Positions 1 to 64,000 of a stretch of 64,000 nucleotides of DNA are shown in pieces. The notes below the pieces were generated by a model. The model saw only the letters and a program-made list of their open reading frames with translations, ran no database searches and was not told the origin of the DNA. The DNA lies in the IMG/VR virus record IMGVR_UViG_3300022751_000017, positions 27,187 through 91,186 of that record. The stretch is one strand, 5' to 3'. Source of the DNA: a virus. Position numbers and translations under genes: made by a program. The number at the start of each line of letters is the position of its first letter. Position 1 is the first letter of the stretch.

Positions 1-393
1 TGGGAGAGGGGGCAAAAATAGCTGTCAGAATTTACAGTATGTGCTTTCTCAGTCGATCTATAAGACACATCCAATAATCATGGGATGCAGTTGCACCCTT
101 TGCAAACAGTAGTGGATGCGGATTCTGGAGAGCTGGCGTATGGATTTGGGATAGTGACTTAGTTTGTACCGCTATTCCCATGGCGGATAGTTTACTTTCA
201 GAAATAGTAATGTCAGATGCCGTCTTTAGTGTGCTTTGCATAACAAAAATGTTTTAAATTTGTGATGCAATTTTATTTAAAGCGAAAAACCTCCCCACCT
301 GCTAAGTGGGGTTTTTCGTTTGTGGCTTAAAGGTAATCATATTTAAAAATACTTTTCAGTTTTTCACCTGTATAAAAATGTGAGAAATATTTT

Positions 394-401
394 TAGCTTT
401 G
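394..401 (+). promoter_or_regulatory. Bacteroidota sigma70 -7 box (TAGCTTTG)
   Basis: Matches TAnnTTTG; intergenic, upstream of the structured leader and OMP gene. Confidence 0.55.
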
Positions 402-539
402 CAAATTACCTTTTAAAATGCTATACGTATGAATATATAAAAAACATTGGCGACTTTTATCTTTTATACGCTTTTCCCTAAATTACCACCTTTACAAAAG
501 CTTATCCACGCTCGATATAAATAGATATGCCTAAATTAT

Positions 540-612
540 GGCGTAACTGTGTCTTTATGCGTGGATGGGTTGTGGTAAACCTAAGGGATGCACAGAGAAC
601 TACAGTTACGCC
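540..612 (+). ncRNA. Structured RNA hairpin, copy 1 (apical loop GTGGTAA)
   Basis: GGCGTAACTGT (540-550) pairs with ACAGTTACGCC (602-612); followed by a T-run; homologous to 811-876. Confidence 0.6.
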
Positions 613-810
613 TTGTTTTTTTCAAACGGCTGCAAGGTAAATGTATTTTGCTAATGCTTTATGTTTAAATTTGCCGGTACACAACAAACCAGATAAACAC
701 ATATGGATAGATAAAAAACTGCATTCCGAGAAGATTATTGCACCTTGAATTACCACAGTTTGAATTGCAAATTCCTTCCTTACACAAATGACTATGACGA
801 TGCGCCGCAT

Positions 811-876
811 GGCGTAGTTGTGTCTTTGTGTAAGAGGCCGTGGTAAGCCTAAGGTGCAAGGAATAACGACTACGCT
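811..876 (+). ncRNA. Structured RNA hairpin, copy 2 (apical loop GTGGTAA)
   Basis: GGCGTAGTTGT (811-821) pairs with ACGACTACGCT (866-876); compensatory changes relative to copy 1. Confidence 0.6.
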
Positions 877-912
877 ATTTTATTTTATAACGGCCACCTT
901 AAATTACCACAA

Positions 913-1566
913 ATGAAGAAGCCACTAATTGCTATCCTGGCGCTGCTCAGCACTGGGGTAAAAGCGCAGGATATTGCGCCAAAGAATCACACCAAAAATC
1001 AACACGTATTTGAGATATATGCAAATTACGGCATAGGGTTAAGTACATCCATGTCCGGGAATGCACTTTCTAATACTACAAATGAAAAATGGACAATTAA
1101 AGATGTTCCGTCCTATTCTGGCGGAGCCTCCATTTACATCATAAAGAGGCTGAATGTCGGTATATCTGCGCGCTCGTCTGTGTGGAATACGACATCTAAG
1201 CTAAGCGACAATATTACGGGTCCTACGGTATCTCCCAGGGTTACTACAGGCAAGACTTCGGTACTCTCTGTTTCTGCCTTTGCAAATTATAATCAGCCCA
1301 TTGGTAAAGGTGTTATCTATGTCGGAGGATCTGTTGGGTATGCCATTGCCAATGGTGACACGAAGCATCTTGCCAAAGGGAAAGGCCGCGATATGAATGG
1401 CCATATAGGCTATGCTCATCCTGTAGTAGGCCAAATATTATGGGTCACAGCTGAAGCCGGTATGTCCCAGGCAAAGATCACTCCCGATGGTCAGGTATTC
1501 TCGATAAAGCGAATATATTCTGTCACTAACTATCCGGTTTCTCTTGGATTAAAGGTCAGGATTTAA
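913..1566 (+). CDS. Outer-membrane beta-barrel protein (small OMP-like)
   Basis: Sec signal ending VKA|Q; amphipathic Gly/Tyr-rich strands; C-terminal strand YPVSLGLKVRI. Confidence 0.7.
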   Translation: MKKPLIAILALLSTGVKAQDIAPKNHTKNQHVFEIYANYGIGLSTSMSGNALSNTTNEKWTIKDVPSYSGGASIYIIKRLNVGISARSSVWNTTSKLSDNITGPTVSPRVTTGKTSVLSVSAFANYNQPIGKGVIYVGGSVGYAIANGDTKHLAKGKGRDMNGHIGYAHPVVGQILWVTAEAGMSQAKITPDGQVFSIKRIYSVTNYPVSLGLKVRI

Positions 1567-1576
1567 AACGTATGGC

Positions 1577-2065
1577 ATGATAGTAAAGATTATTCCAGAG
1601 GATAAGTACAGCCTATTTTATAAAAAGGAGACTTTAGCTGCTCATGTGGGCATTGGGATGATAGTAGCTGGGGGTGTGGTGCTTCCGTTATTAGGGACTA
1701 CACCTGGTATGTTCAGAATGATGTATTTGGGCGCCGGGATATTTTCGGCAATATGGGTCCATGCAATAGCTGAAGATCAAAACAGAGAGCCCTTATGGCT
1801 TTCAATAGCGGCATTCCTGTTCCCTGTATTTATGCTTATTGTGATGGGTTATTCCAGGAAAATGAATCTAGTGTTTTCTATTGATAATTCATATAGCGAA
1901 GAAGACAAGTATTATTCATTGAAGGGCTACGCTGATAAATTTGTAGAAAAAGGAAAGGTTGAAGAGGCGGAGATTGTATACCGCTATATCATCAGCAACC
2001 TTTTACATGATGAGGAAGATGAAGTATTGTATAGTAAACTTTTAAATAAGCTTACGCATGTCTGA
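1577..2065 (+). CDS. Membrane protein, about 3 TM segments plus a TPR-like C-terminal helix pair
   Basis: Hydrophobic segments in the translation; operon-like spacing. Confidence 0.6.
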   Translation: MIVKIIPEDKYSLFYKKETLAAHVGIGMIVAGGVVLPLLGTTPGMFRMMYLGAGIFSAIWVHAIAEDQNREPLWLSIAAFLFPVFMLIVMGYSRKMNLVFSIDNSYSEEDKYYSLKGYADKFVEKGKVEEAEIVYRYIISNLLHDEEDEVLYSKLLNKLTHV

Positions 2066-2789
2066 ATATATAAGTCAACACGATAATAAAGCGTATAATC
2101 ATTATGCTATTTTCGGAGTAATAACAATGGTTGTAACTCAATGCTATCTGAGTTACGTCACCTATCTACATGGAGGCATTAATGGGGTACTTGATGTGTT
2201 TTTATCTATATTCAGTGTTCTTGTTTTATGTGTCGGGATTGCATATATCGCTTTCTGGTCTTTAATAGTTGATAGATTCCCTAAAAAAGGTGATTTAAAT
2301 CATCCCAAAATGATAGTAATATTTGGATTTTATGCTTTTGTGTCAGCTATAGGGTATTTAGTCATGCTGTACTTTTGGAATGATGTTATAGAGGACATAA
2401 GCAATCCCATTTTTATCTACACTATTTTTTCGTTGCTGATATTAGCAATTGAATGTTTTTTAGTACGCAGAAAATTGAATTCAAGAATTAAAGAAGTGCA
2501 CAAAGAGTACATAGATGTGTATTCTTATATTGAAGAAGAAATCGAAAATATAAAAGAAGACAAATTGAGTTACGGCTATGCCTTCCAGCGATTAGTGGAT
2601 AAAAGATTCAAGAAGCATTATGAAGATTATGCAATGGAGCATTTGAGAGTTAATTACTGCATGTTGACTACGGATGAAAAAGTAAAGGATTTCGAAAAAT
2701 TTTCGCAACAATTTGAGTTGTTACATCCTGTAGTCATAAAAAATATTATTTATTTTCCCACGTATGGGTATAGGAAAATAAAGGCATAA
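2058..2789 (+). CDS. Membrane protein, about 4 TM segments
   Basis: Four hydrophobic stretches then a soluble tail; overlaps the upstream gene. Confidence 0.6.
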   Translation: MSEYISQHDNKAYNHYAIFGVITMVVTQCYLSYVTYLHGGINGVLDVFLSIFSVLVLCVGIAYIAFWSLIVDRFPKKGDLNHPKMIVIFGFYAFVSAIGYLVMLYFWNDVIEDISNPIFIYTIFSLLILAIECFLVRRKLNSRIKEVHKEYIDVYSYIEEEIENIKEDKLSYGYAFQRLVDKRFKKHYEDYAMEHLRVNYCMLTTDEKVKDFEKFSQQFELLHPVVIKNIIYFPTYGYRKIKA

Positions 2790-2797
2790 CATTCCAT

Positions 2798-2805
2798 TAT
2801 ATTTG
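2798..2805 (+). promoter_or_regulatory. -7 box TATATTTG immediately before the ATG at 2810
   Basis: Consensus match 4 nt from the start codon. Confidence 0.5.
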
Positions 2806-2809
2806 TAGA

Positions 2810-3310
2810 ATGAAATTCGATAAAATACAGCGGCTATCAAATATTGATTTCATTACTCATTACAGTGAAATGTGGTGGTCATTATCATTATATCCTGCAG
2901 AATATAATCATTCTAAGGTAGGTGAAATATCTATAAAGATAACCAGGGGCGAAGTGACGAGAAAATATCATCCAGTCGACTATTTGAATTACATTATTGA
3001 ATACTATACCCAAAAAATGGGTCAAACAACTAATTTGTATGATCAGCACGTAATGGCGATAACGCTTAGGGCTACCATATCAAATCAAATTGAAAGTTTT
3101 AAAGAATTATTGGTAGGCGCAGATGAGTCGACTGAAAAATATGATTTTTCAAGCCAGATGAATAAGGCTAACAATATAGCTGAGTTATCTAAAGGGAAAA
3201 TAGATATAGCCGGATACAGGCGAGAAAGATACAAGTTTTGGTATGGTGTTTTTACTGGCGCAGCAACTGCGTCCATAGGTTTGCTCACGCTCTATTTCAA
3301 CACAAAATAA
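2810..3310 (+). CDS. Hypothetical protein with C-terminal membrane anchor
   Basis: 166-aa ORF ending in a hydrophobic segment (FWYGVFTGAATASIGLLTLYF). Confidence 0.6.
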   Translation: MKFDKIQRLSNIDFITHYSEMWWSLSLYPAEYNHSKVGEISIKITRGEVTRKYHPVDYLNYIIEYYTQKMGQTTNLYDQHVMAITLRATISNQIESFKELLVGADESTEKYDFSSQMNKANNIAELSKGKIDIAGYRRERYKFWYGVFTGAATASIGLLTLYFNTK

Positions 3311-3472
3311 ACCGCAGTAATTATGATTACGCCAAGAAATCCAATAGTAAATCCTTTAATAAACTGTTTCATATTAGCCCAAAAGAATTAATTCCAGAAT
3401 CCATGAGAAGATGGAGCGGTTATCGTGGAGTGAGTGCCGTAATTTTTACCGAAATAAGATTTGGTAACGACC

Positions 3473-3667
3473 TTATATCTGCCCCTTAATTTCTTCTGGG
3501 GTGAGTAATTTAGCTAAAAAAGTATCTTTCCCTAACGAAAATATTATAATTCTATCTTCTTCAGCTCTCCCAAAGTTGAAGTCAACCATGTGAGTTAGCC
3601 CTTTGGACTGTAGTCCCTTTGTTATAGATTTCATCTTACGCTGCCATCCTGTTTCTTTATCTTCCAT
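3473..3667 (-). CDS. Hypothetical protein
   Basis: 64-aa ATG ORF in otherwise intergenic space. Confidence 0.4.
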   Translation of the reverse strand: MEDKETGWQRKMKSITKGLQSKGLTHMVDFNFGRAEEDRIIIFSLGKDTFLAKLLTPEEIKGQI

Positions 3668-3747
3668 TGGTTAATGTGGGGGTTTGTGAAAATTTAATTC
3701 CGCCAATGGGTTAAAATTAGGTAATTTTATCTTGAAAATAAAAATTT

Positions 3748-6700
3748 ATGCCGTTTAAATTTACGCAGTCTTTTAATAAGGGAATGAATATGGATTTCAG
3801 TGAATTGCGCCTACCACAAGATGCTGTGCAATTTATGAAAAACATGACTGCCAATGTAAACCAGAACACTGGGACTCCTGCCCAGTCTGGAGCAAATATG
3901 GATGTATTCTCTCCTCTGGAAGGGAATGCAGTGCTATCAGTAGCCTTACCTGGTGGGACTAACTATTGTGTGGGGTTCTATAGTAGTGAACAGACAAATG
4001 AGGGATATTTCTTTTTATGGAATAGCAACATGGACCATTCCATATGGGTAATAAGAGGAGATAGTGGACTCTGTGAATTGGTATATCATGGTAATTTGCT
4101 GCCGCTACAGCTGAATCCACTATATTTTATAGCAGAAGGCAGGTGCACTCTGGAGCTCAGGTCTTATGTAGACCCGGTAACAGGGCTTGAAACAAATTTT
4201 AAGTTCCTGATATTCACTAACAATACTATTCAACAATACTATATATCAGTAGAAGATTCTATAAACACAGATTCATTCACTGCACCGACAGGATATTTCG
4301 CCGGCGCCGGCACGTTTTATGATCCAATTACCTTGATACATCTGGGTGTTCCTACGCCTATAAGTGACATAGGAATAATCAAGGTGCCAATATCAGGTGC
4401 TGATGTTGGATTGCAGAATCAAACAATCAATCAGGCATTTCAATTCAGAAATAAAACCGTAGACGTTTTTGGACGAGAAAGCGAGCATGGCATTATAAGT
4501 CAAGTGGCGATAGATCGTGTATCTGGTGGATGCTATGGCAGCAGCAATGCGGAGTCAAGATGTTTTGATATTACGTTTGATGCCGGGAATCCATTGGTGG
4601 ATACCATATCCATAGAATATAGGACATGGGCTGGCAATGATACGGCTGCAGCACTACAAACCGGGTGGATAAAGTACGCCACCATAAATAAGTGGATAAA
4701 TTCTACTGGGCTGCAATGGTATGAGCGGTCTCCCAATACTGTATATTATAATCCAGTAACAAATCTGATTACTTATAGATTTTGTGCGGATCAGCAAAAT
4801 ATTCCCATACCAACAGAAGAAACGGCGCGGACAGAGCCTGGATTACCGAGATTATCCAGTGGGGTATTCTCGGTAAATAAGCGAATAGGTTTAGCTAATA
4901 ACGTAAGGAATTTTGAGCCTATTAGTCCGGTAGAGACTGACAAAATAAGTTACAGTGCTATTATCCCAGAAGCTCCTGATTGCGGGATATTACCTATGCG
5001 TAAAATAGTTGCTTATGCCTACATGTACAATTTTGCTAATGTACAGGCTGGGTATATGCAATACGAATTAATAGATGGGGTCAAGACTTATATATGGGGT
5101 AACCAGCGAGGTCAATGCGGTGATGACACTGGCAATGCGGTGAGATTAGATCAGGTTTTTGGCGATCAGGATAATCCTGGATTTATATTCTATCTGGCTG
5201 GAACCCAATACAACTGTGTTACTCAGTGGGGCGGCTTATTGCCATCTGGTGTTTTTACTCCATCTCCCATAATGGATGGCACCGGGGCATTCAATAGGAA
5301 TATTCTTGGAGAGCCGGTATGCCAAATAACGATAATGGCACCGCCTGGTAAGTATCTCCTGAGGGGCGCCTCTCACAAGGCTAAATTAACAGATCCGGAC
5401 TATCAAAACACCTCTACGTATATAGGAGGAATAATAGAGGTTAATGATCTTTATTCAACAGGGGATCCTTCAAATTATTCTTTCAATCCGATAAAGGAAA
5501 TAGAAATAGATTGTACATCAGGCGATGTTTATTTTAGAAATCCTACAGATCCAGCATTTCTGATTATTGACAATAGCTTTGGTGATACATGTATGGTAGA
5601 TGGATATTTGTGTGAACAGACTGGGGAGGGTGTTCCTGTAGAGATGAACCCGATTAACTTCTCATCATACCCAGATAATGCGATGCCATGCTATGGAAGT
5701 TGGTTTACCGACCATAATGGGTTCTTCTTTGGTGGGTGTCCTACGCAGGGTGTATATTTAGTAATAGCCTCTGATATATGTACGGGAACTTATGCTGTAG
5801 GAACCATTCTCAACAGCGGGATTGATGGAACATTTAAAGGCATATTGCATGGGGATGGTTCTGGAGACGGCAGCTACTGTACCGAATTAAGAAGTGGCAA
5901 TTGGAAAAATAAGGTTTATATATCACGTTCCGGCAATGTATTCCCAGCTAATGCGCGTCGTAAAATAACTCAGCAAATAAACTTGTGTGGTGCTGAAGGA
6001 GGGGTATCCAATGTGCCTGTAGTGATGACTAAGGGTGCTATATCATTTACGGACAGTGAAGGGATAGCAACAGTTATTGCGCATAACCGGACTAACTATG
6101 CAGCTGTGCCCTGGAATACATTGACATATCTCAACCCTATAGGTGTGCCAATATTCACAATAAATATACCGAATTACGGAGTGTCGCCATATGCAGATGA
6201 TAAATTGATAGTGACGCAACGGGGATATTGTCGGTGGACCAATTGCGGTGGCTGCGTACCTGCGGTCCCTGATCAGAATATAATATATCAGCCATGCGGT
6301 GGCTCAAGAGATACTACACTTTCTGATGTCACCATATCTCTTGAAAATATAAATGTTCAAGGGGTGCAGACTGGTGGTAAGTATGCGATGTGTTATTGGC
6401 TGGTTGATAATATTGGCCGGCGCACATTTTCTCAGGTGAGGCAAGGGGAGTCTGGATTTGTCAGCATGCCTAGTTTGAATGATATAGGATATTATAGGCT
6501 GCCCCAGATTGGATATACTATAGACCCGTCATTTACAGTGCCGTCCATTTTTAAGAAATTAATATTCGGGGTATCTGCTAATACTAATTTCACAGACTTC
6601 TTTTCGTGGTCTATTGATTACGTGCAGCAGGTTGATAACACAGGCAATACCAATACGGTCAATCCCACACAGACTAGGATATACTACGGCAGCCTTAATG

Positions 6701-8598
6701 AGTATAATAAGCAAAATAATCTGACGATAAATTGTAACTGGCAATTCATAGCAACTGGTCAAAATGCGCAGGGGCAGCCAGTAATAGGGGATGTTGTACA
6801 GTTCATTGCTAAAGCGGATGGGACATTCTTTCCCCCAGGTCTATTTGCTACCGTAACAAATGATCAGGCTGGGTACTTCTTTACAATAGACTATCAGGCT
6901 GCATTATCTGACCTTACTAATGGTGCGTTGTTCCGTGTCATCCGTCCACAGGCCAATCAGAATAACTATATCTATTACGAACAATGTAAGGTTCTGGATA
7001 TAGTGGATGGACGGATACCTGCAGGTCAACTTACGGGCATAATACCGTATTCCGATAGCTACATGTTATCCAGAGTCTTGCCAGTGCCTATTTTGCAGGG
7101 TCAGCCAGGCGTATTGGCCCCGGGCGCAACGCCACCAAATCCTATACAGTATACTAGTACCAATCAGAATGTTACACTTGATGAGGCTGGTTATTCTACT
7201 TTTAATCCAAACAGTAATGGTGTTTTGATTAAAAGTGTGAATGATGCACAGACTTCTTTCCCTTTCTATTTTGAGAGTCCATCACCATCTGATTTTTGGG
7301 GGAGTCATCTAGCAAACAGAGGGCGGATAGGGGTAGCTAACCCACAAGAGGCACAGCAGCGTATAGGCACAGAGGTAGCCTTATCAGCGGCACTCGGTGA
7401 CCGCGGAACATTCAATGGACTATCTTATTTTGACAGTGCCAATACCCAAGTATTTGACCGTAATACCTGGGGTAACATAACGGTGGTGCTGGTAGAGGTG
7501 GGAGTATGCCTTGTCATCTGCGATAGCGATCACTTCATGGTGCGCTATAATGCTACACAGCTTACTGTAGATGCTGATGGAAATGTAAATGCTAATAACC
7601 AGAATGGTATATTCACTACTCCACAGCGTCCTCCCGGCACGCCTTTCGGTTGTACTATGGAGAACATAAATTCTATACGTAAGTACCTGGGCAAAGTGTA
7701 TTGGATAGATGCTGATGGACGCCTTATACTGAACAACTTCAGCACCTCCCATGACGTAAGCACATATGATGCAGAGAAGGGTATAATAGGGGGATACAAT
7801 GGCTACCTTATGAACAAAGTATCTGCTGTAAACCTACGTAATGCCAATCCTGGCGCAAATGGCGTTTACTACTTTGTAGGAGGTATAGACCCGCGCACGA
7901 ACGAGTACTATCTTACCACGTTTAACATACCATCCCTTGCAGTGCCCAGGTATATCAACATACAGCCAGCAATAGACCTGTACGGCCCGGAGACTATATA
8001 TGTTGACCTTAATACCGGTATGCTAAAGGGTATGGCATCATTTACACCGGAGATGTACGGCATGGTACCGGGTTATATCAGCGGCAGGAACTTCTTTACC
8101 TTCAGAAGAGGGCTACCATACAAGCATCATCAAGGCAGCGCTACTACCACTCCGGCTAAGTACGCTAACTTCTACGGTATACAGTGCCCATGCTATGTCA
8201 TTCCAGTAGCCAATCCGGATAGTGAAAAAGTAAAACGCTATTTCTGGGTAGAGGTGTACACTAAGCAATCAATACCTGGTGCGCCAGGTCAAATGCCTAC
8301 GGCTCTATTCTATTGTGAGCAAATAACCACAGAGAAAGGACAGATGTCACGACTTAAGCCGCTGCGCTGGGACATACGGGATGGATTCCAGACTGCAGAG
8401 TTGCTGTGCGACATGAATACGCCTTTCGATCCAAATCTTCAGCCGCAAACTACAACCAATAAACTTACGGATGGTAATCCTCTCATAGGAAGATGGATGA
8501 AGTTGACACTTAAGACAAATGATTTGTGGGCCGGCACCTATTTTGAAGTGAGTGCGTCAATAGTTGGCATGAATTATATAAAAATAAGTGGAGAATAG
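3748..8598 (+). CDS. Tail stabilisation/muzzle-like protein (P22 gp10 / crAss family), 1616 aa
   Basis: N-terminal FNKGMNMD...P...KNM motif; C-terminal NP...KVKRY and GNPLIGRWMKLTL motifs typical of this family; beta-rich. Confidence 0.8.
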   Translation: MPFKFTQSFNKGMNMDFSELRLPQDAVQFMKNMTANVNQNTGTPAQSGANMDVFSPLEGNAVLSVALPGGTNYCVGFYSSEQTNEGYFFLWNSNMDHSIWVIRGDSGLCELVYHGNLLPLQLNPLYFIAEGRCTLELRSYVDPVTGLETNFKFLIFTNNTIQQYYISVEDSINTDSFTAPTGYFAGAGTFYDPITLIHLGVPTPISDIGIIKVPISGADVGLQNQTINQAFQFRNKTVDVFGRESEHGIISQVAIDRVSGGCYGSSNAESRCFDITFDAGNPLVDTISIEYRTWAGNDTAAALQTGWIKYATINKWINSTGLQWYERSPNTVYYNPVTNLITYRFCADQQNIPIPTEETARTEPGLPRLSSGVFSVNKRIGLANNVRNFEPISPVETDKISYSAIIPEAPDCGILPMRKIVAYAYMYNFANVQAGYMQYELIDGVKTYIWGNQRGQCGDDTGNAVRLDQVFGDQDNPGFIFYLAGTQYNCVTQWGGLLPSGVFTPSPIMDGTGAFNRNILGEPVCQITIMAPPGKYLLRGASHKAKLTDPDYQNTSTYIGGIIEVNDLYSTGDPSNYSFNPIKEIEIDCTSGDVYFRNPTDPAFLIIDNSFGDTCMVDGYLCEQTGEGVPVEMNPINFSSYPDNAMPCYGSWFTDHNGFFFGGCPTQGVYLVIASDICTGTYAVGTILNSGIDGTFKGILHGDGSGDGSYCTELRSGNWKNKVYISRSGNVFPANARRKITQQINLCGAEGGVSNVPVVMTKGAISFTDSEGIATVIAHNRTNYAAVPWNTLTYLNPIGVPIFTINIPNYGVSPYADDKLIVTQRGYCRWTNCGGCVPAVPDQNIIYQPCGGSRDTTLSDVTISLENINVQGVQTGGKYAMCYWLVDNIGRRTFSQVRQGESGFVSMPSLNDIGYYRLPQIGYTIDPSFTVPSIFKKLIFGVSANTNFTDFFSWSIDYVQQVDNTGNTNTVNPTQTRIYYGSLNEYNKQNNLTINCNWQFIATGQNAQGQPVIGDVVQFIAKADGTFFPPGLFATVTNDQAGYFFTIDYQAALSDLTNGALFRVIRPQANQNNYIYYEQCKVLDIVDGRIPAGQLTGIIPYSDSYMLSRVLPVPILQGQPGVLAPGATPPNPIQYTSTNQNVTLDEAGYSTFNPNSNGVLIKSVNDAQTSFPFYFESPSPSDFWGSHLANRGRIGVANPQEAQQRIGTEVALSAALGDRGTFNGLSYFDSANTQVFDRNTWGNITVVLVEVGVCLVICDSDHFMVRYNATQLTVDADGNVNANNQNGIFTTPQRPPGTPFGCTMENINSIRKYLGKVYWIDADGRLILNNFSTSHDVSTYDAEKGIIGGYNGYLMNKVSAVNLRNANPGANGVYYFVGGIDPRTNEYYLTTFNIPSLAVPRYINIQPAIDLYGPETIYVDLNTGMLKGMASFTPEMYGMVPGYISGRNFFTFRRGLPYKHHQGSATTTPAKYANFYGIQCPCYVIPVANPDSEKVKRYFWVEVYTKQSIPGAPGQMPTALFYCEQITTEKGQMSRLKPLRWDIRDGFQTAELLCDMNTPFDPNLQPQTTTNKLTDGNPLIGRWMKLTLKTNDLWAGTYFEVSASIVGMNYIKISGE

Positions 8599-8606
8599 TA
8601 TATTTG
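8599..8606 (+). promoter_or_regulatory. -7 box TATATTTG
   Basis: Consensus match upstream of the 8634 ORF. Confidence 0.6.
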
Positions 8607-8633
8607 CATTTCATCTTTTAAACACACAACAAA

Positions 8634-9215
8634 ATGAACGAAACAGAAATTTATTTAAAATGCATTGAATTAGCATCTCAGCCAGTTCATGGCACATCTT
8701 ACAACTACGATTCGCTATTAGAAATGGCAAATCGAATTCTTCCAGACACAAGTACCGAACTAGAAAAAATTGCATATGCCATGTTGGTATTTAGCAAGAA
8801 TGGGAACGATATGCATCAGTCTTACTCGAACAGTGACGGCAAAATTCCTCTCAATTCATTGAATTTCCCAATAATAAAAACGCTGCCACTTGATGATATT
8901 TTGCAGAAAGCAGATTTGATTTTTGATGCGGTTAAGGCAAAAAGTGTGGCCCGGAATGCATCTATGCGGGAATCTCCCCCCATAGATAAATATGTATTGT
9001 TATTGCCAAATGAAGTGTCATTAATAGAGGACCTATGCAATCAAATAAATACTAAAATTGAATTTATTTGGTCAGAGCACTACCATTTAGATAGGACTAA
9101 GGATCATTTGAGTTGCCATTTCGTAAAGAATGGGGAAGCAATAGTTGTGTATAGTGGAGTGGATAAGTCTCAATTAATATCTGTAATAACTGGCATAAAG
9201 GAGCTTTTGTTTTAG
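8634..9215 (+). CDS. Hypothetical protein
   Basis: 193-aa ORF with its own promoter and AAACACACAACAAA leader. Confidence 0.7.
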   Translation: MNETEIYLKCIELASQPVHGTSYNYDSLLEMANRILPDTSTELEKIAYAMLVFSKNGNDMHQSYSNSDGKIPLNSLNFPIIKTLPLDDILQKADLIFDAVKAKSVARNASMRESPPIDKYVLLLPNEVSLIEDLCNQINTKIEFIWSEHYHLDRTKDHLSCHFVKNGEAIVVYSGVDKSQLISVITGIKELLF

Positions 9216-9223
9216 TATATTTG
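9216..9223 (+). promoter_or_regulatory. -7 box TATATTTG driving the tRNA region
   Basis: Consensus match upstream of the tRNA. Confidence 0.6.
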
Positions 9224-9402
9224 CATTAGTAGTGCGCCGCGATCTGGAGGTTCAAACCCTCATAATATGGATGGTATCTTGGAAGGGGATTCGGTAAGGT
9301 AGGATAGGATACTCAAAACTACAGACACTATAATTTAAAACTCAAACTAAAAAAAAGACGTTTGTGGGCGAGGTGCGTCTATAAAATAACCCGGCCCGTC
9401 AT

Positions 9403-9475
9403 GGGAATGTAGCTCAGATGGTAGAGCGCTTGATTGAAGGTCAAGGCGTCAGCGGTTCAAGTCCGTTCGTTCCCG
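9403..9475 (+). tRNA. tRNA-Phe(GAA), CCA not encoded
   Basis: Acceptor GGGAATG/CGTTCCC; D-arm GCTC-AGATGGTA-GAGC; anticodon arm CTTGA-TTGAAGG-TCAAG; T-arm AGCGG-TTCAAGT-CCGTT. Confidence 0.9.
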
Positions 9476-9610
9476 CAATTTTTAAGATCGTGCCGGTGTG
9501 TGAAAAGAACGCGCAGAGAGAAAATCACACCAAACAGTCTCTCCTTGTGAATCCCGAGAGTAGGATGCCTAAGTTTGAGGGCACAATAGAAAGGATTCTA
9601 TCAAACAGGA

Positions 9611-9642
9611 AAAAGCCCCGCTAAATTAATAGCGGGGCTTTT
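9611..9642. terminator. Bidirectional intrinsic terminator
   Basis: AAAAGCCCCGCTA-aattaa-TAGCGGGGCTTTT between the convergent tRNA and groEL units. Confidence 0.85.
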
Positions 9643-9716
9643 CTTATCAGGCCCATTGGGTAGGTCCACACAACAAAACCGAAACACTGGATGGCTTGAC
9701 TGTGGACGAAGGTATT

Positions 9717-11336
9717 TTATTTTTCTGGAACTTCCACTATTGCGCATTCAGTTGTTAGGAACATCCCGGCAACGGAGCTTGCATTTTCCAGGGACACACG
9801 AAGAACCTTAGCTGGATCTATAACGCCAGTGGCCAATAAGTCTGCATATTCATTTGTTTTGGCATTGTATCCAAAGTTGGGCGCCATTGATGTGCAGATA
9901 TCATATTTTATAGACGATATTTCAGATTGAGTGATGCCGGCGTTTTTTAGTATCTGTATCAAAGGTGCGGCCAATGATTCTACTATAAGATTGTATCCAT
10001 GCACTTCATCTGTAGATTTTGATGAGGTATCTCCTATTGAGTTCTGAGCTTTCAGATAGGCTATGCCGCCACCAGGCACTATACCTTCTTCCAAGGCGGC
10101 CTTCGTAGCACACAGTGCGTCATCTACGCGATCCATCTTTTCTTTCACCTCTATCTCACTGAATCCACCTACATTAATGACCGCCATACCGCTAGTGAGC
10201 TTGGCCAGACGTACCTCCATCTTAGGCCTTTCATAAGCGGTGATCTCTGTTCCATTGATGATGCCGCGGAGTTCTTCGGCTCGTTCAGATATTGCCAATT
10301 GATTGCCTCTTCCGCCTATTATAGTGGTGCTATCACGACCAACAACCACTTTTTCTGCTGACCCCAGCCATGCGTGTGTGCAGTCCTTAGGCTTCATGTT
10401 AAGGTCTTTATCTATAACCGTTCCACCTACCTGGATGGCGATGTCCTGCAGCATTTCTTTCTGAGCCCCGCCGTATCCAGGCATACGTATAGCGCATGCT
10501 TTAATATTGCCTCGGACAGTGTTTATACTAAGGGTTGAGAGGGCTTCGCTGTCGGCATCGCTGCATATAATCAGCAATGAGCGCTTCTTGTCAGGTGTAG
10601 ATCCTTTAGTGCATATTTCCATCACGCTTAGTATGTCAGTGAATGTACTTAGCTTATCCGGGCAAAGCATGATCAGTGGGTTGTCCAATATTGCTTCTGC
10701 TTTTGGCTTATCTGTTATGAATGCCGGGCTCAGATATCCTTTATCAATAGAAAGTCCGGATACTACTGACACAAATGTATCGGTGCTGCGGGACTCCTGT
10801 TTTTGTATCAGTCCATCATTACCTACGCGCAGGACTGCATCAGCTATGTGTTTACCTATTTCTTCATCATTGTTCGCAGATATGGTAGCAATGCTGAGTA
10901 CTTCCTGGCTGTCATTGGCTATCTGCTTTGCCTGTAGCTTAATATTAGCTACAACATCGGCTACGGCATTGTCCATACCACGTTTTAGTTCTACTGGATT
11001 GGCGCCATTGGCAACAAGCTTCATGCCCTCAGTAATGAGGTATTGGGTGAGCACTGTTGATGTGGTTGTACCATCACCGGCTTCGCCTGCGGTTTTACGC
11101 GCTACCGCCTTGATCATCTGTGCTCCGCTATCCTCATAAGGATCTGATAATGTCCTGACGTTCTGCGCCACGGTAACACCATCCTTAGTTATGAATGGGT
11201 TCTGGCCACTATTTTGCTGTATGGTAACATTGCGTCCTTTAGGACCCAGTGTTACTTTTACTGCATCAGCTACCTTGTCTATGCCTGCCTTCATTTTGTT
11301 CCGGGCATCGGAATTAAATTGCAATTGTGTGCTCAT
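9717..11336 (-). CDS. groEL: Chaperonin GroEL (phage-encoded)
   Basis: VKVTLGPKGRNV, ITKDGVTVA, AGDGTTT, EEGIVPGGG and GVIDPAKV motifs; no GGM tail. Confidence 0.98.
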   Translation of the reverse strand: MSTQLQFNSDARNKMKAGIDKVADAVKVTLGPKGRNVTIQQNSGQNPFITKDGVTVAQNVRTLSDPYEDSGAQMIKAVARKTAGEAGDGTTTSTVLTQYLITEGMKLVANGANPVELKRGMDNAVADVVANIKLQAKQIANDSQEVLSIATISANNDEEIGKHIADAVLRVGNDGLIQKQESRSTDTFVSVVSGLSIDKGYLSPAFITDKPKAEAILDNPLIMLCPDKLSTFTDILSVMEICTKGSTPDKKRSLLIICSDADSEALSTLSINTVRGNIKACAIRMPGYGGAQKEMLQDIAIQVGGTVIDKDLNMKPKDCTHAWLGSAEKVVVGRDSTTIIGGRGNQLAISERAEELRGIINGTEITAYERPKMEVRLAKLTSGMAVINVGGFSEIEVKEKMDRVDDALCATKAALEEGIVPGGGIAYLKAQNSIGDTSSKSTDEVHGYNLIVESLAAPLIQILKNAGITQSEISSIKYDICTSMAPNFGYNAKTNEYADLLATGVIDPAKVLRVSLENASSVAGMFLTTECAIVEVPEK

Positions 11337-11363
11337 ATTTTGGTTGTGGGATAAAAATGAAAA

Positions 11364-13049
11364 TTATTCTTCAGTAAAGGTAAGCAGGTCGTTTTGGTGC
11401 ATCACCAGATGCTCGACACCATCTATAGCGATCTCTGCGCCGGCCATGCGTTTAAAGTACACGACATTACCCTCTGATACTATCATAGGTATCTTATCGG
11501 TGCCTGGGCCAACTCTTATAACTCTGCCTTTTACAGGGCGCTCCTTGGCATCCTCTGGAAGTATCAGGTGTGATTCTTTCTTATCTTCTATTGGCAGGAT
11601 AAGAACTTTGTCTCCGAATGGCGTGTGTATTGTGTTGCCCATGTCGTCTTTGTGTGTTTTAAGTAAAATAAAATGTTCGTGTGCTATTATGAAGTTCTCT
11701 CCCAGCAGCGTTATTGGGTATAGTTCCTTAAATGTTGCTACTATCTTTCGGTTACCTTTAATCGGGGTGCAAATGACAGCATGATTCTTATTGACATAGG
11801 CAGCTTTCTCAAGCGCATCCGTCTTTAGTCCTTCTATGCTCGTTTCCAATGCTTGCAATTCTTCTTTCTGTGCAGGGTCTGCAGGGTTAAGCATGCGGTG
11901 CTTGTTGGATAAGCGCTGAAATGTAGCAGTGTACTTACCTGCACCTTCTTTCTTCTTTTCAGCTATTATATTCTGAAGTGCCGGCAGTGTTTTTATATCA
12001 TTGAACGTATAGTCCATGTTATGCAGTTCAGACCTTGGGATTTCTTTTTTCTCAAAAAGTTCAATCTCTGGCTTAAGAAATATGTTCCTGTCAAATGGTT
12101 TGATAGTGCTCAGCTGTGGTATTGGGTTTGTGGATAGATTATTCCTGGATTCCATCATCCCGAAGATTTCTCTTCCGTCATGTGAGAAACAGTTGATCAT
12201 AATGTACGCATACTTTGATTTTCCATCTTTGCCTTTTTTCTCTCGGAGCATGCGGTACTGCTGGTGCTCTACCGTGTGATGGAGTATCGCAAAGCAGCCA
12301 GGGCGAAGCTTAGGGTACATCTTGGCTGCTTCTGAACCTATGCTGACAACTTTAGCATACTGCAGGTTGTACATCATGTGTATATATGCCTCCGGGCGTA
12401 TCAGGCCACTTGCCATTTCAAACCGGCTGCGCTTCTGCTCATTGATGTCTACGCGTACTATTATTTTGTGTGGCGCAGCCTTTTCATTTACTGAGTATAT
12501 ATCACGCTCAAATAATACTTCCATGATGCGGCCATCGACATTAGCTGTGGGGTACATGCCTTGTTCTGCCTTCCTGTATTCTACTGTATCCCCTACCTTA
12601 AATAAAGAGCCTGGAGGGACCGCATGTATTATTCCTTTTTGAGGGACCCCCAGCGTTTCGTCAGGAATGATGATACCGCCATCGCTCACCATTTTGCCAG
12701 ATAGTGGTTCAATGAATAGCCGGTTGAATGGAGTATTATCAACCGACCATATTTCGTTCTCAAAAAGCAGGTCCAGTTCTTCTCCTGCTATCTCTATTCC
12801 GCTGTACCGCTCCTCCGGGTTATTGCGCTCGATCTTGCGATAAGATACGTGTGCACCCACCGGTATTTCTGAGCCTTCGCAGTTGGAAATAACGACACCG
12901 GTTTCGCAAACCACATTTGCATCTTTTGGTATTTCGATACCGTGCTGGTTTACCACTGCAGGATGTTCGTCCGGGCGCACGATAAGGCGCCTTGATATTG
13001 CTCCGCTATTGTTGATGTAGGGGATGCTGGTTAAATTATGTGTGTGCAT
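11364..13049 (-). CDS. groES: Multi-domain (five-repeat) GroES/Cpn10-like co-chaperonin
   Basis: C-terminal canonical Cpn10 (PFGDKVLI...LILP...GRVIRVGPG...IDGVEHLVMHQNDLL), preceded by four degenerate repeats (RRLIVRP..GIEIP; NRLFIEP..GGIIIP; HKIIVRV..SGLIRP; IKPFDRNIFLKP); directly upstream of groEL. Confidence 0.88.
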   Translation of the reverse strand: MHTHNLTSIPYINNSGAISRRLIVRPDEHPAVVNQHGIEIPKDANVVCETGVVISNCEGSEIPVGAHVSYRKIERNNPEERYSGIEIAGEELDLLFENEIWSVDNTPFNRLFIEPLSGKMVSDGGIIIPDETLGVPQKGIIHAVPPGSLFKVGDTVEYRKAEQGMYPTANVDGRIMEVLFERDIYSVNEKAAPHKIIVRVDINEQKRSRFEMASGLIRPEAYIHMMYNLQYAKVVSIGSEAAKMYPKLRPGCFAILHHTVEHQQYRMLREKKGKDGKSKYAYIMINCFSHDGREIFGMMESRNNLSTNPIPQLSTIKPFDRNIFLKPEIELFEKKEIPRSELHNMDYTFNDIKTLPALQNIIAEKKKEGAGKYTATFQRLSNKHRMLNPADPAQKEELQALETSIEGLKTDALEKAAYVNKNHAVICTPIKGNRKIVATFKELYPITLLGENFIIAHEHFILLKTHKDDMGNTIHTPFGDKVLILPIEDKKESHLILPEDAKERPVKGRVIRVGPGTDKIPMIVSEGNVVYFKRMAGAEIAIDGVEHLVMHQNDLLTFTEE

Positions 13050-13066
13050 GAATATGTTTTTGAGTA

Positions 13067-13083
13067 ACCTGCAAAGTGCAGGT
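13067..13083. promoter_or_regulatory. Palindromic operator ACCTGCA-AAG-TGCAGGT, copy 1
   Basis: 18 nt from the groES start codon; three copies found in the window. Confidence 0.7.
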
Positions 13084-13109
13084 AAAGATATTGTAATTAA
13101 TCAGAAGTG

Positions 13110-13117
13110 CAAAGGTA
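13110..13117 (-). promoter_or_regulatory. -7 box TACCTTTG for groES-groEL
   Basis: Reverse complement of CAAAGGTA; consensus match. Confidence 0.55.
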
Positions 13118-13490
13118 TGCGGTTTTTTTTGCAGGGTAAAGCGGTTTTAAATTGTTTCATCCCGCGCAAACTGTGCCAAGCTTGCGAATGAAAGGTTAGC
13201 TATCAACTCAGGAAATCAGTTTAGTTCGATGCCGCAAGGCTGACTTGATAAATTGAAAAGTATTATTCGGTAAAAATGCTGGCAATGTTTGGAAGGTAAC
13301 AACTAGCAACGGACAAGGCAGTGTGTGCTGCACCCAAAACACTGAATACCTATATGAGGAGTAGAAGTTGAGCGTAGCCTGATGTCATCGGCATTAATAC
13401 AAAATGACATAAACTTTTAACTGGTGCCTTACTATAAAGGGACTTGTTTGGAGGAAGACCTTTCTTTGTTGATAATCTAATATAAACCAT

Positions 13491-13498
13491 TATATTTG
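13491..13498 (+). promoter_or_regulatory. -7 box TATATTTG with upstream TTTG (13465-13468)
   Basis: Consensus match in the divergent intergenic region. Confidence 0.6.
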
Positions 13499-13586
13499 CA
13501 CTGCAACTCTTACAAATTGCAGTGTCAGTTCTCGCTGACTTAATCCCCAACTGTGGCACTGGTTGGGGATAATTTTTTCTTTAGTA

Positions 13587-13603
13587 ACCTGCACTTTGCA
13601 GGT
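13587..13603. promoter_or_regulatory. Palindromic operator, copy 2 (ACCTGCA-CTT-TGCAGGT, inverted)
   Basis: Exact reverse complement of copy 1; upstream of the 13668 operon. Confidence 0.7.
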
Positions 13604-13667
13604 GCGACACTCGCCAATCACTATAATCACAATCATTAAAAAGTAGTTTTGTGCATAATACTACTTT

Positions 13668-14159
13668 ATGTCTGCATATAAGAAAGTCACAGCCCCCGTT
13701 CTATGGGATAATGATAGTACATTCCAGGGTGGAAGGTACTACACTGTAAGTTCTTCTGCTATAGTAGTAGGAACTGTAAATAAGCCAACTGGTCCTGTTA
13801 TCCCAGGTGTGAGAACAATACCGGCATTAGTGCCTACGCTGCAGATAAAAGACCCGGAGTATAATGACCTATACCTTGCCATGACCTTTGAAGAGTGGAT
13901 AGCATTAGTAGGTATGGCCAACGGGAGTGCCGGGATACCGGAGTCAGTGACATTCACAGGCGGTGATACAATACCTGCCGGCAATACAATATCATCTCCG
14001 CTGCTTAAAAATATTATTATTCTATCGGTAAACAAGAGCGGCATTAGCATTTACAATTACGTTTACACTAATGGATCTCCGAATGGCACGCTGAATCTAA
14101 CAGCAGATGGTGGATTGGCCGTGGATGAAAAAATACAAATAATCTATAAAAGGGCGTGA
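13668..14159 (+). CDS. Putative virion structural protein
   Basis: Beta-rich 163 aa; first gene of the fibre/lysis operon. Confidence 0.55.
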   Translation: MSAYKKVTAPVLWDNDSTFQGGRYYTVSSSAIVVGTVNKPTGPVIPGVRTIPALVPTLQIKDPEYNDLYLAMTFEEWIALVGMANGSAGIPESVTFTGGDTIPAGNTISSPLLKNIIILSVNKSGISIYNYVYTNGSPNGTLNLTADGGLAVDEKIQIIYKRA

Positions 14160-15883
14160 TGAGAATTATACTGTTGATGTTGTCTTTATTGCTTGTTAAT
14201 TCTCTGTCTTTCGGGCAAATAACTCCTTTTGGTAATAAAAATGGTACCGTGGAGGTATTGGGTGGATTACAGGCTGACAGCGCCTTGGGTATACCGGTTG
14301 TTCCAAAAGGGTATACCGGTTTTCAGAAAGGCATCACCACTACGGCCAGGCTGATTGCGGATATTAATGATACAATGCTGTATTTTATGCGCAAGGGCGT
14401 GTCTGTAAGGACACTCACGCAGTTTGATAGTAATATACTGTATCCAACCCTATTTTTCGTTCGTAATAATTATATCCCCTCGTTCTTTATGGGTGTATCT
14501 AATGGAGTAGCTACACTGGATGCTACCGGGCGTGTGCCTATTGCGCAGATCCCAGCTTACCCTATCGGTACGACATATGTAGCAAGCAGCCTTCCTGAAA
14601 TGTTGGCGTTGCCGGCTACGGTAGGATCCCTATGTGTAAGAACAGATAGTAATTATAGTTTCTCATTGGCCGCTCTGCCGGCTACATCTTATGCGAATTG
14701 GGTTAGGTTGCTTTTCCCTGCTGTGATGTCTTTTAATGGGCGAATGAATGTGGTGACACCTCTGAAGGGTGACTATAATACGGACTCTGTGCTTGAGGGC
14801 CCCATAAACAAATACTTCACAGCAGCCAGGGCACAAGCCGAGATTGTAGCAGATACACCCACGTTCCTTGCTACCAAAAGTAATATTTCTATGCTTACCA
14901 GTGCTACCGGGCAAACTCTTTTGGGTAGATACTCTGCTTCTACGGGCGCTGCGCAGTTTATAACCATAGGTTCGGGTCTTACACTTAATACAAGTACGGG
15001 CGTGCTTTCAGCTACCAATACCGGGAGTGTGACCAGTGTTACAGGGACAACGAACAGGATTACTTCTACTGGTGGCGCAACTCCTGTGATAGATATATCT
15101 GCCCTGTATGTGGGCCAGACCAGCATAACTACACTGGGTACAATAGGTACAGGCACATGGCAAGGTACGGCGATTGCTAATGCATATATTGCCAATCCAC
15201 AGGTTACAGTGAATGGTTCGGCAATATCGCTCGGCGGTTCCGCAACCATATCCGCGGCGCCTAACGGAGCTGCCGGTGGTGATCTTACCGGCACTTATCC
15301 TAATCCAACGCTGACAACCAGCGGCATTACACCGGGCACTTATGGCGGTGCTTCAGCAATCCCTGTTATTACATATAATGGTAAGGGAATTGCCACCAGT
15401 ATTACTACTGTGTCGGTATCAGGAGGTGGCGGATCAGGCGTGACGAGTGTGACATCTACGGATGGCAGCTTATCTGTTACGGGCACAACTATAGTGAATG
15501 TAGCGGTCGCCCCGGTGCCTGTATATACTATAACAGAAACAAGGGCTTTTACGGTTACAGCAACCAATGGCCATGAGCAGCAGGTGACGCTTAATCACAA
15601 CAACCCGACCGATACAATTACATTGGCAGGATTTGGTCCAACAGCTGCCGGTGGTGCCGGGTTCATCAATCAGGTTGTGTTGAACATATACCAGGACGGT
15701 ACAGGTGGTACGGCGGTTTATATAGCCGGTACGAATATACTGATACCCATGAACGGCACCAGCAGGTTAATGCCTGTATCAACCACGGCTAATGCCCTGG
15801 CTGCCCAGTGGGTACTTACCTGGGATAAGCAGCTAAGCAAAGTAAGAGTTCTCTATACCTCAGATTTTATAACACCGCCATGA
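14156..15883 (+). CDS. Tail-fibre-like protein with N-terminal Sec signal peptide
   Basis: Signal ...NSLSFG|Q; fibre motifs GVATLDATGRVP, EGPINKYFTAARA, YVGQTSITTLGTI, GGDLTGTYPNP. Confidence 0.75.
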   Translation: MMRIILLMLSLLLVNSLSFGQITPFGNKNGTVEVLGGLQADSALGIPVVPKGYTGFQKGITTTARLIADINDTMLYFMRKGVSVRTLTQFDSNILYPTLFFVRNNYIPSFFMGVSNGVATLDATGRVPIAQIPAYPIGTTYVASSLPEMLALPATVGSLCVRTDSNYSFSLAALPATSYANWVRLLFPAVMSFNGRMNVVTPLKGDYNTDSVLEGPINKYFTAARAQAEIVADTPTFLATKSNISMLTSATGQTLLGRYSASTGAAQFITIGSGLTLNTSTGVLSATNTGSVTSVTGTTNRITSTGGATPVIDISALYVGQTSITTLGTIGTGTWQGTAIANAYIANPQVTVNGSAISLGGSATISAAPNGAAGGDLTGTYPNPTLTTSGITPGTYGGASAIPVITYNGKGIATSITTVSVSGGGGSGVTSVTSTDGSLSVTGTTIVNVAVAPVPVYTITETRAFTVTATNGHEQQVTLNHNNPTDTITLAGFGPTAAGGAGFINQVVLNIYQDGTGGTAVYIAGTNILIPMNGTSRLMPVSTTANALAAQWVLTWDKQLSKVRVLYTSDFITPP

Positions 15884-16725
15884 TCCGCCTACTCATTATA
15901 TTGCTATTTATAGCAACCAATTCATTTGGGCAGGCTCAGCAAGTGCCAGCCCAGACGCAACGGTTCATGTCCACACTTAATGCTGTAGGGTATGCGCCAA
16001 CGCTGCCAAATTTCAGGGATGCTTACTACTTGGGCATGCATCTATACGGCAATGTGACTCACGAGGGCCAGGTATATGTGGAGACAGATACGTTGCTGTT
16101 CTACTATTTCCCATATATAGGAAATACATCTGCGGCTTTGAGGGTTGATTTCATAACGTTGGCTTCAGGGTCATTCGTTGGTGGAGTTACCATCGGAACT
16201 GATGCATGGAATGGGAATGGGTCTTCAGGGTATTTCAATACGACAATTACGCCACCATCTAATATTGGCAGCTATCATCTTGGTGTATATTCCTTCACAA
16301 ATGAAGCGGCTAACACAAAAGTTGATATAGGTAACTCTACGGGCAATTCAATTGCGCATAGATTCCTGATAAAAACCACGCTGGTGGCTAATCCATGCTT
16401 TATGCTTGCACTATCCATGTCGGCCTCGGTGCCTACCAGTGCGCTGCAGAATGCCCCGGCATCAACAATAGGCCTTTTCATAGCAGCTAGATTAGCCTCA
16501 AACACTTCATTAGTTCAAGGATTTAAGGATGGTGTTGCTCTCCAGGCGGCATCTAATAATGCACCTACAACCGGCACTATTGGGGTGTCTTGGGTAGGGC
16601 ATGACCAATCTGCGACTTTTGGCTACAGCACAAAATCATATGGTGTTGCATTTGCCGGTAAAGCACTTACGACACCCCAGATATTAAGTCTTTCTCAAGC
16701 AGGAACATATAAAGTAACAAAATGA
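15880..16725 (+). CDS. Secreted beta-sandwich (lectin/LamG-like) protein
   Basis: Signal ...TNSFG|Q; GNGSSGYFNT-type motif; beta-rich. Confidence 0.55.
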   Translation: MIRLLIILLFIATNSFGQAQQVPAQTQRFMSTLNAVGYAPTLPNFRDAYYLGMHLYGNVTHEGQVYVETDTLLFYYFPYIGNTSAALRVDFITLASGSFVGGVTIGTDAWNGNGSSGYFNTTITPPSNIGSYHLGVYSFTNEAANTKVDIGNSTGNSIAHRFLIKTTLVANPCFMLALSMSASVPTSALQNAPASTIGLFIAARLASNTSLVQGFKDGVALQAASNNAPTTGTIGVSWVGHDQSATFGYSTKSYGVAFAGKALTTPQILSLSQAGTYKVTK

Positions 16726-17339
16726 AAAAATACATCTATCTGCTGTTAATGATATTGGGAAGTGCCCAGCACACTTTCGCACAGGCGCCACCACCACAAT
16801 ATTGGATAATAATCCCCCCGGACTTTGCTTTATCCATGCGTGATAGCATTGGCTGTAGCGGTGGTTGCGTATTTGCATGCGCAGTGGATACGTTTGGGCG
16901 GTATATAGTGGATACATCTACCTCCCATTATTTTGAGGCAGCATTCGATACGATGTATGCGCATACAGGTGGGAGGCATATGGAACTGATCAATTACTAC
17001 CAGATATGGCAAGGTGATCCTTACCAGGGCCAGATGCTGGTGGACATGCATATAAAAGTAAGGGATGGGTATATCCCACAAAAGGATACTGCAACAATAT
17101 CAGGGAGCACAACCTATGTTCTACCGGCGGGGCGAGTGTTGCTACTATACAGGATAGTGCCGTCAGGGAGCACAACGATCACGGTAGGGTTGACACCCGG
17201 AGGGGATGAAATATTCCCAGCTACTACCACCAGTCAGCCATTGACATTGCAATCCGGCATAACGTTCGATACAAATACAACTATTTATATAACCGTTACA
17301 GGAGGTACATCTTGTAGACACATTCGCCTTAAAGTATGA
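16722..17339 (+). CDS. Secreted hypothetical protein
   Basis: Signal ...HTFA|Q; C-terminal beta domain (VGLTPGGDEI). Confidence 0.6.
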   Translation: MKKYIYLLLMILGSAQHTFAQAPPPQYWIIIPPDFALSMRDSIGCSGGCVFACAVDTFGRYIVDTSTSHYFEAAFDTMYAHTGGRHMELINYYQIWQGDPYQGQMLVDMHIKVRDGYIPQKDTATISGSTTYVLPAGRVLLLYRIVPSGSTTITVGLTPGGDEIFPATTTSQPLTLQSGITFDTNTTIYITVTGGTSCRHIRLKV

Positions 17340-18256
17340 GAAACATATTCATAACCGTTATTACCGTAGTTTGTGTCTGTATTGCGGCATTCATTTATAT
17401 TACGGCCAGGACAGAAGCTCCGGCGCATGCGCAGACATCTGTGTATATGACAGATGTTCTGAAGCTGGGGTCAAAAATGGCTACATCACTCAGTGACGAT
17501 ACTACCGGTGCCAACTGGACTACTCAATCACTAATTGAGGGCTATGCAATCAAGCGATATGTCGCAGGAAGGGTTGCTGCGACTGTAGCCTTGATACCAA
17601 CCAACAATAATACGCTGTCCAATGGTGCCGGTTATATTACCGCAAGCTCAGCCTCGGCACTGACCAATAAGAGCGGGAATATATCTATGTGGACGAATGA
17701 CATAGGCTATATTACCGGCATAACAAATGCCCAGGTGGTATCTGCTTTGGCGTATACTCCTACACCTACAACCCGGAATCTCACTATAAATGGCTCTACT
17801 CAGTCATTGGCCTCTGATAGAACATGGACATTGACTACTGCAACTGTGGCGGAGAGTGGTAATCTATATTATACTGATACACGTAGTAGAGCAGCTGTAT
17901 CTTTGACTACTACCGGTACCGGAGTTGCGACTTATAATCCTGCTACAGGTGTACTAAATATTCCGGCACCAAATTCCTACAAAATACCTGTACCTTATTC
18001 TGGAATTACTAATGGGTCTGGAGATTATACAGTTACATTTCCGGTTTCTTATTCAGTAGCTCCAAATATACAGGCTAATATAGTAGGTGGTACTGACTTG
18101 CAGCGATCCACAATAACCACAATAACAACTACTGGATTTACAGTACATGTTGTTGTGCAGAATACTACAACCGTTGCGCTTGTAGGTCTTGTGCTTATAC
18201 CCGGAACTGCTGCCGTGGTTGGAGCTAAGGTAGATGTGCTTATAACTGAGAAATAA
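17336..18256 (+). CDS. Tail-fibre-like protein with signal peptide/anchor
   Basis: Hydrophobic N-terminus then AHA|Q; fibre motifs IPTNNNTLSNGAGYIT, TNDIGYITG, ESGNLYYTDTR; C-terminal VTFPVSYSVAP domain. Confidence 0.7.
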   Translation: MRNIFITVITVVCVCIAAFIYITARTEAPAHAQTSVYMTDVLKLGSKMATSLSDDTTGANWTTQSLIEGYAIKRYVAGRVAATVALIPTNNNTLSNGAGYITASSASALTNKSGNISMWTNDIGYITGITNAQVVSALAYTPTPTTRNLTINGSTQSLASDRTWTLTTATVAESGNLYYTDTRSRAAVSLTTTGTGVATYNPATGVLNIPAPNSYKIPVPYSGITNGSGDYTVTFPVSYSVAPNIQANIVGGTDLQRSTITTITTTGFTVHVVVQNTTTVALVGLVLIPGTAAVVGAKVDVLITEK

Positions 18257-18287
18257 TTATAACTAAACAATAAAATCGACCAAGCAC

Positions 18288-18614
18288 ATGTGCAAAGCAA
18301 CTCGTTTAATGAAGATTAAAGATTTCAACCTGTTTTCAGATGATGTGACAGGAATTAATGGTGATGGCATACCAGTAGGCAAGCTGCCATTTTTGCTTGC
18401 CGCATACCCTACTATGTTTGCTATAGCACCAGATACTGATGGTCAACCTACATTATTTGCGGAGGTGCCGGTAGGTGAAGGCTTGACGTTGAACACTACC
18501 TCTATGGATCGCGTGGCTACTGAGGTACATTCTGTAGAATTTAATGGTGATAATGTACCACTGCTTATCAGACTATTTGGTGCATGGACTAAGCCAAAAC
18601 CTAAAGTATCGTGA
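18288..18614 (+). CDS. Hypothetical protein (start may be 18309)
   Basis: ORF in the operon. Confidence 0.6.
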   Translation: MCKATRLMKIKDFNLFSDDVTGINGDGIPVGKLPFLLAAYPTMFAIAPDTDGQPTLFAEVPVGEGLTLNTTSMDRVATEVHSVEFNGDNVPLLIRLFGAWTKPKPKVS

Positions 18615-18937
18615 GGAGATGGGAGCCATTTGTCTGGTGGGGTGTTCTTGCATGTGGGTTCCTCATGGAATATTATAAGGGAACTGACAAAGTCCCTGTT
18701 TTTGATGCCATGGGGAGTGCAATGTTGATTTTTGTCGGACTATTTGGGAAAAACAACAATCTTGTAATTGCATGGTATATATTATTCTTAGGGATAGGCA
18801 AGGCATTTGACGCAATACAATACCCTTATTTACAAATAGATCATAATGTAGCAGAGATAGTTAACATTATATTTAGCACGATTGGAGCGATAATACTATG
18901 GATTAGGAGAAATTATCACCATGATACAACAACATAG
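18611..18937 (+). CDS. Membrane protein, about 4 TM segments (holin/antiholin candidate)
   Basis: Hydrophobic; within the lysis cluster. Confidence 0.5.
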   Translation: MRRWEPFVWWGVLACGFLMEYYKGTDKVPVFDAMGSAMLIFVGLFGKNNNLVIAWYILFLGIGKAFDAIQYPYLQIDHNVAEIVNIIFSTIGAIILWIRRNYHHDTTT

Positions 18938-19310
18938 AAGAATGGATACTCCTAAAGCCCATGTTACAGATATATTAATGAGGATACTTGCATGGGCCTG
19001 GATGGTTTTACCTCCGGTGATTATAGGTAATCTCACACTATGGTCTGCAATGGAGGTTTCAGAGAAACGCTTATCCTGGAGAGGCAGGTTTTTCATAGTT
19101 CTAGGATCTCTAGGTCTTGCATCAGTGATGCATAGGGTTTGTGAAACGTACCAGCTGCAAAGGCATGAGTGGATATGTATATTCCTTATAAGCTTCGTGA
19201 GCCAGCATATCCTAAAATTTGCCTACGCTGAATTGGGTGGCATAATGAAGGATGCGGTAAGAGCGCAGCTGCAGCGATTTGTTAAGGGTCTTGATAAAGA
19301 AAAAGAATAA
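18921..19310 (+). CDS. Holin-like membrane protein
   Basis: 3 TM segments and a charged C-terminal tail. Confidence 0.55.
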   Translation: MIQQHRRMDTPKAHVTDILMRILAWAWMVLPPVIIGNLTLWSAMEVSEKRLSWRGRFFIVLGSLGLASVMHRVCETYQLQRHEWICIFLISFVSQHILKFAYAELGGIMKDAVRAQLQRFVKGLDKEKE

Positions 19311-19321
19311 AAACAATAATC

Positions 19322-19657
19322 ATGCATAGTGACTTAACTTTACTGGGTCTTGGAATGGCAGGGGTGTTATTGCACTGTCTTATCAAGATAAGCAAATTAA
19401 AAAAGACGAATAGTTTCAAGTTCGCTACCTATTTTAGTATGGAGTGGCCGACCATATGTATATCAGCTATAGTTGTCGCTATAGCCATAGTGTGCAAGCA
19501 TGAGGTTACTCAGCTGGATCAGGCGAAAAACTGGCTCGGTATCGGGTTTGTATCTATTGGCTATATGGGTCAGTCCATATTGATAACCGTGATGGGTCGT
19601 GCAGAAGCTATATTGACAAGAAAAAAAGAAGAAATTGAAATTAAAACAGGTCTATGA
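19322..19657 (+). CDS. Holin-like membrane protein
   Basis: 3 TM segments and a charged C-terminal tail; just upstream of the spanin. Confidence 0.55.
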   Translation: MHSDLTLLGLGMAGVLLHCLIKISKLKKTNSFKFATYFSMEWPTICISAIVVAIAIVCKHEVTQLDQAKNWLGIGFVSIGYMGQSILITVMGRAEAILTRKKEEIEIKTGL

Positions 19658-20229
19658 GATACATTACAGATAGAGCTTACTCCAGGTTATTATTGTTCGC
19701 ATGCTTGTTTGTAGCGGTGGTAGTTGTTTTTGCCTCATGTAAAGGAACGAAGGACTACGCTACTGCATTTGATCAACTGAAGAATAAGGCTGAAGCGAGC
19801 AAGGTTGATGATGATCATGCCATACCGGCTGCGAAGTGCGCTGCGTGGTACCCTGTTCATACTAAGATAGTGACATTGCCGGCTCGTATAATAAAAGGTA
19901 AAAGTGACACAACGGTATTGCCGGGAGAGGTACGATATGTAGATTGCGACAGCGTTAAATCTGCTAATGGCAGTAGCAAGGTAGTTGTGAAATGTCCTCC
20001 GGCTCAAATTGTGCATGATATAGACACTGTAGTGAAGGAGACTATAAAATTGGTAGAGAACACAGCGCGAGTGCATGAGCTTGAAGTGAAGTTGTCCAAT
20101 ACAGAAAAAAAATCGGAGAGTATGTACCAGTCTCTGAAAACTTATAAAAAGGTTAGTGCATGTGAGGGAATAATTCTTGCGCTCATTGGTATTTACGGGG
20201 TATACAAATTATACAATAAAGTAGTCTAA
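19654..20229 (+). CDS. Putative unimolecular spanin (lipoprotein plus C-terminal TM)
   Basis: Lipobox FASC after a hydrophobic signal; periplasmic region; C-terminal TM IILALIGIYGVY. Confidence 0.65.
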   Translation: MRYITDRAYSRLLLFACLFVAVVVVFASCKGTKDYATAFDQLKNKAEASKVDDDHAIPAAKCAAWYPVHTKIVTLPARIIKGKSDTTVLPGEVRYVDCDSVKSANGSSKVVVKCPPAQIVHDIDTVVKETIKLVENTARVHELEVKLSNTEKKSESMYQSLKTYKKVSACEGIILALIGIYGVYKLYNKVV

Positions 20230-20243
20230 AATATAAATCTAAC

Positions 20244-20891
20244 ATGAGAAAGTCATTCACGGTTCTTGCATGGCAGGATAGCGCTGGTACATTTTTCCCT
20301 GCGGGTGCTCAGCGGACTATTAGCTGCGATCATATTAATGAGGGTAATTACGGATTGGCACTAAATGGGCAGATAACCAAATTGCCTACAAGTACGGTAC
20401 CAATAGGGTTTACAGGCACTGACTTTCAGCACCAGGTGGCAAGCATACACCCAGGCACTTTACTAAGCGATCCTACAGCGTATACAAATTCCAGCTTTAA
20501 GGTTGTTACGAGGGTGAAAGACTTGTCCAATAACAATGTTACGTATGTCGATGCAGCTGACTACCTGGCTAAATTTGGTGATTGCAATAAATGCTGCACA
20601 CCGATCAACTGCACACCGATATTGAATGTGCGTACTACAGCATTGGGTACAACTACCGCGACTGTTGCATGGGATGCGTCAAGCCAGGCTACAGTGTATG
20701 AATATGTGAATGTCATAAGGTCTGGCTCATGTGTTACGCCAGCCGGCACCGGCACTATAACCACGGCCACGAGTGTGTCATTTACCGGACTTACAGGCGG
20801 GTCGGTTTATTGTTTTGCGGTAAGGCAGCGATGCAGCGCCACAAATTTTAGTGCATGGACATTGTTCCAATATACCACTGTAGCGCCTTAA
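20244..20891 (+). CDS. FN3-domain virion/decoration protein
   Basis: C-terminal TTATVAW...YEY...GLTGGSVYCFAVR...SAW fibronectin type III pattern. Confidence 0.7.
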   Translation: MRKSFTVLAWQDSAGTFFPAGAQRTISCDHINEGNYGLALNGQITKLPTSTVPIGFTGTDFQHQVASIHPGTLLSDPTAYTNSSFKVVTRVKDLSNNNVTYVDAADYLAKFGDCNKCCTPINCTPILNVRTTALGTTTATVAWDASSQATVYEYVNVIRSGSCVTPAGTGTITTATSVSFTGLTGGSVYCFAVRQRCSATNFSAWTLFQYTTVAP

Positions 20892-20900
20892 AATATTAAT

Positions 20901-21407
20901 ATGGCGACTTCAATAGGTTATTTAAAGGGTATGCTTCTGGATACGGATATTAAGGCCGTACTAAGAACCATCAGGCGCGGCGAAGGTACCATAGCGCCTG
21001 ATGGTTACAGTTATTTATTCGGCAGCTCGCCAAAAAATAACAGGCGCTTTACTGATTTTTCTACGCACCCCAATCAACGCTTTACCTTCACCATAAACGG
21101 TGTTACAAATATCACAAGCGCTGCCGGAGCCTACCAGATATTAAAGAAGACATTTGATACCCTTTGCTTCAAATATGGGTTTAAAGACTTCACGCCGCAG
21201 ACGCAGGATTTGATGGCATTGGCTCTTTTCGATACCCGTGGATGCCTCAAGGCTGTAGCAGATGGAAATTTCTTCGACCCTGAAATAATGGACCGGTTGA
21301 ACAATGAATGGGCCAGTCTTCCGATGGCCGGATACGGACAGCCTGAAAAGAGCATGGACCAGGTAAAGAGGTGGTACATTATGGAAGGTGGAATTATAGC
21401 TAAATAA
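20901..21407 (+). CDS. Endolysin, lambda R-like lysozyme/transglycosylase
   Basis: IRRGEGT, HP, SAAGAYQIL, DFTPQTQD and EWASLP motifs. Confidence 0.93.
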   Translation: MATSIGYLKGMLLDTDIKAVLRTIRRGEGTIAPDGYSYLFGSSPKNNRRFTDFSTHPNQRFTFTINGVTNITSAAGAYQILKKTFDTLCFKYGFKDFTPQTQDLMALALFDTRGCLKAVADGNFFDPEIMDRLNNEWASLPMAGYGQPEKSMDQVKRWYIMEGGIIAK

Positions 21408-21416
21408 AAATAGAGC

Positions 21417-24062
21417 ATGTTCTTATTAAGGGAATGGATTGAGACCAACGAGGGTGAAAAAAATATTGAGTGGGCTAACCGTATCATCTCATTTGTGCGG
21501 ATGTATATGTCGCCATTGGTCAATCTTGATTCTGCTGAGATGGGTATGAACTACCTGCTCGGGCGCCAGGATATGTCTCCTATACGCAACCTGTTCCAGA
21601 ATCCTATAGCCCTTAATCTGAACAACACCACATACGGTAATACAGGATACGGTAGAGTGTTTGGCCCCAATGGGCAGCCGGTAAAGCCCGAAGAGCGCAA
21701 TCTGCATCCTGAGATGTTAGGTGTTGAATTCCGCTCATTACCTGTAATGGAAAAGCTGAGGAACATGCTGGTGGCGGAGATGAAAAAAATGGGGGTAGTG
21801 CTCACCGTGAAAAGCGATGACCCTACCGCTACCATCAACAGGAAAAAGGACGAGGCGTTCATTAAGGACAGGCACAATATAGAAGGGCTTTTAAATTATA
21901 TTTATACCTCCATAGGCGAAGCCCCGTTCAAGATAGAAGAGCACGAGGCAAGGTTCGGGGAGAAGCCAGACAATGGCAACACTCAGGATTTTCAGCGTAT
22001 GAGTCTAAATCCTGGGAATCCATCTGATGTGGATTTCTTTATGCGTAATTTCCATAAGCTGGATGCGGAAATGGCGGCGGAGAATCCTATTAATTACTTC
22101 ATGAGATTTAATGAGGTAGAGGATATATTCTTTGAAAACTGGACTACAGACCTGGTGGCAAAAAAAGCTATTGCCGGGCAGCAGTACGTAAGTAAGCTAA
22201 ATGGAGCAATAAAGTTTGATTATCTCACTCCGGAGACAACGTACATATACGGTGGTGGGAGGAGAAAGGATTTTGATGATGCAAATGCCAAGGCATACCA
22301 GCAGAATATTACCATAAAAGATCTACTTGACAGGATAGGTGATGAATTCGATTTTAATAAAGAGCTTAATCTGCTTTTTCAGGCAGTTTATACCTGCAGC
22401 CAAGGATCAATTGATATTACCGGTATAGGTACAGACGCCCGTAATGGATGGTTTTGTTCAGCGCGCACAGGCACTAAGTACTCCTACCGGGATTTTATGG
22501 ACTTTAAGGTGTCTTTCGGATACATGGAGTGGATCAGCGCAAATGAGACAGATTATGGTGCTGAAGCAAACCTAACAGGTGACAGAAAGTTCGATGAGGA
22601 CAAGAGCACATTTTCTTATGGTGGGTCTGGAGGGGAAGAGTCTCCTGAAAAAAGGTACGCAAAAAAAGCGCGCTACGAGGTGCCTACATACAAGGCCTAC
22701 TATCTTGTTCTTAGTTCTTATGAGCAGCGGATATTTGATTTTGGCAAAGTAACTTACCAGCAGATAGAAGGGTACAATGACTTTAACTCAAACTGGACCA
22801 TACTCACTTACAAAGAGATAGGAGATAGTATTGCTATCAACTGCGCCCCTTTTGTAGACATCATCAATGAGTGCTGGTATAAATGGAAGTACGAGGTTCG
22901 CAAGGCAAAGCCCAGGGGGACTGATTACAACTATGACAGCCTTCTGGATATTGCTGAGGATACCTTTTCTGATACCAACATGACCCAGGCAGATAAGATA
23001 CAGAAGATGGTGTCTTGGCTAGATGCATCTGCCAATGGTATGTGGAAATTTCCGCAGATAGATGGGAAGATAGTAGCTATGTCCAACAATGCGCTGAATA
23101 TAGATAAGCCAAACGGACTGACTGCAGAGATCATGCGCTGGTGGGAAATGCTCATCAAGTCATGGGAGCAGATGCTATCGGTAGTAGGCCTTGATGCGCC
23201 CCTAAGGCAGGGTGATCCCGGCAATGCAAGGGATAGTATGAATAATCAGTTCAAGGCTCTGGAATATAGCCAGAACAATACTTATTATATCCCGGACAGC
23301 CTTACGTATATGGCGCAGAAGCTGGCTACGCGTACTATGCTGCAGGTTCAAGACATTATTCAGTTCAAAGATCATGATACCCTGGCATTTAAATTCCTTG
23401 CGGATGCTGTTGGAGAGGATTGTCTTGCCAGGATATCGCAGCTAGGCAAGAAGGCCATGCACCGGTATGGTATATTCGTGGAGAGCCTTAACCAGGCGCC
23501 ACAGAAGGCTAAGCTGGATGCGAGAATAGATGCCGCAATACAGAATGGTAAGATCAGCAATGCGGAAGCGCTAATGCTGGATGAAATAAAAAGCCTCAAG
23601 AGCAAGGCGCTAATGCTGGCCTATTTTGAGCAGCGCAATGCATCTCTTGTGCAGAAGAACGCTATGGAAATGCAGCAAGCCCAGGCGCAGCAAGCCCAGG
23701 CGCAGCTTCAGGGTGAAAAGGAAAACATTTTGCTCAAGGGCAACCTTGAGATTGAGAAGGCAAAGGTTGAAGGTAGCTTCGCGCTGCAAGGGCACATGAT
23801 CACACAGCAAGGCGGCATGGCTAAGCAGGAGATGAAGCATAGTGCAGATAGCAGGCAGATATACGAACAGGCTCAAGCCAATGTGATGGAGCAGCAACAG
23901 AGCCTTAATGATACCGGCAAGACTACACCGCCGGCGCAATCCGCAATAGTGCCTACGCCATACAGCAACCCTATTAACCAGATACCGCATCAGTCCGGCA
24001 TCCAGCAGTCGATGGCTGATTCCCAGCCGATGAGTACTGAACAGGCTGCGATGATTCCATAA
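21417..24062 (+). CDS. Portal protein (crAss-like)
   Basis: 881 aa, helical, Gln-rich C-terminal barrel (QQAQAQQAQAQ); position upstream of scaffold and MCP. Confidence 0.82.
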   Translation: MFLLREWIETNEGEKNIEWANRIISFVRMYMSPLVNLDSAEMGMNYLLGRQDMSPIRNLFQNPIALNLNNTTYGNTGYGRVFGPNGQPVKPEERNLHPEMLGVEFRSLPVMEKLRNMLVAEMKKMGVVLTVKSDDPTATINRKKDEAFIKDRHNIEGLLNYIYTSIGEAPFKIEEHEARFGEKPDNGNTQDFQRMSLNPGNPSDVDFFMRNFHKLDAEMAAENPINYFMRFNEVEDIFFENWTTDLVAKKAIAGQQYVSKLNGAIKFDYLTPETTYIYGGGRRKDFDDANAKAYQQNITIKDLLDRIGDEFDFNKELNLLFQAVYTCSQGSIDITGIGTDARNGWFCSARTGTKYSYRDFMDFKVSFGYMEWISANETDYGAEANLTGDRKFDEDKSTFSYGGSGGEESPEKRYAKKARYEVPTYKAYYLVLSSYEQRIFDFGKVTYQQIEGYNDFNSNWTILTYKEIGDSIAINCAPFVDIINECWYKWKYEVRKAKPRGTDYNYDSLLDIAEDTFSDTNMTQADKIQKMVSWLDASANGMWKFPQIDGKIVAMSNNALNIDKPNGLTAEIMRWWEMLIKSWEQMLSVVGLDAPLRQGDPGNARDSMNNQFKALEYSQNNTYYIPDSLTYMAQKLATRTMLQVQDIIQFKDHDTLAFKFLADAVGEDCLARISQLGKKAMHRYGIFVESLNQAPQKAKLDARIDAAIQNGKISNAEALMLDEIKSLKSKALMLAYFEQRNASLVQKNAMEMQQAQAQQAQAQLQGEKENILLKGNLEIEKAKVEGSFALQGHMITQQGGMAKQEMKHSADSRQIYEQAQANVMEQQQSLNDTGKTTPPAQSAIVPTPYSNPINQIPHQSGIQQSMADSQPMSTEQAAMIP

Positions 24063-24105
24063 ATAAAAGTGCCCTCAATATTGAGGGCACTTTTATTTAT
24101 GGAAT
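24054..24105. repeat. Perfect 52-bp palindrome (probably also a bidirectional terminator)
   Basis: ATTCCATAAATAAAAGTGCCCTCAAT|ATTGAGGGCACTTTTATTTATGGAAT; spans both convergent stop codons. Confidence 0.95.
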
Positions 24106-24386
24106 TTCCTGACCGTTTTCTTTTCAGGGACATGTGCCCTGCTTATATCACGGAGAGCCCTGCTTGATTTATTTTTCCTATAGTCTATATAGTTTCTATT
24201 GTTGCTGCAACCTTTATTCAGATTGCATGAATGGCATAGCGTCTGCAGGTTTGTATAGTAATTGGTGCCTCCTTTTGACAAGGGTATTATGTGGTCTATA
24301 GTAAGATTGAATCTGGCGTTGCAAAGCAGACACATGTTATTATCTCTCTTGAAAATTGCCTCTCTTACTGCTTTGCGTATGGGCAT
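24093..24386 (-). CDS. HNH endonuclease
   Basis: CLLC...DHIIPLSKGG..Y..NLQTLCHSCN..K. Confidence 0.92.
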   Translation of the reverse strand: MPIRKAVREAIFKRDNNMCLLCNARFNLTIDHIIPLSKGGTNYYTNLQTLCHSCNLNKGCSNNRNYIDYRKNKSSRALRDISRAHVPEKKTVRKFHK

Positions 24387-24390
24387 AGCG

Positions 24391-24693
24391 TTAGTCTATT
24401 TTTTTACCTTTGATAGCTAAGGATATGAGTGCAGAGAAGGATATGCCGGTATCGTATGATTTACAAAGTATCTTATCGGATACGAATTTAGGGATATCAA
24501 TTTCGTGAGACTTTTCTATCTTATCTATGGCTATACCATGGCATGGGGCACACTTGGATACAGACCCGTACTCTTTCATTATCTTATGGTGAATGTACAT
24601 GCCAATAGATATCTTCATTTCGGCAGCTTCTGCATAGAAAATGGCCCATTCTGCCTCTGTATACCGGAGCCTGAGTTTAAAACTATTATTCAT
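24391..24693 (-). CDS. Putative tandem ribbon-helix-helix DNA-binding protein
   Basis: Two RHH-like patterns, KLRLRYTEAEWAIF...KISIGMYIH and HEIDIPKFVSDKI...GISFSALI, linked by CAPC. Confidence 0.55.
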   Translation of the reverse strand: MNNSFKLRLRYTEAEWAIFYAEAAEMKISIGMYIHHKIMKEYGSVSKCAPCHGIAIDKIEKSHEIDIPKFVSDKILCKSYDTGISFSALISLAIKGKKID

Positions 24694-24710
24694 TAAGGAA
24701 GTTGTGAGTT

Positions 24711-24727
24711 ACCTGCAAAGTGCAGGT
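24711..24727. promoter_or_regulatory. Palindromic operator, copy 3
   Basis: ACCTGCAAAGTGCAGGT, 18 nt from the 24693 start; 24705-24731 matches 13061-13087 at 26/27 nt. Confidence 0.7.
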
Positions 24728-24767
24728 AAAGCTATGCAAATTCATTCTTATTACCAATAGTGGTTTA

Positions 24768-24775
24768 TACTTTTG
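24768..24775 (+). promoter_or_regulatory. -7 box TACTTTTG for the capsid operon
   Basis: Consensus match upstream of 24792. Confidence 0.5.
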
Positions 24776-24791
24776 ATATGAATTATATTTT

Positions 24792-25841
24792 ATGGCAGTC
24801 ACAGACACGAACACACAACCAGGTCAGGCGGCGGAACAGGTAAATGCACCAGCAGTAGATAACACTACAGTTGTTGCAGATACTGCTATTCCAGCCCAGG
24901 AACCTGCGGATGCTGAAAAGCCGAAGATTGATATTGACGCAATAGATGAGGATACTCAGCTGCGCCTTATCAATAAAGCGCTTGGCTCAAATTATAAAAC
25001 TCTGGATGAGGCTAAGCCGAAGGCTGTAAGGTCCCCGGAAGATATAGCTGCAGAGAAAGAAGCTAAGAAACAAAAAGCGCTGGAGTGGGCTCTAGGTACC
25101 GGCAAGACAAAGAAGGATGAATATGAGAGAGCAATCATAGAGCGCTCTAAGAATACCCGGGATATTGCCATGGCGTTATTTGCAGAGCAGGAGCGCGCAG
25201 AAAATCCAAAGATCAGTGAAGAAGAGATCGCGGCGCAATTTTCTGATGAATACCATGAAGACCTGGATATTGACTCTCCTCTCCGTAAGCGTGCTCTGGC
25301 AAGAATGGATAAAGTTGCAAAAAGTTACCTCGCAGAAATCACCGGTCCTATTGATAACATAGAAGCTGAATACGACAACTACATTTCAGATACAGAGAAG
25401 TACACCGGCTACCAGAAGCAGATAAAGAATGTCGCAAGTGCATTGCCCAAGGAGTTAGTGGTTTCAATACCATACACAGGGGCGGATGGCACCGAGACAA
25501 CATTGGAATATAAAGTCCCGGTTGAAGATAATGTGATGACTGCAGTGCGCAAAGAGTTCCTGGACGCCAATACATACCTGGCTATTTCCGGGTCTGGCAG
25601 AGAGATAAAGGATGCTGACATTGCCAACGAAATGACCGCGGCTATCGAAAACCGGATATTGCGCAAGGCGATACCTAAGATGCTGGCCGATCATGGCGAA
25701 AAGGTTGCCAAAGACTTCGAAGCGCATCTTAAGGCTATACCAAATACAGGGAATAACCTCGGATTTGGGAATACCGCACGCCCCGGGGAGGCAAAAAAGC
25801 CACCTGAATATACAGCACTCCGCGCGCATCAGAAATACTAA
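24792..25841 (+). CDS. Scaffold-like protein preceding the MCP
   Basis: Acidic, helical, disordered N-terminus; position between portal and MCP. Confidence 0.6.
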   Translation: MAVTDTNTQPGQAAEQVNAPAVDNTTVVADTAIPAQEPADAEKPKIDIDAIDEDTQLRLINKALGSNYKTLDEAKPKAVRSPEDIAAEKEAKKQKALEWALGTGKTKKDEYERAIIERSKNTRDIAMALFAEQERAENPKISEEEIAAQFSDEYHEDLDIDSPLRKRALARMDKVAKSYLAEITGPIDNIEAEYDNYISDTEKYTGYQKQIKNVASALPKELVVSIPYTGADGTETTLEYKVPVEDNVMTAVRKEFLDANTYLAISGSGREIKDADIANEMTAAIENRILRKAIPKMLADHGEKVAKDFEAHLKAIPNTGNNLGFGNTARPGEAKKPPEYTALRAHQKY

Positions 25842-25889
25842 AAAATAACACCCATAAAATAATACAATAACTAAAACAATTTAAAAACG

Positions 25890-27464
25890 ATGATAACCTA
25901 CGCTTTAACTCCCCAGCATGCTCCACGTCAGATATTTTCCGTTGGTGAGGCACAGACTCAGTTCCAGCCGTTCTCAGATGTCTACAGGCAACTGTGGGAT
26001 TTCGTGGAAGATGGCGGATTAGATGCCTTCGGGATAAACAAGGAAGACCTGGCGCGTTGGCGTAAAAACTTCCGTGAGGGAGTGGTGAACATTGGTGGTA
26101 AGCCATCAGAGATAGACTTCTTCCGTATGATGATGGGTGGCACTCCTAAGGAGACAAACGCCTCTTCAATCAGCGTAGAGTATAACAGTGCGTTGGACTA
26201 CAACATATACGCAGAGAATGATGCTACCGGCACCAACGGCGCTGTCACCAATGCATACTTTGGAGACCTGATAAACGGCACTTACAATGGTAACTACGTG
26301 GTGTTCGACATTGCGGTTGATACTTATGCAGATAACGGTACCAAGTCCAATATAAATGTTGGCGACCAGATATTCAACTACATAGATGGTAAGTATCTGG
26401 TGGTGATCAAGAAGGATGTAACCACTCCTTTTGCGCACCATATCTACTGCGCACCTTTCGATGGTAACTATACGCCTCAGATATATGCGAAGCAGCCAAT
26501 GCAGCCCAACCATATACAGCTGGTGTCTGGTTATAGCGATGCTACTACATCTGCGCCGCACAGTGAGTGGGAAACCCTCGGTTACATCAAGGAGTATAAC
26601 CCATTCTCTCTTCGTACAGACTGGGAAACACCGCGTAACCTGGAGAAGCCATACAAGGATATTCTGCAGTTCCCGATCATATTCGATATGCATACCGGTG
26701 CAGAGATGGACTCATGGGACTTCAAAGCGATGGCTGATGGCCGCGAGCGTATGATCATGGGTGAGAACATGATGTTCTTCACAGGTGAGCAGCTGACCAA
26801 TGTAAGCCTGATATCAAATACATATACAAACCAGTATAACGGTTTTGAAGGGCTTCTGACCACCATCTGGTATGGCGGCGGCAATATACAGCAGTATGAC
26901 AATAGCTATGGTTACGACCTGGATGTTGACTTCATGCAGATGGTATTCTCAAACGATGCACTGAAGAAATCTCAGGAGTTCCTGTTCCTGGCCGCAAAGC
27001 GCTGGATATACATGATGGAGCGCCGTAGCCAGGATATGTTTAAGAATAACTCAGGGGCATGCACTTTTGATACGTTTGAGCGTATGGGTGATGAGCGTGC
27101 CGATCTGAAGCGCCTGGGCATCAACTCATACGAGTGGAGAGGTTCAACAATGCATATCAAGGAAGTCGGTGCATGGTCTGACAGCCGCTGGGTAGGTAAT
27201 GCTTATTTCCCCGCTATGGCTATAGTTCTGCCAGGCGATGGTCTTACAGACAGCAAGGGCAATAAAGTATCTCCGGTTGAGTACTGGATACCAGCAGGCC
27301 GTAGAGTGTCTGGAACATGGCAGGAAGAGTGGAGAGACCACATGAAGCTTTCAGATAAGGCTGATAAGTTCTCAGGTACCATTACTCATGACATTATGAT
27401 GAGCGTGAACGGAGTGGAAAATATGTGGGCAGTGATGCCGAAATACATTGTGAGCAATTCTTAA
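25890..27464 (+). CDS. Major capsid protein (HK97 fold, crAss-like)
   Basis: 524 aa; position; ENMMFFTG...GFEGLLTTI..GG motif; strongly C-ending codon bias suggesting high expression. Confidence 0.8.
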   Translation: MITYALTPQHAPRQIFSVGEAQTQFQPFSDVYRQLWDFVEDGGLDAFGINKEDLARWRKNFREGVVNIGGKPSEIDFFRMMMGGTPKETNASSISVEYNSALDYNIYAENDATGTNGAVTNAYFGDLINGTYNGNYVVFDIAVDTYADNGTKSNINVGDQIFNYIDGKYLVVIKKDVTTPFAHHIYCAPFDGNYTPQIYAKQPMQPNHIQLVSGYSDATTSAPHSEWETLGYIKEYNPFSLRTDWETPRNLEKPYKDILQFPIIFDMHTGAEMDSWDFKAMADGRERMIMGENMMFFTGEQLTNVSLISNTYTNQYNGFEGLLTTIWYGGGNIQQYDNSYGYDLDVDFMQMVFSNDALKKSQEFLFLAAKRWIYMMERRSQDMFKNNSGACTFDTFERMGDERADLKRLGINSYEWRGSTMHIKEVGAWSDSRWVGNAYFPAMAIVLPGDGLTDSKGNKVSPVEYWIPAGRRVSGTWQEEWRDHMKLSDKADKFSGTITHDIMMSVNGVENMWAVMPKYIVSNS

Positions 27465-27520
27465 GCTCACAATGTATTTATATAAATCAGTAAAAAATCA
27501 CACAACAAAAATAAAAAATC

Positions 27521-28531
27521 ATGAGTACTACAACATTGCCAAGGGAAGTCGCAGAAGTAGCTAATATTCATCAGAACATGGTGTTTGAAATGATCAGCCG
27601 GTCAACATCCGGATTTATCCGCAAGGATGACGTAGGCAAAGTCAATCCGCGCAAAATGAATTCAGCGAAGCGCTTCGACCTCCCGGTTACATCAAGGCAC
27701 CATATAGGTAAGGGTAAGGGGTATATTAAAACACAGTATGTTCCTGGCGCCGATACTATATATGTGGATGATTATGTAGATGCAGATGGTAAAATACAGT
27801 CCGGACTTAAAAAGCAGGGGATAAATCTGGAACTGGAGCGTGAGCGTGCAATACAGATGAATATCCATTTTAAGTTCGGCATACTTGATCTCAGGCAATA
27901 TGGAGAAGATCCAATGCTGGTAGAGTTCGTGAATAAACATGAGATGAATGCGGAATCTGCAGCCGGCAAAAACCCTGACCGTACCGTAAGCCGCATGTTC
28001 CAGTTCCAGCCAATGCGTAAAGAGGAGAAGGCTGCTAAGCGCACTGTAGGCTTTGAAGAGCAGTATGAGGCGATGTCAATTATAAAAGCACTTCGTACAA
28101 AGACGGCGGCTGGATTTGAATATGACGTAGCACAGGTTGATGCGATCATTAATGTGCTGGGCCTTAAGACAGCCGATCTCGGTGACAGCGACACTGCGCA
28201 GAAGTTTGAGATAATACTCAAGGCCGCATCTCAGGATGGCATTGAGTTCCTTAAGATAGTGAATGATGCACTGAACAGTACGCGCTTGACAATAGCAAAG
28301 GCATTGGGTATGGGTATCGTTAAGATAAGCAGCAAAGGAGCTGATATAAAGGCTGGTGAAGGTGCGCAGACTAGGGAGGTTTTAAAATTCAAAAACGGAA
28401 TGGATGAATCTGCGCGCATGCAGGCGCTCGCTATTCATTTGCTTGGCGGAAGCCCACAGGCGCAAAACGATCTTAATACCATCATCAGCGAGGTAGAGAT
28501 CGGAGAGATAAGTGCGCTCTCAAAGAAGTAA
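27521..28531 (+). CDS. Conserved post-capsid protein
   Basis: IHFKFGIL...DPMLVEFVNKH pattern resembles the gene that follows the MCP in crAss-related phages. Confidence 0.6.
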   Translation: MSTTTLPREVAEVANIHQNMVFEMISRSTSGFIRKDDVGKVNPRKMNSAKRFDLPVTSRHHIGKGKGYIKTQYVPGADTIYVDDYVDADGKIQSGLKKQGINLELERERAIQMNIHFKFGILDLRQYGEDPMLVEFVNKHEMNAESAAGKNPDRTVSRMFQFQPMRKEEKAAKRTVGFEEQYEAMSIIKALRTKTAAGFEYDVAQVDAIINVLGLKTADLGDSDTAQKFEIILKAASQDGIEFLKIVNDALNSTRLTIAKALGMGIVKISSKGADIKAGEGAQTREVLKFKNGMDESARMQALAIHLLGGSPQAQNDLNTIISEVEIGEISALSKK

Positions 28532-28566
28532 TACAATAAAATAAAAAAACATAATAATATTATACC

Positions 28567-29508
28567 ATGTCCATCCAATTAGTTCAATCAAATCAGCTAG
28601 CTGAAGTTAACGGAGAGACCTTCGTTAACAGCTTTTATCCTAACGGGCTACAGAAAGCAATCCCATGTCGCAGCCAGGTAGTCGGGGCGTACTGGAAAAT
28701 ACCGGTAACACTTGGTAACCGAGTGGTGAGCTATAATGAACTGGTGGCTACCGATGCTACGAAGCCAGTGCCTGATGCCTTCAAGATACTGCGTCTTAAA
28801 GATGCTCTGGATGCAAATACCGAGTATGGTATCGTAATTGCGGATGCAGATGCCGTAACTACTAACTCATTTGTGGACAACTGTAACGGCTGCTGCGGCG
28901 CTACACCTGTGATGGCTACGGTGACAATCCCTCAGCCAATACAGGAAAGTGATCCACAGACTGCCATTGCTGGTGTGAACTCATTCATTTTTGCCTTCCC
29001 GCAAAATCCAAACAGCCTCCTGTTCTCTATACCATTCCCATGGTTCAATGGTGCCGGCCCTGTATCTCCTTATGCGCCAACTGGCATCACTACTGCTGCG
29101 CAGTTTGTTACCTGGGCGAATACTAACTGGGAAGAATATGGTACCTGGTCAAGCCCTGCAGCTAATGTAGTGAAGCTTGTGTCCACTCCGAGTGCGGCTA
29201 TATATGTCCTCAGGTCTGGTATGCAGGTAGCATTGACTCCGGCCAATTTCTGTTTTACACTGACGTCATTCTCTACACCCGCAGCAATTAACGGAGTGGG
29301 ATTTGGTGCTGGTCTGCCTCAGAAGTTCCCATCATTTGCGCTGACCAATGCGAATCAGGCAACTCTTATACAGCGCTTGAAGCCACTTATGCCCGGTGCT
29401 ACATTTACCATTACGACAAATCACCTGCAGATAGCAACAGTTCAGGCGCAGCCCAAACTGTATAACAATGCGAGCGTGATAGCAACGGCAGCCACCGGTG
29501 TTTGCTAA
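28567..29508 (+). CDS. Putative auxiliary capsid/structural protein
   Basis: 313 aa, Ala/Thr/Pro-rich with a CNGCCG linker; followed by a terminator. Confidence 0.55.
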   Translation: MSIQLVQSNQLAEVNGETFVNSFYPNGLQKAIPCRSQVVGAYWKIPVTLGNRVVSYNELVATDATKPVPDAFKILRLKDALDANTEYGIVIADADAVTTNSFVDNCNGCCGATPVMATVTIPQPIQESDPQTAIAGVNSFIFAFPQNPNSLLFSIPFPWFNGAGPVSPYAPTGITTAAQFVTWANTNWEEYGTWSSPAANVVKLVSTPSAAIYVLRSGMQVALTPANFCFTLTSFSTPAAINGVGFGAGLPQKFPSFALTNANQATLIQRLKPLMPGATFTITTNHLQIATVQAQPKLYNNASVIATAATGVC

Positions 29509-29541
29509 TAATATACAAGCTAATAAAAATAATTAACCCAA

Positions 29542-29572
29542 TAAAGGGATACCTTAAACGGGTATCCCTTTA
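29542..29572 (+). terminator. Intrinsic terminator
   Basis: TAAAGGGATACC-ttaaacg-GGTATCCCTTTA. Confidence 0.75.
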
Positions 29573-29584
29573 ATAATTTATACA

Positions 29585-31972
29585 ATGCCAGCACTACCAA
29601 TTACAACATCACCTGATATTACATCGCTTAATTTCGGGATACTATACGATATCTCTGCCGGTACGCCGTCAATTACACTGACTAACTTATCCGTGGGTAA
29701 TCCATCCGGATCTACCCGGCTGAATAATTGTACCTGGTGGTATAAAATATACTCTCCTAATGGTGTAGCTATTCATGAGGGTTCTGAATCTACACCGGAT
29801 GTTGATAATAATACATGGTCAACATTGACAATCCCTGCAGGTTCATGGCCAACGCCTTTCGGTATACCTCCATATGGGCAGGTTGAGTTCAGCTGCGCAG
29901 TGCCATATGTGGCTACATTGTTTGTAAAGGACGGTGTAGGCAACATATACAGTACGGCACCCAAGTCAACACTTCTGTGCCGGCCAAATGGCAATACCGA
30001 TAAGACAAAGGGGAACTTTGGCGCAGCAGAAGTGGGAATGCAGACACAGTGTGCCCAGGCAAAAATATATTCTTCAGATACCACCAATTACACTTATCAG
30101 GGCATAATTGGTAGTTCACAGGCGAGTACCTGGACGCTTGCATATCCAATGGATGCGGATGGTAATCTGCCTGACCCTGTAGTAGTCCTTAATAAGCCTA
30201 CGGTAATATTCCCTGTAGGATATAGCTCTGAAGGTTACCAGCTATATCTCAATACATTTTGTACATACAATACAGGCGACAATGGCGCCGTAAAAATACA
30301 GTACAAATTTAAGGAAGTGTTCTCTGTATTCTGTAATGTAGACCTGTGTGCTATACAGTGTGAAATAGACAAGCTATATGCACAGCTGTCACCTAAATGC
30401 GGTACTGTGACCAATCCTGAATTGCAGGACAGGCTGTTCCGTATAGGTGTGCTAATGGATAAGTGCCTTACTGGCATAGCACAGCCTTTATGCGGCATAG
30501 ACGTACCGGCAACCATACAGGAGATAAAGCGCATAGGTTGCTTTGACTGTGATTGCATGTGCGGTACAGGAGGGGGGATCAATCCGGTAGGGAATACTAC
30601 GGGCATAATCACTTTCGACACAGAAACGGTAGGTGATATCACCGCAGTTATAACCAATGTAGGTGACAACTATCTCTTGCATCTGGAAGTGCCGAATAGT
30701 GGAGGTGTTCCTAATCTGCAGCAGGTAAGCCAGGTAGGTAATGTGACCAACAGGCCTTTATATAGCGGAGTGCAGGCATCATATTATTCAAGTATTGCCT
30801 CAAGAAATGTAAATGTCGCCAATGGTGCGGACATCCTTATTGCACTTGATAGCTCTACAGGTACCAATTACCTGCGTATAAAGGGTGCTACATCTGGTAT
30901 TGTTCAGCTTACAGCTGCAGATGTTACTACCCCATATACTATGAAGCTGCCAGCGGCGCAAGGTACCGGGTATTTGAAGAACCCGGGAGATGGGTTGCTT
31001 GTGTGGGATGCAAGTGGCGGCGGCGGATCTCAGAACCTGCAGCAGGTTACTACTGTAGGCAATGAAACTACCAACCCTATAAACCTTAAGGGTGCAGGAA
31101 CAAAGCTTATGCAGCTAACATCAGGCGGGTTTGCTGTATACCAATCTACCGGTGACCTGTGGGCTGGGCTTGATACATCTCTGGGGATAGCAAGATTTAT
31201 CTTGAGGGGAGGCGCCGCAGGTACAGGAACTGTTAATATGCAAGCGCCGAGCGCAATATCCGCTTCGTATGACTGGATATTCCCGGCTGCGCAGGGAGGC
31301 GCTAATACGTTGCCGCTGAATGATGGTACGGGCCAGCTGTCATGGTGGCTCGCAAATTTACAGAATGTAACAAATAATGGGTCAATAACAACAAATACGA
31401 TCACAGTAGGTGCCTCTGCAGGTTCTAATGCAAAGCTATCTGCGACTGATGTGACAGTGTATAATGCTTCTGTCGTTGTTGCTAGATTGTTAGGGGTAGG
31501 AGGTATTGGTATTTTGACATTAAGAGAATTCACTGGGTTCATTGTCAACTTGAGGGCAGACCCCGGCGGGATGACTTCTAATTTGGATTTTTTCTTCCCG
31601 AGATTTAAATCTGGCACATTGGCATTGAGTGGTGCCGGAACTGCTGTGACCTTTGCGTTGAATGTCGGTGCCGGCACTGGTGCCACTGTAGTAGATAATT
31701 TATCAAATGATAACGGTGGATCTTTCACAATTACAACAGGTACAAGTCCTGCAGTAGGGAGGGTCATTTTAGTATCATACTCTATGACATATCCTACAAC
31801 ACCGTATAGGCATGTTGTGATATGCCCTGGTAATGCTGCTACGGCAGCGTTAAGTGGCGCGCAGAATGTATATGCGAATGAAGGCTCTTTGAATAGTTTT
31901 GAAATTATATCCGGTGCCACCCCATTGGCTGCAAGTACAGTATATCGCTGGAATTATGTAGTTAGTAACTAA
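29585..31972 (+). CDS. Tail fibre/hub protein
   Basis: Cys-rich attachment domain, then three NLQxVxxxGxxT fibre repeats and a beta-rich tip. Confidence 0.7.
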   Translation: MPALPITTSPDITSLNFGILYDISAGTPSITLTNLSVGNPSGSTRLNNCTWWYKIYSPNGVAIHEGSESTPDVDNNTWSTLTIPAGSWPTPFGIPPYGQVEFSCAVPYVATLFVKDGVGNIYSTAPKSTLLCRPNGNTDKTKGNFGAAEVGMQTQCAQAKIYSSDTTNYTYQGIIGSSQASTWTLAYPMDADGNLPDPVVVLNKPTVIFPVGYSSEGYQLYLNTFCTYNTGDNGAVKIQYKFKEVFSVFCNVDLCAIQCEIDKLYAQLSPKCGTVTNPELQDRLFRIGVLMDKCLTGIAQPLCGIDVPATIQEIKRIGCFDCDCMCGTGGGINPVGNTTGIITFDTETVGDITAVITNVGDNYLLHLEVPNSGGVPNLQQVSQVGNVTNRPLYSGVQASYYSSIASRNVNVANGADILIALDSSTGTNYLRIKGATSGIVQLTAADVTTPYTMKLPAAQGTGYLKNPGDGLLVWDASGGGGSQNLQQVTTVGNETTNPINLKGAGTKLMQLTSGGFAVYQSTGDLWAGLDTSLGIARFILRGGAAGTGTVNMQAPSAISASYDWIFPAAQGGANTLPLNDGTGQLSWWLANLQNVTNNGSITTNTITVGASAGSNAKLSATDVTVYNASVVVARLLGVGGIGILTLREFTGFIVNLRADPGGMTSNLDFFFPRFKSGTLALSGAGTAVTFALNVGAGTGATVVDNLSNDNGGSFTITTGTSPAVGRVILVSYSMTYPTTPYRHVVICPGNAATAALSGAQNVYANEGSLNSFEIISGATPLAASTVYRWNYVVSN

Positions 31973-31980
31973 TCAAAAAC

Positions 31981-32763
31981 ATGACACCAATCAACATATT
32001 CACTATCTGGCAGGCATTAATGTCTGAGGTAAATGTACAGCAGGGCGGCCAGATACGCCCTGTGCAGGATTTCCAGAACTGGTATAATGCCGTATCACTG
32101 GAACTGTTCCGTGAGAAGGTAGCAAAGGCAGAAATCAATCAGATGACTGATGATGACCTGTCTCCGTTCCTGCTCTCAATGAATATATCGGTAGGCCAGG
32201 TATCTGGGCAGAGATACGGGCTTGTCCCATATCCCGCCAATTATGAGGGATTCTCTAACATGCGCGTGCTCAGGCCTAAGGGTGCTACAGCATGCGCGTG
32301 TGATGGCTCATTGCCTATTATGGACAAAGGGAAATGCGTACAGGTAGTAGATCCAGATTATGCAGAGATGGCAGCGCGATTCGCCGGTACTAACCTTGCC
32401 GAGTTCACAATGAATAAGGTGGATAATCAGGCGTGGGGTAATTGCCTTCAGCATGACACTAAGGGGCCGACTTTTGACAGCCCAAAGCTTACGCAATACT
32501 CTTCTGGGTTCCAGGTGGCGCCGGCAGGAATTTCCATCGTGGTACTGGATTATTACAGGCTACCCCGCAGTGCTGTATTTGCATATACGGTATCCAATGA
32601 TGATATTGTTATTTATGACAGCAATAATAGCGTGCAGCTAGAATGGAGCTCTACGCTGGAGAATGAATTCCTTACGCGCCTGAAGAAAAAGTATGCATTG
32701 CATGTTCACGACAGCGAAACATACCAGATGGCTGTTAATGATAAAAAAGAACTGGTACCTTAA
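31981..32763 (+). CDS. Tail ring/adaptor protein
   Basis: NVQQGGQI...FQNW, PANY, LDYYRLP...FAYTV...SVQLEW pattern of crAss-type ring proteins. Confidence 0.7.
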   Translation: MTPINIFTIWQALMSEVNVQQGGQIRPVQDFQNWYNAVSLELFREKVAKAEINQMTDDDLSPFLLSMNISVGQVSGQRYGLVPYPANYEGFSNMRVLRPKGATACACDGSLPIMDKGKCVQVVDPDYAEMAARFAGTNLAEFTMNKVDNQAWGNCLQHDTKGPTFDSPKLTQYSSGFQVAPAGISIVVLDYYRLPRSAVFAYTVSNDDIVIYDSNNSVQLEWSSTLENEFLTRLKKKYALHVHDSETYQMAVNDKKELVP

Positions 32764-32789
32764 ATTAATTGTATTAATTTTATACCCAC

Positions 32790-33464
32790 ATGGCAACATC
32801 ATTAAAGCAAGCGGCGGCAAGGGCAATGGACCTGTACTATCAGGACTATGCTCCGCGTGACTCATTTTTTGATGTTCCTGATTTTAAGTTTCATTTCGCC
32901 TCGGTATACAGTGATCTGTTCGATGCCGATTTCCAGATGTTCAGAAAGATGACAAGGCAGGAAACGGGATTTAGTAATGTAGAGATAACTGCGCAGTGGC
33001 TTGTAAAGGAGAAAGTGAAAGTAGAGATTTCAGAACATGAGCCGGTGTATTATGCAACTCCTTCAAGCTGTGTATTTGGGTTCGGGTATGATGCCTTCTC
33101 TTATTCTCTGGATTCTGTCAGGCCAGCGAGCCCATGTGGCTGCCGGCTGCAGAAGATATCGAGAGATGAGGTGCCATACTTGGATATTGCCCCTACTACC
33201 TCTCTTTGCTATTATTGGCTAGAGGCTAATAATAAAATATCGTTTCTTAATGATGTCAAGGAGGTCTTCATATCGTACATCCCATCTGTAGATGCGAATA
33301 ATGATGATTGTGTGATCAGTGACCTGATAGTTAGCAAGGCTATACGGGCGACTCTTGATATCATGTTTAAATCAAAAAATGGCAATGTTATAGACGTTGT
33401 CAATGACGGTAATTCAAATCCTACAGCACAGAACCAGCAAAACCCAGCACTAAATAAACCATAG
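32790..33464 (+). CDS. Tail ring/tubular protein
   Basis: Position and helical-beta-helical pattern ending DVVND. Confidence 0.6.
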   Translation: MATSLKQAAARAMDLYYQDYAPRDSFFDVPDFKFHFASVYSDLFDADFQMFRKMTRQETGFSNVEITAQWLVKEKVKVEISEHEPVYYATPSSCVFGFGYDAFSYSLDSVRPASPCGCRLQKISRDEVPYLDIAPTTSLCYYWLEANNKISFLNDVKEVFISYIPSVDANNDDCVISDLIVSKAIRATLDIMFKSKNGNVIDVVNDGNSNPTAQNQQNPALNKP

Positions 33465-33466
33465 CC

Positions 33467-33733
33467 ATGAGCAACGAAAACATAAAACTGAACTACTTTC
33501 AAGCCAGGTCAAATATATTTGCCGGTACCATGATGCGCAGGGAATCCTGGGCGGAGTGTCGTAAGGTACGTAAATGGGAACAGTCAGATGCAGAGTATGT
33601 GGGGTACTTCCCGGATATGATCGTTGAAGACTGTCCAAAAAAATGTGATTGCCAGATTGGTCCATTCATTCCCACAAGTGAGGATGAGAATGGTATCGAC
33701 TGGATTATTGTTGAAGCAGACCAAAAAATATAA
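33467..33733 (+). CDS. Tad2/DUF2829-like protein (candidate immune-signal sponge)
   Basis: LNYFQA....AG..MRRESW ... FIPTSED....DWIIV matches the F.EA...G..V.R..W ... PS..D.LA.DW family pattern. Confidence 0.65.
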   Translation: MSNENIKLNYFQARSNIFAGTMMRRESWAECRKVRKWEQSDAEYVGYFPDMIVEDCPKKCDCQIGPFIPTSEDENGIDWIIVEADQKI

Positions 33734-33738
33734 TCATC

Positions 33739-34053
33739 ATGGGCAGAGAACTACCGCAAGAGAAAGTACAACGCATTATTAACCAGAATTCAAGCGGCCT
33801 GGAAGAAGAGAATAAGACTTTGCGTGATCAGATACGCTCTATAGAGGAGTCTAATGACACAATAAAAGGACTGTCGGATATCTGTGAAGGGCTCAATGCT
33901 AAGATTAGCCTGCTTGAGTCGGACATTGCAGAAAAAGATGCGCTCATAGAGAAGCTGAACCAAGCCAATTTTGAACTCATTGAAACTGCCAAGAAATCAC
34001 CAGCAGAAGACAGTGCAGAATCAAAGAAGACCGCCACGAAAAATAAAAAATAA
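33739..34053 (+). CDS. Coiled-coil protein
   Basis: Heptad pattern across most of the 104 aa. Confidence 0.6.
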   Translation: MGRELPQEKVQRIINQNSSGLEEENKTLRDQIRSIEESNDTIKGLSDICEGLNAKISLLESDIAEKDALIEKLNQANFELIETAKKSPAEDSAESKKTATKNKK

Positions 34054-34059
34054 ATTCAG

Positions 34060-35148
34060 ATGCCTACCCAGTACGGAAAACAGGTAAAGACCATAAGCGA
34101 TTTTGTACGCACCTTCAGCCTTAAGCAAGGTAACACGAAGGCTGCGTACTTTGTGCGTAACCTGGAGTTTGCCGCATGGGCTTGGAAAGAAATGTTCAGG
34201 AAGAGCATCTGGGAGATAAAAACAGTAGTGCTTACCTTGGATAAAGATCATAATATCCGTATCCCGGATGATTGTGAGCGAATGGTAAATGTCAGTGTGG
34301 TAGACCGATTTGGCAAGCTGCAGCCGCTGTCGTACAACCCCAATATGAGCACTGTGGAAGTGATGTGTGAAACTAATTCTTGCGCATGTACTCATTGTCA
34401 TGGGAAGGATACCTTATGTGCGGCGGTGGAGAACATCTCAGTTGTATTTGAGGATATAATCATAGATGGGGAGACTTACCAGAAGGTCACTTATATAAAG
34501 GCAGATGGCTGCGGGAATATTATTAAAGAAGAGCACGTACCTGTAACAGAGGCGATATCCGAGAAAGTTGTTACAACAATTGTGACTACTTCTTTGTGTA
34601 AGGTAGAGGTAAGTGATAAGGGGTGTATATTGCCAACTGCCCCAAATATTAATATGTTGCAGACCTATTGCGGCTATAATGGGTCCATGCTGAATAATGG
34701 ATACCGTGGTAATGGGTTGGGTTATAACGCTTACCGCAGTTTAATACCGGTGCCATATAATTATTATGGACACTGGAACTGGAATGCTGCATGCCAGGAT
34801 ATTATCCATATATTCCGTAGCGCTGCAAATAACTGTACTTATATCAACCAGCAGGATACATGCACTGTAAACTGCGCCCAGGAACAGAATGACATTCATA
34901 AAGTTATTTTATCGTACCAGACCATAGGAGCAGAACCTGGCGTTGAAATATTAATACCGGAATATGCAGAGATGGCCATCAGTATAGGTATATTATACCA
35001 GCAGGCATTATTCAACCCTAAGGACATGGATAGGAATAATGCAATGCTCTACAAATTCAGGGCCGCAAAGAAAGACGTTGACCGGCATCTCAACCCTATC
35101 CGCATGGATGACATCATTAAAATTCAAACACAGCCACATTTGTGGTAA
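34060..35148 (+). CDS. Tail ring/tubular protein with a Cys-rich insertion
   Basis: IKTVVL...IPDD...VSVVDRFGKLQPL and ILSYQTIG...IPEYAEMAI motifs. Confidence 0.7.
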   Translation: MPTQYGKQVKTISDFVRTFSLKQGNTKAAYFVRNLEFAAWAWKEMFRKSIWEIKTVVLTLDKDHNIRIPDDCERMVNVSVVDRFGKLQPLSYNPNMSTVEVMCETNSCACTHCHGKDTLCAAVENISVVFEDIIIDGETYQKVTYIKADGCGNIIKEEHVPVTEAISEKVVTTIVTTSLCKVEVSDKGCILPTAPNINMLQTYCGYNGSMLNNGYRGNGLGYNAYRSLIPVPYNYYGHWNWNAACQDIIHIFRSAANNCTYINQQDTCTVNCAQEQNDIHKVILSYQTIGAEPGVEILIPEYAEMAISIGILYQQALFNPKDMDRNNAMLYKFRAAKKDVDRHLNPIRMDDIIKIQTQPHLW

Positions 35149-35160
35149 AAACAGGAGCGC

Positions 35161-35433
35161 ATGTATTTCATAGAAGTAAAGACCACAGGCCATATAGACA
35201 GGCCAGAGATAGTTCATCGCGAGCATATAGAGAAACTGAATAACTACCTGCAGACTGGTGTTTCTATTGAGTTCGGGCGGTATGAGAAACTGGCAGAAGA
35301 CCGGCGCGGCAATACAAGCATCATAAGAAATGTATGTAGCCATAGCACTACTAACTATCAATACAATTTTGTACTTACCCTGATAACTACTTTGTGTTGC
35401 GAAGGCGAGCATCCAGATAAATTTTTGCCATAA
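35161..35433 (+). CDS. Hypothetical protein
   Basis: 90-aa ORF filling the gap. Confidence 0.5.
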   Translation: MYFIEVKTTGHIDRPEIVHREHIEKLNNYLQTGVSIEFGRYEKLAEDRRGNTSIIRNVCSHSTTNYQYNFVLTLITTLCCEGEHPDKFLP

Positions 35434-35444
35434 AATATAATATC

Positions 35445-36191
35445 ATGCTACCATTAGGACTTATAGGCGGAGGATTGCTTGGCGCAGGGGAAATTGCATA
35501 CGGGCTCATCAACCAGTCAAAGGCAAGAAAGGCCGCGGCAGCAAACATCCGGCCGAAATACGAAATACCTGACGAAGAGCGCCAGGCTGAAAATCTTGCT
35601 CAGGCGGAGAGTATGGCGGGGCAGGGCATGTCGGCAGCATCGCGTCAGCAGCTGTATCAGAACACCGCCAACATGCAGGGGCAGTCAATAGATGCTATAC
35701 TCCGCGCCGGTGGCGACCCGAATGCTATAAGCAACCTGGCTAATAACACGCAGAACCAGCTCAACCAGAGTTCTATCTATGACAACCAAGCTAGGTTGCA
35801 AAATCTGGGTAACCTGCAGGCCTTACGTTCGCAGATATCATCAAGGAGGTCTGCAAGTAAAGATAAGGCATGGCAGCTCAATCACTACCAGCCATGGGCG
35901 GACCGTGCACAAGCTATTGCCCAGCAATCGCAGGGTGCGCAGAATATGATCAACTCGGGCGTGAACCAGTTGGGTATGGGCTTGGTAAGCGGCCTCGGCA
36001 GCCTGTCAAAGCCTGCTGGAATACCATCGCAACCGCAGGGCATGCCGCCATCACCATGGCAGATGCCTATGCAGCCACAGGCGGACTATTCTCAGGGCAA
36101 TAATTTTTACCCAACACAGCCATTTGGTATGATGGCTGACAACAATACAGAACAGGGCGGCCCTTCATGGAATGGCTGGTCATTTCAATAA
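35445..36191 (+). CDS. Internal virion/ejection protein 1
   Basis: Gly-rich hydrophobic N-terminus; Ala/Gln-rich helices; no Cys. Confidence 0.7.
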   Translation: MLPLGLIGGGLLGAGEIAYGLINQSKARKAAAANIRPKYEIPDEERQAENLAQAESMAGQGMSAASRQQLYQNTANMQGQSIDAILRAGGDPNAISNLANNTQNQLNQSSIYDNQARLQNLGNLQALRSQISSRRSASKDKAWQLNHYQPWADRAQAIAQQSQGAQNMINSGVNQLGMGLVSGLGSLSKPAGIPSQPQGMPPSPWQMPMQPQADYSQGNNFYPTQPFGMMADNNTEQGGPSWNGWSFQ

Positions 36192-36197
36192 ATAAAC

Positions 36198-38081
36198 ATG
36201 GCTGACGCACCTTTTATCACAGGCTCTGACCTGACATCAAACCCCGGCAATGCAGCATTAGGATATAGTTCCGGAATAGCATATAATGCGAACCCGGAGA
36301 TACAGAATCCTTTTGCCGGCATCCAGAGCTCGCTTAGTAGCCTTCAGAACGAAGAGGTGTATCGTAGGCAACTTGCTGCGCAGCAGGCCCAGAAAGAAAA
36401 AGACGAACTTGCTGCTCATCTTGCAGAGACCGGTCAGAGCGTGTTCAACATGAAAGGTGAGAATGGACAGAATATGTCCTTCAGTCCACTACAGGAAGAC
36501 TATGATATAATGAGGGGTGGCGCAGATGAAATACGCAAGAGTACAATGGGCAACCCTACCGGTTGGAAATTTGACCTGGACCGTATTGCCAAGGAGCAGC
36601 GCCAGCAGCAGCTGGTGAGGCATGCAGGCGTAAGGGCGGTTGAGGTTGCAAAACTCCAACAGGCCGCCGCAGCCACTAACGACCCGCAGGAGCGCGCGGA
36701 TATCCTGAATCACATATCAAAAATAAAATCGCAAAAAGTAGATGACTTCATCTCTCCTGATCCCTATATGCCTAAGGCTAAGTATGATGTAAATAAATTC
36801 ATACAGGAAGATGTCATAAACGGGAAGAACAAGGAGGCCTGGCAGACATTTGACGTGAACTCTGTAGATGATAAAGGGGCGCAGAAGACGGAGTCATTGT
36901 CTGGCATCAGCAATAATGTGCTGAACTGGAAAACAAAGGCGCAGCCTGGATCTGAATTATATGCCAACGCAGTCAACATGGCTAATGGCTTCTATAATAG
37001 TAATGTAGCCAGAGACCCACGCGCATTGTTGGCGCAAAACAAGCGCAATGCAGAGATAAATGCCTTCCGCGGATTCAAGCCAGGGGATAGTGGGTACGTA
37101 CAGAATATAGCAGAGGTGCTTCCCAATGGCCAGATACAATACACAGGTCTGTCACCGGTGGAGACTGCATACACACTTACGGCAGAGGCTTATGGCGGTC
37201 CGCAAGTCAATCGCGAACTCAAAAAGACTGCAGCGGAAACTACGAAAGAAAAACTTGATATAGCTGGCAAAAGGGCAGACATCGCAAAGACCTATGCCGA
37301 TATTGAGAACGCAAGAAAGCGACTTGAAGTGGATAAGGATAAAATGACCAAAGCTGATTATGATAATCAGAATGACATTTTAGAGGCGAAGACTGCAGCT
37401 CTGAACGTGCAGAAAAACTTGACATCTGCCGGTAATTTCATGGGTATACCTGAAATCATAAATTCGGTACCCGAAGGCAACCGCTCTGGCTTAAGCACTA
37501 CATTAGCTAATAATGGCATAGACCCATCTACATATGAGATGGCCATATTAAACAGGAACGACCAAACAATAAAGCACATATCGGGTGTTCAATCTCAAAA
37601 GCAGGATGGCACTTATTCTTCTGGGGTGTCTGCTCCACAGTATACCTACCTGTTAAAGCCAAAGTCCGGTAACCTGGCTGATTACCGGTATCTTATAGGA
37701 TTCAAAGAGCTGCAGGAGATGAAGAACCAAGATGATGGTACGGTCATCATAAACAAAAAGACTAACAAGCCTCAAATGCAAGAGGTAATGCAGTGGAAGA
37801 CCGTATCTCCGCAAGAGGCCATAGGAAACTCTGTTAAGGCCGCAAAGAATTTCTACAATATAACTGATAAGACCGGAGAGAACATCAATCGTGCAGTAGA
37901 TTATTTCGACAAGCTATCTGGTGCAGCAGAGCCGGCTGCACCAAAGGAAAATAATTCTGATGCGCAGCCAGCGGTAGAAGGCGCAAAGAAGATGGAAGGC
38001 GGCAAACGTATGTTATTTACAAATGGTGTCTGGAAAACAGTGAAAGGGAAGGATAAAAAAGGTAATTTCGTCTTTGAATAA
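36198..38081 (+). CDS. Internal virion/ejection protein 2
   Basis: 627 aa, helical, no Cys; position. Confidence 0.65.
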   Translation: MADAPFITGSDLTSNPGNAALGYSSGIAYNANPEIQNPFAGIQSSLSSLQNEEVYRRQLAAQQAQKEKDELAAHLAETGQSVFNMKGENGQNMSFSPLQEDYDIMRGGADEIRKSTMGNPTGWKFDLDRIAKEQRQQQLVRHAGVRAVEVAKLQQAAAATNDPQERADILNHISKIKSQKVDDFISPDPYMPKAKYDVNKFIQEDVINGKNKEAWQTFDVNSVDDKGAQKTESLSGISNNVLNWKTKAQPGSELYANAVNMANGFYNSNVARDPRALLAQNKRNAEINAFRGFKPGDSGYVQNIAEVLPNGQIQYTGLSPVETAYTLTAEAYGGPQVNRELKKTAAETTKEKLDIAGKRADIAKTYADIENARKRLEVDKDKMTKADYDNQNDILEAKTAALNVQKNLTSAGNFMGIPEIINSVPEGNRSGLSTTLANNGIDPSTYEMAILNRNDQTIKHISGVQSQKQDGTYSSGVSAPQYTYLLKPKSGNLADYRYLIGFKELQEMKNQDDGTVIINKKTNKPQMQEVMQWKTVSPQEAIGNSVKAAKNFYNITDKTGENINRAVDYFDKLSGAAEPAAPKENNSDAQPAVEGAKKMEGGKRMLFTNGVWKTVKGKDKKGNFVFE

Positions 38082-38089
38082 TATAAGTC

Positions 38090-41000
38090 ATGGGCGATAA
38101 GAATAAAAAGACCAGCACGGATGCGTGGAGCGACAATGATCTTCCGGTAGTCAGCAACCCTAATGCGTCAGCCAGTCAATCATCATGGGATGACAATGAC
38201 CTCCCATTGATAGAAGATGCTCAAAAAAAAAGCCCTGTCGGTTCCGCATATGGCTTGGCAAACTCTTCGCAAGGTGGTCAGCCAGGCTACTCGCAGGCAG
38301 CGCCGATTGAGAAGGTAGACTGGAATACACCTTCTGCCACTATTGATATGCCTGAAGTGCGAGGCATCACTGTAAATAATTCAGGGAAGCCAATGGCTCA
38401 GGCACTTCCAGCCCAGCAGCCAGCCTCAGTGCCTAAGAAAGTGCGTCCGGCAGCCCACGATGCCACGTCACATATTGCTCAGGACTTTGTAGATAACATG
38501 GATAATCTTGCTCCGCAGTATAAATCTGCGGATGATTTGCATTACAGTGATGTCAACAACCCAATAAATAAGATAACCAATCCGCACGGAGATCCTGAGT
38601 ACACTGCTGGATATATTACATCGCGTCTGGCCCAGGCAAGGCAGGAGTATGAACAAGCCCGTAAGGACATGCAAGCTAGGGCTCTTCATGGAGAACTTCC
38701 TACTCAGGAACAACAAGAGGCGTTTGGTAATTTTACCAGGCAGATGGGAGAGTTGAATAAACTGAAGACATCTGCCGGTGAAATAGTCGCGCTGCAGCTG
38801 TTCAATAAGGACTATTCTACCAAGCATCACGATGAGTCAACCGCCAATACAGCTATCCAGGCTCTCCGAAACCAGAGGGAGGCTGCTATATCAGATATAG
38901 ATAAGAAAATACAGGGCACTTACAAGTACGAGCACCCAGACGGTACATATGCCCAGAAAGAGCGCAATCAGCTGGAGCGACAGAAGGCAGAAATAGCAAA
39001 GCACTATAACCAGCAACAGGCAGAGGTATGGAACCAGACTAAGTATAATCCCATAAATCTTGGTGCGGAATATGCCGCACTCATGGGTGATGCAAAAGCA
39101 AAAGAGGATGTCGAAAAACTCAGGCAGGGCAAGTCTATTGACCCAGCGGCCCAATATAAATATAACCAGCGAGGTGATGAGATTATCAAGTCCGGTACTG
39201 CCGCCGCAACCAATGAAAAAGCAAAGGAGGAGGGGACAAAACATCTGGACGTTTCAGGTGAAAGATTATTCAACAATAACAAGGACTACTTAATTAACCA
39301 GGCGCGGCAAAAAATAGGAAATAAGCGTTATAAGGATGAAAGTGCTCTTCTGCATGCTATAGTTCCATCTGTATTCTTGCCTAATATTTCAAAGGCTGAG
39401 ATCAAGAAGTATGCAGAGGAGGAAGGGCTGGACGAACGGACTACCCAGGAATTGCTTAAGGAACCTGGAGAGATACCTAAATCAGCCAGTTTTCTCCAGC
39501 AGATGGGTAAGTCCATGCTGAACACCGCTGCGCCAATTTACGAGCAGGGAATACGCAATGCAGTACGAATTGTCGGTGGTGATGAAGAGGCTGTAAATGA
39601 GCGCTTCCAGCCAGGATGGGAAGATAATGCCGGTATAGGATCTGTTATTGCTGGGAATATGCCAACTGAGCAGAATAGTTTCAGAAATATCCGCGGTGCG
39701 GTTGGCCAGATACTTGGTGGCGCAGCAGGACTATCCACATTTGCTGGCGAAGTTGGCATTGCAGAGAAGGGCCTGGCAGCACTAGGTATGACCGCCGGTA
39801 AAGCAGAGAAACTTGCTAATTTCGGCGTGATGGCCTTCAGTGGATACAATAATGCTTACCATGAATCTAAGGAAATAATAGGTGATAAACCGGAAGATGA
39901 GTCTAAGCGTCAGTTGTATTCTATGGTGCGCGGTCTTGCTGAAGGGTCTATATTTTCTATCCACCCACCATCCAATCTCGTAAAGAATGCGCTGGGTGAT
40001 ATGGAGAAGTCCGGCGAGCAGTTTTTAAATGAGCTCAAGAGCAAGCCTGTTGCTGAAGTGTTACGTAATAAGCCTGCAATAGCAGACTATGTGGTAAATA
40101 TGGCAAAGGATCTGGGCGTGCAGGTAACACTAGCCGAGGGCAACCAGATAGCTACCAACATCATCAATACCATATCCGACAACAAGAAGCACGACTTAGA
40201 TGAGGGTGTGGTAGAAACCGGCATAAGCACTGCGCTATCAATGGCCATACCTTCTGTAATGAGCGGGTTCCAGCATACGCACATGCAGACGCCACTCAAC
40301 AAGGCTGCCATATTTGAAGTGGGCTCACACCCGGAACAGTATGTTGACCATATCATGCAGATGCGTAATGAGGGCAAGCTTACAGATGCTGAAGCCAACA
40401 AATTGTACCAGGACATTCAAACGATAAATAAAACAGTACAGGTAACCCCAACACACAATACAGATGGAGAGCCACTTACGCCAGATCAGATAAAAGATTA
40501 TGCATTCAACCTGTTACAAGAGGGAGTGCTTACCAAGCGTGTGGATGAGATAAATAAAAAGGCGGAGTCTGCTGGAGTCATTCCTGATAAGGCGCAAACA
40601 TCGCCATTAGAGAAAGGAATATCTGAGCTCACTAAGCAGAGAGAGGAGATTATGAAAACTGCTGGTCAGGGCAGGCCTGTGGAAACACCGGTAGAACAGG
40701 AAGCGGAAGAAAATATTCCTGAAGAAACAAAAGAAAATAATATACCTTTATCATCTGATAATTCCTCATCTAAAAAAGAAGAAAATGAAAGCATCACCAG
40801 CATCAAAGACAATGAAGGGCGGCAAGATGGCCCCGAAATCGAGCGGAGCGAAGAAGACGGGTCCGAACCCGAGCTTCGGAGCGCAGCCGACAGTGAAGGG
40901 CGGAGCCAACAAGAAGAAGATCGGGTACTAAGTTCCGAAAAAGGGAACGAGAAAGAGGCTGCTCAAACTGAGCAGCCTTCTGTCGTTAGGCAAAGAAGTA

Positions 41001-43351
41001 AGCGTAAGTATGCATCTGATAAAGAGGTAGTGTCAGATCTTGGACAGGAGCCATCGAAAGAGCCTATTGAAATACCTGCAGAGGAACCGAGCCAAACCGA
41101 TGCCGCAGTTCCTGAGAAAGCAGAAGAGAAGCCCATCGAAGAACCAGCCGTACAAGAGATCGTTGCAACGAAGGCAAGTGAAGATCCGCTTCCGGCACCC
41201 AAAGAAAGTATTCCTGTATCAGAATTAAACCAAGAAACAGATGCCAGTCCGCAAGCCCAAGCCCAACAGCGAGAAGGGCTTCAACCAAGCGGTGAGCAAG
41301 AACCTGCACGAGTTGAACCAGCCGGAAGTGAAGAAGCGTCCGCAAGCGCAGAAAGTAGCAATAGCGCTGAGCGAGGCGAGGCGAAAGAAATAACCCTACC
41401 TGAAGGCTTCACCACCCGTAAAACCAACGAGACCCGCAAGGACGGCAAGAAAATATTTACTAAAACTGAAGGAGATACCACGCATACGGTTACAGTAAAA
41501 AAAGATGGAACTGCAGTAGTGGAGTCCGTAGATAAATCATCTGGTATTGGTGTAGGTGAGCATTCAAAAACATATGCTGCAGATATCCAGGACTTTGACT
41601 CTCTTGAATCCGCTATAAAGCACGTTAATGAGTATGGTAAAGAAGTGCAAGCGGAAGCGCCGGTAGAAGATACGCATACCACCCGGATTAAAGAAATAGA
41701 CGAAGACCTGCTACGGCAGCGCGCTTCGCAAAAACTGGAGGCCGACAAGCGCAACAAAGCGGATAAGGCCAACAACATAGAAGCCTTCAACAAGGCTAAT
41801 GAGAACTGGTATAAGAAGCAGGAAAGAATAGATAAGCTTGAGGCTGAAAAGTCTAAGATGATTGCTGATCGCAGGTTAAAAGAGCGAGAGGTGCAAATCA
41901 AGGAGTCTTATAGTGCTGCCGCGGATAAGATAAGCTCTATGTATGAGCGTAATAAAAAAAGGCATAAAGGTATTGCTACTGCAAGTTTTACCGGGCTATC
42001 TCATAAAATAGCAGATCACGTCATGGACTTTCTGGTTGCTCGTGTAGTGGATGGGGTGAAAGAGCTAGGGAATATACATGTAGCTATTGACAGGGCCATA
42101 CGAATGGCTAAGGAAAAATATGGCGATGAAGCAAAAAAAATATCCCAGGAGGATGCGCTTAAAATAAAGGAGCATATAGGATATGAGATGCCTCCACAGG
42201 ACAGTGAGCCCGTACTATCCCTGCAGGATGAGGAGGTTGCCAAGCTTGATATAGCGGATATTGAAGCCGGAGTACCATATATAGAAGTAGTGAATGACAT
42301 ATTGAATGATGAAGGGCTAACTGACAAGAAGAAATCAAAAATCCTTAATTACATAGACTGGCATGTACAGGATAGAGATTATCACAATTCGCAGACACTA
42401 AGGGGTAAGAAGTACGATGGTAAATATCTTACAGGCTATGAATTAAAAAATTCCGATCAGATAAGCCCATATTTATCCGGCCACACATTGAAAGATGTGC
42501 ATGATCAGGATGTTCAGTTTGCTGTGAATTCAAAGGAAACGCAGCTGCTCAAAGGCTTGGTAGAAGATACTGCAAATATGGTAGGCCTTGCCAAAAGTCA
42601 TTCCGGGAGCGATGATGTTCTGGTGTATGGCACCGAGATGCTGGGCCACATTAAGAGCATGCCTGATGGTCCAGATGGACTTACGGTAAAGAAGCTGCTT
42701 GCCGTATCCGGGCTGAACAATGAACTGCACGGAGAGCGCATGCGCCTTGAGGAAGAAGCGATTAAAGCCAAGCCGGAGAGAAAAAATGAAATCAGTAACC
42801 GGCTGAATCAGATAAATAAGATGATTGCCCAGGCAGAGATCATGTACCGGGATATCACGAGCAATGCATCCAATGTACTTAATGCGGCCAGGGCAAATCG
42901 TATATTCAGAAACACATACTTTGCAGAGGAATTTGCAAACAAGATATTATCAGAGCAGCAGCTTTCAGCAAAAGAGGACATAGAGGGTGCGATGAGCAAT
43001 ACTACCATACCGGATAAGATAGTAGAGCAAGGTGCCACTGTAGATGCCAGGAAAGCAGAAAAAGACATTGAAGATATTATAGAGCAGAAGAGCAAGTCAG
43101 AGGCAGGACAGAACGTAGAGAGTGATATTACCAGCCAGAAAGAAACAACCAAGCCTAAGAGCAAGGGAAAGTCCCAAGGGGTAGTCGATAAATTACGTGA
43201 GCGCATCCGTAAAAAGAAGAAAGAGGGAGATGCGCGCGAAGAGGTGATAGATAAGAAGACTGCAGAAAAAAAGGCTAATGATTATCTTGCAGGCGCCACA
43301 CTTGAGGATTTATTTAAGAAAGCTAAAGAACAAACCAAGAAGCCATGCTAA
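38090..43351 (+). CDS. Large internal virion/ejection protein 3
   Basis: 1753 aa; Gly/Ala membrane-insertion-like region; acidic linker; single Cys as the last residue. Confidence 0.7.
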   Translation: MGDKNKKTSTDAWSDNDLPVVSNPNASASQSSWDDNDLPLIEDAQKKSPVGSAYGLANSSQGGQPGYSQAAPIEKVDWNTPSATIDMPEVRGITVNNSGKPMAQALPAQQPASVPKKVRPAAHDATSHIAQDFVDNMDNLAPQYKSADDLHYSDVNNPINKITNPHGDPEYTAGYITSRLAQARQEYEQARKDMQARALHGELPTQEQQEAFGNFTRQMGELNKLKTSAGEIVALQLFNKDYSTKHHDESTANTAIQALRNQREAAISDIDKKIQGTYKYEHPDGTYAQKERNQLERQKAEIAKHYNQQQAEVWNQTKYNPINLGAEYAALMGDAKAKEDVEKLRQGKSIDPAAQYKYNQRGDEIIKSGTAAATNEKAKEEGTKHLDVSGERLFNNNKDYLINQARQKIGNKRYKDESALLHAIVPSVFLPNISKAEIKKYAEEEGLDERTTQELLKEPGEIPKSASFLQQMGKSMLNTAAPIYEQGIRNAVRIVGGDEEAVNERFQPGWEDNAGIGSVIAGNMPTEQNSFRNIRGAVGQILGGAAGLSTFAGEVGIAEKGLAALGMTAGKAEKLANFGVMAFSGYNNAYHESKEIIGDKPEDESKRQLYSMVRGLAEGSIFSIHPPSNLVKNALGDMEKSGEQFLNELKSKPVAEVLRNKPAIADYVVNMAKDLGVQVTLAEGNQIATNIINTISDNKKHDLDEGVVETGISTALSMAIPSVMSGFQHTHMQTPLNKAAIFEVGSHPEQYVDHIMQMRNEGKLTDAEANKLYQDIQTINKTVQVTPTHNTDGEPLTPDQIKDYAFNLLQEGVLTKRVDEINKKAESAGVIPDKAQTSPLEKGISELTKQREEIMKTAGQGRPVETPVEQEAEENIPEETKENNIPLSSDNSSSKKEENESITSIKDNEGRQDGPEIERSEEDGSEPELRSAADSEGRSQQEEDRVLSSEKGNEKEAAQTEQPSVVRQRSKRKYASDKEVVSDLGQEPSKEPIEIPAEEPSQTDAAVPEKAEEKPIEEPAVQEIVATKASEDPLPAPKESIPVSELNQETDASPQAQAQQREGLQPSGEQEPARVEPAGSEEASASAESSNSAERGEAKEITLPEGFTTRKTNETRKDGKKIFTKTEGDTTHTVTVKKDGTAVVESVDKSSGIGVGEHSKTYAADIQDFDSLESAIKHVNEYGKEVQAEAPVEDTHTTRIKEIDEDLLRQRASQKLEADKRNKADKANNIEAFNKANENWYKKQERIDKLEAEKSKMIADRRLKEREVQIKESYSAAADKISSMYERNKKRHKGIATASFTGLSHKIADHVMDFLVARVVDGVKELGNIHVAIDRAIRMAKEKYGDEAKKISQEDALKIKEHIGYEMPPQDSEPVLSLQDEEVAKLDIADIEAGVPYIEVVNDILNDEGLTDKKKSKILNYIDWHVQDRDYHNSQTLRGKKYDGKYLTGYELKNSDQISPYLSGHTLKDVHDQDVQFAVNSKETQLLKGLVEDTANMVGLAKSHSGSDDVLVYGTEMLGHIKSMPDGPDGLTVKKLLAVSGLNNELHGERMRLEEEAIKAKPERKNEISNRLNQINKMIAQAEIMYRDITSNASNVLNAARANRIFRNTYFAEEFANKILSEQQLSAKEDIEGAMSNTTIPDKIVEQGATVDARKAEKDIEDIIEQKSKSEAGQNVESDITSQKETTKPKSKGKSQGVVDKLRERIRKKKKEGDAREEVIDKKTAEKKANDYLAGATLEDLFKKAKEQTKKPC
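40785..40931 (+). CDS. Overprinted (+1 frame) 48-aa Lys-rich basic protein
   Basis: MKASPASKTMKGGKMAPKSSGAKKTGPNPSFGAQPTVKGGANKKKIGY; A-rich leader; upstream TACCTTTA; downstream 10-bp hairpin. Confidence 0.65.
   Translation: MKASPASKTMKGGKMAPKSSGAKKTGPNPSFGAQPTVKGGANKKKIGY
40956..40978 (+). terminator. Hairpin after the nested ORF
   Basis: AGGCTGCTCA-aac-TGAGCAGCCT; weak U-tract. Confidence 0.5.
41241..41393 (+). CDS. Overprinted (+1 frame) 50-aa basic protein, DUF6496-like
   Basis: MPVRKPKPNSEKGFNQAVSKNLHELNQPEVKKRPQAQKVAIALSEARRKK; ends in the Q..AIALSEAR signature. Confidence 0.75.
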   Translation: MPVRKPKPNSEKGFNQAVSKNLHELNQPEVKKRPQAQKVAIALSEARRKK

Positions 43352-46300
43352 GGATAGATTGTCTATTGTTAAATACGGAAGTCGCAGATACTGTGCGCAA
43401 AATAGTCGGATATCTGGGGCACAAGGGTATATCCGAAGGCAAGGATGTTTCATTCCGCTCCATGTACAAGGAACTTCGCAAAAACGGGGTAGAGGTTGAC
43501 TTGGAAACTGCTGCCAAAATATATTCCGATGAGCTGCCATTGCATGATCAGCGGTTCACCTCAGAGGCCGATCTTAAATACGATACAGGACATTGGTTTG
43601 ATGATGTAGTGCGCGCCCTGGTTCTTCGTAAGCCAAAGACCGGTGAGAAGGAGATAGGCGAACTATCCCCGGCCCAGGCTGTTGTAAAAGGTATAGCTGA
43701 TGCATTCTCTAACAACGTGCGTGATGATGAAACCACAAAGAGTATCCTGAAGACATTGGAAGATACTTATCGCAAGGGTGCTCAGCGCATGCTGGGGGAA
43801 AAGTCAAACAAGGAAAGCGCAGAAGATACGAGAACAACTGCAGAAATAGTTCAGGAGGCAGTTGATAAAGAGGCGCTGGGCTATCGTAATATAAAGGATG
43901 GGACCATTAACGGTATCGCCAAAATGCATGAAGAAGTCAGAAAGGAGATTGCAGAGCTCACGAGACAAATGGAGGCTTCCGGTGATCACGACAAAGCAGA
44001 GCAGTGGAAAAACTACGCTAAATCACTTGAGGATGCATCATACACACTGATGTTTAGTACTGCAGAGGGGAAGAAGATACTCAATGAGTCCTTAATGGAT
44101 GGCGGCTTCGTGCGTACTACGAAAGAAGGAAAGAGACTACTTGATTGGCAGAAGCTTGCCGGCAATATCAATAGTTATGAGCAGCTACGCCAAAACGTAG
44201 TAGAAGGGCTCACAAAGCAGGGCATCCCGGAAGATACAGCGCACAGGGTTGCAGACAGCATGAGCAAAGAGTTCCGTGACATGCGCGGCAAGATATTGGA
44301 GACCGCAGTAAAGAAATATGAGCGTACAGCTGACTCATGGACAGATGCGGAGCGAAAGGTAAAGGATACGTTGCCGGAGACTGTAGAAAAAAATGTTAAG
44401 GCTTGGCAGAACCTCATAAAGTTTGAGGGCCGTGAAAACAATCCTCTAAAGTTCAATAAAAAAGATGCACAGCGTGTTGTAGGCGATGCGCTTAAGAATA
44501 GCGAACAATATGGCATGGATTTCGGTAAAGATGGCCGCGCCATAGATTGGGTGAATATGTCCCAGGAGCCGCCAACCCAGCAGGCTGTACAGGTCATGGT
44601 AGAAGCGAGACTGCAGGAGCAGGGATTATCTGCAGAGACAGCAGCCCTTACCGCAGAATCTGTATCAGCTGATTATCATAAAGTACTTATGGAAGATATA
44701 GCCTCCAATGCCCAGCGTCTGCTGGACAACCGGCAAGCAGCATTAGATAGGGAGTCCGGGCGCAGCAAGTCAGATTATACACGTCTTGCAGAGCTTCATG
44801 ACCTTGGGGTGTTCAATGGTGCCCACGATAAGCTATTGGCAAAACTACTAGGCATAGAAGAACATGACAGGCAGGCCATGAACGATGTACGTCAGTTTGC
44901 GGAGCAGATGTCTAAGCTACGCCATTTAATGGATGGCAATGACTTCCTTGTGCCTTCCATGCAGCGTGAAGTAGCCCACCAGATACACCAGATAGTAGCA
45001 AGAACAGTAGAGAACAAGACACGCATGCTAAAGGTGATGTCTTCATTGAATAAGGTATACCAACTGGAAAACAGCTCTCTTGTATCAGGGTACCGCAATA
45101 TACTGGAGAACCACCTATCAGGATTTCAGGAGTATATGACCACCAAGGCGAACATGCGCATCAAGTTAGGTGATCTTGCGAAGAGTAAAAAAGACTTGAG
45201 GCAACTTATGGGTGACACATGGAAAGCTATAGCACAAGGCGGGAATGAGTTTGGCCTGGCACCTTACCAGGTTACCGGCAATCAGTTGCGCATCAGCGAT
45301 GAGTACAACCTCAACAAAATGAAGGATATAGACTGGAAGAGCGCCAAGGGTATAGCCAAGGGTGCCGCCAGTGCGATACTTACGGTGCCCAGGGCATTTT
45401 TAAGCGGAACCGATGGCATGTTCAAGACTGGATTATTCCGGCTTCATTTTCTATCAGGCATGCATGATGCGCTAGTACGTACCGGGGAGTATACCCATGA
45501 GCAGGCGCTGGCAGTTCTTAATGATGCATTCTACGGACCTGGGCAGTTGGAGAAGGCCAGGATAAGAGCAAAGGAACTATACGACAAATCCGGAATTAAC
45601 TACGTAAGCAAGAAAGATATCAATATCACCGCAAATGAACTATTGCACGAGAACCTGCTCCAGGAATCTGTGGTAACTCCGGAGATGATTATGGAGGTAC
45701 AGGAGGCAGCATTCAAAATGGCTGGTCTAGGGATGGGTCATGAGAGCAACAACCCGGTTGCCAAGTTGATGCAATCCAGCAAGCGCCATTTCAATATGGC
45801 GGAGCAGCAAGCATTTAATGATGGGCAGTATGGTAAAGCCGCATCTAACCGCATGTTGAATACGATCATCAATAGTGTAGCGCTCCGTTTTGCAGCATCC
45901 CAGGCAAACTGGGCATGGATAAAAGTAGAGCAGTCAGGGGTAGGGATTATATCCGGGTTCACTCACTATATGATGGGTAAGTCTATCAAAGTGGAAGATA
46001 TGTTTGATACAAAAAGAGTCCAAGAACAAGCGGAGCACTACCTCAAAGCACGGCAGTCAGCTGCGCGAGGCGTACTTGGACTTATGGTAAATGCAGCCCT
46101 AACAAATCTTGCCATCCCTGCACTGGCAAAAGCCATATATGGAGATGATGAGGATGCTGTTGATGAACTTTTTGAGAACATGGGAGACAACTACCTGGCT
46201 AAGGCATTATTTCTTAAGACTGTTCCTATATGGGGCCTTGCAGACTATTATAAACACACCACAAAAAGTGGAGCGCCCTCATTGTCTGTAACCGGAGATA

Positions 46301-46641
46301 TCATAAGCAATGTAACCGGATTTGGAGGAACTCATAATAATGCAACTCAATTCGCAGAGGCTATAAAATACCTGCATAGCCCAAAAGAGAACATGAACGA
46401 GCGAGGGTATGCAAAGCTTGGCTCTCTGCTATCAAATAACTTGCCTCATGTTCCATTCTACAAGACAGGGAAGGACGTATTGCAGACCGCTAAGTACTTC
46501 AGCACCGGACATCAGCCTATGTATAATTACCCTCAAAACTTCATGCAGGGGCTGTATGGTGGTGGTGTAACAGAAGATGTTGCGCCATTAATCCCAAGAA
46601 AATGGCAACCTGAGTGGATGGAAGAGTGGAGTGGGGATTAA
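43345..46641 (+). CDS. Large internal virion/ejection protein 4
   Basis: 1098 aa, helical; FLSGTDGMFK motif common in large ejection proteins; single Cys at residue 6. Confidence 0.7.
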   Translation: MLRIDCLLLNTEVADTVRKIVGYLGHKGISEGKDVSFRSMYKELRKNGVEVDLETAAKIYSDELPLHDQRFTSEADLKYDTGHWFDDVVRALVLRKPKTGEKEIGELSPAQAVVKGIADAFSNNVRDDETTKSILKTLEDTYRKGAQRMLGEKSNKESAEDTRTTAEIVQEAVDKEALGYRNIKDGTINGIAKMHEEVRKEIAELTRQMEASGDHDKAEQWKNYAKSLEDASYTLMFSTAEGKKILNESLMDGGFVRTTKEGKRLLDWQKLAGNINSYEQLRQNVVEGLTKQGIPEDTAHRVADSMSKEFRDMRGKILETAVKKYERTADSWTDAERKVKDTLPETVEKNVKAWQNLIKFEGRENNPLKFNKKDAQRVVGDALKNSEQYGMDFGKDGRAIDWVNMSQEPPTQQAVQVMVEARLQEQGLSAETAALTAESVSADYHKVLMEDIASNAQRLLDNRQAALDRESGRSKSDYTRLAELHDLGVFNGAHDKLLAKLLGIEEHDRQAMNDVRQFAEQMSKLRHLMDGNDFLVPSMQREVAHQIHQIVARTVENKTRMLKVMSSLNKVYQLENSSLVSGYRNILENHLSGFQEYMTTKANMRIKLGDLAKSKKDLRQLMGDTWKAIAQGGNEFGLAPYQVTGNQLRISDEYNLNKMKDIDWKSAKGIAKGAASAILTVPRAFLSGTDGMFKTGLFRLHFLSGMHDALVRTGEYTHEQALAVLNDAFYGPGQLEKARIRAKELYDKSGINYVSKKDINITANELLHENLLQESVVTPEMIMEVQEAAFKMAGLGMGHESNNPVAKLMQSSKRHFNMAEQQAFNDGQYGKAASNRMLNTIINSVALRFAASQANWAWIKVEQSGVGIISGFTHYMMGKSIKVEDMFDTKRVQEQAEHYLKARQSAARGVLGLMVNAALTNLAIPALAKAIYGDDEDAVDELFENMGDNYLAKALFLKTVPIWGLADYYKHTTKSGAPSLSVTGDIISNVTGFGGTHNNATQFAEAIKYLHSPKENMNERGYAKLGSLLSNNLPHVPFYKTGKDVLQTAKYFSTGHQPMYNYPQNFMQGLYGGGVTEDVAPLIPRKWQPEWMEEWSGD

Positions 46642-46670
46642 CAAGGAGTTATCCAGTGCCCCTGAAAATA

Positions 46671-46701
46671 AGTAAAGCCACTCGGATTGAGTGGCTTTAC
46701 T
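46671..46701 (+). terminator. Intrinsic terminator
   Basis: AGTAAAGCCACTC-ggatt-GAGTGGCTTTACT. Confidence 0.75.
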
Positions 46702-46807
46702 GCGTAAGATAGTTTTACCCATCCGATATGTAAAAAGTGCCTTTGGCTGTCACAAACATACTTCGAATTTATTTACCGTGCAAGTGAAATACTATTTTAT
46801 TTATCAC

Positions 46808-46815
46808 TATATTTG
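46808..46815 (+). promoter_or_regulatory. -7 box TATATTTG
   Basis: Consensus match about 250 nt upstream of 47067. Confidence 0.55.
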
Positions 46816-47066
46816 TAACTGTCATTTCCCATAGGGGAAAGGACTTGGCGGCCCACATTGCCGTAATTGTGGGATATCTCGGCAACCATGCGCAATATCA
46901 GTAAGCGTTGAAGGAGTATAGAAGTCGTATTGTTTTAGTGCGATTTCGGAAATTAGTTGACCACTCAAATGAGTGGAACAAATCTTAAAATGCATACCCA
47001 CGATGGTATGCATTTTAAGATTAGATTTGTGCCGCCGCAATGGTGCGGTAAAAAAACTTACACAAG

Positions 47067-47345
47067 ATGAATGCAACCGACAAAAAGATTTTCGAGTACG
47101 CCTCTAAGATAAATGAAGCTATTGCTGAATTGTTCAGCGAGGACAGCGATATGCATATTAAAGATTTAGGTGAGGATGATAACCTGACGCTATTTATTCA
47201 CGCAATGGCTACAGTTGCCCCATGTAGTATAGCCAACAAAATTACAGGTCAGGAAATGAATCAATTGGAATTCAACAATGATGCTAATACGTTGATATTT
47301 CAGTACGCAAAACAAGCGGATAAAGAAGATACAGACAATCCGTAG
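47067..47345 (+). CDS. Hypothetical acidic protein
   Basis: 92-aa ORF with leader and terminator. Confidence 0.65.
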   Translation: MNATDKKIFEYASKINEAIAELFSEDSDMHIKDLGEDDNLTLFIHAMATVAPCSIANKITGQEMNQLEFNNDANTLIFQYAKQADKEDTDNP

Positions 47346-47371
47346 TTTCCGTAAGTTTCTACGGACAACAG

Positions 47372-47400
47372 GCCGACACTATCATGGTGTCGGTTTTTTT
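47372..47400 (+). terminator. Intrinsic terminator
   Basis: GCCGACAC...GTGTCGGT followed by a T-run. Confidence 0.8.
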
Positions 47401-47509
47401 ATTATCTTTACAATTCAAATAGCGCTGGAACCGCTAATCAACTTACTGCCTTACATGATATTGCTATGTTCCAGATAGCAATGGATTGTAGGGCATTGTT
47501 AATTTTATT

Positions 47510-48403
47510 ATGAAAATGTCACCATTAGTTATCAGTTTTTCAGGTGGTCGCACAAGCGGCATGATGACGAAATTGTTACTCGATAAATACAGAGGGAAAC
47601 GGGAGATAGTCGTAATATTCTCAAATACCGGCAAGGAGTACGAGGAAACACTGCAATTTGTACATAACTGCGACACGTATTTCGGTTTTAATACCGTATG
47701 GATTGAGAGTGTACAGAACCACGGCCAGCGTAAAAGCGCAGGATATAGGGTTGTTTCATTTGAAACCGCTGACCGAACTGGCGCACCATTCGAGGACATG
47801 ATTAAAAAACATGGCATACCCAATAAGCCTTTCCCGCATTGTAGCCGGGAGCTTAAAAATAAGCCCACTCTCAATTACATAAAAGAAGTGCTTAAATGGG
47901 ATTGGTACGAAATAGCGTTAGGTATGCGTATTGACGAACCCGCAAGGCTCACTGTTAAAGAAAATGTAGGTTACCCAATGGCTTACGAATGGCCGACAAC
48001 TAAGCTAATGGTAAATAAATGGTGGCTTAAACAACCATTTGATTTAGATATGTCTCGCTTTACAGGCGGTACACCATTCCCTGAATACATGGGTAACTGC
48101 GATAGATGCTGGAAGAAATCAAAGAGAAAATTACTAACACTTGTAAAGGAAGGGGCGCATCGGAATGATTGGTGGAATGACATGGAAATAAAATACGGGC
48201 ATTTCGTGCCTGAAGGGCAGAAAGAAAAAAGGATAGTTCCGATAACATTCTTTCGAGAGAATGAAAGCATGCAAGACCTTATAGAAGATTGTAAGTTCCC
48301 TTTTGAAAAAGCATCAGATACATTCACACTTCAACAGCTTATGTTTTCGGATCCGGAATTAGATTTTACTGATGGATGCGAAGAAAGTTGCGAAGCATTC
48401 TGA
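47510..48403 (+). CDS. PAPS-reductase-family (PP-loop) protein, phage type
   Basis: ISFSGGRTS PP-loop; FSNTGKE; CSRELK; GMRIDE; GNCDRCWKK; C-terminal GCEESCE. Confidence 0.88.
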   Translation: MKMSPLVISFSGGRTSGMMTKLLLDKYRGKREIVVIFSNTGKEYEETLQFVHNCDTYFGFNTVWIESVQNHGQRKSAGYRVVSFETADRTGAPFEDMIKKHGIPNKPFPHCSRELKNKPTLNYIKEVLKWDWYEIALGMRIDEPARLTVKENVGYPMAYEWPTTKLMVNKWWLKQPFDLDMSRFTGGTPFPEYMGNCDRCWKKSKRKLLTLVKEGAHRNDWWNDMEIKYGHFVPEGQKEKRIVPITFFRENESMQDLIEDCKFPFEKASDTFTLQQLMFSDPELDFTDGCEESCEAF

Positions 48404-48492
48404 TATTTCATATCTTTACCACATGCAAAGTATCGAAATAGGCATGGATGCCGACTGCCGTTAAAAAATTAAAAATATTCACACACACAACA

Positions 48493-48645
48493 ATGAGCGA
48501 CTACCACAACCAAACAGAATACGGTAATATACCACCATCCCCAATACCTCCTCCACCTCCCACGGGTAAATATATAGCAGTGGTGACATGTGCTGTACTT
48601 TTGGCCTTTGGTGCAATTTATCAACTGCTAAAACATGGACATTAG
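48493..48645 (+). CDS. Small Pro-rich membrane protein
   Basis: ATG after an ACACACACAACA leader; poly-Pro stretch then one TM. Confidence 0.5.
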   Translation: MSDYHNQTEYGNIPPSPIPPPPPTGKYIAVVTCAVLLAFGAIYQLLKHGH

Positions 48646-48648
48646 TGT

Positions 48649-49344
48649 ATGACAACATCAATACTTAATGATGCGCTCCTGCTTCGTGCTGAGCCTGTAG
48701 ATAAGCTAAGAGAATATTTTAGCTCTATAAACGTCACTATATTCGATGATATCTTAAGCCGTGCACCTGTAGAGGGCAAGAACACAATCAGAACCCAGGA
48801 GCCTAAGCAGATAGTATTGTTTATCCTCACAGCCTACAGCGAGGACAGCCCATTGGTAATACTGCGTCAGGATGCAAAGGAAGAGAAAGAGGGTATCTGC
48901 GAGTACCTGGGCATTCCGGATTATATGCGCAGTGACCTGATCAACCTGAAAGACCCTATGGTTAGGAGTGCGGTTACCCAATACCTGGAGCAATTTGCGG
49001 GTTTTGAGTTCAAAAATCTGATGTTCATGAAGATCCAGCTCAGTGACTTTGAGAGTGACATCACCAACCGGCGCTACCGGTCAGAGAGCGTAGTAGAGGC
49101 CGGGAAAGACGGAGAAGGCAATTCTATAAAGACAATTGAGTATTACTACGACATCAAGGAGCATGGCAAGGCTGTCTCAGAGACCCTGCGCCTATCCAAG
49201 AGCATCAATGCATTGGAAAAGGAGATAAAGGCCAGCCAGGGCACCTACAAGGCCATAGATGAAATAAGGGAGTGGAAGACACATTCTAATCATAAGGGTG
49301 GCAAGACAGTGAAGCGCGGCGGGGCAGAAAACTATATACGCTAA
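48649..49344 (+). CDS. Putative terminase small subunit
   Basis: Translationally coupled to TerL; helical, basic C-terminus VKRGG. Confidence 0.5.
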   Translation: MTTSILNDALLLRAEPVDKLREYFSSINVTIFDDILSRAPVEGKNTIRTQEPKQIVLFILTAYSEDSPLVILRQDAKEEKEGICEYLGIPDYMRSDLINLKDPMVRSAVTQYLEQFAGFEFKNLMFMKIQLSDFESDITNRRYRSESVVEAGKDGEGNSIKTIEYYYDIKEHGKAVSETLRLSKSINALEKEIKASQGTYKAIDEIREWKTHSNHKGGKTVKRGGAENYIR

Positions 49345-51635
49345 TGGTCAAAACATATAACGAGGGAGACAGGATAGAGATACAGATAGGAGAGCACATA
49401 TTCACTACGCCGCCTATCCCTCCTAAGAAAGAAATACTATTTCACGACAAGAAGAAAGAGGATCAATACTGGGTGCGCCAGCGCGACCTGCCGCAGATAT
49501 TCTACGACTGGCATGACGACCCACATTCACTTGGGCATGGAGTAGAGGAAGATTGTAAAAAGACCAGGTACCACCCAGACACCAACATACTTATTGAACT
49601 AAGCAAGGAAGATACCATACTATTATTCGGGAATAAAGAAGAGGATGGCATAGAGGGATTCCTACCCAGGGAGATGCGGCGCCGTAAAGAAGGTGTCTGG
49701 TTTTTCAACAATGGCGAGCCTACCTATCTTACCGGTAATCATTATTATGCCCTACAGTGGGGCGCTATGCTTGGTTGCGATAACTCCGTGGAGCCAGGTA
49801 GCAGCTATGGTCAGTATTACCAGTTTCAGAGAGATGGCATCTTCTACTATTTTGAGATATGCAAGACTACTCCTAATGGCAGAGGTGGTTTATTAATGAA
49901 ACCGAAGAAGACAGGTGCTACACAGGCCGCTTCGCTCGTACTGGCCAATGAAGCATCTACCGTGAGGGAGAAGAACATCCGCATGATGTCCATAACGGAA
50001 AGCCTGGCTAAGGAATCCAACTTCTCATTTATAAAATATGCGCTGGGCAAGATGCCGGCGATACTGCTACCATCGAGATCCAAGCAAAATGAAGGGGAAG
50101 TTGTGTTCGGGCCGCCAAACTCATCCCGTAATCCACTCAAGAAGCGCAAGAAGTCAGATACCGAGTACCTGCATACCTGGCTGTGCACAGTCCCTACTAC
50201 CAAGACTGCATTCGACTCATTCACCAATTATATAGCGCTTATAGATGAGTTCCCTAAGATAAAGGAGAACACATACCCAGAGGAGCTGTTCCTGACTACC
50301 ATAGTAACTGTAATGGAGGGATTCCGGCGCAAGGGGACTATATGGGCCATGTCCTACACGCCAGAGCAAACAGACCGAAGCTTTTATGAGGCGAGGCAAT
50401 TATATAAGGACAGCAAGCTTAAGACGATAAAAAAAGAAGGCGGAGAAACACAATCAAAACTCATATGCCATACGCTCACTGTTCAGGAGGGTATGTTTGG
50501 TTGCTGCGACAAATATGGTAAGCCAATCTTACCTAAAATATGGGCTGCTATCAACCAGGAGATGGATGATGTTAAGCACGATCCAATAAAACTTCAGGCA
50601 GTAAAACGCCAGTACCCGACAAATGAGAATGACCCTTGGCAGGAGGGCAGCAGGGAAGATTCACTATTCGATAACATGAGGATAGGCTTACAGATGCAGG
50701 AACTTGAAGAGATGCAGTCCATGGGTGTATTTCCTTACGAGGATTTTAACCTGGAGTATGATAGCGATCCGGTAAAAGATCCTAAGTCAAAAAAATATAT
50801 TTTCAAAGGAGACATTAAGTATATCCCCGTAACCGATGATCAGAAGCGTGCAGGTGCAGCACATGGGAAATACAAGTGGTACGATAAGCATTGGACCCCT
50901 GAGTGGTTTCTGCAAAGGCATTTGAACAAGCTGATTATCCATAAAAAGAATGGATTGCTTGCTCCGAGGCTGGATTCTCCGTTCTTTATATCTATTGATC
51001 CTACTGCATGGAAAACTAAGAAGACGACAGGTGTGGGCAGCTATAATGCAATACAGGCATTTATTTTGCCAAATCCAGAGTTAGATTCAGCGCTCGGAGA
51101 CAGAGTTACCAATAAGCGATTGATGATAGAATACTTGTACCGGGAAGATAAGCCGAGTGAGACCTTGCATGCCATGATAAAACTCATTCTCTATCTTGGA
51201 TGTATGGTACAAATAGAGTCTAATATGGCAACTTGGGCGGAGTCTCTTGAAGAAATGGGGCTTGGCAATTTTCTGTTAGTAATTGATGATGAAACGGGGG
51301 TATTAAGGCCATGGCGCGAAGGGGCCAAACAGCATTGGTTTACTTCCCAAAAGGATACTATAGGATGGTATGTAACCACTGGGAAGGAGCATTTGGGCGC
51401 GCCGGTAAAGCCGGAAGATATTGACAACATTAAATATAACAAAAGTGTTGCTGTATTATCGCAGCTGGCCAGGTTTAAAATAGAAGATACAAAGGAGTTT
51501 GATGCTGCAGTGGCTTACCTGGAAGGAATCATGGGAATAAATGCATGGATAGGATGGAAAAGCGCAGAGGAGCAAAGAAGGAGTAAAAGAGGAGATGGAT
51601 CTATGAGACAGATGATGGGTATATTTGGCAGATAG
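49344..51635 (+). CDS. terL: Terminase large subunit
   Basis: GVWFFNNGEPTYLTG.HY..LQW; Walker A-like MKPKKTGAT; Walker B LIDEFPK; RQYP; nuclease ISIDP, IES, FDAAVA. Confidence 0.92.
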   Translation: MVKTYNEGDRIEIQIGEHIFTTPPIPPKKEILFHDKKKEDQYWVRQRDLPQIFYDWHDDPHSLGHGVEEDCKKTRYHPDTNILIELSKEDTILLFGNKEEDGIEGFLPREMRRRKEGVWFFNNGEPTYLTGNHYYALQWGAMLGCDNSVEPGSSYGQYYQFQRDGIFYYFEICKTTPNGRGGLLMKPKKTGATQAASLVLANEASTVREKNIRMMSITESLAKESNFSFIKYALGKMPAILLPSRSKQNEGEVVFGPPNSSRNPLKKRKKSDTEYLHTWLCTVPTTKTAFDSFTNYIALIDEFPKIKENTYPEELFLTTIVTVMEGFRRKGTIWAMSYTPEQTDRSFYEARQLYKDSKLKTIKKEGGETQSKLICHTLTVQEGMFGCCDKYGKPILPKIWAAINQEMDDVKHDPIKLQAVKRQYPTNENDPWQEGSREDSLFDNMRIGLQMQELEEMQSMGVFPYEDFNLEYDSDPVKDPKSKKYIFKGDIKYIPVTDDQKRAGAAHGKYKWYDKHWTPEWFLQRHLNKLIIHKKNGLLAPRLDSPFFISIDPTAWKTKKTTGVGSYNAIQAFILPNPELDSALGDRVTNKRLMIEYLYREDKPSETLHAMIKLILYLGCMVQIESNMATWAESLEEMGLGNFLLVIDDETGVLRPWREGAKQHWFTSQKDTIGWYVTTGKEHLGAPVKPEDIDNIKYNKSVAVLSQLARFKIEDTKEFDAAVAYLEGIMGINAWIGWKSAEEQRRSKRGDGSMRQMMGIFGR

Positions 51636-51636
51636 T

Positions 51637-51671
51637 CAAACGGGGTGCAGTTGATAGCTGCACCCCGTTTG
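51637..51671. terminator. Bidirectional terminator at the convergence of late and early blocks
   Basis: CAAACGGGGTGCAG-ttgatag-CTGCACCCCGTTTG. Confidence 0.85.
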
Positions 51672-51676
51672 TGTTG

Positions 51677-51823
51677 TTATTTACCTCTTGACATTATAAG
51701 TCCTACGTTCATTCCAAGGAACCCTATATTCGTAAATATCAAAACAGGGCTATGAATCCACGCAGCAATTATTGCCACTAAAATATGAAAAACAACCCCG
51801 AATTTATTCCAATCCCATTTCAT
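51677..51823 (-). CDS. 48-aa two-TM membrane protein (not in ORF track)
   Basis: MKWDWNKFGVVFHILVAIIAAWIHSPVLIFTNIGFLGMNVGLIMSRGK fills the gap between dut and the terminator. Confidence 0.55.
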   Translation of the reverse strand: MKWDWNKFGVVFHILVAIIAAWIHSPVLIFTNIGFLGMNVGLIMSRGK

Positions 51824-51860
51824 AATCATTCCGCCGGTTACGATCCGAAACGTTTAGTTA

Positions 51861-52295
51861 TTATTTACCTGTACTTCCAAAACCACCGCTACCACGTTCA
51901 CTATCCGGCAGTTGCTCAACTTCTACAAAAACAGCCTGTTCGCGCTTTGCGAATACCATTTGAGCGATGCGGTCACCGTTGCTGATGTGGTAAGGTTCTG
52001 TTCCGTGATTTATCAGCAGCACTTTTATTTCTCCACGGTAATCACTGTCTATGGTGCCGGGTGAGTTCAGTACCGTTACTCCTTTGACAGCAAGTCCGCT
52101 CCTTGGGCGTATCTGAGCCTCATAGCCTTCGGGTATGGCAATGTATAGGCCGGTGGGTATTAGTGTCGGTATATGAGGCTGTAATGGGATCGGGATCGGC
52201 CATTCAATATCAGCCGTAAGATCCACCGCTGCGGCTCCTGATGTCTGGTATGCGGGGAGCGGGTGTGCGGACTTGTTTATTATTTTTATTTCCAT
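51861..52295 (-). CDS. dut: dUTPase (trimeric)
   Basis: [28 protein letters not shown] and [10 protein letters not shown] motifs. Confidence 0.97.
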
Positions 52296-52325
52296 GTTAT
52301 TTTGCTGATTAAGAAGTATTTTTTG

Positions 52326-52697
52326 TTACTGGTTTTTAATACGTTTAAAATCTCTACAATCCCCCATCCTGTCAAGATATTTACTAAATGCATATTTCGC
52401 ACTACAGCTATCATTGAACAATGCTATATCGCCTCCCATTTCTTCATAAAAGCAGTATCCAAGATCATTAACACTTCTCATGATGCGAGTTCCTAGTTCC
52501 CCCCTGTATATAACCGCATATTTTCGCCTACATTCACTATATTCTATTTGCGTTTCTACAGGCATTTTAAAATCACATGAATATATGCACTCATTGTTTT
52601 CTACGGTATCAACCGATTTTGCGGGTTCAATATTTTGATTTGTTCTGCATCCGCTCACCGTCACGGCAAGCAGTAGTAATGTTAGTGTGTATTTCAT
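52326..52697 (-). CDS. Lipoprotein
   Basis: Lipobox VSGC after a hydrophobic signal. Confidence 0.65.
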   Translation of the reverse strand: MKYTLTLLLLAVTVSGCRTNQNIEPAKSVDTVENNECIYSCDFKMPVETQIEYSECRRKYAVIYRGELGTRIMRSVNDLGYCFYEEMGGDIALFNDSCSAKYAFSKYLDRMGDCRDFKRIKNQ

Positions 52698-53092
52698 AGC
52701 TCGATGTTTAACGGGTGACCGAGAGATTGCATGAGATTCTGTAATTGGTGTAGGTATTTGATATGTTTAAAGTATTGGTATATAGTGTTTATGTCGCTGT
52801 CAAACCCAACTGAAACTCCCTGCACAATATGCCAGCATACTTCGATATCATTGAATGGGATATACCAATCTACGGGTCGCTTCACAAAGCCACACTTATC
52901 CAGTATCTCAGGCGATAACGGGATTTCCTGAATACTTTCAACATTAGTCATTAAAAAGCCGCCTTTAGTGAAAATCTGGACGTTTATTTTGCTTTCATCG
53001 TCAGCCCTTCGACCAACACCATGCACTTTTACTATCTCGTTATGGAATGGGAATAGCACCCAGTTCCCGATCATTAATTCGTTTGCGTTCAT
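52694..53092 (-). CDS. Conserved Bacteroidota-phage protein (paralogue of 56045-56407)
   Basis: ELMIGNWV...IPLSPEILDKCGF...IKYLHQLQNL. Confidence 0.75.
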   Translation of the reverse strand: MNANELMIGNWVLFPFHNEIVKVHGVGRRADDESKINVQIFTKGGFLMTNVESIQEIPLSPEILDKCGFVKRPVDWYIPFNDIEVCWHIVQGVSVGFDSDINTIYQYFKHIKYLHQLQNLMQSLGHPLNIEL

Positions 53093-53469
53093 TTGTTTTG
53101 TTTGGATTTAAAAAGTTCATTAAAATCAGTCTTGCTTATATCGGCCTTCAATTTTAACGATTTCAGTTTATTCCTAATGAGCCATGATGCTCCTAGGTAG
53201 CCAATTGGAGACAAGATAAAGCCTATATTTTTAATCTTAAAGATACTTGCATGCATTTTGCTTCTTGTATAAAGGCACTGTAGCGATTCGTATTTGCCCA
53301 TCCTTTCCCAATTAACACTTTCAAATGCTGTCTTAAATTCTTCGTATGTGGAATGGTATTGCCTTTCGGTATTTTCTCTAGTCATTTCTATGTACGTCAT
53401 ATAGCTTACGCTCCAAAATATTAGGGCAATAGATATAACTACCAACGGCATTATTAATAATAGTATCAT
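53089..53469 (-). CDS. Membrane protein
   Basis: N-terminal TM; 4-nt overlaps with neighbours. Confidence 0.6.
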   Translation of the reverse strand: MILLLIMPLVVISIALIFWSVSYMTYIEMTRENTERQYHSTYEEFKTAFESVNWERMGKYESLQCLYTRSKMHASIFKIKNIGFILSPIGYLGASWLIRNKLKSLKLKADISKTDFNELFKSKQNK

Positions 53470-53936
53470 TTGCTATCTTTTAATTGGCTTATGCGCCTGT
53501 TTAAATAAAATGCTGCTTTCTCAAGGTCTTGCAGCTCTGTTTCTTTGCTCTTCTTACCGGCACGCAGGAAGTACTTCAATACATTCCCATCGCTGAAATT
53601 AAGCCCGTAATGCTCGATTATCTTGATCGCCTCATACGGGTTATCAGCACCGCCGTAATGTGTAGGGTGGTTAACTGGGTCGGTGGTTTCGGGGAGGAAG
53701 TCGGAGAGGGTTAGTATGGTGTATGTCGATGGGCCATCGACATTACCAAAAACGCCATAAAACGGCCTGTAGTATGTTTTATTTTTATGAGTTTCCCATT
53801 TTTCGGCTAATTTATATGTTTTACCTGAAGCCCATGTTTTACCCGACCTATCCAGCATCTCGCAAAATGCCGTTGCCTCTTCCTGCGTCTTGCAGTGTAC
53901 AACTTCGTTTGGCTGTATGCTTTCGATTGTTCTCAT
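53466..53936 (-). CDS. DUF3310/SaV-like domain protein with N-terminal extension
   Basis: DPVNHPTHY...EAI.II...GNVLKY..RAGKK...DLEKA.FYL. Confidence 0.85.
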   Translation of the reverse strand: MRTIESIQPNEVVHCKTQEEATAFCEMLDRSGKTWASGKTYKLAEKWETHKNKTYYRPFYGVFGNVDGPSTYTILTLSDFLPETTDPVNHPTHYGGADNPYEAIKIIEHYGLNFSDGNVLKYFLRAGKKSKETELQDLEKAAFYLNRRISQLKDSK

Positions 53937-53943
53937 TTGTTTA

Positions 53944-54150
53944 TTATTTCTGGTTAATAATTTTGTTTACTTCATTTACTGCCCTCTGCTGTTCGTCTCC
54001 TATAGCAGCCGCTGATGCCATGTACTCACATATATCGGCACAATCTGATATTCTCATTTCGCTATTCCAGTCCTTGCGACCATCATTGTACAGCATCCAG
54101 CGCTTAGCAAATATCAGCCGGTAAATGGCTTTTAGTTTTCTCATTTGCAA
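53944..54150 (-). CDS. Hypothetical protein
   Basis: ORF in a co-oriented block. Confidence 0.55.
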   Translation of the reverse strand: MQMRKLKAIYRLIFAKRWMLYNDGRKDWNSEMRISDCADICEYMASAAAIGDEQQRAVNEVNKIINQK

Positions 54151-54201
54151 GTTTAGTTTTATTGGTGAAAGTAATCTTATCTGTACCTTAGTTTACTTAT
54201 G

Positions 54202-54444
54202 CTAATCCATCTGGTGTACATCATCCCGCCAATATTTTTCAATAATCGGATTTGTTATTTCGGTGTGTAGACAACATATAAAATATACATCGCAAACTAA
54301 GTAGAACAACATCGCGCAGACATGCTTGGCACTTAAGCCATTGACGCATAGATCATACGCAAGGATAGGCACAAAACAGCTTGTAGTTAATATGCCGAAA
54401 CAGATGATTATCATTCTATAGATATTATATTTTATCTTTCTCAT
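54202..54444 (-). CDS. Small membrane protein
   Basis: Two hydrophobic segments. Confidence 0.5.
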   Translation of the reverse strand: MRKIKYNIYRMIIICFGILTTSCFVPILAYDLCVNGLSAKHVCAMLFYLVCDVYFICCLHTEITNPIIEKYWRDDVHQMD

Positions 54445-54617
54445 TGCTCACGGTTTAGGAACATGGTGAATAATTCGGATGCGGTACGAAATAGGGAACT
54501 ACGTCCTATAACATCTCTTCTATAGTAGCCAGCATTACCTTCAATTGGGCTGTACTCAAAGACAACACACTCTGGCCATTTAAAATCAAGTGGTACTCTT
54601 TTAAGTTCTCTTCCCAT
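54441..54617 (-). CDS. 58-aa hypothetical protein (not in ORF track)
   Basis: MGRELKRVPLDFKWPE...; fills the gap, with a 4-nt overlap into the next gene. Confidence 0.5.
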   Translation of the reverse strand: MGRELKRVPLDFKWPECVVFEYSPIEGNAGYYRRDVIGRSSLFRTASELFTMFLNREQ

Positions 54618-54622
54618 GATAA

Positions 54623-54931
54623 TTATTTATTTAAGAATTTATTCCTGAATACTTCCTTTTCTGTTGCGATAGCCAGATCGCTCTGTTCTTTACTGTATAC
54701 TTGGGTAAGTATATCAATACCTGTTTTGAAATACTCTGCAGTCTCTTCAGTGCTCCATGCCTCATAGCGCCCTTTTAATTCTTCTCTGTACTCACTGTCT
54801 GTGTTGTTAGCTATTAGTAGCTTAACGGCATGTGTATGGGCATTGATCTCACGTTCCAGTAGTTGGTAGTATCTGGAGATATAGTACTGTACTAGGTCAG
54901 TAATGTTGTGATGCTTAGTTTTTCGTGCCAT
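54623..54931 (-). CDS. Hypothetical protein
   Basis: ORF in a co-oriented block. Confidence 0.6.
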   Translation of the reverse strand: MARKTKHHNITDLVQYYISRYYQLLEREINAHTHAVKLLIANNTDSEYREELKGRYEAWSTEETAEYFKTGIDILTQVYSKEQSDLAIATEKEVFRNKFLNK

Positions 54932-54937
54932 AAAGTC

Positions 54938-55153
54938 TTAAATTGTCCCTATTGTATGCGTACTGACAATGCTTTTGAGATAGTTCAGGTGTTTCTTCAG
55001 CCACATACACCCTGGCAGAGCAGCACATCTCATTTCATAGTGAGGAATAAGAGAGGAGTACATGGCATCTTCCTGTAGTGTGGTTGTTCGCTTAGCAGCC
55101 GGCATGCCCACCTGGTGGGTCGGTGTTTTCAAGAAATTCGCGGATTGGGTCAT
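54938..55153 (-). CDS. Hypothetical protein
   Basis: ACACACCATG leader; co-oriented. Confidence 0.5.
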   Translation of the reverse strand: MTQSANFLKTPTHQVGMPAAKRTTTLQEDAMYSSLIPHYEMRCAALPGCMWLKKHLNYLKSIVSTHTIGTI

Positions 55154-55379
55154 GGTGTGTAGTGTGGGTGGTTTGTGAATGATGTTTACTTCCTTCTTCG
55201 TCCTGATCCAGCAGGTTCTGTAGTTCTGTTATCGTATCCCACATACCTGCAGCACATGAGGATCTTATGTCTGATATTGAAGGGAAGTCTCCGCTGTTAT
55301 CATCATTTACCGGAGCGAGGTACTGTGCATGGATTTCTTTGAGTTCTGAAATACGATTGATTATTAGTTGTCGTAGCAT
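55092..55379 (-). CDS. Hypothetical protein
   Basis: Co-oriented ORF. Confidence 0.5.
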   Translation of the reverse strand: MLRQLIINRISELKEIHAQYLAPVNDDNSGDFPSISDIRSSCAAGMWDTITELQNLLDQDEEGSKHHSQTTHTTHHDPIREFLENTDPPGGHAGC

Positions 55380-55385
55380 GTGTTT

Positions 55386-55577
55386 CTATTTTTTGGAGAA
55401 TAATTTGTTATATCGTTTTTGTGCTTGTTGCATATTTACAGCCTCTATGTTGACTCCATTTATTTGGAAGGTATACATATCCCCTTTTCTTTTTGGCATT
55501 GATCTACGCCTGGCAGGAGGCTGAGTATTAAGTGATGCAGACATTGCCAGTAGTGCAGTTAGTAATTGCTTGCTCAT
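55386..55577 (-). CDS. Hypothetical protein
   Basis: Co-oriented ORF with 4-nt overlap. Confidence 0.55.
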   Translation of the reverse strand: MSKQLLTALLAMSASLNTQPPARRRSMPKRKGDMYTFQINGVNIEAVNMQQAQKRYNKLFSKK

Positions 55578-55855
55578 TGGCTGTGGTATTGTTTCAAGCT
55601 GTTATCTTCAGGCTTGAACTGTGAGTAATATTGATCGAATGTGGATATAGGTCGATCTTCTATTAAGTTCCAAGCGTTTAACCCATTGTTCCAGGTTCTA
55701 TTCGCGAACTTCTCCTCATCTGGCAGCAGGTCGATGAGAATTTCTATGGCTTCATCTAATGCGTCATCATGCGTGTCTGAACGATCCATTCTGATGTCGT
55801 CCCATTTTTTAGTCCTTATACGCTCAATGGCGATTTGTATTGGTGTCTGTGGCAT
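55574..55855 (-). CDS. Hypothetical protein
   Basis: Co-oriented ORF. Confidence 0.6.
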   Translation of the reverse strand: MPQTPIQIAIERIRTKKWDDIRMDRSDTHDDALDEAIEILIDLLPDEEKFANRTWNNGLNAWNLIEDRPISTFDQYYSQFKPEDNSLKQYHSQ

Positions 55856-55856
55856 A

Positions 55857-56048
55857 TTATTGCTTTTTATTTGTTAACTTTTGTAATGCGGATTCCCATG
55901 TCTTATATCTTTCAGATAAATCACTTATTGGTACTCCATAGCTCATGTGGCTGGTAAATATTACCCAACCGCATAATTGACCTTCTGTTACGTGCCAAAT
56001 ACACACCGCATCAGGGTACACCTGCCTTACTTGCTCTTCTGGGGTCAT
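55857..56048 (-). CDS. Hypothetical protein (probable start MTPEEQ)
   Basis: Internal ATG gives an ATGA overlap with the upstream gene. Confidence 0.5.
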   Translation of the reverse strand: MTPEEQVRQVYPDAVCIWHVTEGQLCGWVIFTSHMSYGVPISDLSERYKTWESALQKLTNKKQ

Positions 56049-56407
56049 AGTATAAGATTTGCCGGGTGCCCAAGTGAATGAAGTAAGTTTTGTAGTTGGT
56101 GAACATACTTGATGTTCCATGCGAAATACTGTATCCCGCTTTCCATATCATGTATGCCAAAGGTATAATCGCCTAATTTATTTCCAAATATATAATATTC
56201 AGAACGCTCGGTATCTAGTCGCCATCTGGTATAGCTATTTGATTTTATAAACCCAAACTTTATAAGTATTTCAGCGGTAAGTGGTACTCCAAACAGAGTA
56301 AGTGTATTATTAGCTACATTTTCAAATGAAGTAGCCTTTACGGTATAGTATTCACCGTTTATGTCTTTGGTGATATTGCCCACCATAAGCACTTTGGATG
56401 ATAGCAT
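56045..56407 (-). CDS. Conserved Bacteroidota-phage protein (paralogue of 52694-53092)
   Basis: LMVGN...VPLTAEILIKFGF...IKYVHQLQNL. Confidence 0.75.
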   Translation of the reverse strand: MLSSKVLMVGNITKDINGEYYTVKATSFENVANNTLTLFGVPLTAEILIKFGFIKSNSYTRWRLDTERSEYYIFGNKLGDYTFGIHDMESGIQYFAWNIKYVHQLQNLLHSLGHPANLIL

Positions 56408-56421
56408 GTAGTGTGATTGTT

Positions 56422-56655
56422 TTAGCTGTAAAATTTCTCTTTTTGAATAGACAATGTTGTGATTGCAATCTGGATAGCTGCCTGTAACCCATCAGGCCTA
56501 TTAACTTCGCATAATACTATTTTATCTTCCGCATAATTAGTGAATGGGTTAATTATCTTCCACATCATAGCATCTGTATGAGAGTAGTATTCAGGGAATA
56601 TAAATCTACCTGTTAATTCAACCAGATATTGTGTTTGTTCTTCTATGTGTGTCAT
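56422..56655 (-). CDS. Hypothetical protein
   Basis: Co-oriented ORF. Confidence 0.55.
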   Translation of the reverse strand: MTHIEEQTQYLVELTGRFIFPEYYSHTDAMMWKIINPFTNYAEDKIVLCEVNRPDGLQAAIQIAITTLSIQKEKFYS

Positions 56656-56668
56656 AATTGGTAGTCAT

Positions 56669-56944
56669 TTATTGTGCGCTCAGGCGCTGGTTACTTTCTG
56701 TGAGTTGCTTAATAATGAGATCCTTCTCTTTTATTATTTTCAAGAGTTTTATCTCTTTTGGAGAGGTGCGCTTTATTGCTTTAAGATCCAAATCTTTGTA
56801 TTGCTCCAGGTCAATCAGTTGCTTATCGGCTATTAGGGTAGGTACTATATCTCCGGATACAAAGAACTCATATATTCGCTCTCTACGGACGTTCTTAAGC
56901 TTTGCATACTGGGTTACGGTGACATATTTCTCGTTCAGGTCCAT
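56669..56944 (-). CDS. Excisionase/MerR-like HTH DNA-binding protein with coiled-coil tail
   Basis: YVTVTQYAKLKNVRRERIYE...G.I pattern. Confidence 0.65.
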   Translation of the reverse strand: MDLNEKYVTVTQYAKLKNVRRERIYEFFVSGDIVPTLIADKQLIDLEQYKDLDLKAIKRTSPKEIKLLKIIKEKDLIIKQLTESNQRLSAQ

Positions 56945-57011
56945 ATCTTCAAAAAACTATTTGTTTATGTGTAAATGTACAAAATGTTTATCAAATAAAG
57001 AAGCGTTTGTG

Positions 57012-57473
57012 CTAATTTATTTCTCGTGATGCGAGCCAAGTATTAATGTATTTCGGTATTGCTGACTGGTCATTAGTAGCAAGGGCCAGATTATCTTTCA
57101 TTTTATTTATCAACAGCATGGCTTCTGTTGTGCTGATATTTTCACGCTGCATCTCTGCAAATATCATTATGCGATCTGCTGTCCATCCCATAAAATTTGG
57201 TTGCGGTGGGCATTTAAGCGCTATCGCTATACTCTCCATGAGGATAACAAGTTGCTCAGCTTCCTGGGCGGTGGGAGCGCCAAATATGAAGTGTTCTGCA
57301 GGCTTTCTATTATCTAGGATCAGCACTGCCATAATAGCAAATGTGTGGGCATTTTCTGGTTCGCATTTCTCCGGCTCATTCATGCTGAATCTTACCGGGT
57401 ATATTCTGAATCCTGCGATGGAGGAACCTACTGGTATTTTGTCTCCAGCCCATAAGCGTTTTATCTGGTTCAA
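57012..57473 (-). CDS. Hypothetical protein
   Basis: Co-oriented ORF. Confidence 0.55.
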   Translation of the reverse strand: MNQIKRLWAGDKIPVGSSIAGFRIYPVRFSMNEPEKCEPENAHTFAIMAVLILDNRKPAEHFIFGAPTAQEAEQLVILMESIAIALKCPPQPNFMGWTADRIMIFAEMQRENISTTEAMLLINKMKDNLALATNDQSAIPKYINTWLASREIN

Positions 57474-57623
57474 TGTTGTGTTATTTTAAAAATGAGGGAA
57501 GAGATACAGGTGCATTCCCGGCAGTAGTTACCTTGCGTGCCTGTTTCTTTTTTGTCACATTATGCGCTACTCTCAGGTAAGCGTAGAAGGTGTACATGAG
57601 ATCTGATTTCTTTTGCTGGCGAT

Positions 57624-57869
57624 TCATGATGTAGTAAATTTGTCTATGCGAATATTGTTTATAATGTATGTCTTTATTGCGTTTGGAATATCAAGTGCGA
57701 TAACTGCCCGAGCGACAGCTCCCTCGCTCAGTATGATATTGTTTCGCATTATGTAAACTTCATTCCATGTCTCTAGTCTGTTGTATGCCATTTCTGCAAA
57801 CTGAGCCCAGGAGTTAGCGTGTCCTACTTGTACGGGGAATCCTTGATTCTCGAATACTGTAATTTCCAT
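57624..57869 (-). CDS. Hypothetical protein (probable start MEITVF)
   Basis: ATG after an AT-rich leader within the 57624-57935 ORF. Confidence 0.5.
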   Translation of the reverse strand: MEITVFENQGFPVQVGHANSWAQFAEMAYNRLETWNEVYIMRNNIILSEGAVARAVIALDIPNAIKTYIINNIRIDKFTTS

Positions 57870-58064
57870 AAAATAATATTTTAACTGCGCCTCGTTCAAG
57901 GTGGTAAGCAAGAGCCGAGAGCGCAGGGGCATCACTGCCCAAATGAGGTTAATAAAAATAGTATAGTAAAAGGCCTGTTCCTATCCCATCAATCACTAAG
58001 GATATAAGAAGAGCTAGTAAAAACTTATCCTCCTTCAGCGTAGAGAATGCAAGCGTGTATATTG

Positions 58065-58340
58065 TCAGCATGGGATACCTGATTTAGCCATGGCCCATAA
58101 TATTGCGTCCTCATCATCTGTCAGCGCCGGCATATTAATTTGGTTGTTGATGCAGCATTCTACCATAGTGTAGTCTGTTTCTCTATCCCATATAGAGGTT
58201 ACTGTGAACTCAGCAGTATACTGTGCCCCCTCTTTAGAGAATGTTATATTTACCGCTGTGGTAGTAGTCGTGCTGGTGATTTTTGAGTTTGCTGTTACGT
58301 TATTCATCTGAAGGTATTTTATGGTTATTATTTTGGCCAA
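58065..58340 (-). CDS. Hypothetical protein
   Basis: Co-oriented ORF. Confidence 0.5.
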   Translation of the reverse strand: MAKIITIKYLQMNNVTANSKITSTTTTTAVNITFSKEGAQYTAEFTVTSIWDRETDYTMVECCINNQINMPALTDDEDAILWAMAKSGIPC

Positions 58341-58388
58341 ATTGCCCTTATTTTAAACCCGAATATTTTTAGCTATTTCGCATGAAAG

Positions 58389-58892
58389 TTATTGCCTGTA
58401 ATTCTTCAGCGCCTTGTATATATCTTTAGCAATGGTATTATCTGAAGATGTATAACCTTTCAGGTATCCGTTGTTGCTAAATTTAAGGTTCTCGATATAG
58501 CTATGCATCCAGCCATTACCACATATACTATCATAAAACATGGGGCCGCACAGGCTTATTTTGCCTTCTTTTAGGTGTATATATGCTTGGCAATCTTCGG
58601 GGATCATCTGCCTTACCTTCTCGAACGTTTTATTAATTCGCTGGGCATATTGAACACTGTATAACACCTTATCCACTTTACGCACGGTAACAGATGGGTT
58701 ACCGGGATTATTGCCTATTGCAATACTATTGTATGCTCCAGTGAATGCAAGTAAATCAGAAGATATTATTTGCCTCATTTTATCGGTTATTATAGCCCCT
58801 GCTTTATTCACCCAGTAAAATACATCGTTTGTATTTTTTACAAAGGCTGTAGTATTCTTAAATGTCATTTGATATGTTACCATAACTTCCAT
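58389..58892 (-). CDS. Hypothetical protein
   Basis: 167-aa co-oriented ORF. Confidence 0.65.
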   Translation of the reverse strand: MEVMVTYQMTFKNTTAFVKNTNDVFYWVNKAGAIITDKMRQIISSDLLAFTGAYNSIAIGNNPGNPSVTVRKVDKVLYSVQYAQRINKTFEKVRQMIPEDCQAYIHLKEGKISLCGPMFYDSICGNGWMHSYIENLKFSNNGYLKGYTSSDNTIAKDIYKALKNYRQ

Positions 58893-58961
58893 TTTTTAAG
58901 TGAACCTCCCCGGTAAAGGGGAACGCACGGTTTATTACGCCTTAATCACTATTTAAAATCT

Positions 58962-59156
58962 TTAACTTTCGGGGTCAAACTGCAATTTCTCTATGTATTC
59001 TTTAAGTCCTTCATTAGTCATTACGCTATCTGGCTGATAAGTGCTTTTATCCTGCCAATTTTCATCGTGATTTATTAGTGTTATTTTTACATTCTCATCA
59101 TTTGTAGCTATGCAGGCAATCTCACCTTGTTTAATTTCTATTACTATGTGTGTCAT
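58962..59156 (-). CDS. Hypothetical protein
   Basis: Co-oriented ORF. Confidence 0.6.
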   Translation of the reverse strand: MTHIVIEIKQGEIACIATNDENVKITLINHDENWQDKSTYQPDSVMTNEGLKEYIEKLQFDPES

Positions 59157-59168
59157 AATATTTTGATT

Positions 59169-59627
59169 TTAAGATAAAAATAATAGTTGTGGTATATAAT
59201 CAGTTATTGTTGTGGTATCGTTATCCTCAACCATTTTAAATCTGATATTGCAATCATCATTGAGACAGGTATGTATTTGATAATGCCCCGCATGGTCTGA
59301 ACTATCAGTAAATTCTGTTCTTCCACCACATAATGGGCAGGTAGCAGGCTGATCGCCTAAAATATAGGTGTCTGCGCCACATTCTAAAAGGTATTCGCAA
59401 GGGTCAAAGGCCGGGTTTTCAAGGCTGTAAATATCTATCATCAAGCTATTGAGTTGCGCGGCCTCTTCAGGTGAGAATAAGCCCACAAAATTACCTTTTT
59501 GGTCTGTCCACCCTATATCTTGCGCTGGGTCTTCAGGGTGATATGATTCTCTATTTACAAAAAGGGCATGCAGGAATATTTGCGCCTCTGTTACATTGGT
59601 TATTTTTGCTGGTATTGTGGTTTTCAT
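59169..59627 (-). CDS. Zn-ribbon-containing protein
   Basis: YHPEDPA.DI motif and CPLCG...HTC....C. Confidence 0.65.
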   Translation of the reverse strand: MKTTIPAKITNVTEAQIFLHALFVNRESYHPEDPAQDIGWTDQKGNFVGLFSPEEAAQLNSLMIDIYSLENPAFDPCEYLLECGADTYILGDQPATCPLCGGRTEFTDSSDHAGHYQIHTCLNDDCNIRFKMVEDNDTTTITDYIPQLLFLS

Positions 59628-59628
59628 G

Positions 59629-60003
59629 TTAAGATATTTGTATAGCTACATTGCAGCCGTAAAATGATATTGATGTCTTGTTTTTATGGGTTGTAACTTT
59701 AAAATGAAGTGGGGTAAGTCCTAGAAAGTGACAGGCATTATTTTTAACCGCCTCTTCAATTTCTGTTAGTGATACAGCACCGTTTTTACTAATTATTTGG
59801 GAGTAGAAAGTTCCCAGCGCATCAATAGCTTTGGCAAATTCCGACATCTTTAAACATTCTTCAGCATATGCCCTTATTGCCTGGGCGGTATCTGATATAT
59901 TTGTTAGTGGCTTGCCGTGCTTATTGTATAACCCGGCACCATCATTTTGATATGACTCAGCAAATGCTGTATTTATTGTGAATTTTATTTGTATATGTTT
60001 CAT
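59629..60003 (-). CDS. Hypothetical protein
   Basis: Co-oriented ORF. Confidence 0.6.
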   Translation of the reverse strand: MKHIQIKFTINTAFAESYQNDGAGLYNKHGKPLTNISDTAQAIRAYAEECLKMSEFAKAIDALGTFYSQIISKNGAVSLTEIEEAVKNNACHFLGLTPLHFKVTTHKNKTSISFYGCNVAIQIS

Positions 60004-60060
60004 AGAGCATGTATTAATAGTGAAAACTTAAAAATGATAGGGTTACAGGCTTACAACGTC

Positions 60061-60369
60061 TTAATTCCCAAATGTTATACGCCAATGTTTTATTGCTGCG
60101 GCCCACCATATAGAGTATTTGGTAACCGGACCATATATTTCATAAACTAATTTTGTGATTTTCGTTAATTCTACATCCGTTGGCATATGCTTACAGGTAT
60201 AATTTCCTAATATGCCGTCCCAATCTTTTATAAATTCCGTCCCAAAAAAATCAGATGATCTTTTTTCCCATGTATGACCCTTCAGCAGCTTTAATTCTTC
60301 TGACGGGTCAATTCTTTTAACTTGTATAGTAATAAATAAATCCTGGTAAATGCTATTAGTAGTATTCAT
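60061..60369 (-). CDS. Hypothetical protein
   Basis: Co-oriented ORF. Confidence 0.6.
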   Translation of the reverse strand: MNTTNSIYQDLFITIQVKRIDPSEELKLLKGHTWEKRSSDFFGTEFIKDWDGILGNYTCKHMPTDVELTKITKLVYEIYGPVTKYSIWWAAAIKHWRITFGN

Positions 60370-60479
60370 AAAATAGATATTATTTGTTGTAAGTTATTAC
60401 CCATCTGCTATTTATAGAGGCTTTGGACTCTCACCCGTTCTGGCGTGGCTGCATTAGTAAGGGGGATAAACCCCAAACG

Positions 60480-60890
60480 TTATTTATTTAGTTTTTTATG
60501 AAGCTGGAAGAACTTGTTTGATATGTAGTTAAACCAGTTACCTATAATCTTATTTTGTTGTCCTGATGTTGGATTGCTTGACAGGCTGCCCCACTCTTTG
60601 GCTATTTCTATTATTCTATAATTCTCAAAGTCTATATTTATAATACTAGGCAATCCAGCAAGCCAATCTGCAAAACGATCTATTTCATTAGGTAGGCGCT
60701 TTATATTGTCGGGATAATTAGCTATGGCTTCAAATTCAGACATTACAAAGTTTACTTTGCTTTTATCATCGGTCAATACTACATCTTCATAACCGGCGGC
60801 ATCTATGGTGTCAAGTATGTATTTATTGATCTTATCGGCCAATTCTTTGCGGCTTAATACTACTGTGGTAACTGTGTTTAAAGTGCTCAT
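60480..60890 (-). CDS. Hypothetical early protein (probable start MSTLN)
   Basis: FADWLAGLPS.I.I.F motif; ATG downstream of the promoter at 60929-60936. Confidence 0.65.
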   Translation of the reverse strand: MSTLNTVTTVVLSRKELADKINKYILDTIDAAGYEDVVLTDDKSKVNFVMSEFEAIANYPDNIKRLPNEIDRFADWLAGLPSIINIDFENYRIIEIAKEWGSLSSNPTSGQQNKIIGNWFNYISNKFFQLHKKLNK

Positions 60891-60928
60891 GCTGTAAGTA
60901 TTTAAATTGTTAGTGATTAATAACACCA

Positions 60929-60936
60929 CAAAGATA
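60929..60936 (-). promoter_or_regulatory. -7 box TATCTTTG heading the early minus-strand block
   Basis: Reverse complement of CAAAGATA. Confidence 0.65.
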
Positions 60937-61029
60937 AGCAACTATTAAACATATTGTACATTATTTATTTCATATTTGTTTACATAATGTATTAATACTT
61001 GAAGTCCATGTTAAAACCCCAATATTTAT

Positions 61030-61320
61030 TCTCCCCTTTCCCGGTGCCATCGCCACCGCTGCCCTATAGCACCCCGAACCCTGACCCCCCAAAGAAACAA
61101 CCCCCACAAAGCGAAGCACCACACCTACCCAGGCACCACCACAGAGCACAAGAGGCAAGAGACAGAGGAGCGGAACACATCCACAGAGAGACCAGGAGGC
61201 AGCCAAGGAACGCGGCAAGGAACGGAAGGAGGCAAGGCACTTGGAGGAACTACTTCACACCCGAGGGAGGCCGGAAGGAAGGGGAGGGGGTCCACCGAAG
61301 GGGGAGGGGGGAGGGCGGAA
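61030..61320. other. Strongly skewed non-coding strand-switch region (C-rich, then T-depleted, then G-runs)
   Basis: Only 2 T in 61083-61240; five G-runs in 61281-61315. Confidence 0.75.
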
Positions 61321-61398
61321 TTGTACTGGTGGGTATAGCGATTTCGTATGCACTATAAAAAAATATAATTTTCAGAAGCCAAAATTTTTTCAGAAAAA

Positions 61399-61884
61399 AT
61401 GAACACACTTTTCGAACGCACAACAGATGGTAAGGATGAATGGCTTACCCCGCCAGAGATAGTTAGATCCTTAGGTATCTTCGATTTAGACCCATGCAGC
61501 CCGATAAATAGGCCTTGGGACACGGCAAAACAGCATCTTACCATTGAAGATGACGGACTTAGCGCAGCGTGGGCGCAGGAGCACCGAATTTGGTGCAACC
61601 CTCCGTATGGCAACCAATGTAGCCTATGGATAAAGAAACTGGCGGGACACGGGAACGGTATCGCCCTAACATTCGCCAGGACAGAAACTAAGATGTTCTT
61701 TGAATCCATTTGGAATAAGGCTCATGCGGTGCTTTTTATAAAGGGAAGAATCAGGTTTTACCATGTAAGTGGAGAGCAGGGAGGCACTGCCGGAGCACCA
61801 AGTATCCTCATCGCTTATGGTCAAGAAAATGCCGAAGCACTAAAAAATTGTGCTATAAAAGCCAAATTTATAACACTCAAGTGA
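61399..61884 (+). CDS. Phage DNA N6-adenine methyltransferase (phage Dam family)
   Basis: DEWLTPP, FDLDPC, DGL...W, IWCNPPYG, ARTET, FIKGRIRF. Confidence 0.92.
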   Translation: MNTLFERTTDGKDEWLTPPEIVRSLGIFDLDPCSPINRPWDTAKQHLTIEDDGLSAAWAQEHRIWCNPPYGNQCSLWIKKLAGHGNGIALTFARTETKMFFESIWNKAHAVLFIKGRIRFYHVSGEQGGTAGAPSILIAYGQENAEALKNCAIKAKFITLK

Positions 61885-61915
61885 AATAATATTCTTATTA
61901 TTCGCACAATAATGC

Positions 61916-61923
61916 TATATTTG
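61916..61923 (+). promoter_or_regulatory. -7 box TATATTTG
   Basis: Consensus match; implies the HTH gene starts at 61945. Confidence 0.55.
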
Positions 61924-61944
61924 CTCGAATTAATAGCACATCAA

Positions 61945-62142
61945 ATGCAAAAAGTACTTGAAGGCATAATGAAGCGAGAAAATGTGTCAGCTGAAAAGCT
62001 ATCCGATTGGTGTAAATTTTCTCCTACAACCTTTCGCCGGCAGTTACGCAGAGAAATAAAAATGGACGTCTCCGTTTTTAGCGAAGCCCTGGGAAAGTTA
62101 GGGTACAAAATACTGATCGTTAAAAATGAAGATATAGTTTAA
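61945..62142 (+). CDS. Cro/CI-like HTH protein
   Basis: MKRENVSAEKLSDWCKFSPTTFRRQL...LGKLGYKI pattern. Confidence 0.7.
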   Translation: MQKVLEGIMKRENVSAEKLSDWCKFSPTTFRRQLRREIKMDVSVFSEALGKLGYKILIVKNEDIV

Positions 62143-62147
62143 CTTTG
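62140..62147 (+). promoter_or_regulatory. -7 box TAACTTTG followed by two leader hairpins
   Basis: Consensus match; hairpins TAACCACTC/GAGTGGTTA and ATGGGGTGCG/CGCATCCCAT plus T-run before 62251. Confidence 0.5.
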
Positions 62148-62250
62148 TGAACAATAACCACTCACTTCCTTGGCCGGCGAGAGTGGTTAGCAATAACCTC
62201 CAAATGGGGTGCGTAGTAGGCCAAGTGCTGCGCATCCCATTTTTTATTTT

Positions 62251-62721
62251 ATGCCAAGAATATCAAGGATAGTTAAAAAATTTTTGGATAGCGGCGCCAA
62301 GTTCCATTCTGGCAGTGGATTATATGTATGGAGCAACGGAGATATAAATGCTGATAAAATATACCAGTCAGGTAAATATCCACAAGTGATAGACTGGGAT
62401 GGCAGAAAATGGATGGTTCATCGATTGATTGCGGAGTGCTTCATTCCAAATCCAGATAACAAGCCTGTAGTTAATCATATAGATGGTGATAAGTACAACT
62501 ATAAAATCGAAAATCTGGAATGGGCAACACATAAAGAAAACGTATGCCATGCCCGGCGCACCGGATTAAATAAGGGGCCGGCAAACTTCAAGCCAGACCA
62601 AATATTAAGAATCAGGGAACTAAATGCAAATCTATACGACTTAGCTGCAGAGTATAAAGTTCCATATCATGTAGTCCATAATGCCCATTTTCTAAAAACT
62701 TATAAAAACAAATTCAAATGA
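62251..62721 (+). CDS. HNH homing endonuclease (I-HmuI/NUMOD4-associated type)
   Basis: VHRLIAECFIPNPDNKPVVNHIDGDK.N...ENLEW.T..EN. Confidence 0.92.
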   Translation: MPRISRIVKKFLDSGAKFHSGSGLYVWSNGDINADKIYQSGKYPQVIDWDGRKWMVHRLIAECFIPNPDNKPVVNHIDGDKYNYKIENLEWATHKENVCHARRTGLNKGPANFKPDQILRIRELNANLYDLAAEYKVPYHVVHNAHFLKTYKNKFK

Positions 62722-63185
62722 AGCCAGCACAGTTAATTGTAACAAAAAAGTATCCAATAGAGCTACCATCAGTAAGCTATTATGGAGCCCCTTCTGTATA
62801 TAAAGTATGGTTTGGTAAATCTTATTTTATATGGAAGGGTAAGTCGCTGAAGCAGTCTGCAGAGCAGCTGTCTGAAAGCATAGAAAGATACCTTCGATTG
62901 GGTAAAGACGATCCGGACAGCGTATTGTATGTGCTGGGAGCATTTATTCGTAAGACCAGGTGTCTGAGAGGTAAGATAGAAATGGTAGACTCAGATATGA
63001 GGAAAGAAGGGTCATCCGTGGCCATTGATATATATAGGATGCTTAGACTGGAGCAGGACTTGCTTAATGAGGCCATGGAGAACAAGAAATGCCTAAACTA
63101 TAACCAACAGGCATATATTCCCAAATGGATGGAGAATGAGGCGCCTGGTGAAGTTCAAAAATTCTTAAGAAACTGGAAGAAATGA
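62718..63185 (+). CDS. Hypothetical protein, possibly a degenerate GIY-YIG fold
   Basis: SVYKVW....YFI.KG...LEQ.LL...CLNYN pattern. Confidence 0.5.
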   Translation: MKPAQLIVTKKYPIELPSVSYYGAPSVYKVWFGKSYFIWKGKSLKQSAEQLSESIERYLRLGKDDPDSVLYVLGAFIRKTRCLRGKIEMVDSDMRKEGSSVAIDIYRMLRLEQDLLNEAMENKKCLNYNQQAYIPKWMENEAPGEVQKFLRNWKK

Positions 63186-63718
63186 AACCTATAAAAATAA
63201 CATCGATACCCATTTTCCCTTCTACAAATGTAAGAAGCACGCAAAATGAAAAATGGCTTTTTAGAGTATCTGAAGAATACCTAAAGCAGCTGGATGACAA
63301 TAGAGTTGATACACATGGCAAGCCAGGCCATTTAGCGGCAAGGAAGCGGCAGCTTGAGAAGTACAACGCATATAAGGAAGAGCTCAGGAACTGGGCTAAG
63401 AAAAATGAATTTATAATGCCTATTGGATATTTTGCTGTACACTTTCATGTACCCTTCCCGAAATCGTGGAGAAAGCCCAAGCGAGCCAAAATGCTGCATT
63501 CGCCACACATGAATACTCCTGATGCCGATAACTACATTAAAGCGCTATTCGATGGCATTATGCCCAGGAGGAATAGAGTAGCCGGCCAACAAGGGTCTGA
63601 TGACCGAAAGATACACTGCTACTCAATGTTCAAGGTGTGGGTTGAGGAAGGGGATGAAAAGATAGTCATTGCAGAGTATGATCCATCAGAATATAGCATG
63701 GTCTTCAGCCTCCATTAG
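63182..63718 (+). CDS. rusA: RusA-family Holliday junction resolvase
   Basis: F.VPFPKSW...H..TPDADNYIKALFDG...DDRKI. Confidence 0.85.
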   Translation: MKPIKITSIPIFPSTNVRSTQNEKWLFRVSEEYLKQLDDNRVDTHGKPGHLAARKRQLEKYNAYKEELRNWAKKNEFIMPIGYFAVHFHVPFPKSWRKPKRAKMLHSPHMNTPDADNYIKALFDGIMPRRNRVAGQQGSDDRKIHCYSMFKVWVEEGDEKIVIAEYDPSEYSMVFSLH

Positions 63719-63739
63719 ATACCAACAATAATGCCTTTA

Positions 63740-63771
63740 AAAAATAGCTGCCAAATATGGCGGCTATTTTT
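63740..63771 (+). terminator. Intrinsic terminator
   Basis: AAAAATAGCTGCCA-aata-TGGCGGCTATTTTT. Confidence 0.75.
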
Positions 63772-63834
63772 ATGCCAAATAAAATACCTTAAAATAAAAT
63801 AAATAAAACAGAAAATTTGGAAATGTCGAATATA

Positions 63835-64000
63835 CTACTCCGCACTTCGCACAATGTGTTTTGCCCAATTGAGTATGTGTGCGAGATGTATTCTGTAAGT
63901 AGTATCCCTACGGGAATATATTCGAAGAATTACTACTTACAGAATACATCTCGCACACATACTCAATTGGGCAAAACACATTGTGCGAAGTGCGGAGTAG
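63835..64000. repeat. Perfect inverted repeat with arms of at least 70 bp and a 26-nt two-hairpin tip (cut by the window end)
   Basis: 63835-63904 is the exact reverse complement of 63931-64000. Confidence 0.95.

Follow-up and report, generated by a model that had tools for sequence, protein, structure and literature searches.

Introduction

DUF6496 and PHROG 2423 comprise small basic proteins of unknown function. In phages, inner genes of the Rz/Rz1 type lie in the +1 frame of a larger gene, are separated from it in other phages, and are routinely missed by gene callers (PMC6139136). Here, we describe a small gene nested in the +1 frame of a giant gene in a viral genome (IMG/VR record IMGVR_UViG_3300022751_000017, positions 27,187 to 91,186; this stretch of 64,000 nucleotides is referred to as the window). 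It is very probable that 153 bases of the window code twice, specifying both an acidic, unstructured linker of the host protein and a complete, old gene for an internally initiated basic protein of 50 aa. The analysis supports the initial annotation, made from the sequence alone, in that the nested gene is real. No paper describing it was found in a literature search.

The Nested Gene and Its Host Gene

According to the ORF list and its translation, the host gene (38090..43351, + strand) encodes a giant protein of 1753 aa in the structural/packaging region, and its neighborhood includes genes for a virion structural protein (34060-35148) and the terminase large subunit (49344-51635). The 1753-aa protein itself has no Pfam or PHROG match; homologs of 1943-2630 aa carry PF00300, PF18763, PF02195, PF00583 (acetyltransferase), and PF18760/PF18762, and the effector domains seen in these homologs mark the host gene product as a putative giant protein of the polyvalent type. 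PHROGs and Pfam provide almost no annotation for the neighbors of either the window gene or the free-standing copies of the small gene discussed below.

The nested gene (41241..41393, + strand) consists of 50 codons and a TAA at 41391-41393. Its translation from ATG 41241 is exactly the 50-aa peptide that had been proposed, and coordinates and frame were likewise reproduced. It is wholly enclosed by the giant ORF on the same strand and lies in its +1 frame, because (41241-38090) mod 3 = 1. In the host frame, the overlap (41240..41392, + strand) is read as 51 residues of an acidic linker (host residues 1051-1101; pI 4.2, charge -7.2), and the nested product is basic (pI 10.8, charge +8.6). A longer stretch of the linker, host residues 871-1101, carries a charge of -34. 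GAR codons read one base further on give Lys, Asn, Arg, or Ser. Upstream, the nested frame is closed by a TAA at 41226..41228 (+ strand; TTA-A in the host reading), five codons before the ATG, and the open stretch between this TAA and that at 41391-41393 (host ATA-A) comprises 54 codons. The nested product is predicted to be a two-helix (helical-hairpin) protein, with helices at residues 11-26 and 35-48 of an AF2 model (pLDDT 76.6). Gene callers miss the nested gene, and no paralog of the module was found in the 91-kb genome. A search of sequencing runs for this DNA returned only the probable source run, which is a DNA run; no RNA run was listed.

Relationship to a Small-Protein Family and DUF6496

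The peptide had been likened to DUF6496 from the pattern of its residues. Compared directly with the Pfam profile DUF6496 (PF20106), it scores 15.5 bits (E 0.022), below the gathering cut-off of 24 bits, with peptide residues 30-49 placed on profile positions 33-50 of 58; the nested ORF scores 13.6 bits in a six-frame search of the genome with this profile, and phrog_2423 matches the peptide at E 0.0046. These direct scores are not decisive, because the best of 89 control shadow ORFs reaches E 0.009 in the same kind of comparison. NCBIfam and a BFVD fold search gave no match to the nested protein, a word-based search that used only the peptide had no hits, and tblastn against GenBank phages returned only hits with E of 4 or more. 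In one ESM Atlas neighbor cluster, DUF6496 occurs on 16% of the members, which serves as a lead only. A similarity in the PDB was rejected as homology: it consists of the TALE-repeat motif QVVAIA alone, with a repeat-summed score.

The resemblance was borne out through intermediate sequences. A phmmer search of 1.84 billion proteins gave one full-length match, P0022 (49 aa, 57% identity, E 1.3e-4), and a profile of the window's peptide (P0001) with P0022 and P0023 found P0024-P0041 among 5.8e9 proteins with E down to 1e-11. The members found in this way are called proteins of 42-65 aa on contigs of up to 84 kb, and the PF20106 carriers P0033, P0034, P0036, P0037, and P0040 are among those reached. 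When the window's sub-threshold match is counted, PF20106 is matched at E <=0.1 by 13 of the 21 aligned members, the best at 34.7 bits (2.4e-8). Thus, of the proposed comparison with Pfam and PHROGs, the direct match fell short of the threshold, and the match via the intermediate family, in which the ORF scores 54 bits on a leave-one-out HMM (see below), stood; the DUF6496 link of the window's peptide runs through these significant intermediates. Because no paper mentioning DUF6496 was found in the literature searched, the name adds no function.

The family, which is unnamed (P0022-P0041, L013-L086), has the consensus MPLKK..NIKEL..QIVAIALSEARKKK, also written MPL..NIKEL..QIVAIALSEARKKK. The window's peptide aligns with it end to end (alignment A4): it starts with MP and retains all the invariant columns, namely the L of NIKEL and the Q, V, A, I, and A of QIVAIA. 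It departs at near-invariant columns, having NLHEL for NIKEL and QKVAIA for QIVAIA (I22L, K23H, I38K), and it sits on the longest terminal branch of the family tree (1.11). The nested ORF is a true homolog of a family that is also found as free-standing genes.

Information Content of the Two Frames

The chance of obtaining the nested ORF was tested by fixing the host protein and resampling its synonymous codons from the usage of this genome. A +1 ORF of >=50 codons with an ATG arises at this place in 43% of the re-codings of the host linker, and an ATG arises at the same place in 68%. The openness of the nested ORF is therefore by itself not above chance; its sequence content is far above it. 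On a family HMM built without it, the ORF scores 54 bits (E 1.8e-15), and the runner-up among 2725 six-frame fragments reaches 5 bits. Synonymous resampling of the host linker, repeated 20,000 times, gave at most 21.3 bits (median -0.2), and 20,000 shuffles gave at most 16.5 bits.

The host frame was likewise compared with re-codings of the small protein. It contains 0 stops in the 51 codons across the overlap, for 4.8 expected, and is free of stops in only 0.18% of the synonymous re-codings of the small protein (P = 0.0018). Only 1 of the 50 codons of the nested ORF ends in T, compared with 29% T at third positions in the genes of this genome. In free-standing members of the family, the frame equivalent to that of the host contains 3.6 stops on average and is open in only 8 of 41. 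Both frames carry information, since the nested ORF scores 54 bits against at most 21.3 in re-codings and the host frame is stop-free in so few; the information in neither frame is a by-product of the other, and selection has preserved the outer frame through the overlap.

Nested Copies in Other Phages

Among 74 IMG/VR loci encoding the family, the ORF is nested in 20, always in frame +1, within open frames of 760-3132 aa. The nested hosts form at least six groups that are unlinked by BLAST, or at least seven with that of the window, whose host gene is not similar by BLAST to the giant hosts in IMG/VR. Nested and separate states are both present within one family tree. The initial annotation had further suggested, together with a neighboring candidate, the 40785 ORF, that nesting is a general strategy in such linkers; this holds for the small-protein family, in view of its 20 copies and at least six host groups, and the 40785 ORF has intermediate support only.

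In other phages, purifying selection acts on the nested copies in the frame of the small gene. Over 75 pairs of nested copies, the ORF frame has a pS of 0.33 and a pN of 0.10, and the host frame a pS of 0.12 and a pN of 0.17, so that pN/pS is ~0.3 in the former and 1 or more in the latter. In one clade, the overlap forms an island of conservation in a codon-phase analysis (14 changes in 177 columns versus 890 in 1388 upstream), and the codon phase of substitutions switches at the overlap: changes at host positions 1/2/3 number 9/3/2 inside it versus 107/89/180 downstream, where host-phase periodicity is found. All 21 nested copies retain the ATG, at which the host protein invariably has D, N, H, or Y, corresponding to a NAT codon. 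These nested copies also appear to have their own ribosome-binding sites, as Shine-Dalgarno sites precede the nested ATG in the SD-using phages, with AGGAG/GGAGG located 5-9 nt before it in L019, L020, L021, L029, L030, and L084.

Probable Constraint in the Host-Gene Clade of the Window

DNA of relatives of the window's host gene was found neither in GenBank phages (blastn, tblastn) nor in IMG/VR or GTDB genomes; a search of IMG/VR with the linker pattern gave 8 matches, all unrelated, and a scan of JGI metagenomes gave one 3-kb locus, which ends before the linker. The test in this clade is a best-case (upper-bound) measure of codon compatibility made on proteins, as opposed to observed codons. 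Twelve of the 19 host homologs have a gapless 51-residue segment at the overlap that is only 27-57% identical in the host frame, and all 12 are fully compatible with the +1 reading MPL..N[ML].EL..VAIA.SEAR.KK, including the ATG, at which the host has D/N/H followed by A. In each of the 12, the observed score exceeded every one of 1000 permutations or BLOSUM-conditional substitutions. When the window's peptide alone serves as the target, z is 3.3-6.6 in the host homologs and near 0 in the negative controls (ORF 41100 and homologs lacking the module). At the column of Ser44, the host has either E/K/Q with R next to it or I/V with G next to it, which correspond to the two serine codon families AGC and TCG. 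The substitutions in the host frame are non-conservative, with a mean BLOSUM62 below 0. These patterns point indirectly to purifying selection on the nested frame in the window's own clade.

Start Site and Leader

The leader that had been noted upstream of the ATG, AATTAAACCAAGAAACAG, is present at 41223..41240 (+ strand). It is A-rich and G-poor and lacks a Shine-Dalgarno site, in which it resembles nearly all genes of this phage, since an SD-like 4-mer occurs at only 5 of its 93 gene starts. With a PWM score of -0.39, it ranks at the 17th percentile when compared with gene starts and within the top 15% when compared with internal out-of-frame ATGs, and the unpaired probability of the nested start (0.61) equals the mean of gene starts and is in the top 12% of the ATGs of the host gene. 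No promoter-like or Bacteroidota -7-box site was found near the ORF. The start context in the window is compatible with initiation but not distinctive.

Alternative Explanations

Four other explanations of the locus were weighed. An acidic linker poor in L/I/V/M might yield a +1 frame that has no stops and reads as basic, with the Pfam match arising by chance; the frequency of such ORFs among synonymous re-codings (43%) and the sub-threshold DUF6496 and PHROG matches, set beside control shadow ORFs that reach E 0.009, are what this explanation would predict. It is refuted by the full-length match to P0022, by the profile family, whose free-standing and nested homologs are available with their DNA, and by the leave-one-out HMM and the resampling, and its probability is negligible. 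It is also highly improbable that an indel error in the assembly merged the genes on either side of a free-standing small gene, such that no real overlap exists. The window comes from a single metagenome assembly, and some phages have the three as separate, closely packed genes; however, the host frame is free of stops over all 51 codons, a Logan contig, an independent assembly of the probable source run, is identical over 40500-42000 at a depth of 42.6, 19 homologs known from other assemblies extend unbroken through the module, and 20 nested loci lie on other contigs.

Phage structural genes often use programmed frameshifting, and the strand and the +1 relation of the frames would suit a +1 slip before 41241 that produces a truncated protein of 1050 residues with a basic, DUF6496-like tail. 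This is very unlikely, given that the TAA at 41226-41228 in the +1 frame leaves only 12 nt for the slip, that the ATG is conserved and has SD sites before it in SD-using phages, and that the family is made elsewhere as a free protein starting with MPL. A small gene absorbed at a gene fusion might also persist as a recognizable relic that is no longer translated in this phage, a view that draws on the longest terminal branch in the tree, the two near-invariant columns changed in the window copy, and its unremarkable start context. This too is unlikely: the 12 host homologs all keep full +1 compatibility, including the ATG, and pN/pS in the nested copies of other phages is ~0.3 in the ORF frame. 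An unselected frame would have decayed over such divergence of the host frame.

Proposed Origin and Possible Functions

A probable origin of the arrangement is suggested by loci with free-standing copies. At ten loci, a gene of about 433 aa ends in TAA-T-ATG, the ATG being that of the small gene, which is joined by TAATG (TAATATG in three) to a gene of about 960-1260 aa. In free-standing copies with a TAATG downstream junction, both neighboring genes are in the -1 frame of the small gene, and the downstream gene in L070 shares homology with the giant hosts of L021 and L019 in their C-terminal part. An upstream gene of the head region would have lost its stop and would then have been read through the small gene, in its -1 frame, into the downstream cargo gene, after which the synonymous sites of the small gene would have been purged of T-ending codons so that the big frame stays open. 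The proposal that the giant gene took up an already existing gene out of frame, the linker being its shadow, fits the -1 frames of the flanking genes, the evolution of nested copies in the codon phase of the small gene, and the non-conservative changes in the host frame. In the window, we infer that translation of the small protein would start internally on the late host-gene mRNA, at ATG 41241, through an A-rich, unstructured leader typical of the genes of this phage, and would end at TAA 41393.

As for function, gene order and charge form the basis for a guess, which is possible and tentative, that the small protein acts inside the capsid with the giant protein, either by binding DNA or by neutralizing acidic linkers during packaging or ejection. 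It is doubtful, if conceivable, that the nesting itself is functional, the basic hairpin being a dedicated partner that neutralizes or chaperones the acidic linkers of the giant cargo protein, including the one encoded by its own DNA. If this were true, nesting would hold partner and cargo gene together through the shuffling of polyvalent domains, which would account for the capture of the small gene, always in frame +1, by host-gene groups that number at least seven and have no BLAST links to one another.

Comparison with Known Systems

These observations suggest that a linker in a giant phage protein can come about as a by-product of another, older gene skipped by annotation, and that it would be wrong to take acidic linkers in polyvalent or cargo proteins as mere spacers. 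A conserved family of small phage proteins is systematically under-counted because annotation pipelines skip the nested copies. As the family is available with DNA in both free and nested form, it offers a clean natural system for the origin of same-strand overlaps and the sharing of synonymous sites, and the small gene can be knocked out by changing single bases without altering the protein read in the big frame.

The family shares with DUF6496 (PF20106) and PHROG 2423 the C-terminal motif KQ[IA]VAIALSEAR, the small size, and the basic charge, and differs from DUF6496 in that the phage family has an N-terminal half of its own (MPLKK..NIKEL). The host proteins, for their part, appear to resemble polyvalent proteins (Iyer et al., 2017; PMC5512222), which are multidomain giants with swapped effector domains encoded in virion/packaging neighborhoods; SNF2 helicase, GNAT, His-phosphatase, and ParB-like domains occur among the homologs of the host gene and the giant hosts elsewhere. 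The architecture described in that study does not include nested linker genes, and the words "overlap," "frameshift," and "linker" are absent from its text.

As in viral overprinting (reviewed in PMC8227390), two frames of one stretch are coding and constrained. By contrast with that pattern, the short frame is here the old, widespread gene, which the long frame, as the newcomer, reads as a linker, and substitutions in the host frame look unconstrained (mean BLOSUM62 <0, pN/pS 1 or more). An origin by stop loss and read-through would thus be the reverse of de novo overprinting. In layout, the pair resembles the spanins lambda Rz/Rz1 and T7 18.5/18.7, in which a small gene also lies wholly inside a larger gene on the same strand in frame +1. 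Unlike the spanins, the products are no known functional pair, the outer gene encodes a putative polyvalent protein of 1.7-3 thousand codons, the overlap falls on a disordered linker, and the host genes that enclose the inner gene fall into at least seven groups with no BLAST link between them. Furthermore, both states occur here in one tree, whereas the survey of spanins found no such case for embedded families (PMC6139136).

The small gene and its setting

A 50-residue ORF on the + strand runs from an ATG at 41241 to a TAA at 41393, preceded by the leader AATTAAACCAAGAAACAG, within the acidic linker of a 1753-aa giant, putatively polyvalent-type ORF (the host gene, 38090-43351) and in the +1 frame relative to it; translation agreed exactly with the coordinates and peptide of the initial annotation. 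The window makes up the right-hand end (64 kb) of a 91,186-bp IMG/VR virus record and also encodes a terminase large subunit (49344-51635) and a virion structural protein (34060-35148). The nested product carries a charge of +8.6, versus -7.2 for the host reading of the same DNA, and is predicted to form two helices (residues 11-26 and 35-48; pLDDT 76.6); no structural relatives of it were found among solved or predicted viral structures. Local G+C at 41241-41393 is 56%, compared with 42.5% for the genome, because T is avoided at the third positions of the nested ORF, where it ends 1 of 50 codons as against 29% in this genome's genes.

A coding frame or a compositional shadow

Several features of the ORF can be explained by the host protein alone. 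Stops in the +1 frame require a host NTA or NTG codon followed by A or G, namely Leu, Ile, Val or Met, and only 13% of host residues 871-1101 are hydrophobic or aromatic. When the host protein was fixed and synonymous codons were redrawn with this genome's usage (5000 trials), a +1 ATG ORF of at least 50 codons overlapped this place in 43% of re-codings and the same ATG was present in 68%; the openness of the nested ORF is not beyond chance. Its basic charge is likewise a consequence of the code, since GAR shifted by one base reads ARN. Direct searches of the peptide against Pfam and PHROGs gave only weak matches, with 15.5 bits for DUF6496 (PF20106; cut-off 24) and an E-value of 0.0046 for phrog_2423, the lowest among 89 control shadow ORFs of this window being 0.009. 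On openness and these weak matches, a compositional shadow was at first considered the far more probable reading; it was overturned by the family matches.

Among 1.84 billion representative proteins, phmmer found a single match to the peptide, a protein of 49 aa (57% identical, E 1.3e-4) aligned from Met1 through the C-terminal lysines. A profile of the peptide, this match and its cluster mate added 18 proteins, 42-65 aa long, of which some lie on contigs of 23-84 kb and five carry PF20106. The family pattern is MPLKK..K..NIKEL...G.KPR..KQIVAIALSEARKKK, with which the window's peptide aligns end to end, all invariant columns being held. An HMM built without this peptide scores it at 54 bits (E 1.8e-15), the runner-up among 2725 fragments, taken in six frames from this genome and from unrelated contigs, reaching 5 bits. 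DUF6496 is matched by 13 of the 21 aligned members, the window's sub-threshold one counted (best, 34.7 bits). The likeness to DUF6496 proposed in the initial annotation was therefore right by way of the family, although the peptide itself falls below the Pfam cut-off. No mention of DUF6496 was found in a literature search. Through the motif QIVAIA (residues 37-42 of the peptide, P0001), the family profile also picks up the TAL-effector heptad QVVAIA; TAL-effector repeats in the PDB were rejected as relatives, the score being a chance motif summed over 12 repeats.

Re-coding was carried out in both directions. In 20,000 synonymous re-codings of the host linker, the family score of the +1 peptide had a median of -0.2 bits and a maximum of 21.3, compared with 54.3 for the real sequence; with the small protein fixed instead (20,000 re-codings), the host frame was stop-free in 0.18% and contained 4.8 stops on average. 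The nested stretch satisfies two coding constraints at once, and each frame holds information of its own.

Nested, free-standing and fused relatives

Scanning IMG/VR with the family alignment yielded 74 loci. The small ORF is free-standing in about 40 and nested in 20, where a larger open frame of 760-3132 aa on the same strand encloses it, the small ORF being in +1 every time; in four it forms the N-terminus of longer in-frame proteins of 112-296 aa (L018:6001-6486, L031:6001-6339, L043:6001-6891 and L058:6001-6888), two of which bear histidine-rich tails. By BLAST, the giant hosts form at least six mutually unlinked groups, the window's own host apart, and some contain SNF2-helicase or GNAT domains. 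Free-standing members have a mean of 3.6 stops in the host-like frame, against none, by definition, in nested copies; thus, an open host-like frame over about 50 codons is not the default of the small gene. The poorly resolved family tree calls for about seven transitions from free to nested or back, two of them forced by well-supported branches.

Differences at ORF codon positions 1/2/3 are distributed as 0.31/0.26/0.44 in nested copies and 0.29/0.25/0.46 in free-standing ones. Among 75 nested pairs, Nei-Gojobori estimates are pS 0.33 and pN 0.10 in the ORF frame, and pS 0.12 and pN 0.17 in the host frame. In three clades of nested copies, the periodicity of changes shifts to another codon phase at the overlap, which forms an island of conservation within a very variable stretch: for L048 and related loci, the changes counted at host positions 1, 2 and 3 are 302/264/324 in the upstream part, 9/3/2 inside the overlap and 107/89/180 in the downstream part.

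Maintenance in the window's own clade was assessed on protein sequences of host-gene homologues. For each, dynamic programming over codon choices gave the best allowed +1 peptide, scored on the family matrix, so that scores are upper bounds over codon choices rather than values for observed codons. Among 19 homologues (33-53% identical overall), 12 share homology with the window's linker over 51 residues without a gap, in a stretch that adjoins different downstream domains. All 12 permit the +1 reading MPL..N[ML].EL..VAIA.SEAR.KK, its two halves exactly contiguous and scoring 44-51 and 43-63; homologues without the stretch reach a whole-protein maximum of only 29-38. Host-frame identity to the window in the stretch is only 14-29 of 51, and the real host substitutions are non-conservative on average (mean BLOSUM62 -0.1 to -0.6). 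In each of the 12, the observed score was reached in 0 of 1000 trials, with permuted differing residues and with BLOSUM62-conditional draws. D, N or H precedes the invariant Ala (NAT, keeping ATG), and the Ser44 column shows host pairs E/K/Q-R or I/V-G, which correspond to serine codons AGC and TCG. When the window's peptide was the sole target, z was 3.3-6.6, and it was near 0 for the negative controls (homologues lacking the module, and the ORF at 41100-41228). These patterns suggest that the nested frame has been maintained in the window's clade.

Two further +1-frame ORFs lie on the + strand of the same linker. The 42-aa ATG ORF at 41100-41228, between the other and the nested ORF, lacks a conservation signal in the protein-level test (z -1.3 to 1.9) and behaves as a plain shadow. 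The Lys/Gly-rich, 48-aa ORF at 40785-40931 gives an intermediate z of 1.5-4.5 in 17 of 18 homologues and may be a second nested gene; in the ESM Atlas it has a low recognition value (1573), the first match being to an unnamed 46-aa cluster at 0.92. The linker at about 40730-41000 (host residues ~880-970) displays the motifs NEG.Q.G and GR.QQEE followed by a basic RRK/KRK patch; nearly all 19 homologues retain them, including those without the DUF6496-like module; host-frame function and another nested frame are both candidate causes.

Expression and possible function

No promoter-like site was found near the nested ORF, so that it would probably be read from the host-gene mRNA by internal initiation at its ATG. 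Entry by frameshifting is unlikely, as a +1-frame TAA lies only 12 nt ahead of the ATG. This phage has Shine-Dalgarno sites at 5 of 93 starts, and its leaders are A-rich and G-poor; the start context of the nested ATG ranks at the 17th percentile among gene starts and within the top 15% of internal ATGs, and its unpaired value of 0.61 (mean of real starts, 0.60) is in the top 12% of host-gene ATGs. In phages that use Shine-Dalgarno sites, six nested copies have AGGAG or GGAGG 5-9 nt upstream of the ATG; the remaining ones, like the window's, have A-rich leaders. The nested-ATG leaders of L077 (5976-6000) and the window (41222-41240) share AATTAAACCA about 9-10 nt upstream, and those of the L045 clade share ACTAAAAA; such motifs may represent either a leader element or what is left of an old gene junction.

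The small gene comes after portal or head genes (a portal gene in L062) and before or inside virion-type giants. A role in the capsid interior is a guess from this position.

Origin and comparison with known systems

In ten loci (L042, L059, L068, L070, L071, L076, L078, L079, L081 and L082; ~6001-6153 in some), a free small gene sits close-packed between a ~433-aa gene (305-434 aa) upstream and a ~960-1260-aa gene downstream, neither with Pfam or PHROG matches. The junctions are TAA-T-ATG upstream and TAATG downstream, or, in three, TAATATG, the downstream gene then being in another frame; these free copies are translationally coupled on both sides. Where TAATG is found downstream, both neighbours read in frame -1 relative to the small gene, and loss of the upstream stop would therefore yield the nested arrangement. 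The host residues over the nested ATG-CC are Y/D/N/H-Ala, as expected from such a loss, and the gene that follows the small one in L070 shares homology with the C-terminal region of the giant hosts in L021 and L019. The proposal that a pre-existing gene was absorbed, with the linker as its shadow, is supported by these frames, junctions and homology; such an origin is the reverse of classical overprinting, the inner gene being older.

The polyvalent-protein paper does not mention overlaps (PMC5512222). Among known systems, lambda Rz1, encoded inside Rz, comes closest: this pair is found embedded, overlapped or separated, and gene callers overlook it too (PMC6139136); the likeness lies in the embedded and separate states and in the overlooked inner gene. 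Unlike in Rz/Rz1, the outer gene here encodes a giant, putatively polyvalent protein in which the overlap is read as linker, the inner gene is older than the outer, and a single small gene occurs inside several unrelated outer genes.

Follow-up and report, generated by a model that had tools for sequence, protein, structure and literature searches.

The 64,000-nucleotide stretch analysed here, referred to as the window, comprises bases 27187–91186 of an IMG/VR soil-phage record of 91,186 nt, and its right end carries a group of rightwards-oriented genes followed by a large inverted repeat (Table 1; positions are those of the window unless the record is named). The final 2.9 kb encodes a Dam methylase, an HNH endonuclease, a 155-residue protein and a Holliday-junction resolvase of the RusA family, with the RusA, HNH and Dam genes all lying within 2.5 kb of the palindrome. 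The RusA gene had been named as the neighbour of the palindrome in an earlier reading of the sequence without database searches (the sequence-only reading), and the profile match agrees with that assignment; its DADN..K motif corresponds to the E. coli RusA catalytic core. The RusA stop codon is 117 nt upstream of the left arm of the palindrome, and between the small hairpin with its T run and this arm there is a 63-nt AT-rich spacer with a G+C content of 19%. Because the RusA operon has a likely terminator of its own, the large palindrome is not needed for termination.

Table 1. Features in the right-terminal part of the window, in window positions.
Feature	Position	Strand	Evidence and details
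Internal copy of the left-terminal inverted repeat	61024–61125	+	Sequence comparison; k=31 fork exactly at 61024
Terminal segment R, 2,881 nt	61024–63904	+	One k=31 contig, depth 51, about 1x
Dam-type DNA adenine methyltransferase	61399–61884	+	Profile match
HNH (homing-type) endonuclease, candidate nickase	62209–62721	+	Profile/sequence match
RusA-family Holliday-junction resolvase, 178 aa	63182–63718	+	PF05866, 43.2 bits (cut-off 22.8); DADN..K motif
Small separate hairpin followed by a T run, likely RusA-operon terminator	63740–63771	+	Inverted-repeat search, sequence
Left arm x	63835–63904	+	43% G+C; Logan k=31 contig terminus at 63904
Tip S, asymmetric, 26 nt	63905–63930	+	Mini-hairpins 63905–63915 (loop TAC) and 63920–63930 (loop GAA), with ATAT between
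Right arm x′	63931–64000	+	Perfect reverse complement of x; final base is the final base of the record

A PDB sequence search with RusA gave no match and no RusA relatives were found in IMG/VR, while a RusA search of JGI metagenomes recovered three short contigs, two of which contain both the 155-residue protein gene and the RusA gene, with RusA inverted and no hairpin. In two unrelated metagenome contigs, L077 (3–3043) and L078, the RusA homologue is 56–57% identical and converges on a homologue of the 155-residue protein gene; in L077 the next gene encodes a 694-residue protein in which a PD-(D/E)XK nuclease is fused to an FtsK/HerA-like ATPase. The core of the HNH protein provides the sole match among cultured phages.

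The palindrome itself consists of two arms of 70 nt each that are 100% complementary in an inverted-repeat search and are separated by 26 nt, in agreement with the perfect arms and spacer described in the sequence-only reading. At 166 bases it is by far the top local inverted repeat in the 64-kb window, the runners-up being pairs of 26 nt and 18 nt, and the G+C content jumps from 19% to 43% precisely where arm x begins. The minimum-energy fold of the 166 nt as single-stranded DNA (z = −26 relative to shuffled sequences) is a long stem bearing at its tip two 4-bp stems with 3-nt loops, and thus recovers the two mini-hairpins and the 11+4+11 arrangement of the spacer that had been proposed (TCCC-TAC-GGGA, ATAT, ATTC-GAA-GAAT). 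On the accompanying proposal that the shape looks organised rather than random, layout and energy differ: among shuffled 26-mers, 0.3% adopt a two-hairpin layout of 8 bp or more, whereas the fold energy of the 26-nt tip is just −1.8 kcal/mol, with 17% of shuffles being equal or better. The T-shaped tip is suggestive, not compelling, and on its own is weak evidence of design. The arms do not extend beyond the window as had been thought possible, since base 64000 of the window is base 91186, the last of the record, the end of the second arm being set by that of the record. There is no second copy of the arm or tip elsewhere in the 91,186-nt record. Matches of the palindrome to Rfam were dismissed because miRNA-precursor models fit any long hairpin.

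An inverted repeat is also present at the left end of the record, where bases 1–102 are the reverse complement of window positions 61024–61125, with 101 of 102 positions identical and the mismatch lying 5 nt from the end. Our first impression of these 102 bases as left-terminal poly-G junk was dropped on recognition of this internal copy. The leftmost gene (157 aa; record bases 57–530, minus strand) meets no stop codon in the unique region; it reads on for 46 nt into the left inverted copy, from which its 15 final codons and its stop derive. This places the copy within the functional genome and makes a chimeric origin unlikely. A comparison of the two record ends revealed neither a direct terminal repeat nor a circular overlap. 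We note that each terminal strand has GCGAAG some 11 nt from its 3′ end (record bases 10–15 and window positions 63985–63990) and that at the left end it is part of a full GCGAAGC mini-hairpin motif, this similarity between the two ends being marginal (p ~0.04).

The internal copy lies within a T-poor, strongly strand-asymmetric tract that extends from 61024 to about 61330 and is at first C-rich, then composed of A, C and G only, and then marked by G-runs. It sits between the divergent early and terminal operons, and may be an origin, a packaging site, or an invasion target for the left 3′ end. A palindrome or other structure at 61000–61400 was considered and rejected, as the region is not a palindrome and folds worse than shuffled sequences. 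GC skew tracks gene orientation and carries no information on the origin. Exact-DNA scans of IMG/VR with the arm, the tip and the tract gave no match.

From its predicted proteins the phage is best read as an orphan, uncultured podophage that probably infects Bacteroidota. Its large terminase subunit is 23–31% identical to those of Cellulophaga phi38:1-like phages and Flavobacterium elemo phages and, like phi38:1, it encodes GroEL/GroES and a junction resolvase. Terminase relatives in IMG/VR are at most 31% identical, and a single relative, at 23%, is present in GTDB genomes. Among the five large distant relatives (terminase identities of 23–31%), three have direct end repeats or assembly overlaps and two have no end repeat; none has an inverted end, and the search for the same T-shaped tip that the sequence-only reading had advised shows it to be common to none of the relatives examined. 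The phage proteins are singletons from one data set, and the terminal structure is known from one sample. CheckV places the record at 70% complete. Profile searches of the 91-kb record found no DNA polymerase of family A or B and no ATP-dependent ligase, such that either host enzymes are used or the record is incomplete. The record does encode a DnaB-like helicase and a protein resembling a methylase/primase.

One public run, X1, a leaf-litter metagenome from 2018, contains the stretch, and we compared its Logan k=31 contigs, which represent a second assembler applied to the same or a sister data set, with the record over window positions 61000–64000. Segment R forms one of these contigs. Two further contigs, of 36,978 nt (depth 42.6) and 8,348 nt (depth 49.9), terminate in the same 30-mer at 61024–61053, and the bases that precede this 30-mer in the 8,348-nt contig are the reverse complement of record bases 103–132; both ends of the unique region are linked to base 61024 in the k=31 graph. 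No other contigs abut either end of the 2,881-nt contig, and there is no loose end at 63904. The contig halts at the last base of arm x without extending into the spacer, as the k-mer fork produced by a fold-back would have it do. No Logan contig covers the tip or x′, which is uninformative because an 86-nt loop unitig may be filtered out. With arms of 70 nt, the flip and flop orientations of the tip comprise the same k-mers. A second run, X2, from soil, contributes two short contigs (95–97%) inside the HNH and RusA genes, with no bearing on the ends or the habitat. A separate 52-nt perfect palindrome with zero spacer is located at 24054–24105, directly past an 881-aa gene, and the 36,978-nt Logan contig begins at about 24076, showing that the k=31 graph breaks at this palindrome too.

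These contigs can be compared with noise-free k-mer graphs, at k=127 and k=31, of four candidate molecules. An open linear molecule with the sequence of the record yields at k=127 an unbranched unitig of 91,186 nt that is the whole record, the lack of a branch following from x′ being shorter than k; at k=31 R ends at 63904, and the R/U depth is about 1. If only the right end is closed as a hairpin, the k=127 unitig spans 1–91090 with the loop separate, R again ends at 63904 at k=31, and the R/U depth is 1. A molecule with full 2.9-kb inverted terminal repeats (ITRs) and two hairpins and a circle of the form U-R-S-R′ behave alike, each giving an 88,359-nt unitig at k=127, R as 61024–63904 at k=31, and an R/U depth of 2.0. 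The ratio of R depth to flank depth in the data is 1.02–1.20 and the record passes through R in one piece, and the models with kilobase-scale ITRs and with a circular palindrome are therefore rejected despite the pox-like topology; the circle U-R-S-R′ is ruled out by the approximately 1x depth of R together with the 91,186-nt record. The models left standing are those of a linear genome whose terminal segment is single-copy and whose right end is palindromic, as either an open 166-bp duplex or a closed hairpin that a small number of short fragments read round. The sample's reads include the palindrome, coverage of the DNA stops at it, and the terminal segment is single-copy.

Several other explanations of the right end bear on these data. 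If the genome were of the poxvirus or rudivirus style, R would be a 2.9-kb ITR present at both ends and closed by hairpins, with the assembler having reduced the second copy to stubs; the unique region does run into base 61024 of R at both of its ends, R does turn back at 63904, and a Holliday-junction resolvase is encoded, but the depth of R is 51 against 42.6 and 49.9 where a twofold excess is required, the unique region at k=127 would be an 88,359-nt unitig and not one of 91,186 nt, and the left copy extends for only 102 nt and has a mismatch 5 nt before it stops. We consider such a genome highly improbable. It is very unlikely, too, that the palindrome is an internal inverted repeat, serving as a terminator, a regulatory site or a cruciform origin, at which an incomplete contig broke off because long hairpins are hard to sequence. 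The CheckV estimate, the failure to find a DNA polymerase gene and the direct end repeats of distant relatives would suit this explanation; however, sequence continuing past x′ would show as a fork at 63835 in the k=31 contig, yet this contig is unbroken from 61024 to 63904 with no abutting contig, RusA has its own terminator, and the graph accounts for the unique region at both of its ends. Of the roles offered by the sequence-only reading, namely a telomere, an origin or a resolution site, the dead end of the independent assembly at 63904 favours a DNA end, whereas an internal cruciform origin does not fit.

The same reading had named an artefact as the alternative to a biological structure. 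An origin in the assembler is weakened by the agreement of two assemblers using different k and by the open-linear path at k=127, leaving a fold-back formed during library preparation, which we judge to be rather unlikely. Here the genome would have a plain end in or just after the 26-nt tip, and a few chimeric molecules, arising from end repair, ligation or PCR, would have caused a back-extension of 70 nt in both assemblers. Rare k-mers at a dead end have no competitors, so that contigs become extended by them; the stub is shorter than k=127, no Logan contig runs over the tip or x′, and one sample only is available. On the other side, arm x starts at a sharp composition boundary, as expected of a discrete element and not of a stub cut at random, and, the tip being asymmetric and the S/x′ junction free of microhomology, snap-back priming from either mini-hairpin would have yielded a different sequence. 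The second, gene-bearing inverted copy at the left end is also unlikely to be chimeric, and a genuine DNA end at this site would still be required. The likeness to the fold-back stubs of de Bruijn graphs, in which an inverted repeat shorter than k lies at the end of a metagenomic contig, is evident, but the asymmetry of the tip, the identity of the record with the unbranched path of an open linear molecule, and the stop of the k=31 contig at 63904 set the present case apart.

Comparison with viruses that have specialised ends gives partial likenesses. The phages of the N15 type, in which TelN or TelK acts on a tel palindrome, are likewise tailed and may have hairpin ends; however, protelomerase products are fully self-complementary, whereas the present tip has a non-palindromic spacer of 26 nt, and N15 virion DNA has cos ends. 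A six-frame search of the 91-kb record for the protelomerase catalytic domain of ResT/TelK (PF16684) gave no match at E≤1, and no tyrosine recombinase (PF00589) was found in the record. The parvovirus or AAV ITR sits at the very end of a linear genome and has a T-shaped tip that holds two small internal palindromes, as does the present palindrome, whose arms in the extended duplex would equal the distance from nick site to axis. It differs in that this is a 91-kb dsDNA phage with terminase packaging and not a 5-kb ssDNA virus, in having cross arms of only 4 bp, and in being present at one end only, and no match to an HUH Rep nickase was obtained at E≤1 with the three families searched (PF08724, PF01446 and PF05840). 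With poxviruses, chloroviruses, ASFV and rudiviruses the phage would share a linear dsDNA genome, an incompletely paired terminal loop and a virus-encoded Holliday-junction resolvase, here of the RusA family; those viruses have identical kilobase-scale ITRs at both ends, whereas the depth of the terminal 2.9 kb in this phage is that of a single copy and the left copy spans 102 nt. Protein-primed invertrons such as phi29, PRD1 and adenovirus have identical short ITRs at their extreme ends, whereas here the left repeat has its partner 2.9 kb inwards of the right end; protein-primed polymerase (PF03175) and family B polymerase (PF00136) are absent from the record.

Our preferred reading, held tentatively and with slightly less than even confidence, is that the record is a whole linear genome with both ends physical, and that its right terminus is a 166-bp palindrome with a T-shaped tip that is capable of folding back. 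The palindrome most likely marks a chromosome end able to fold back into a hairpin, a type that has not been reported among tailed phages. Because the ends have neither a direct repeat nor an overlap, some end-replication device is needed, and the most economical mechanism would be for the right end to prime by folding back or to carry a hairpin. That the end forms a hairpin in vivo, which enzymes act on it and how it serves replication are matters of inference. When the right end is single-stranded or breathing, its 3′ strand could snap back on x and act as a primer; alternatively, the end could exist as a closed hairpin. Copying around the tip would then generate a tail-to-tail dimer, whose palindromic centre could extrude a four-way junction, which RusA, encoded next to the end, could resolve. 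A site-specific nick 70 nt from the tip or axis, made by the HNH enzyme or the terminase, could instead regenerate the end. Such a scheme would resemble rolling-hairpin or terminal-resolution replication. At the left end the inverted copy could be used, for example, through invasion of the internal strand-asymmetric tract by the 3′ end. The complete combination, in which a tailed phage with unique ends has a T-tipped, parvovirus-like telomere resolved by RusA or HNH at one end and an inverted copy of an internal tract at the other, is possible but doubtful.

The known ways in which tailed phages deal with their ends are cohesive ends, terminal redundancy, headful permutation, host-DNA ends, terminal proteins or protelomerase. 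If the preferred reading of the right end is correct, this phage would have an end-replication strategy outside the recognised types, using neither a protelomerase nor a terminal protein, and phage biology would be joined to the hairpin telomeres of parvoviruses, poxviruses and rudiviruses. It would also follow that the short inverted stubs seen on metagenomic phage contigs, which are usually discarded as artefacts, can mark true termini and the completeness of a genome.
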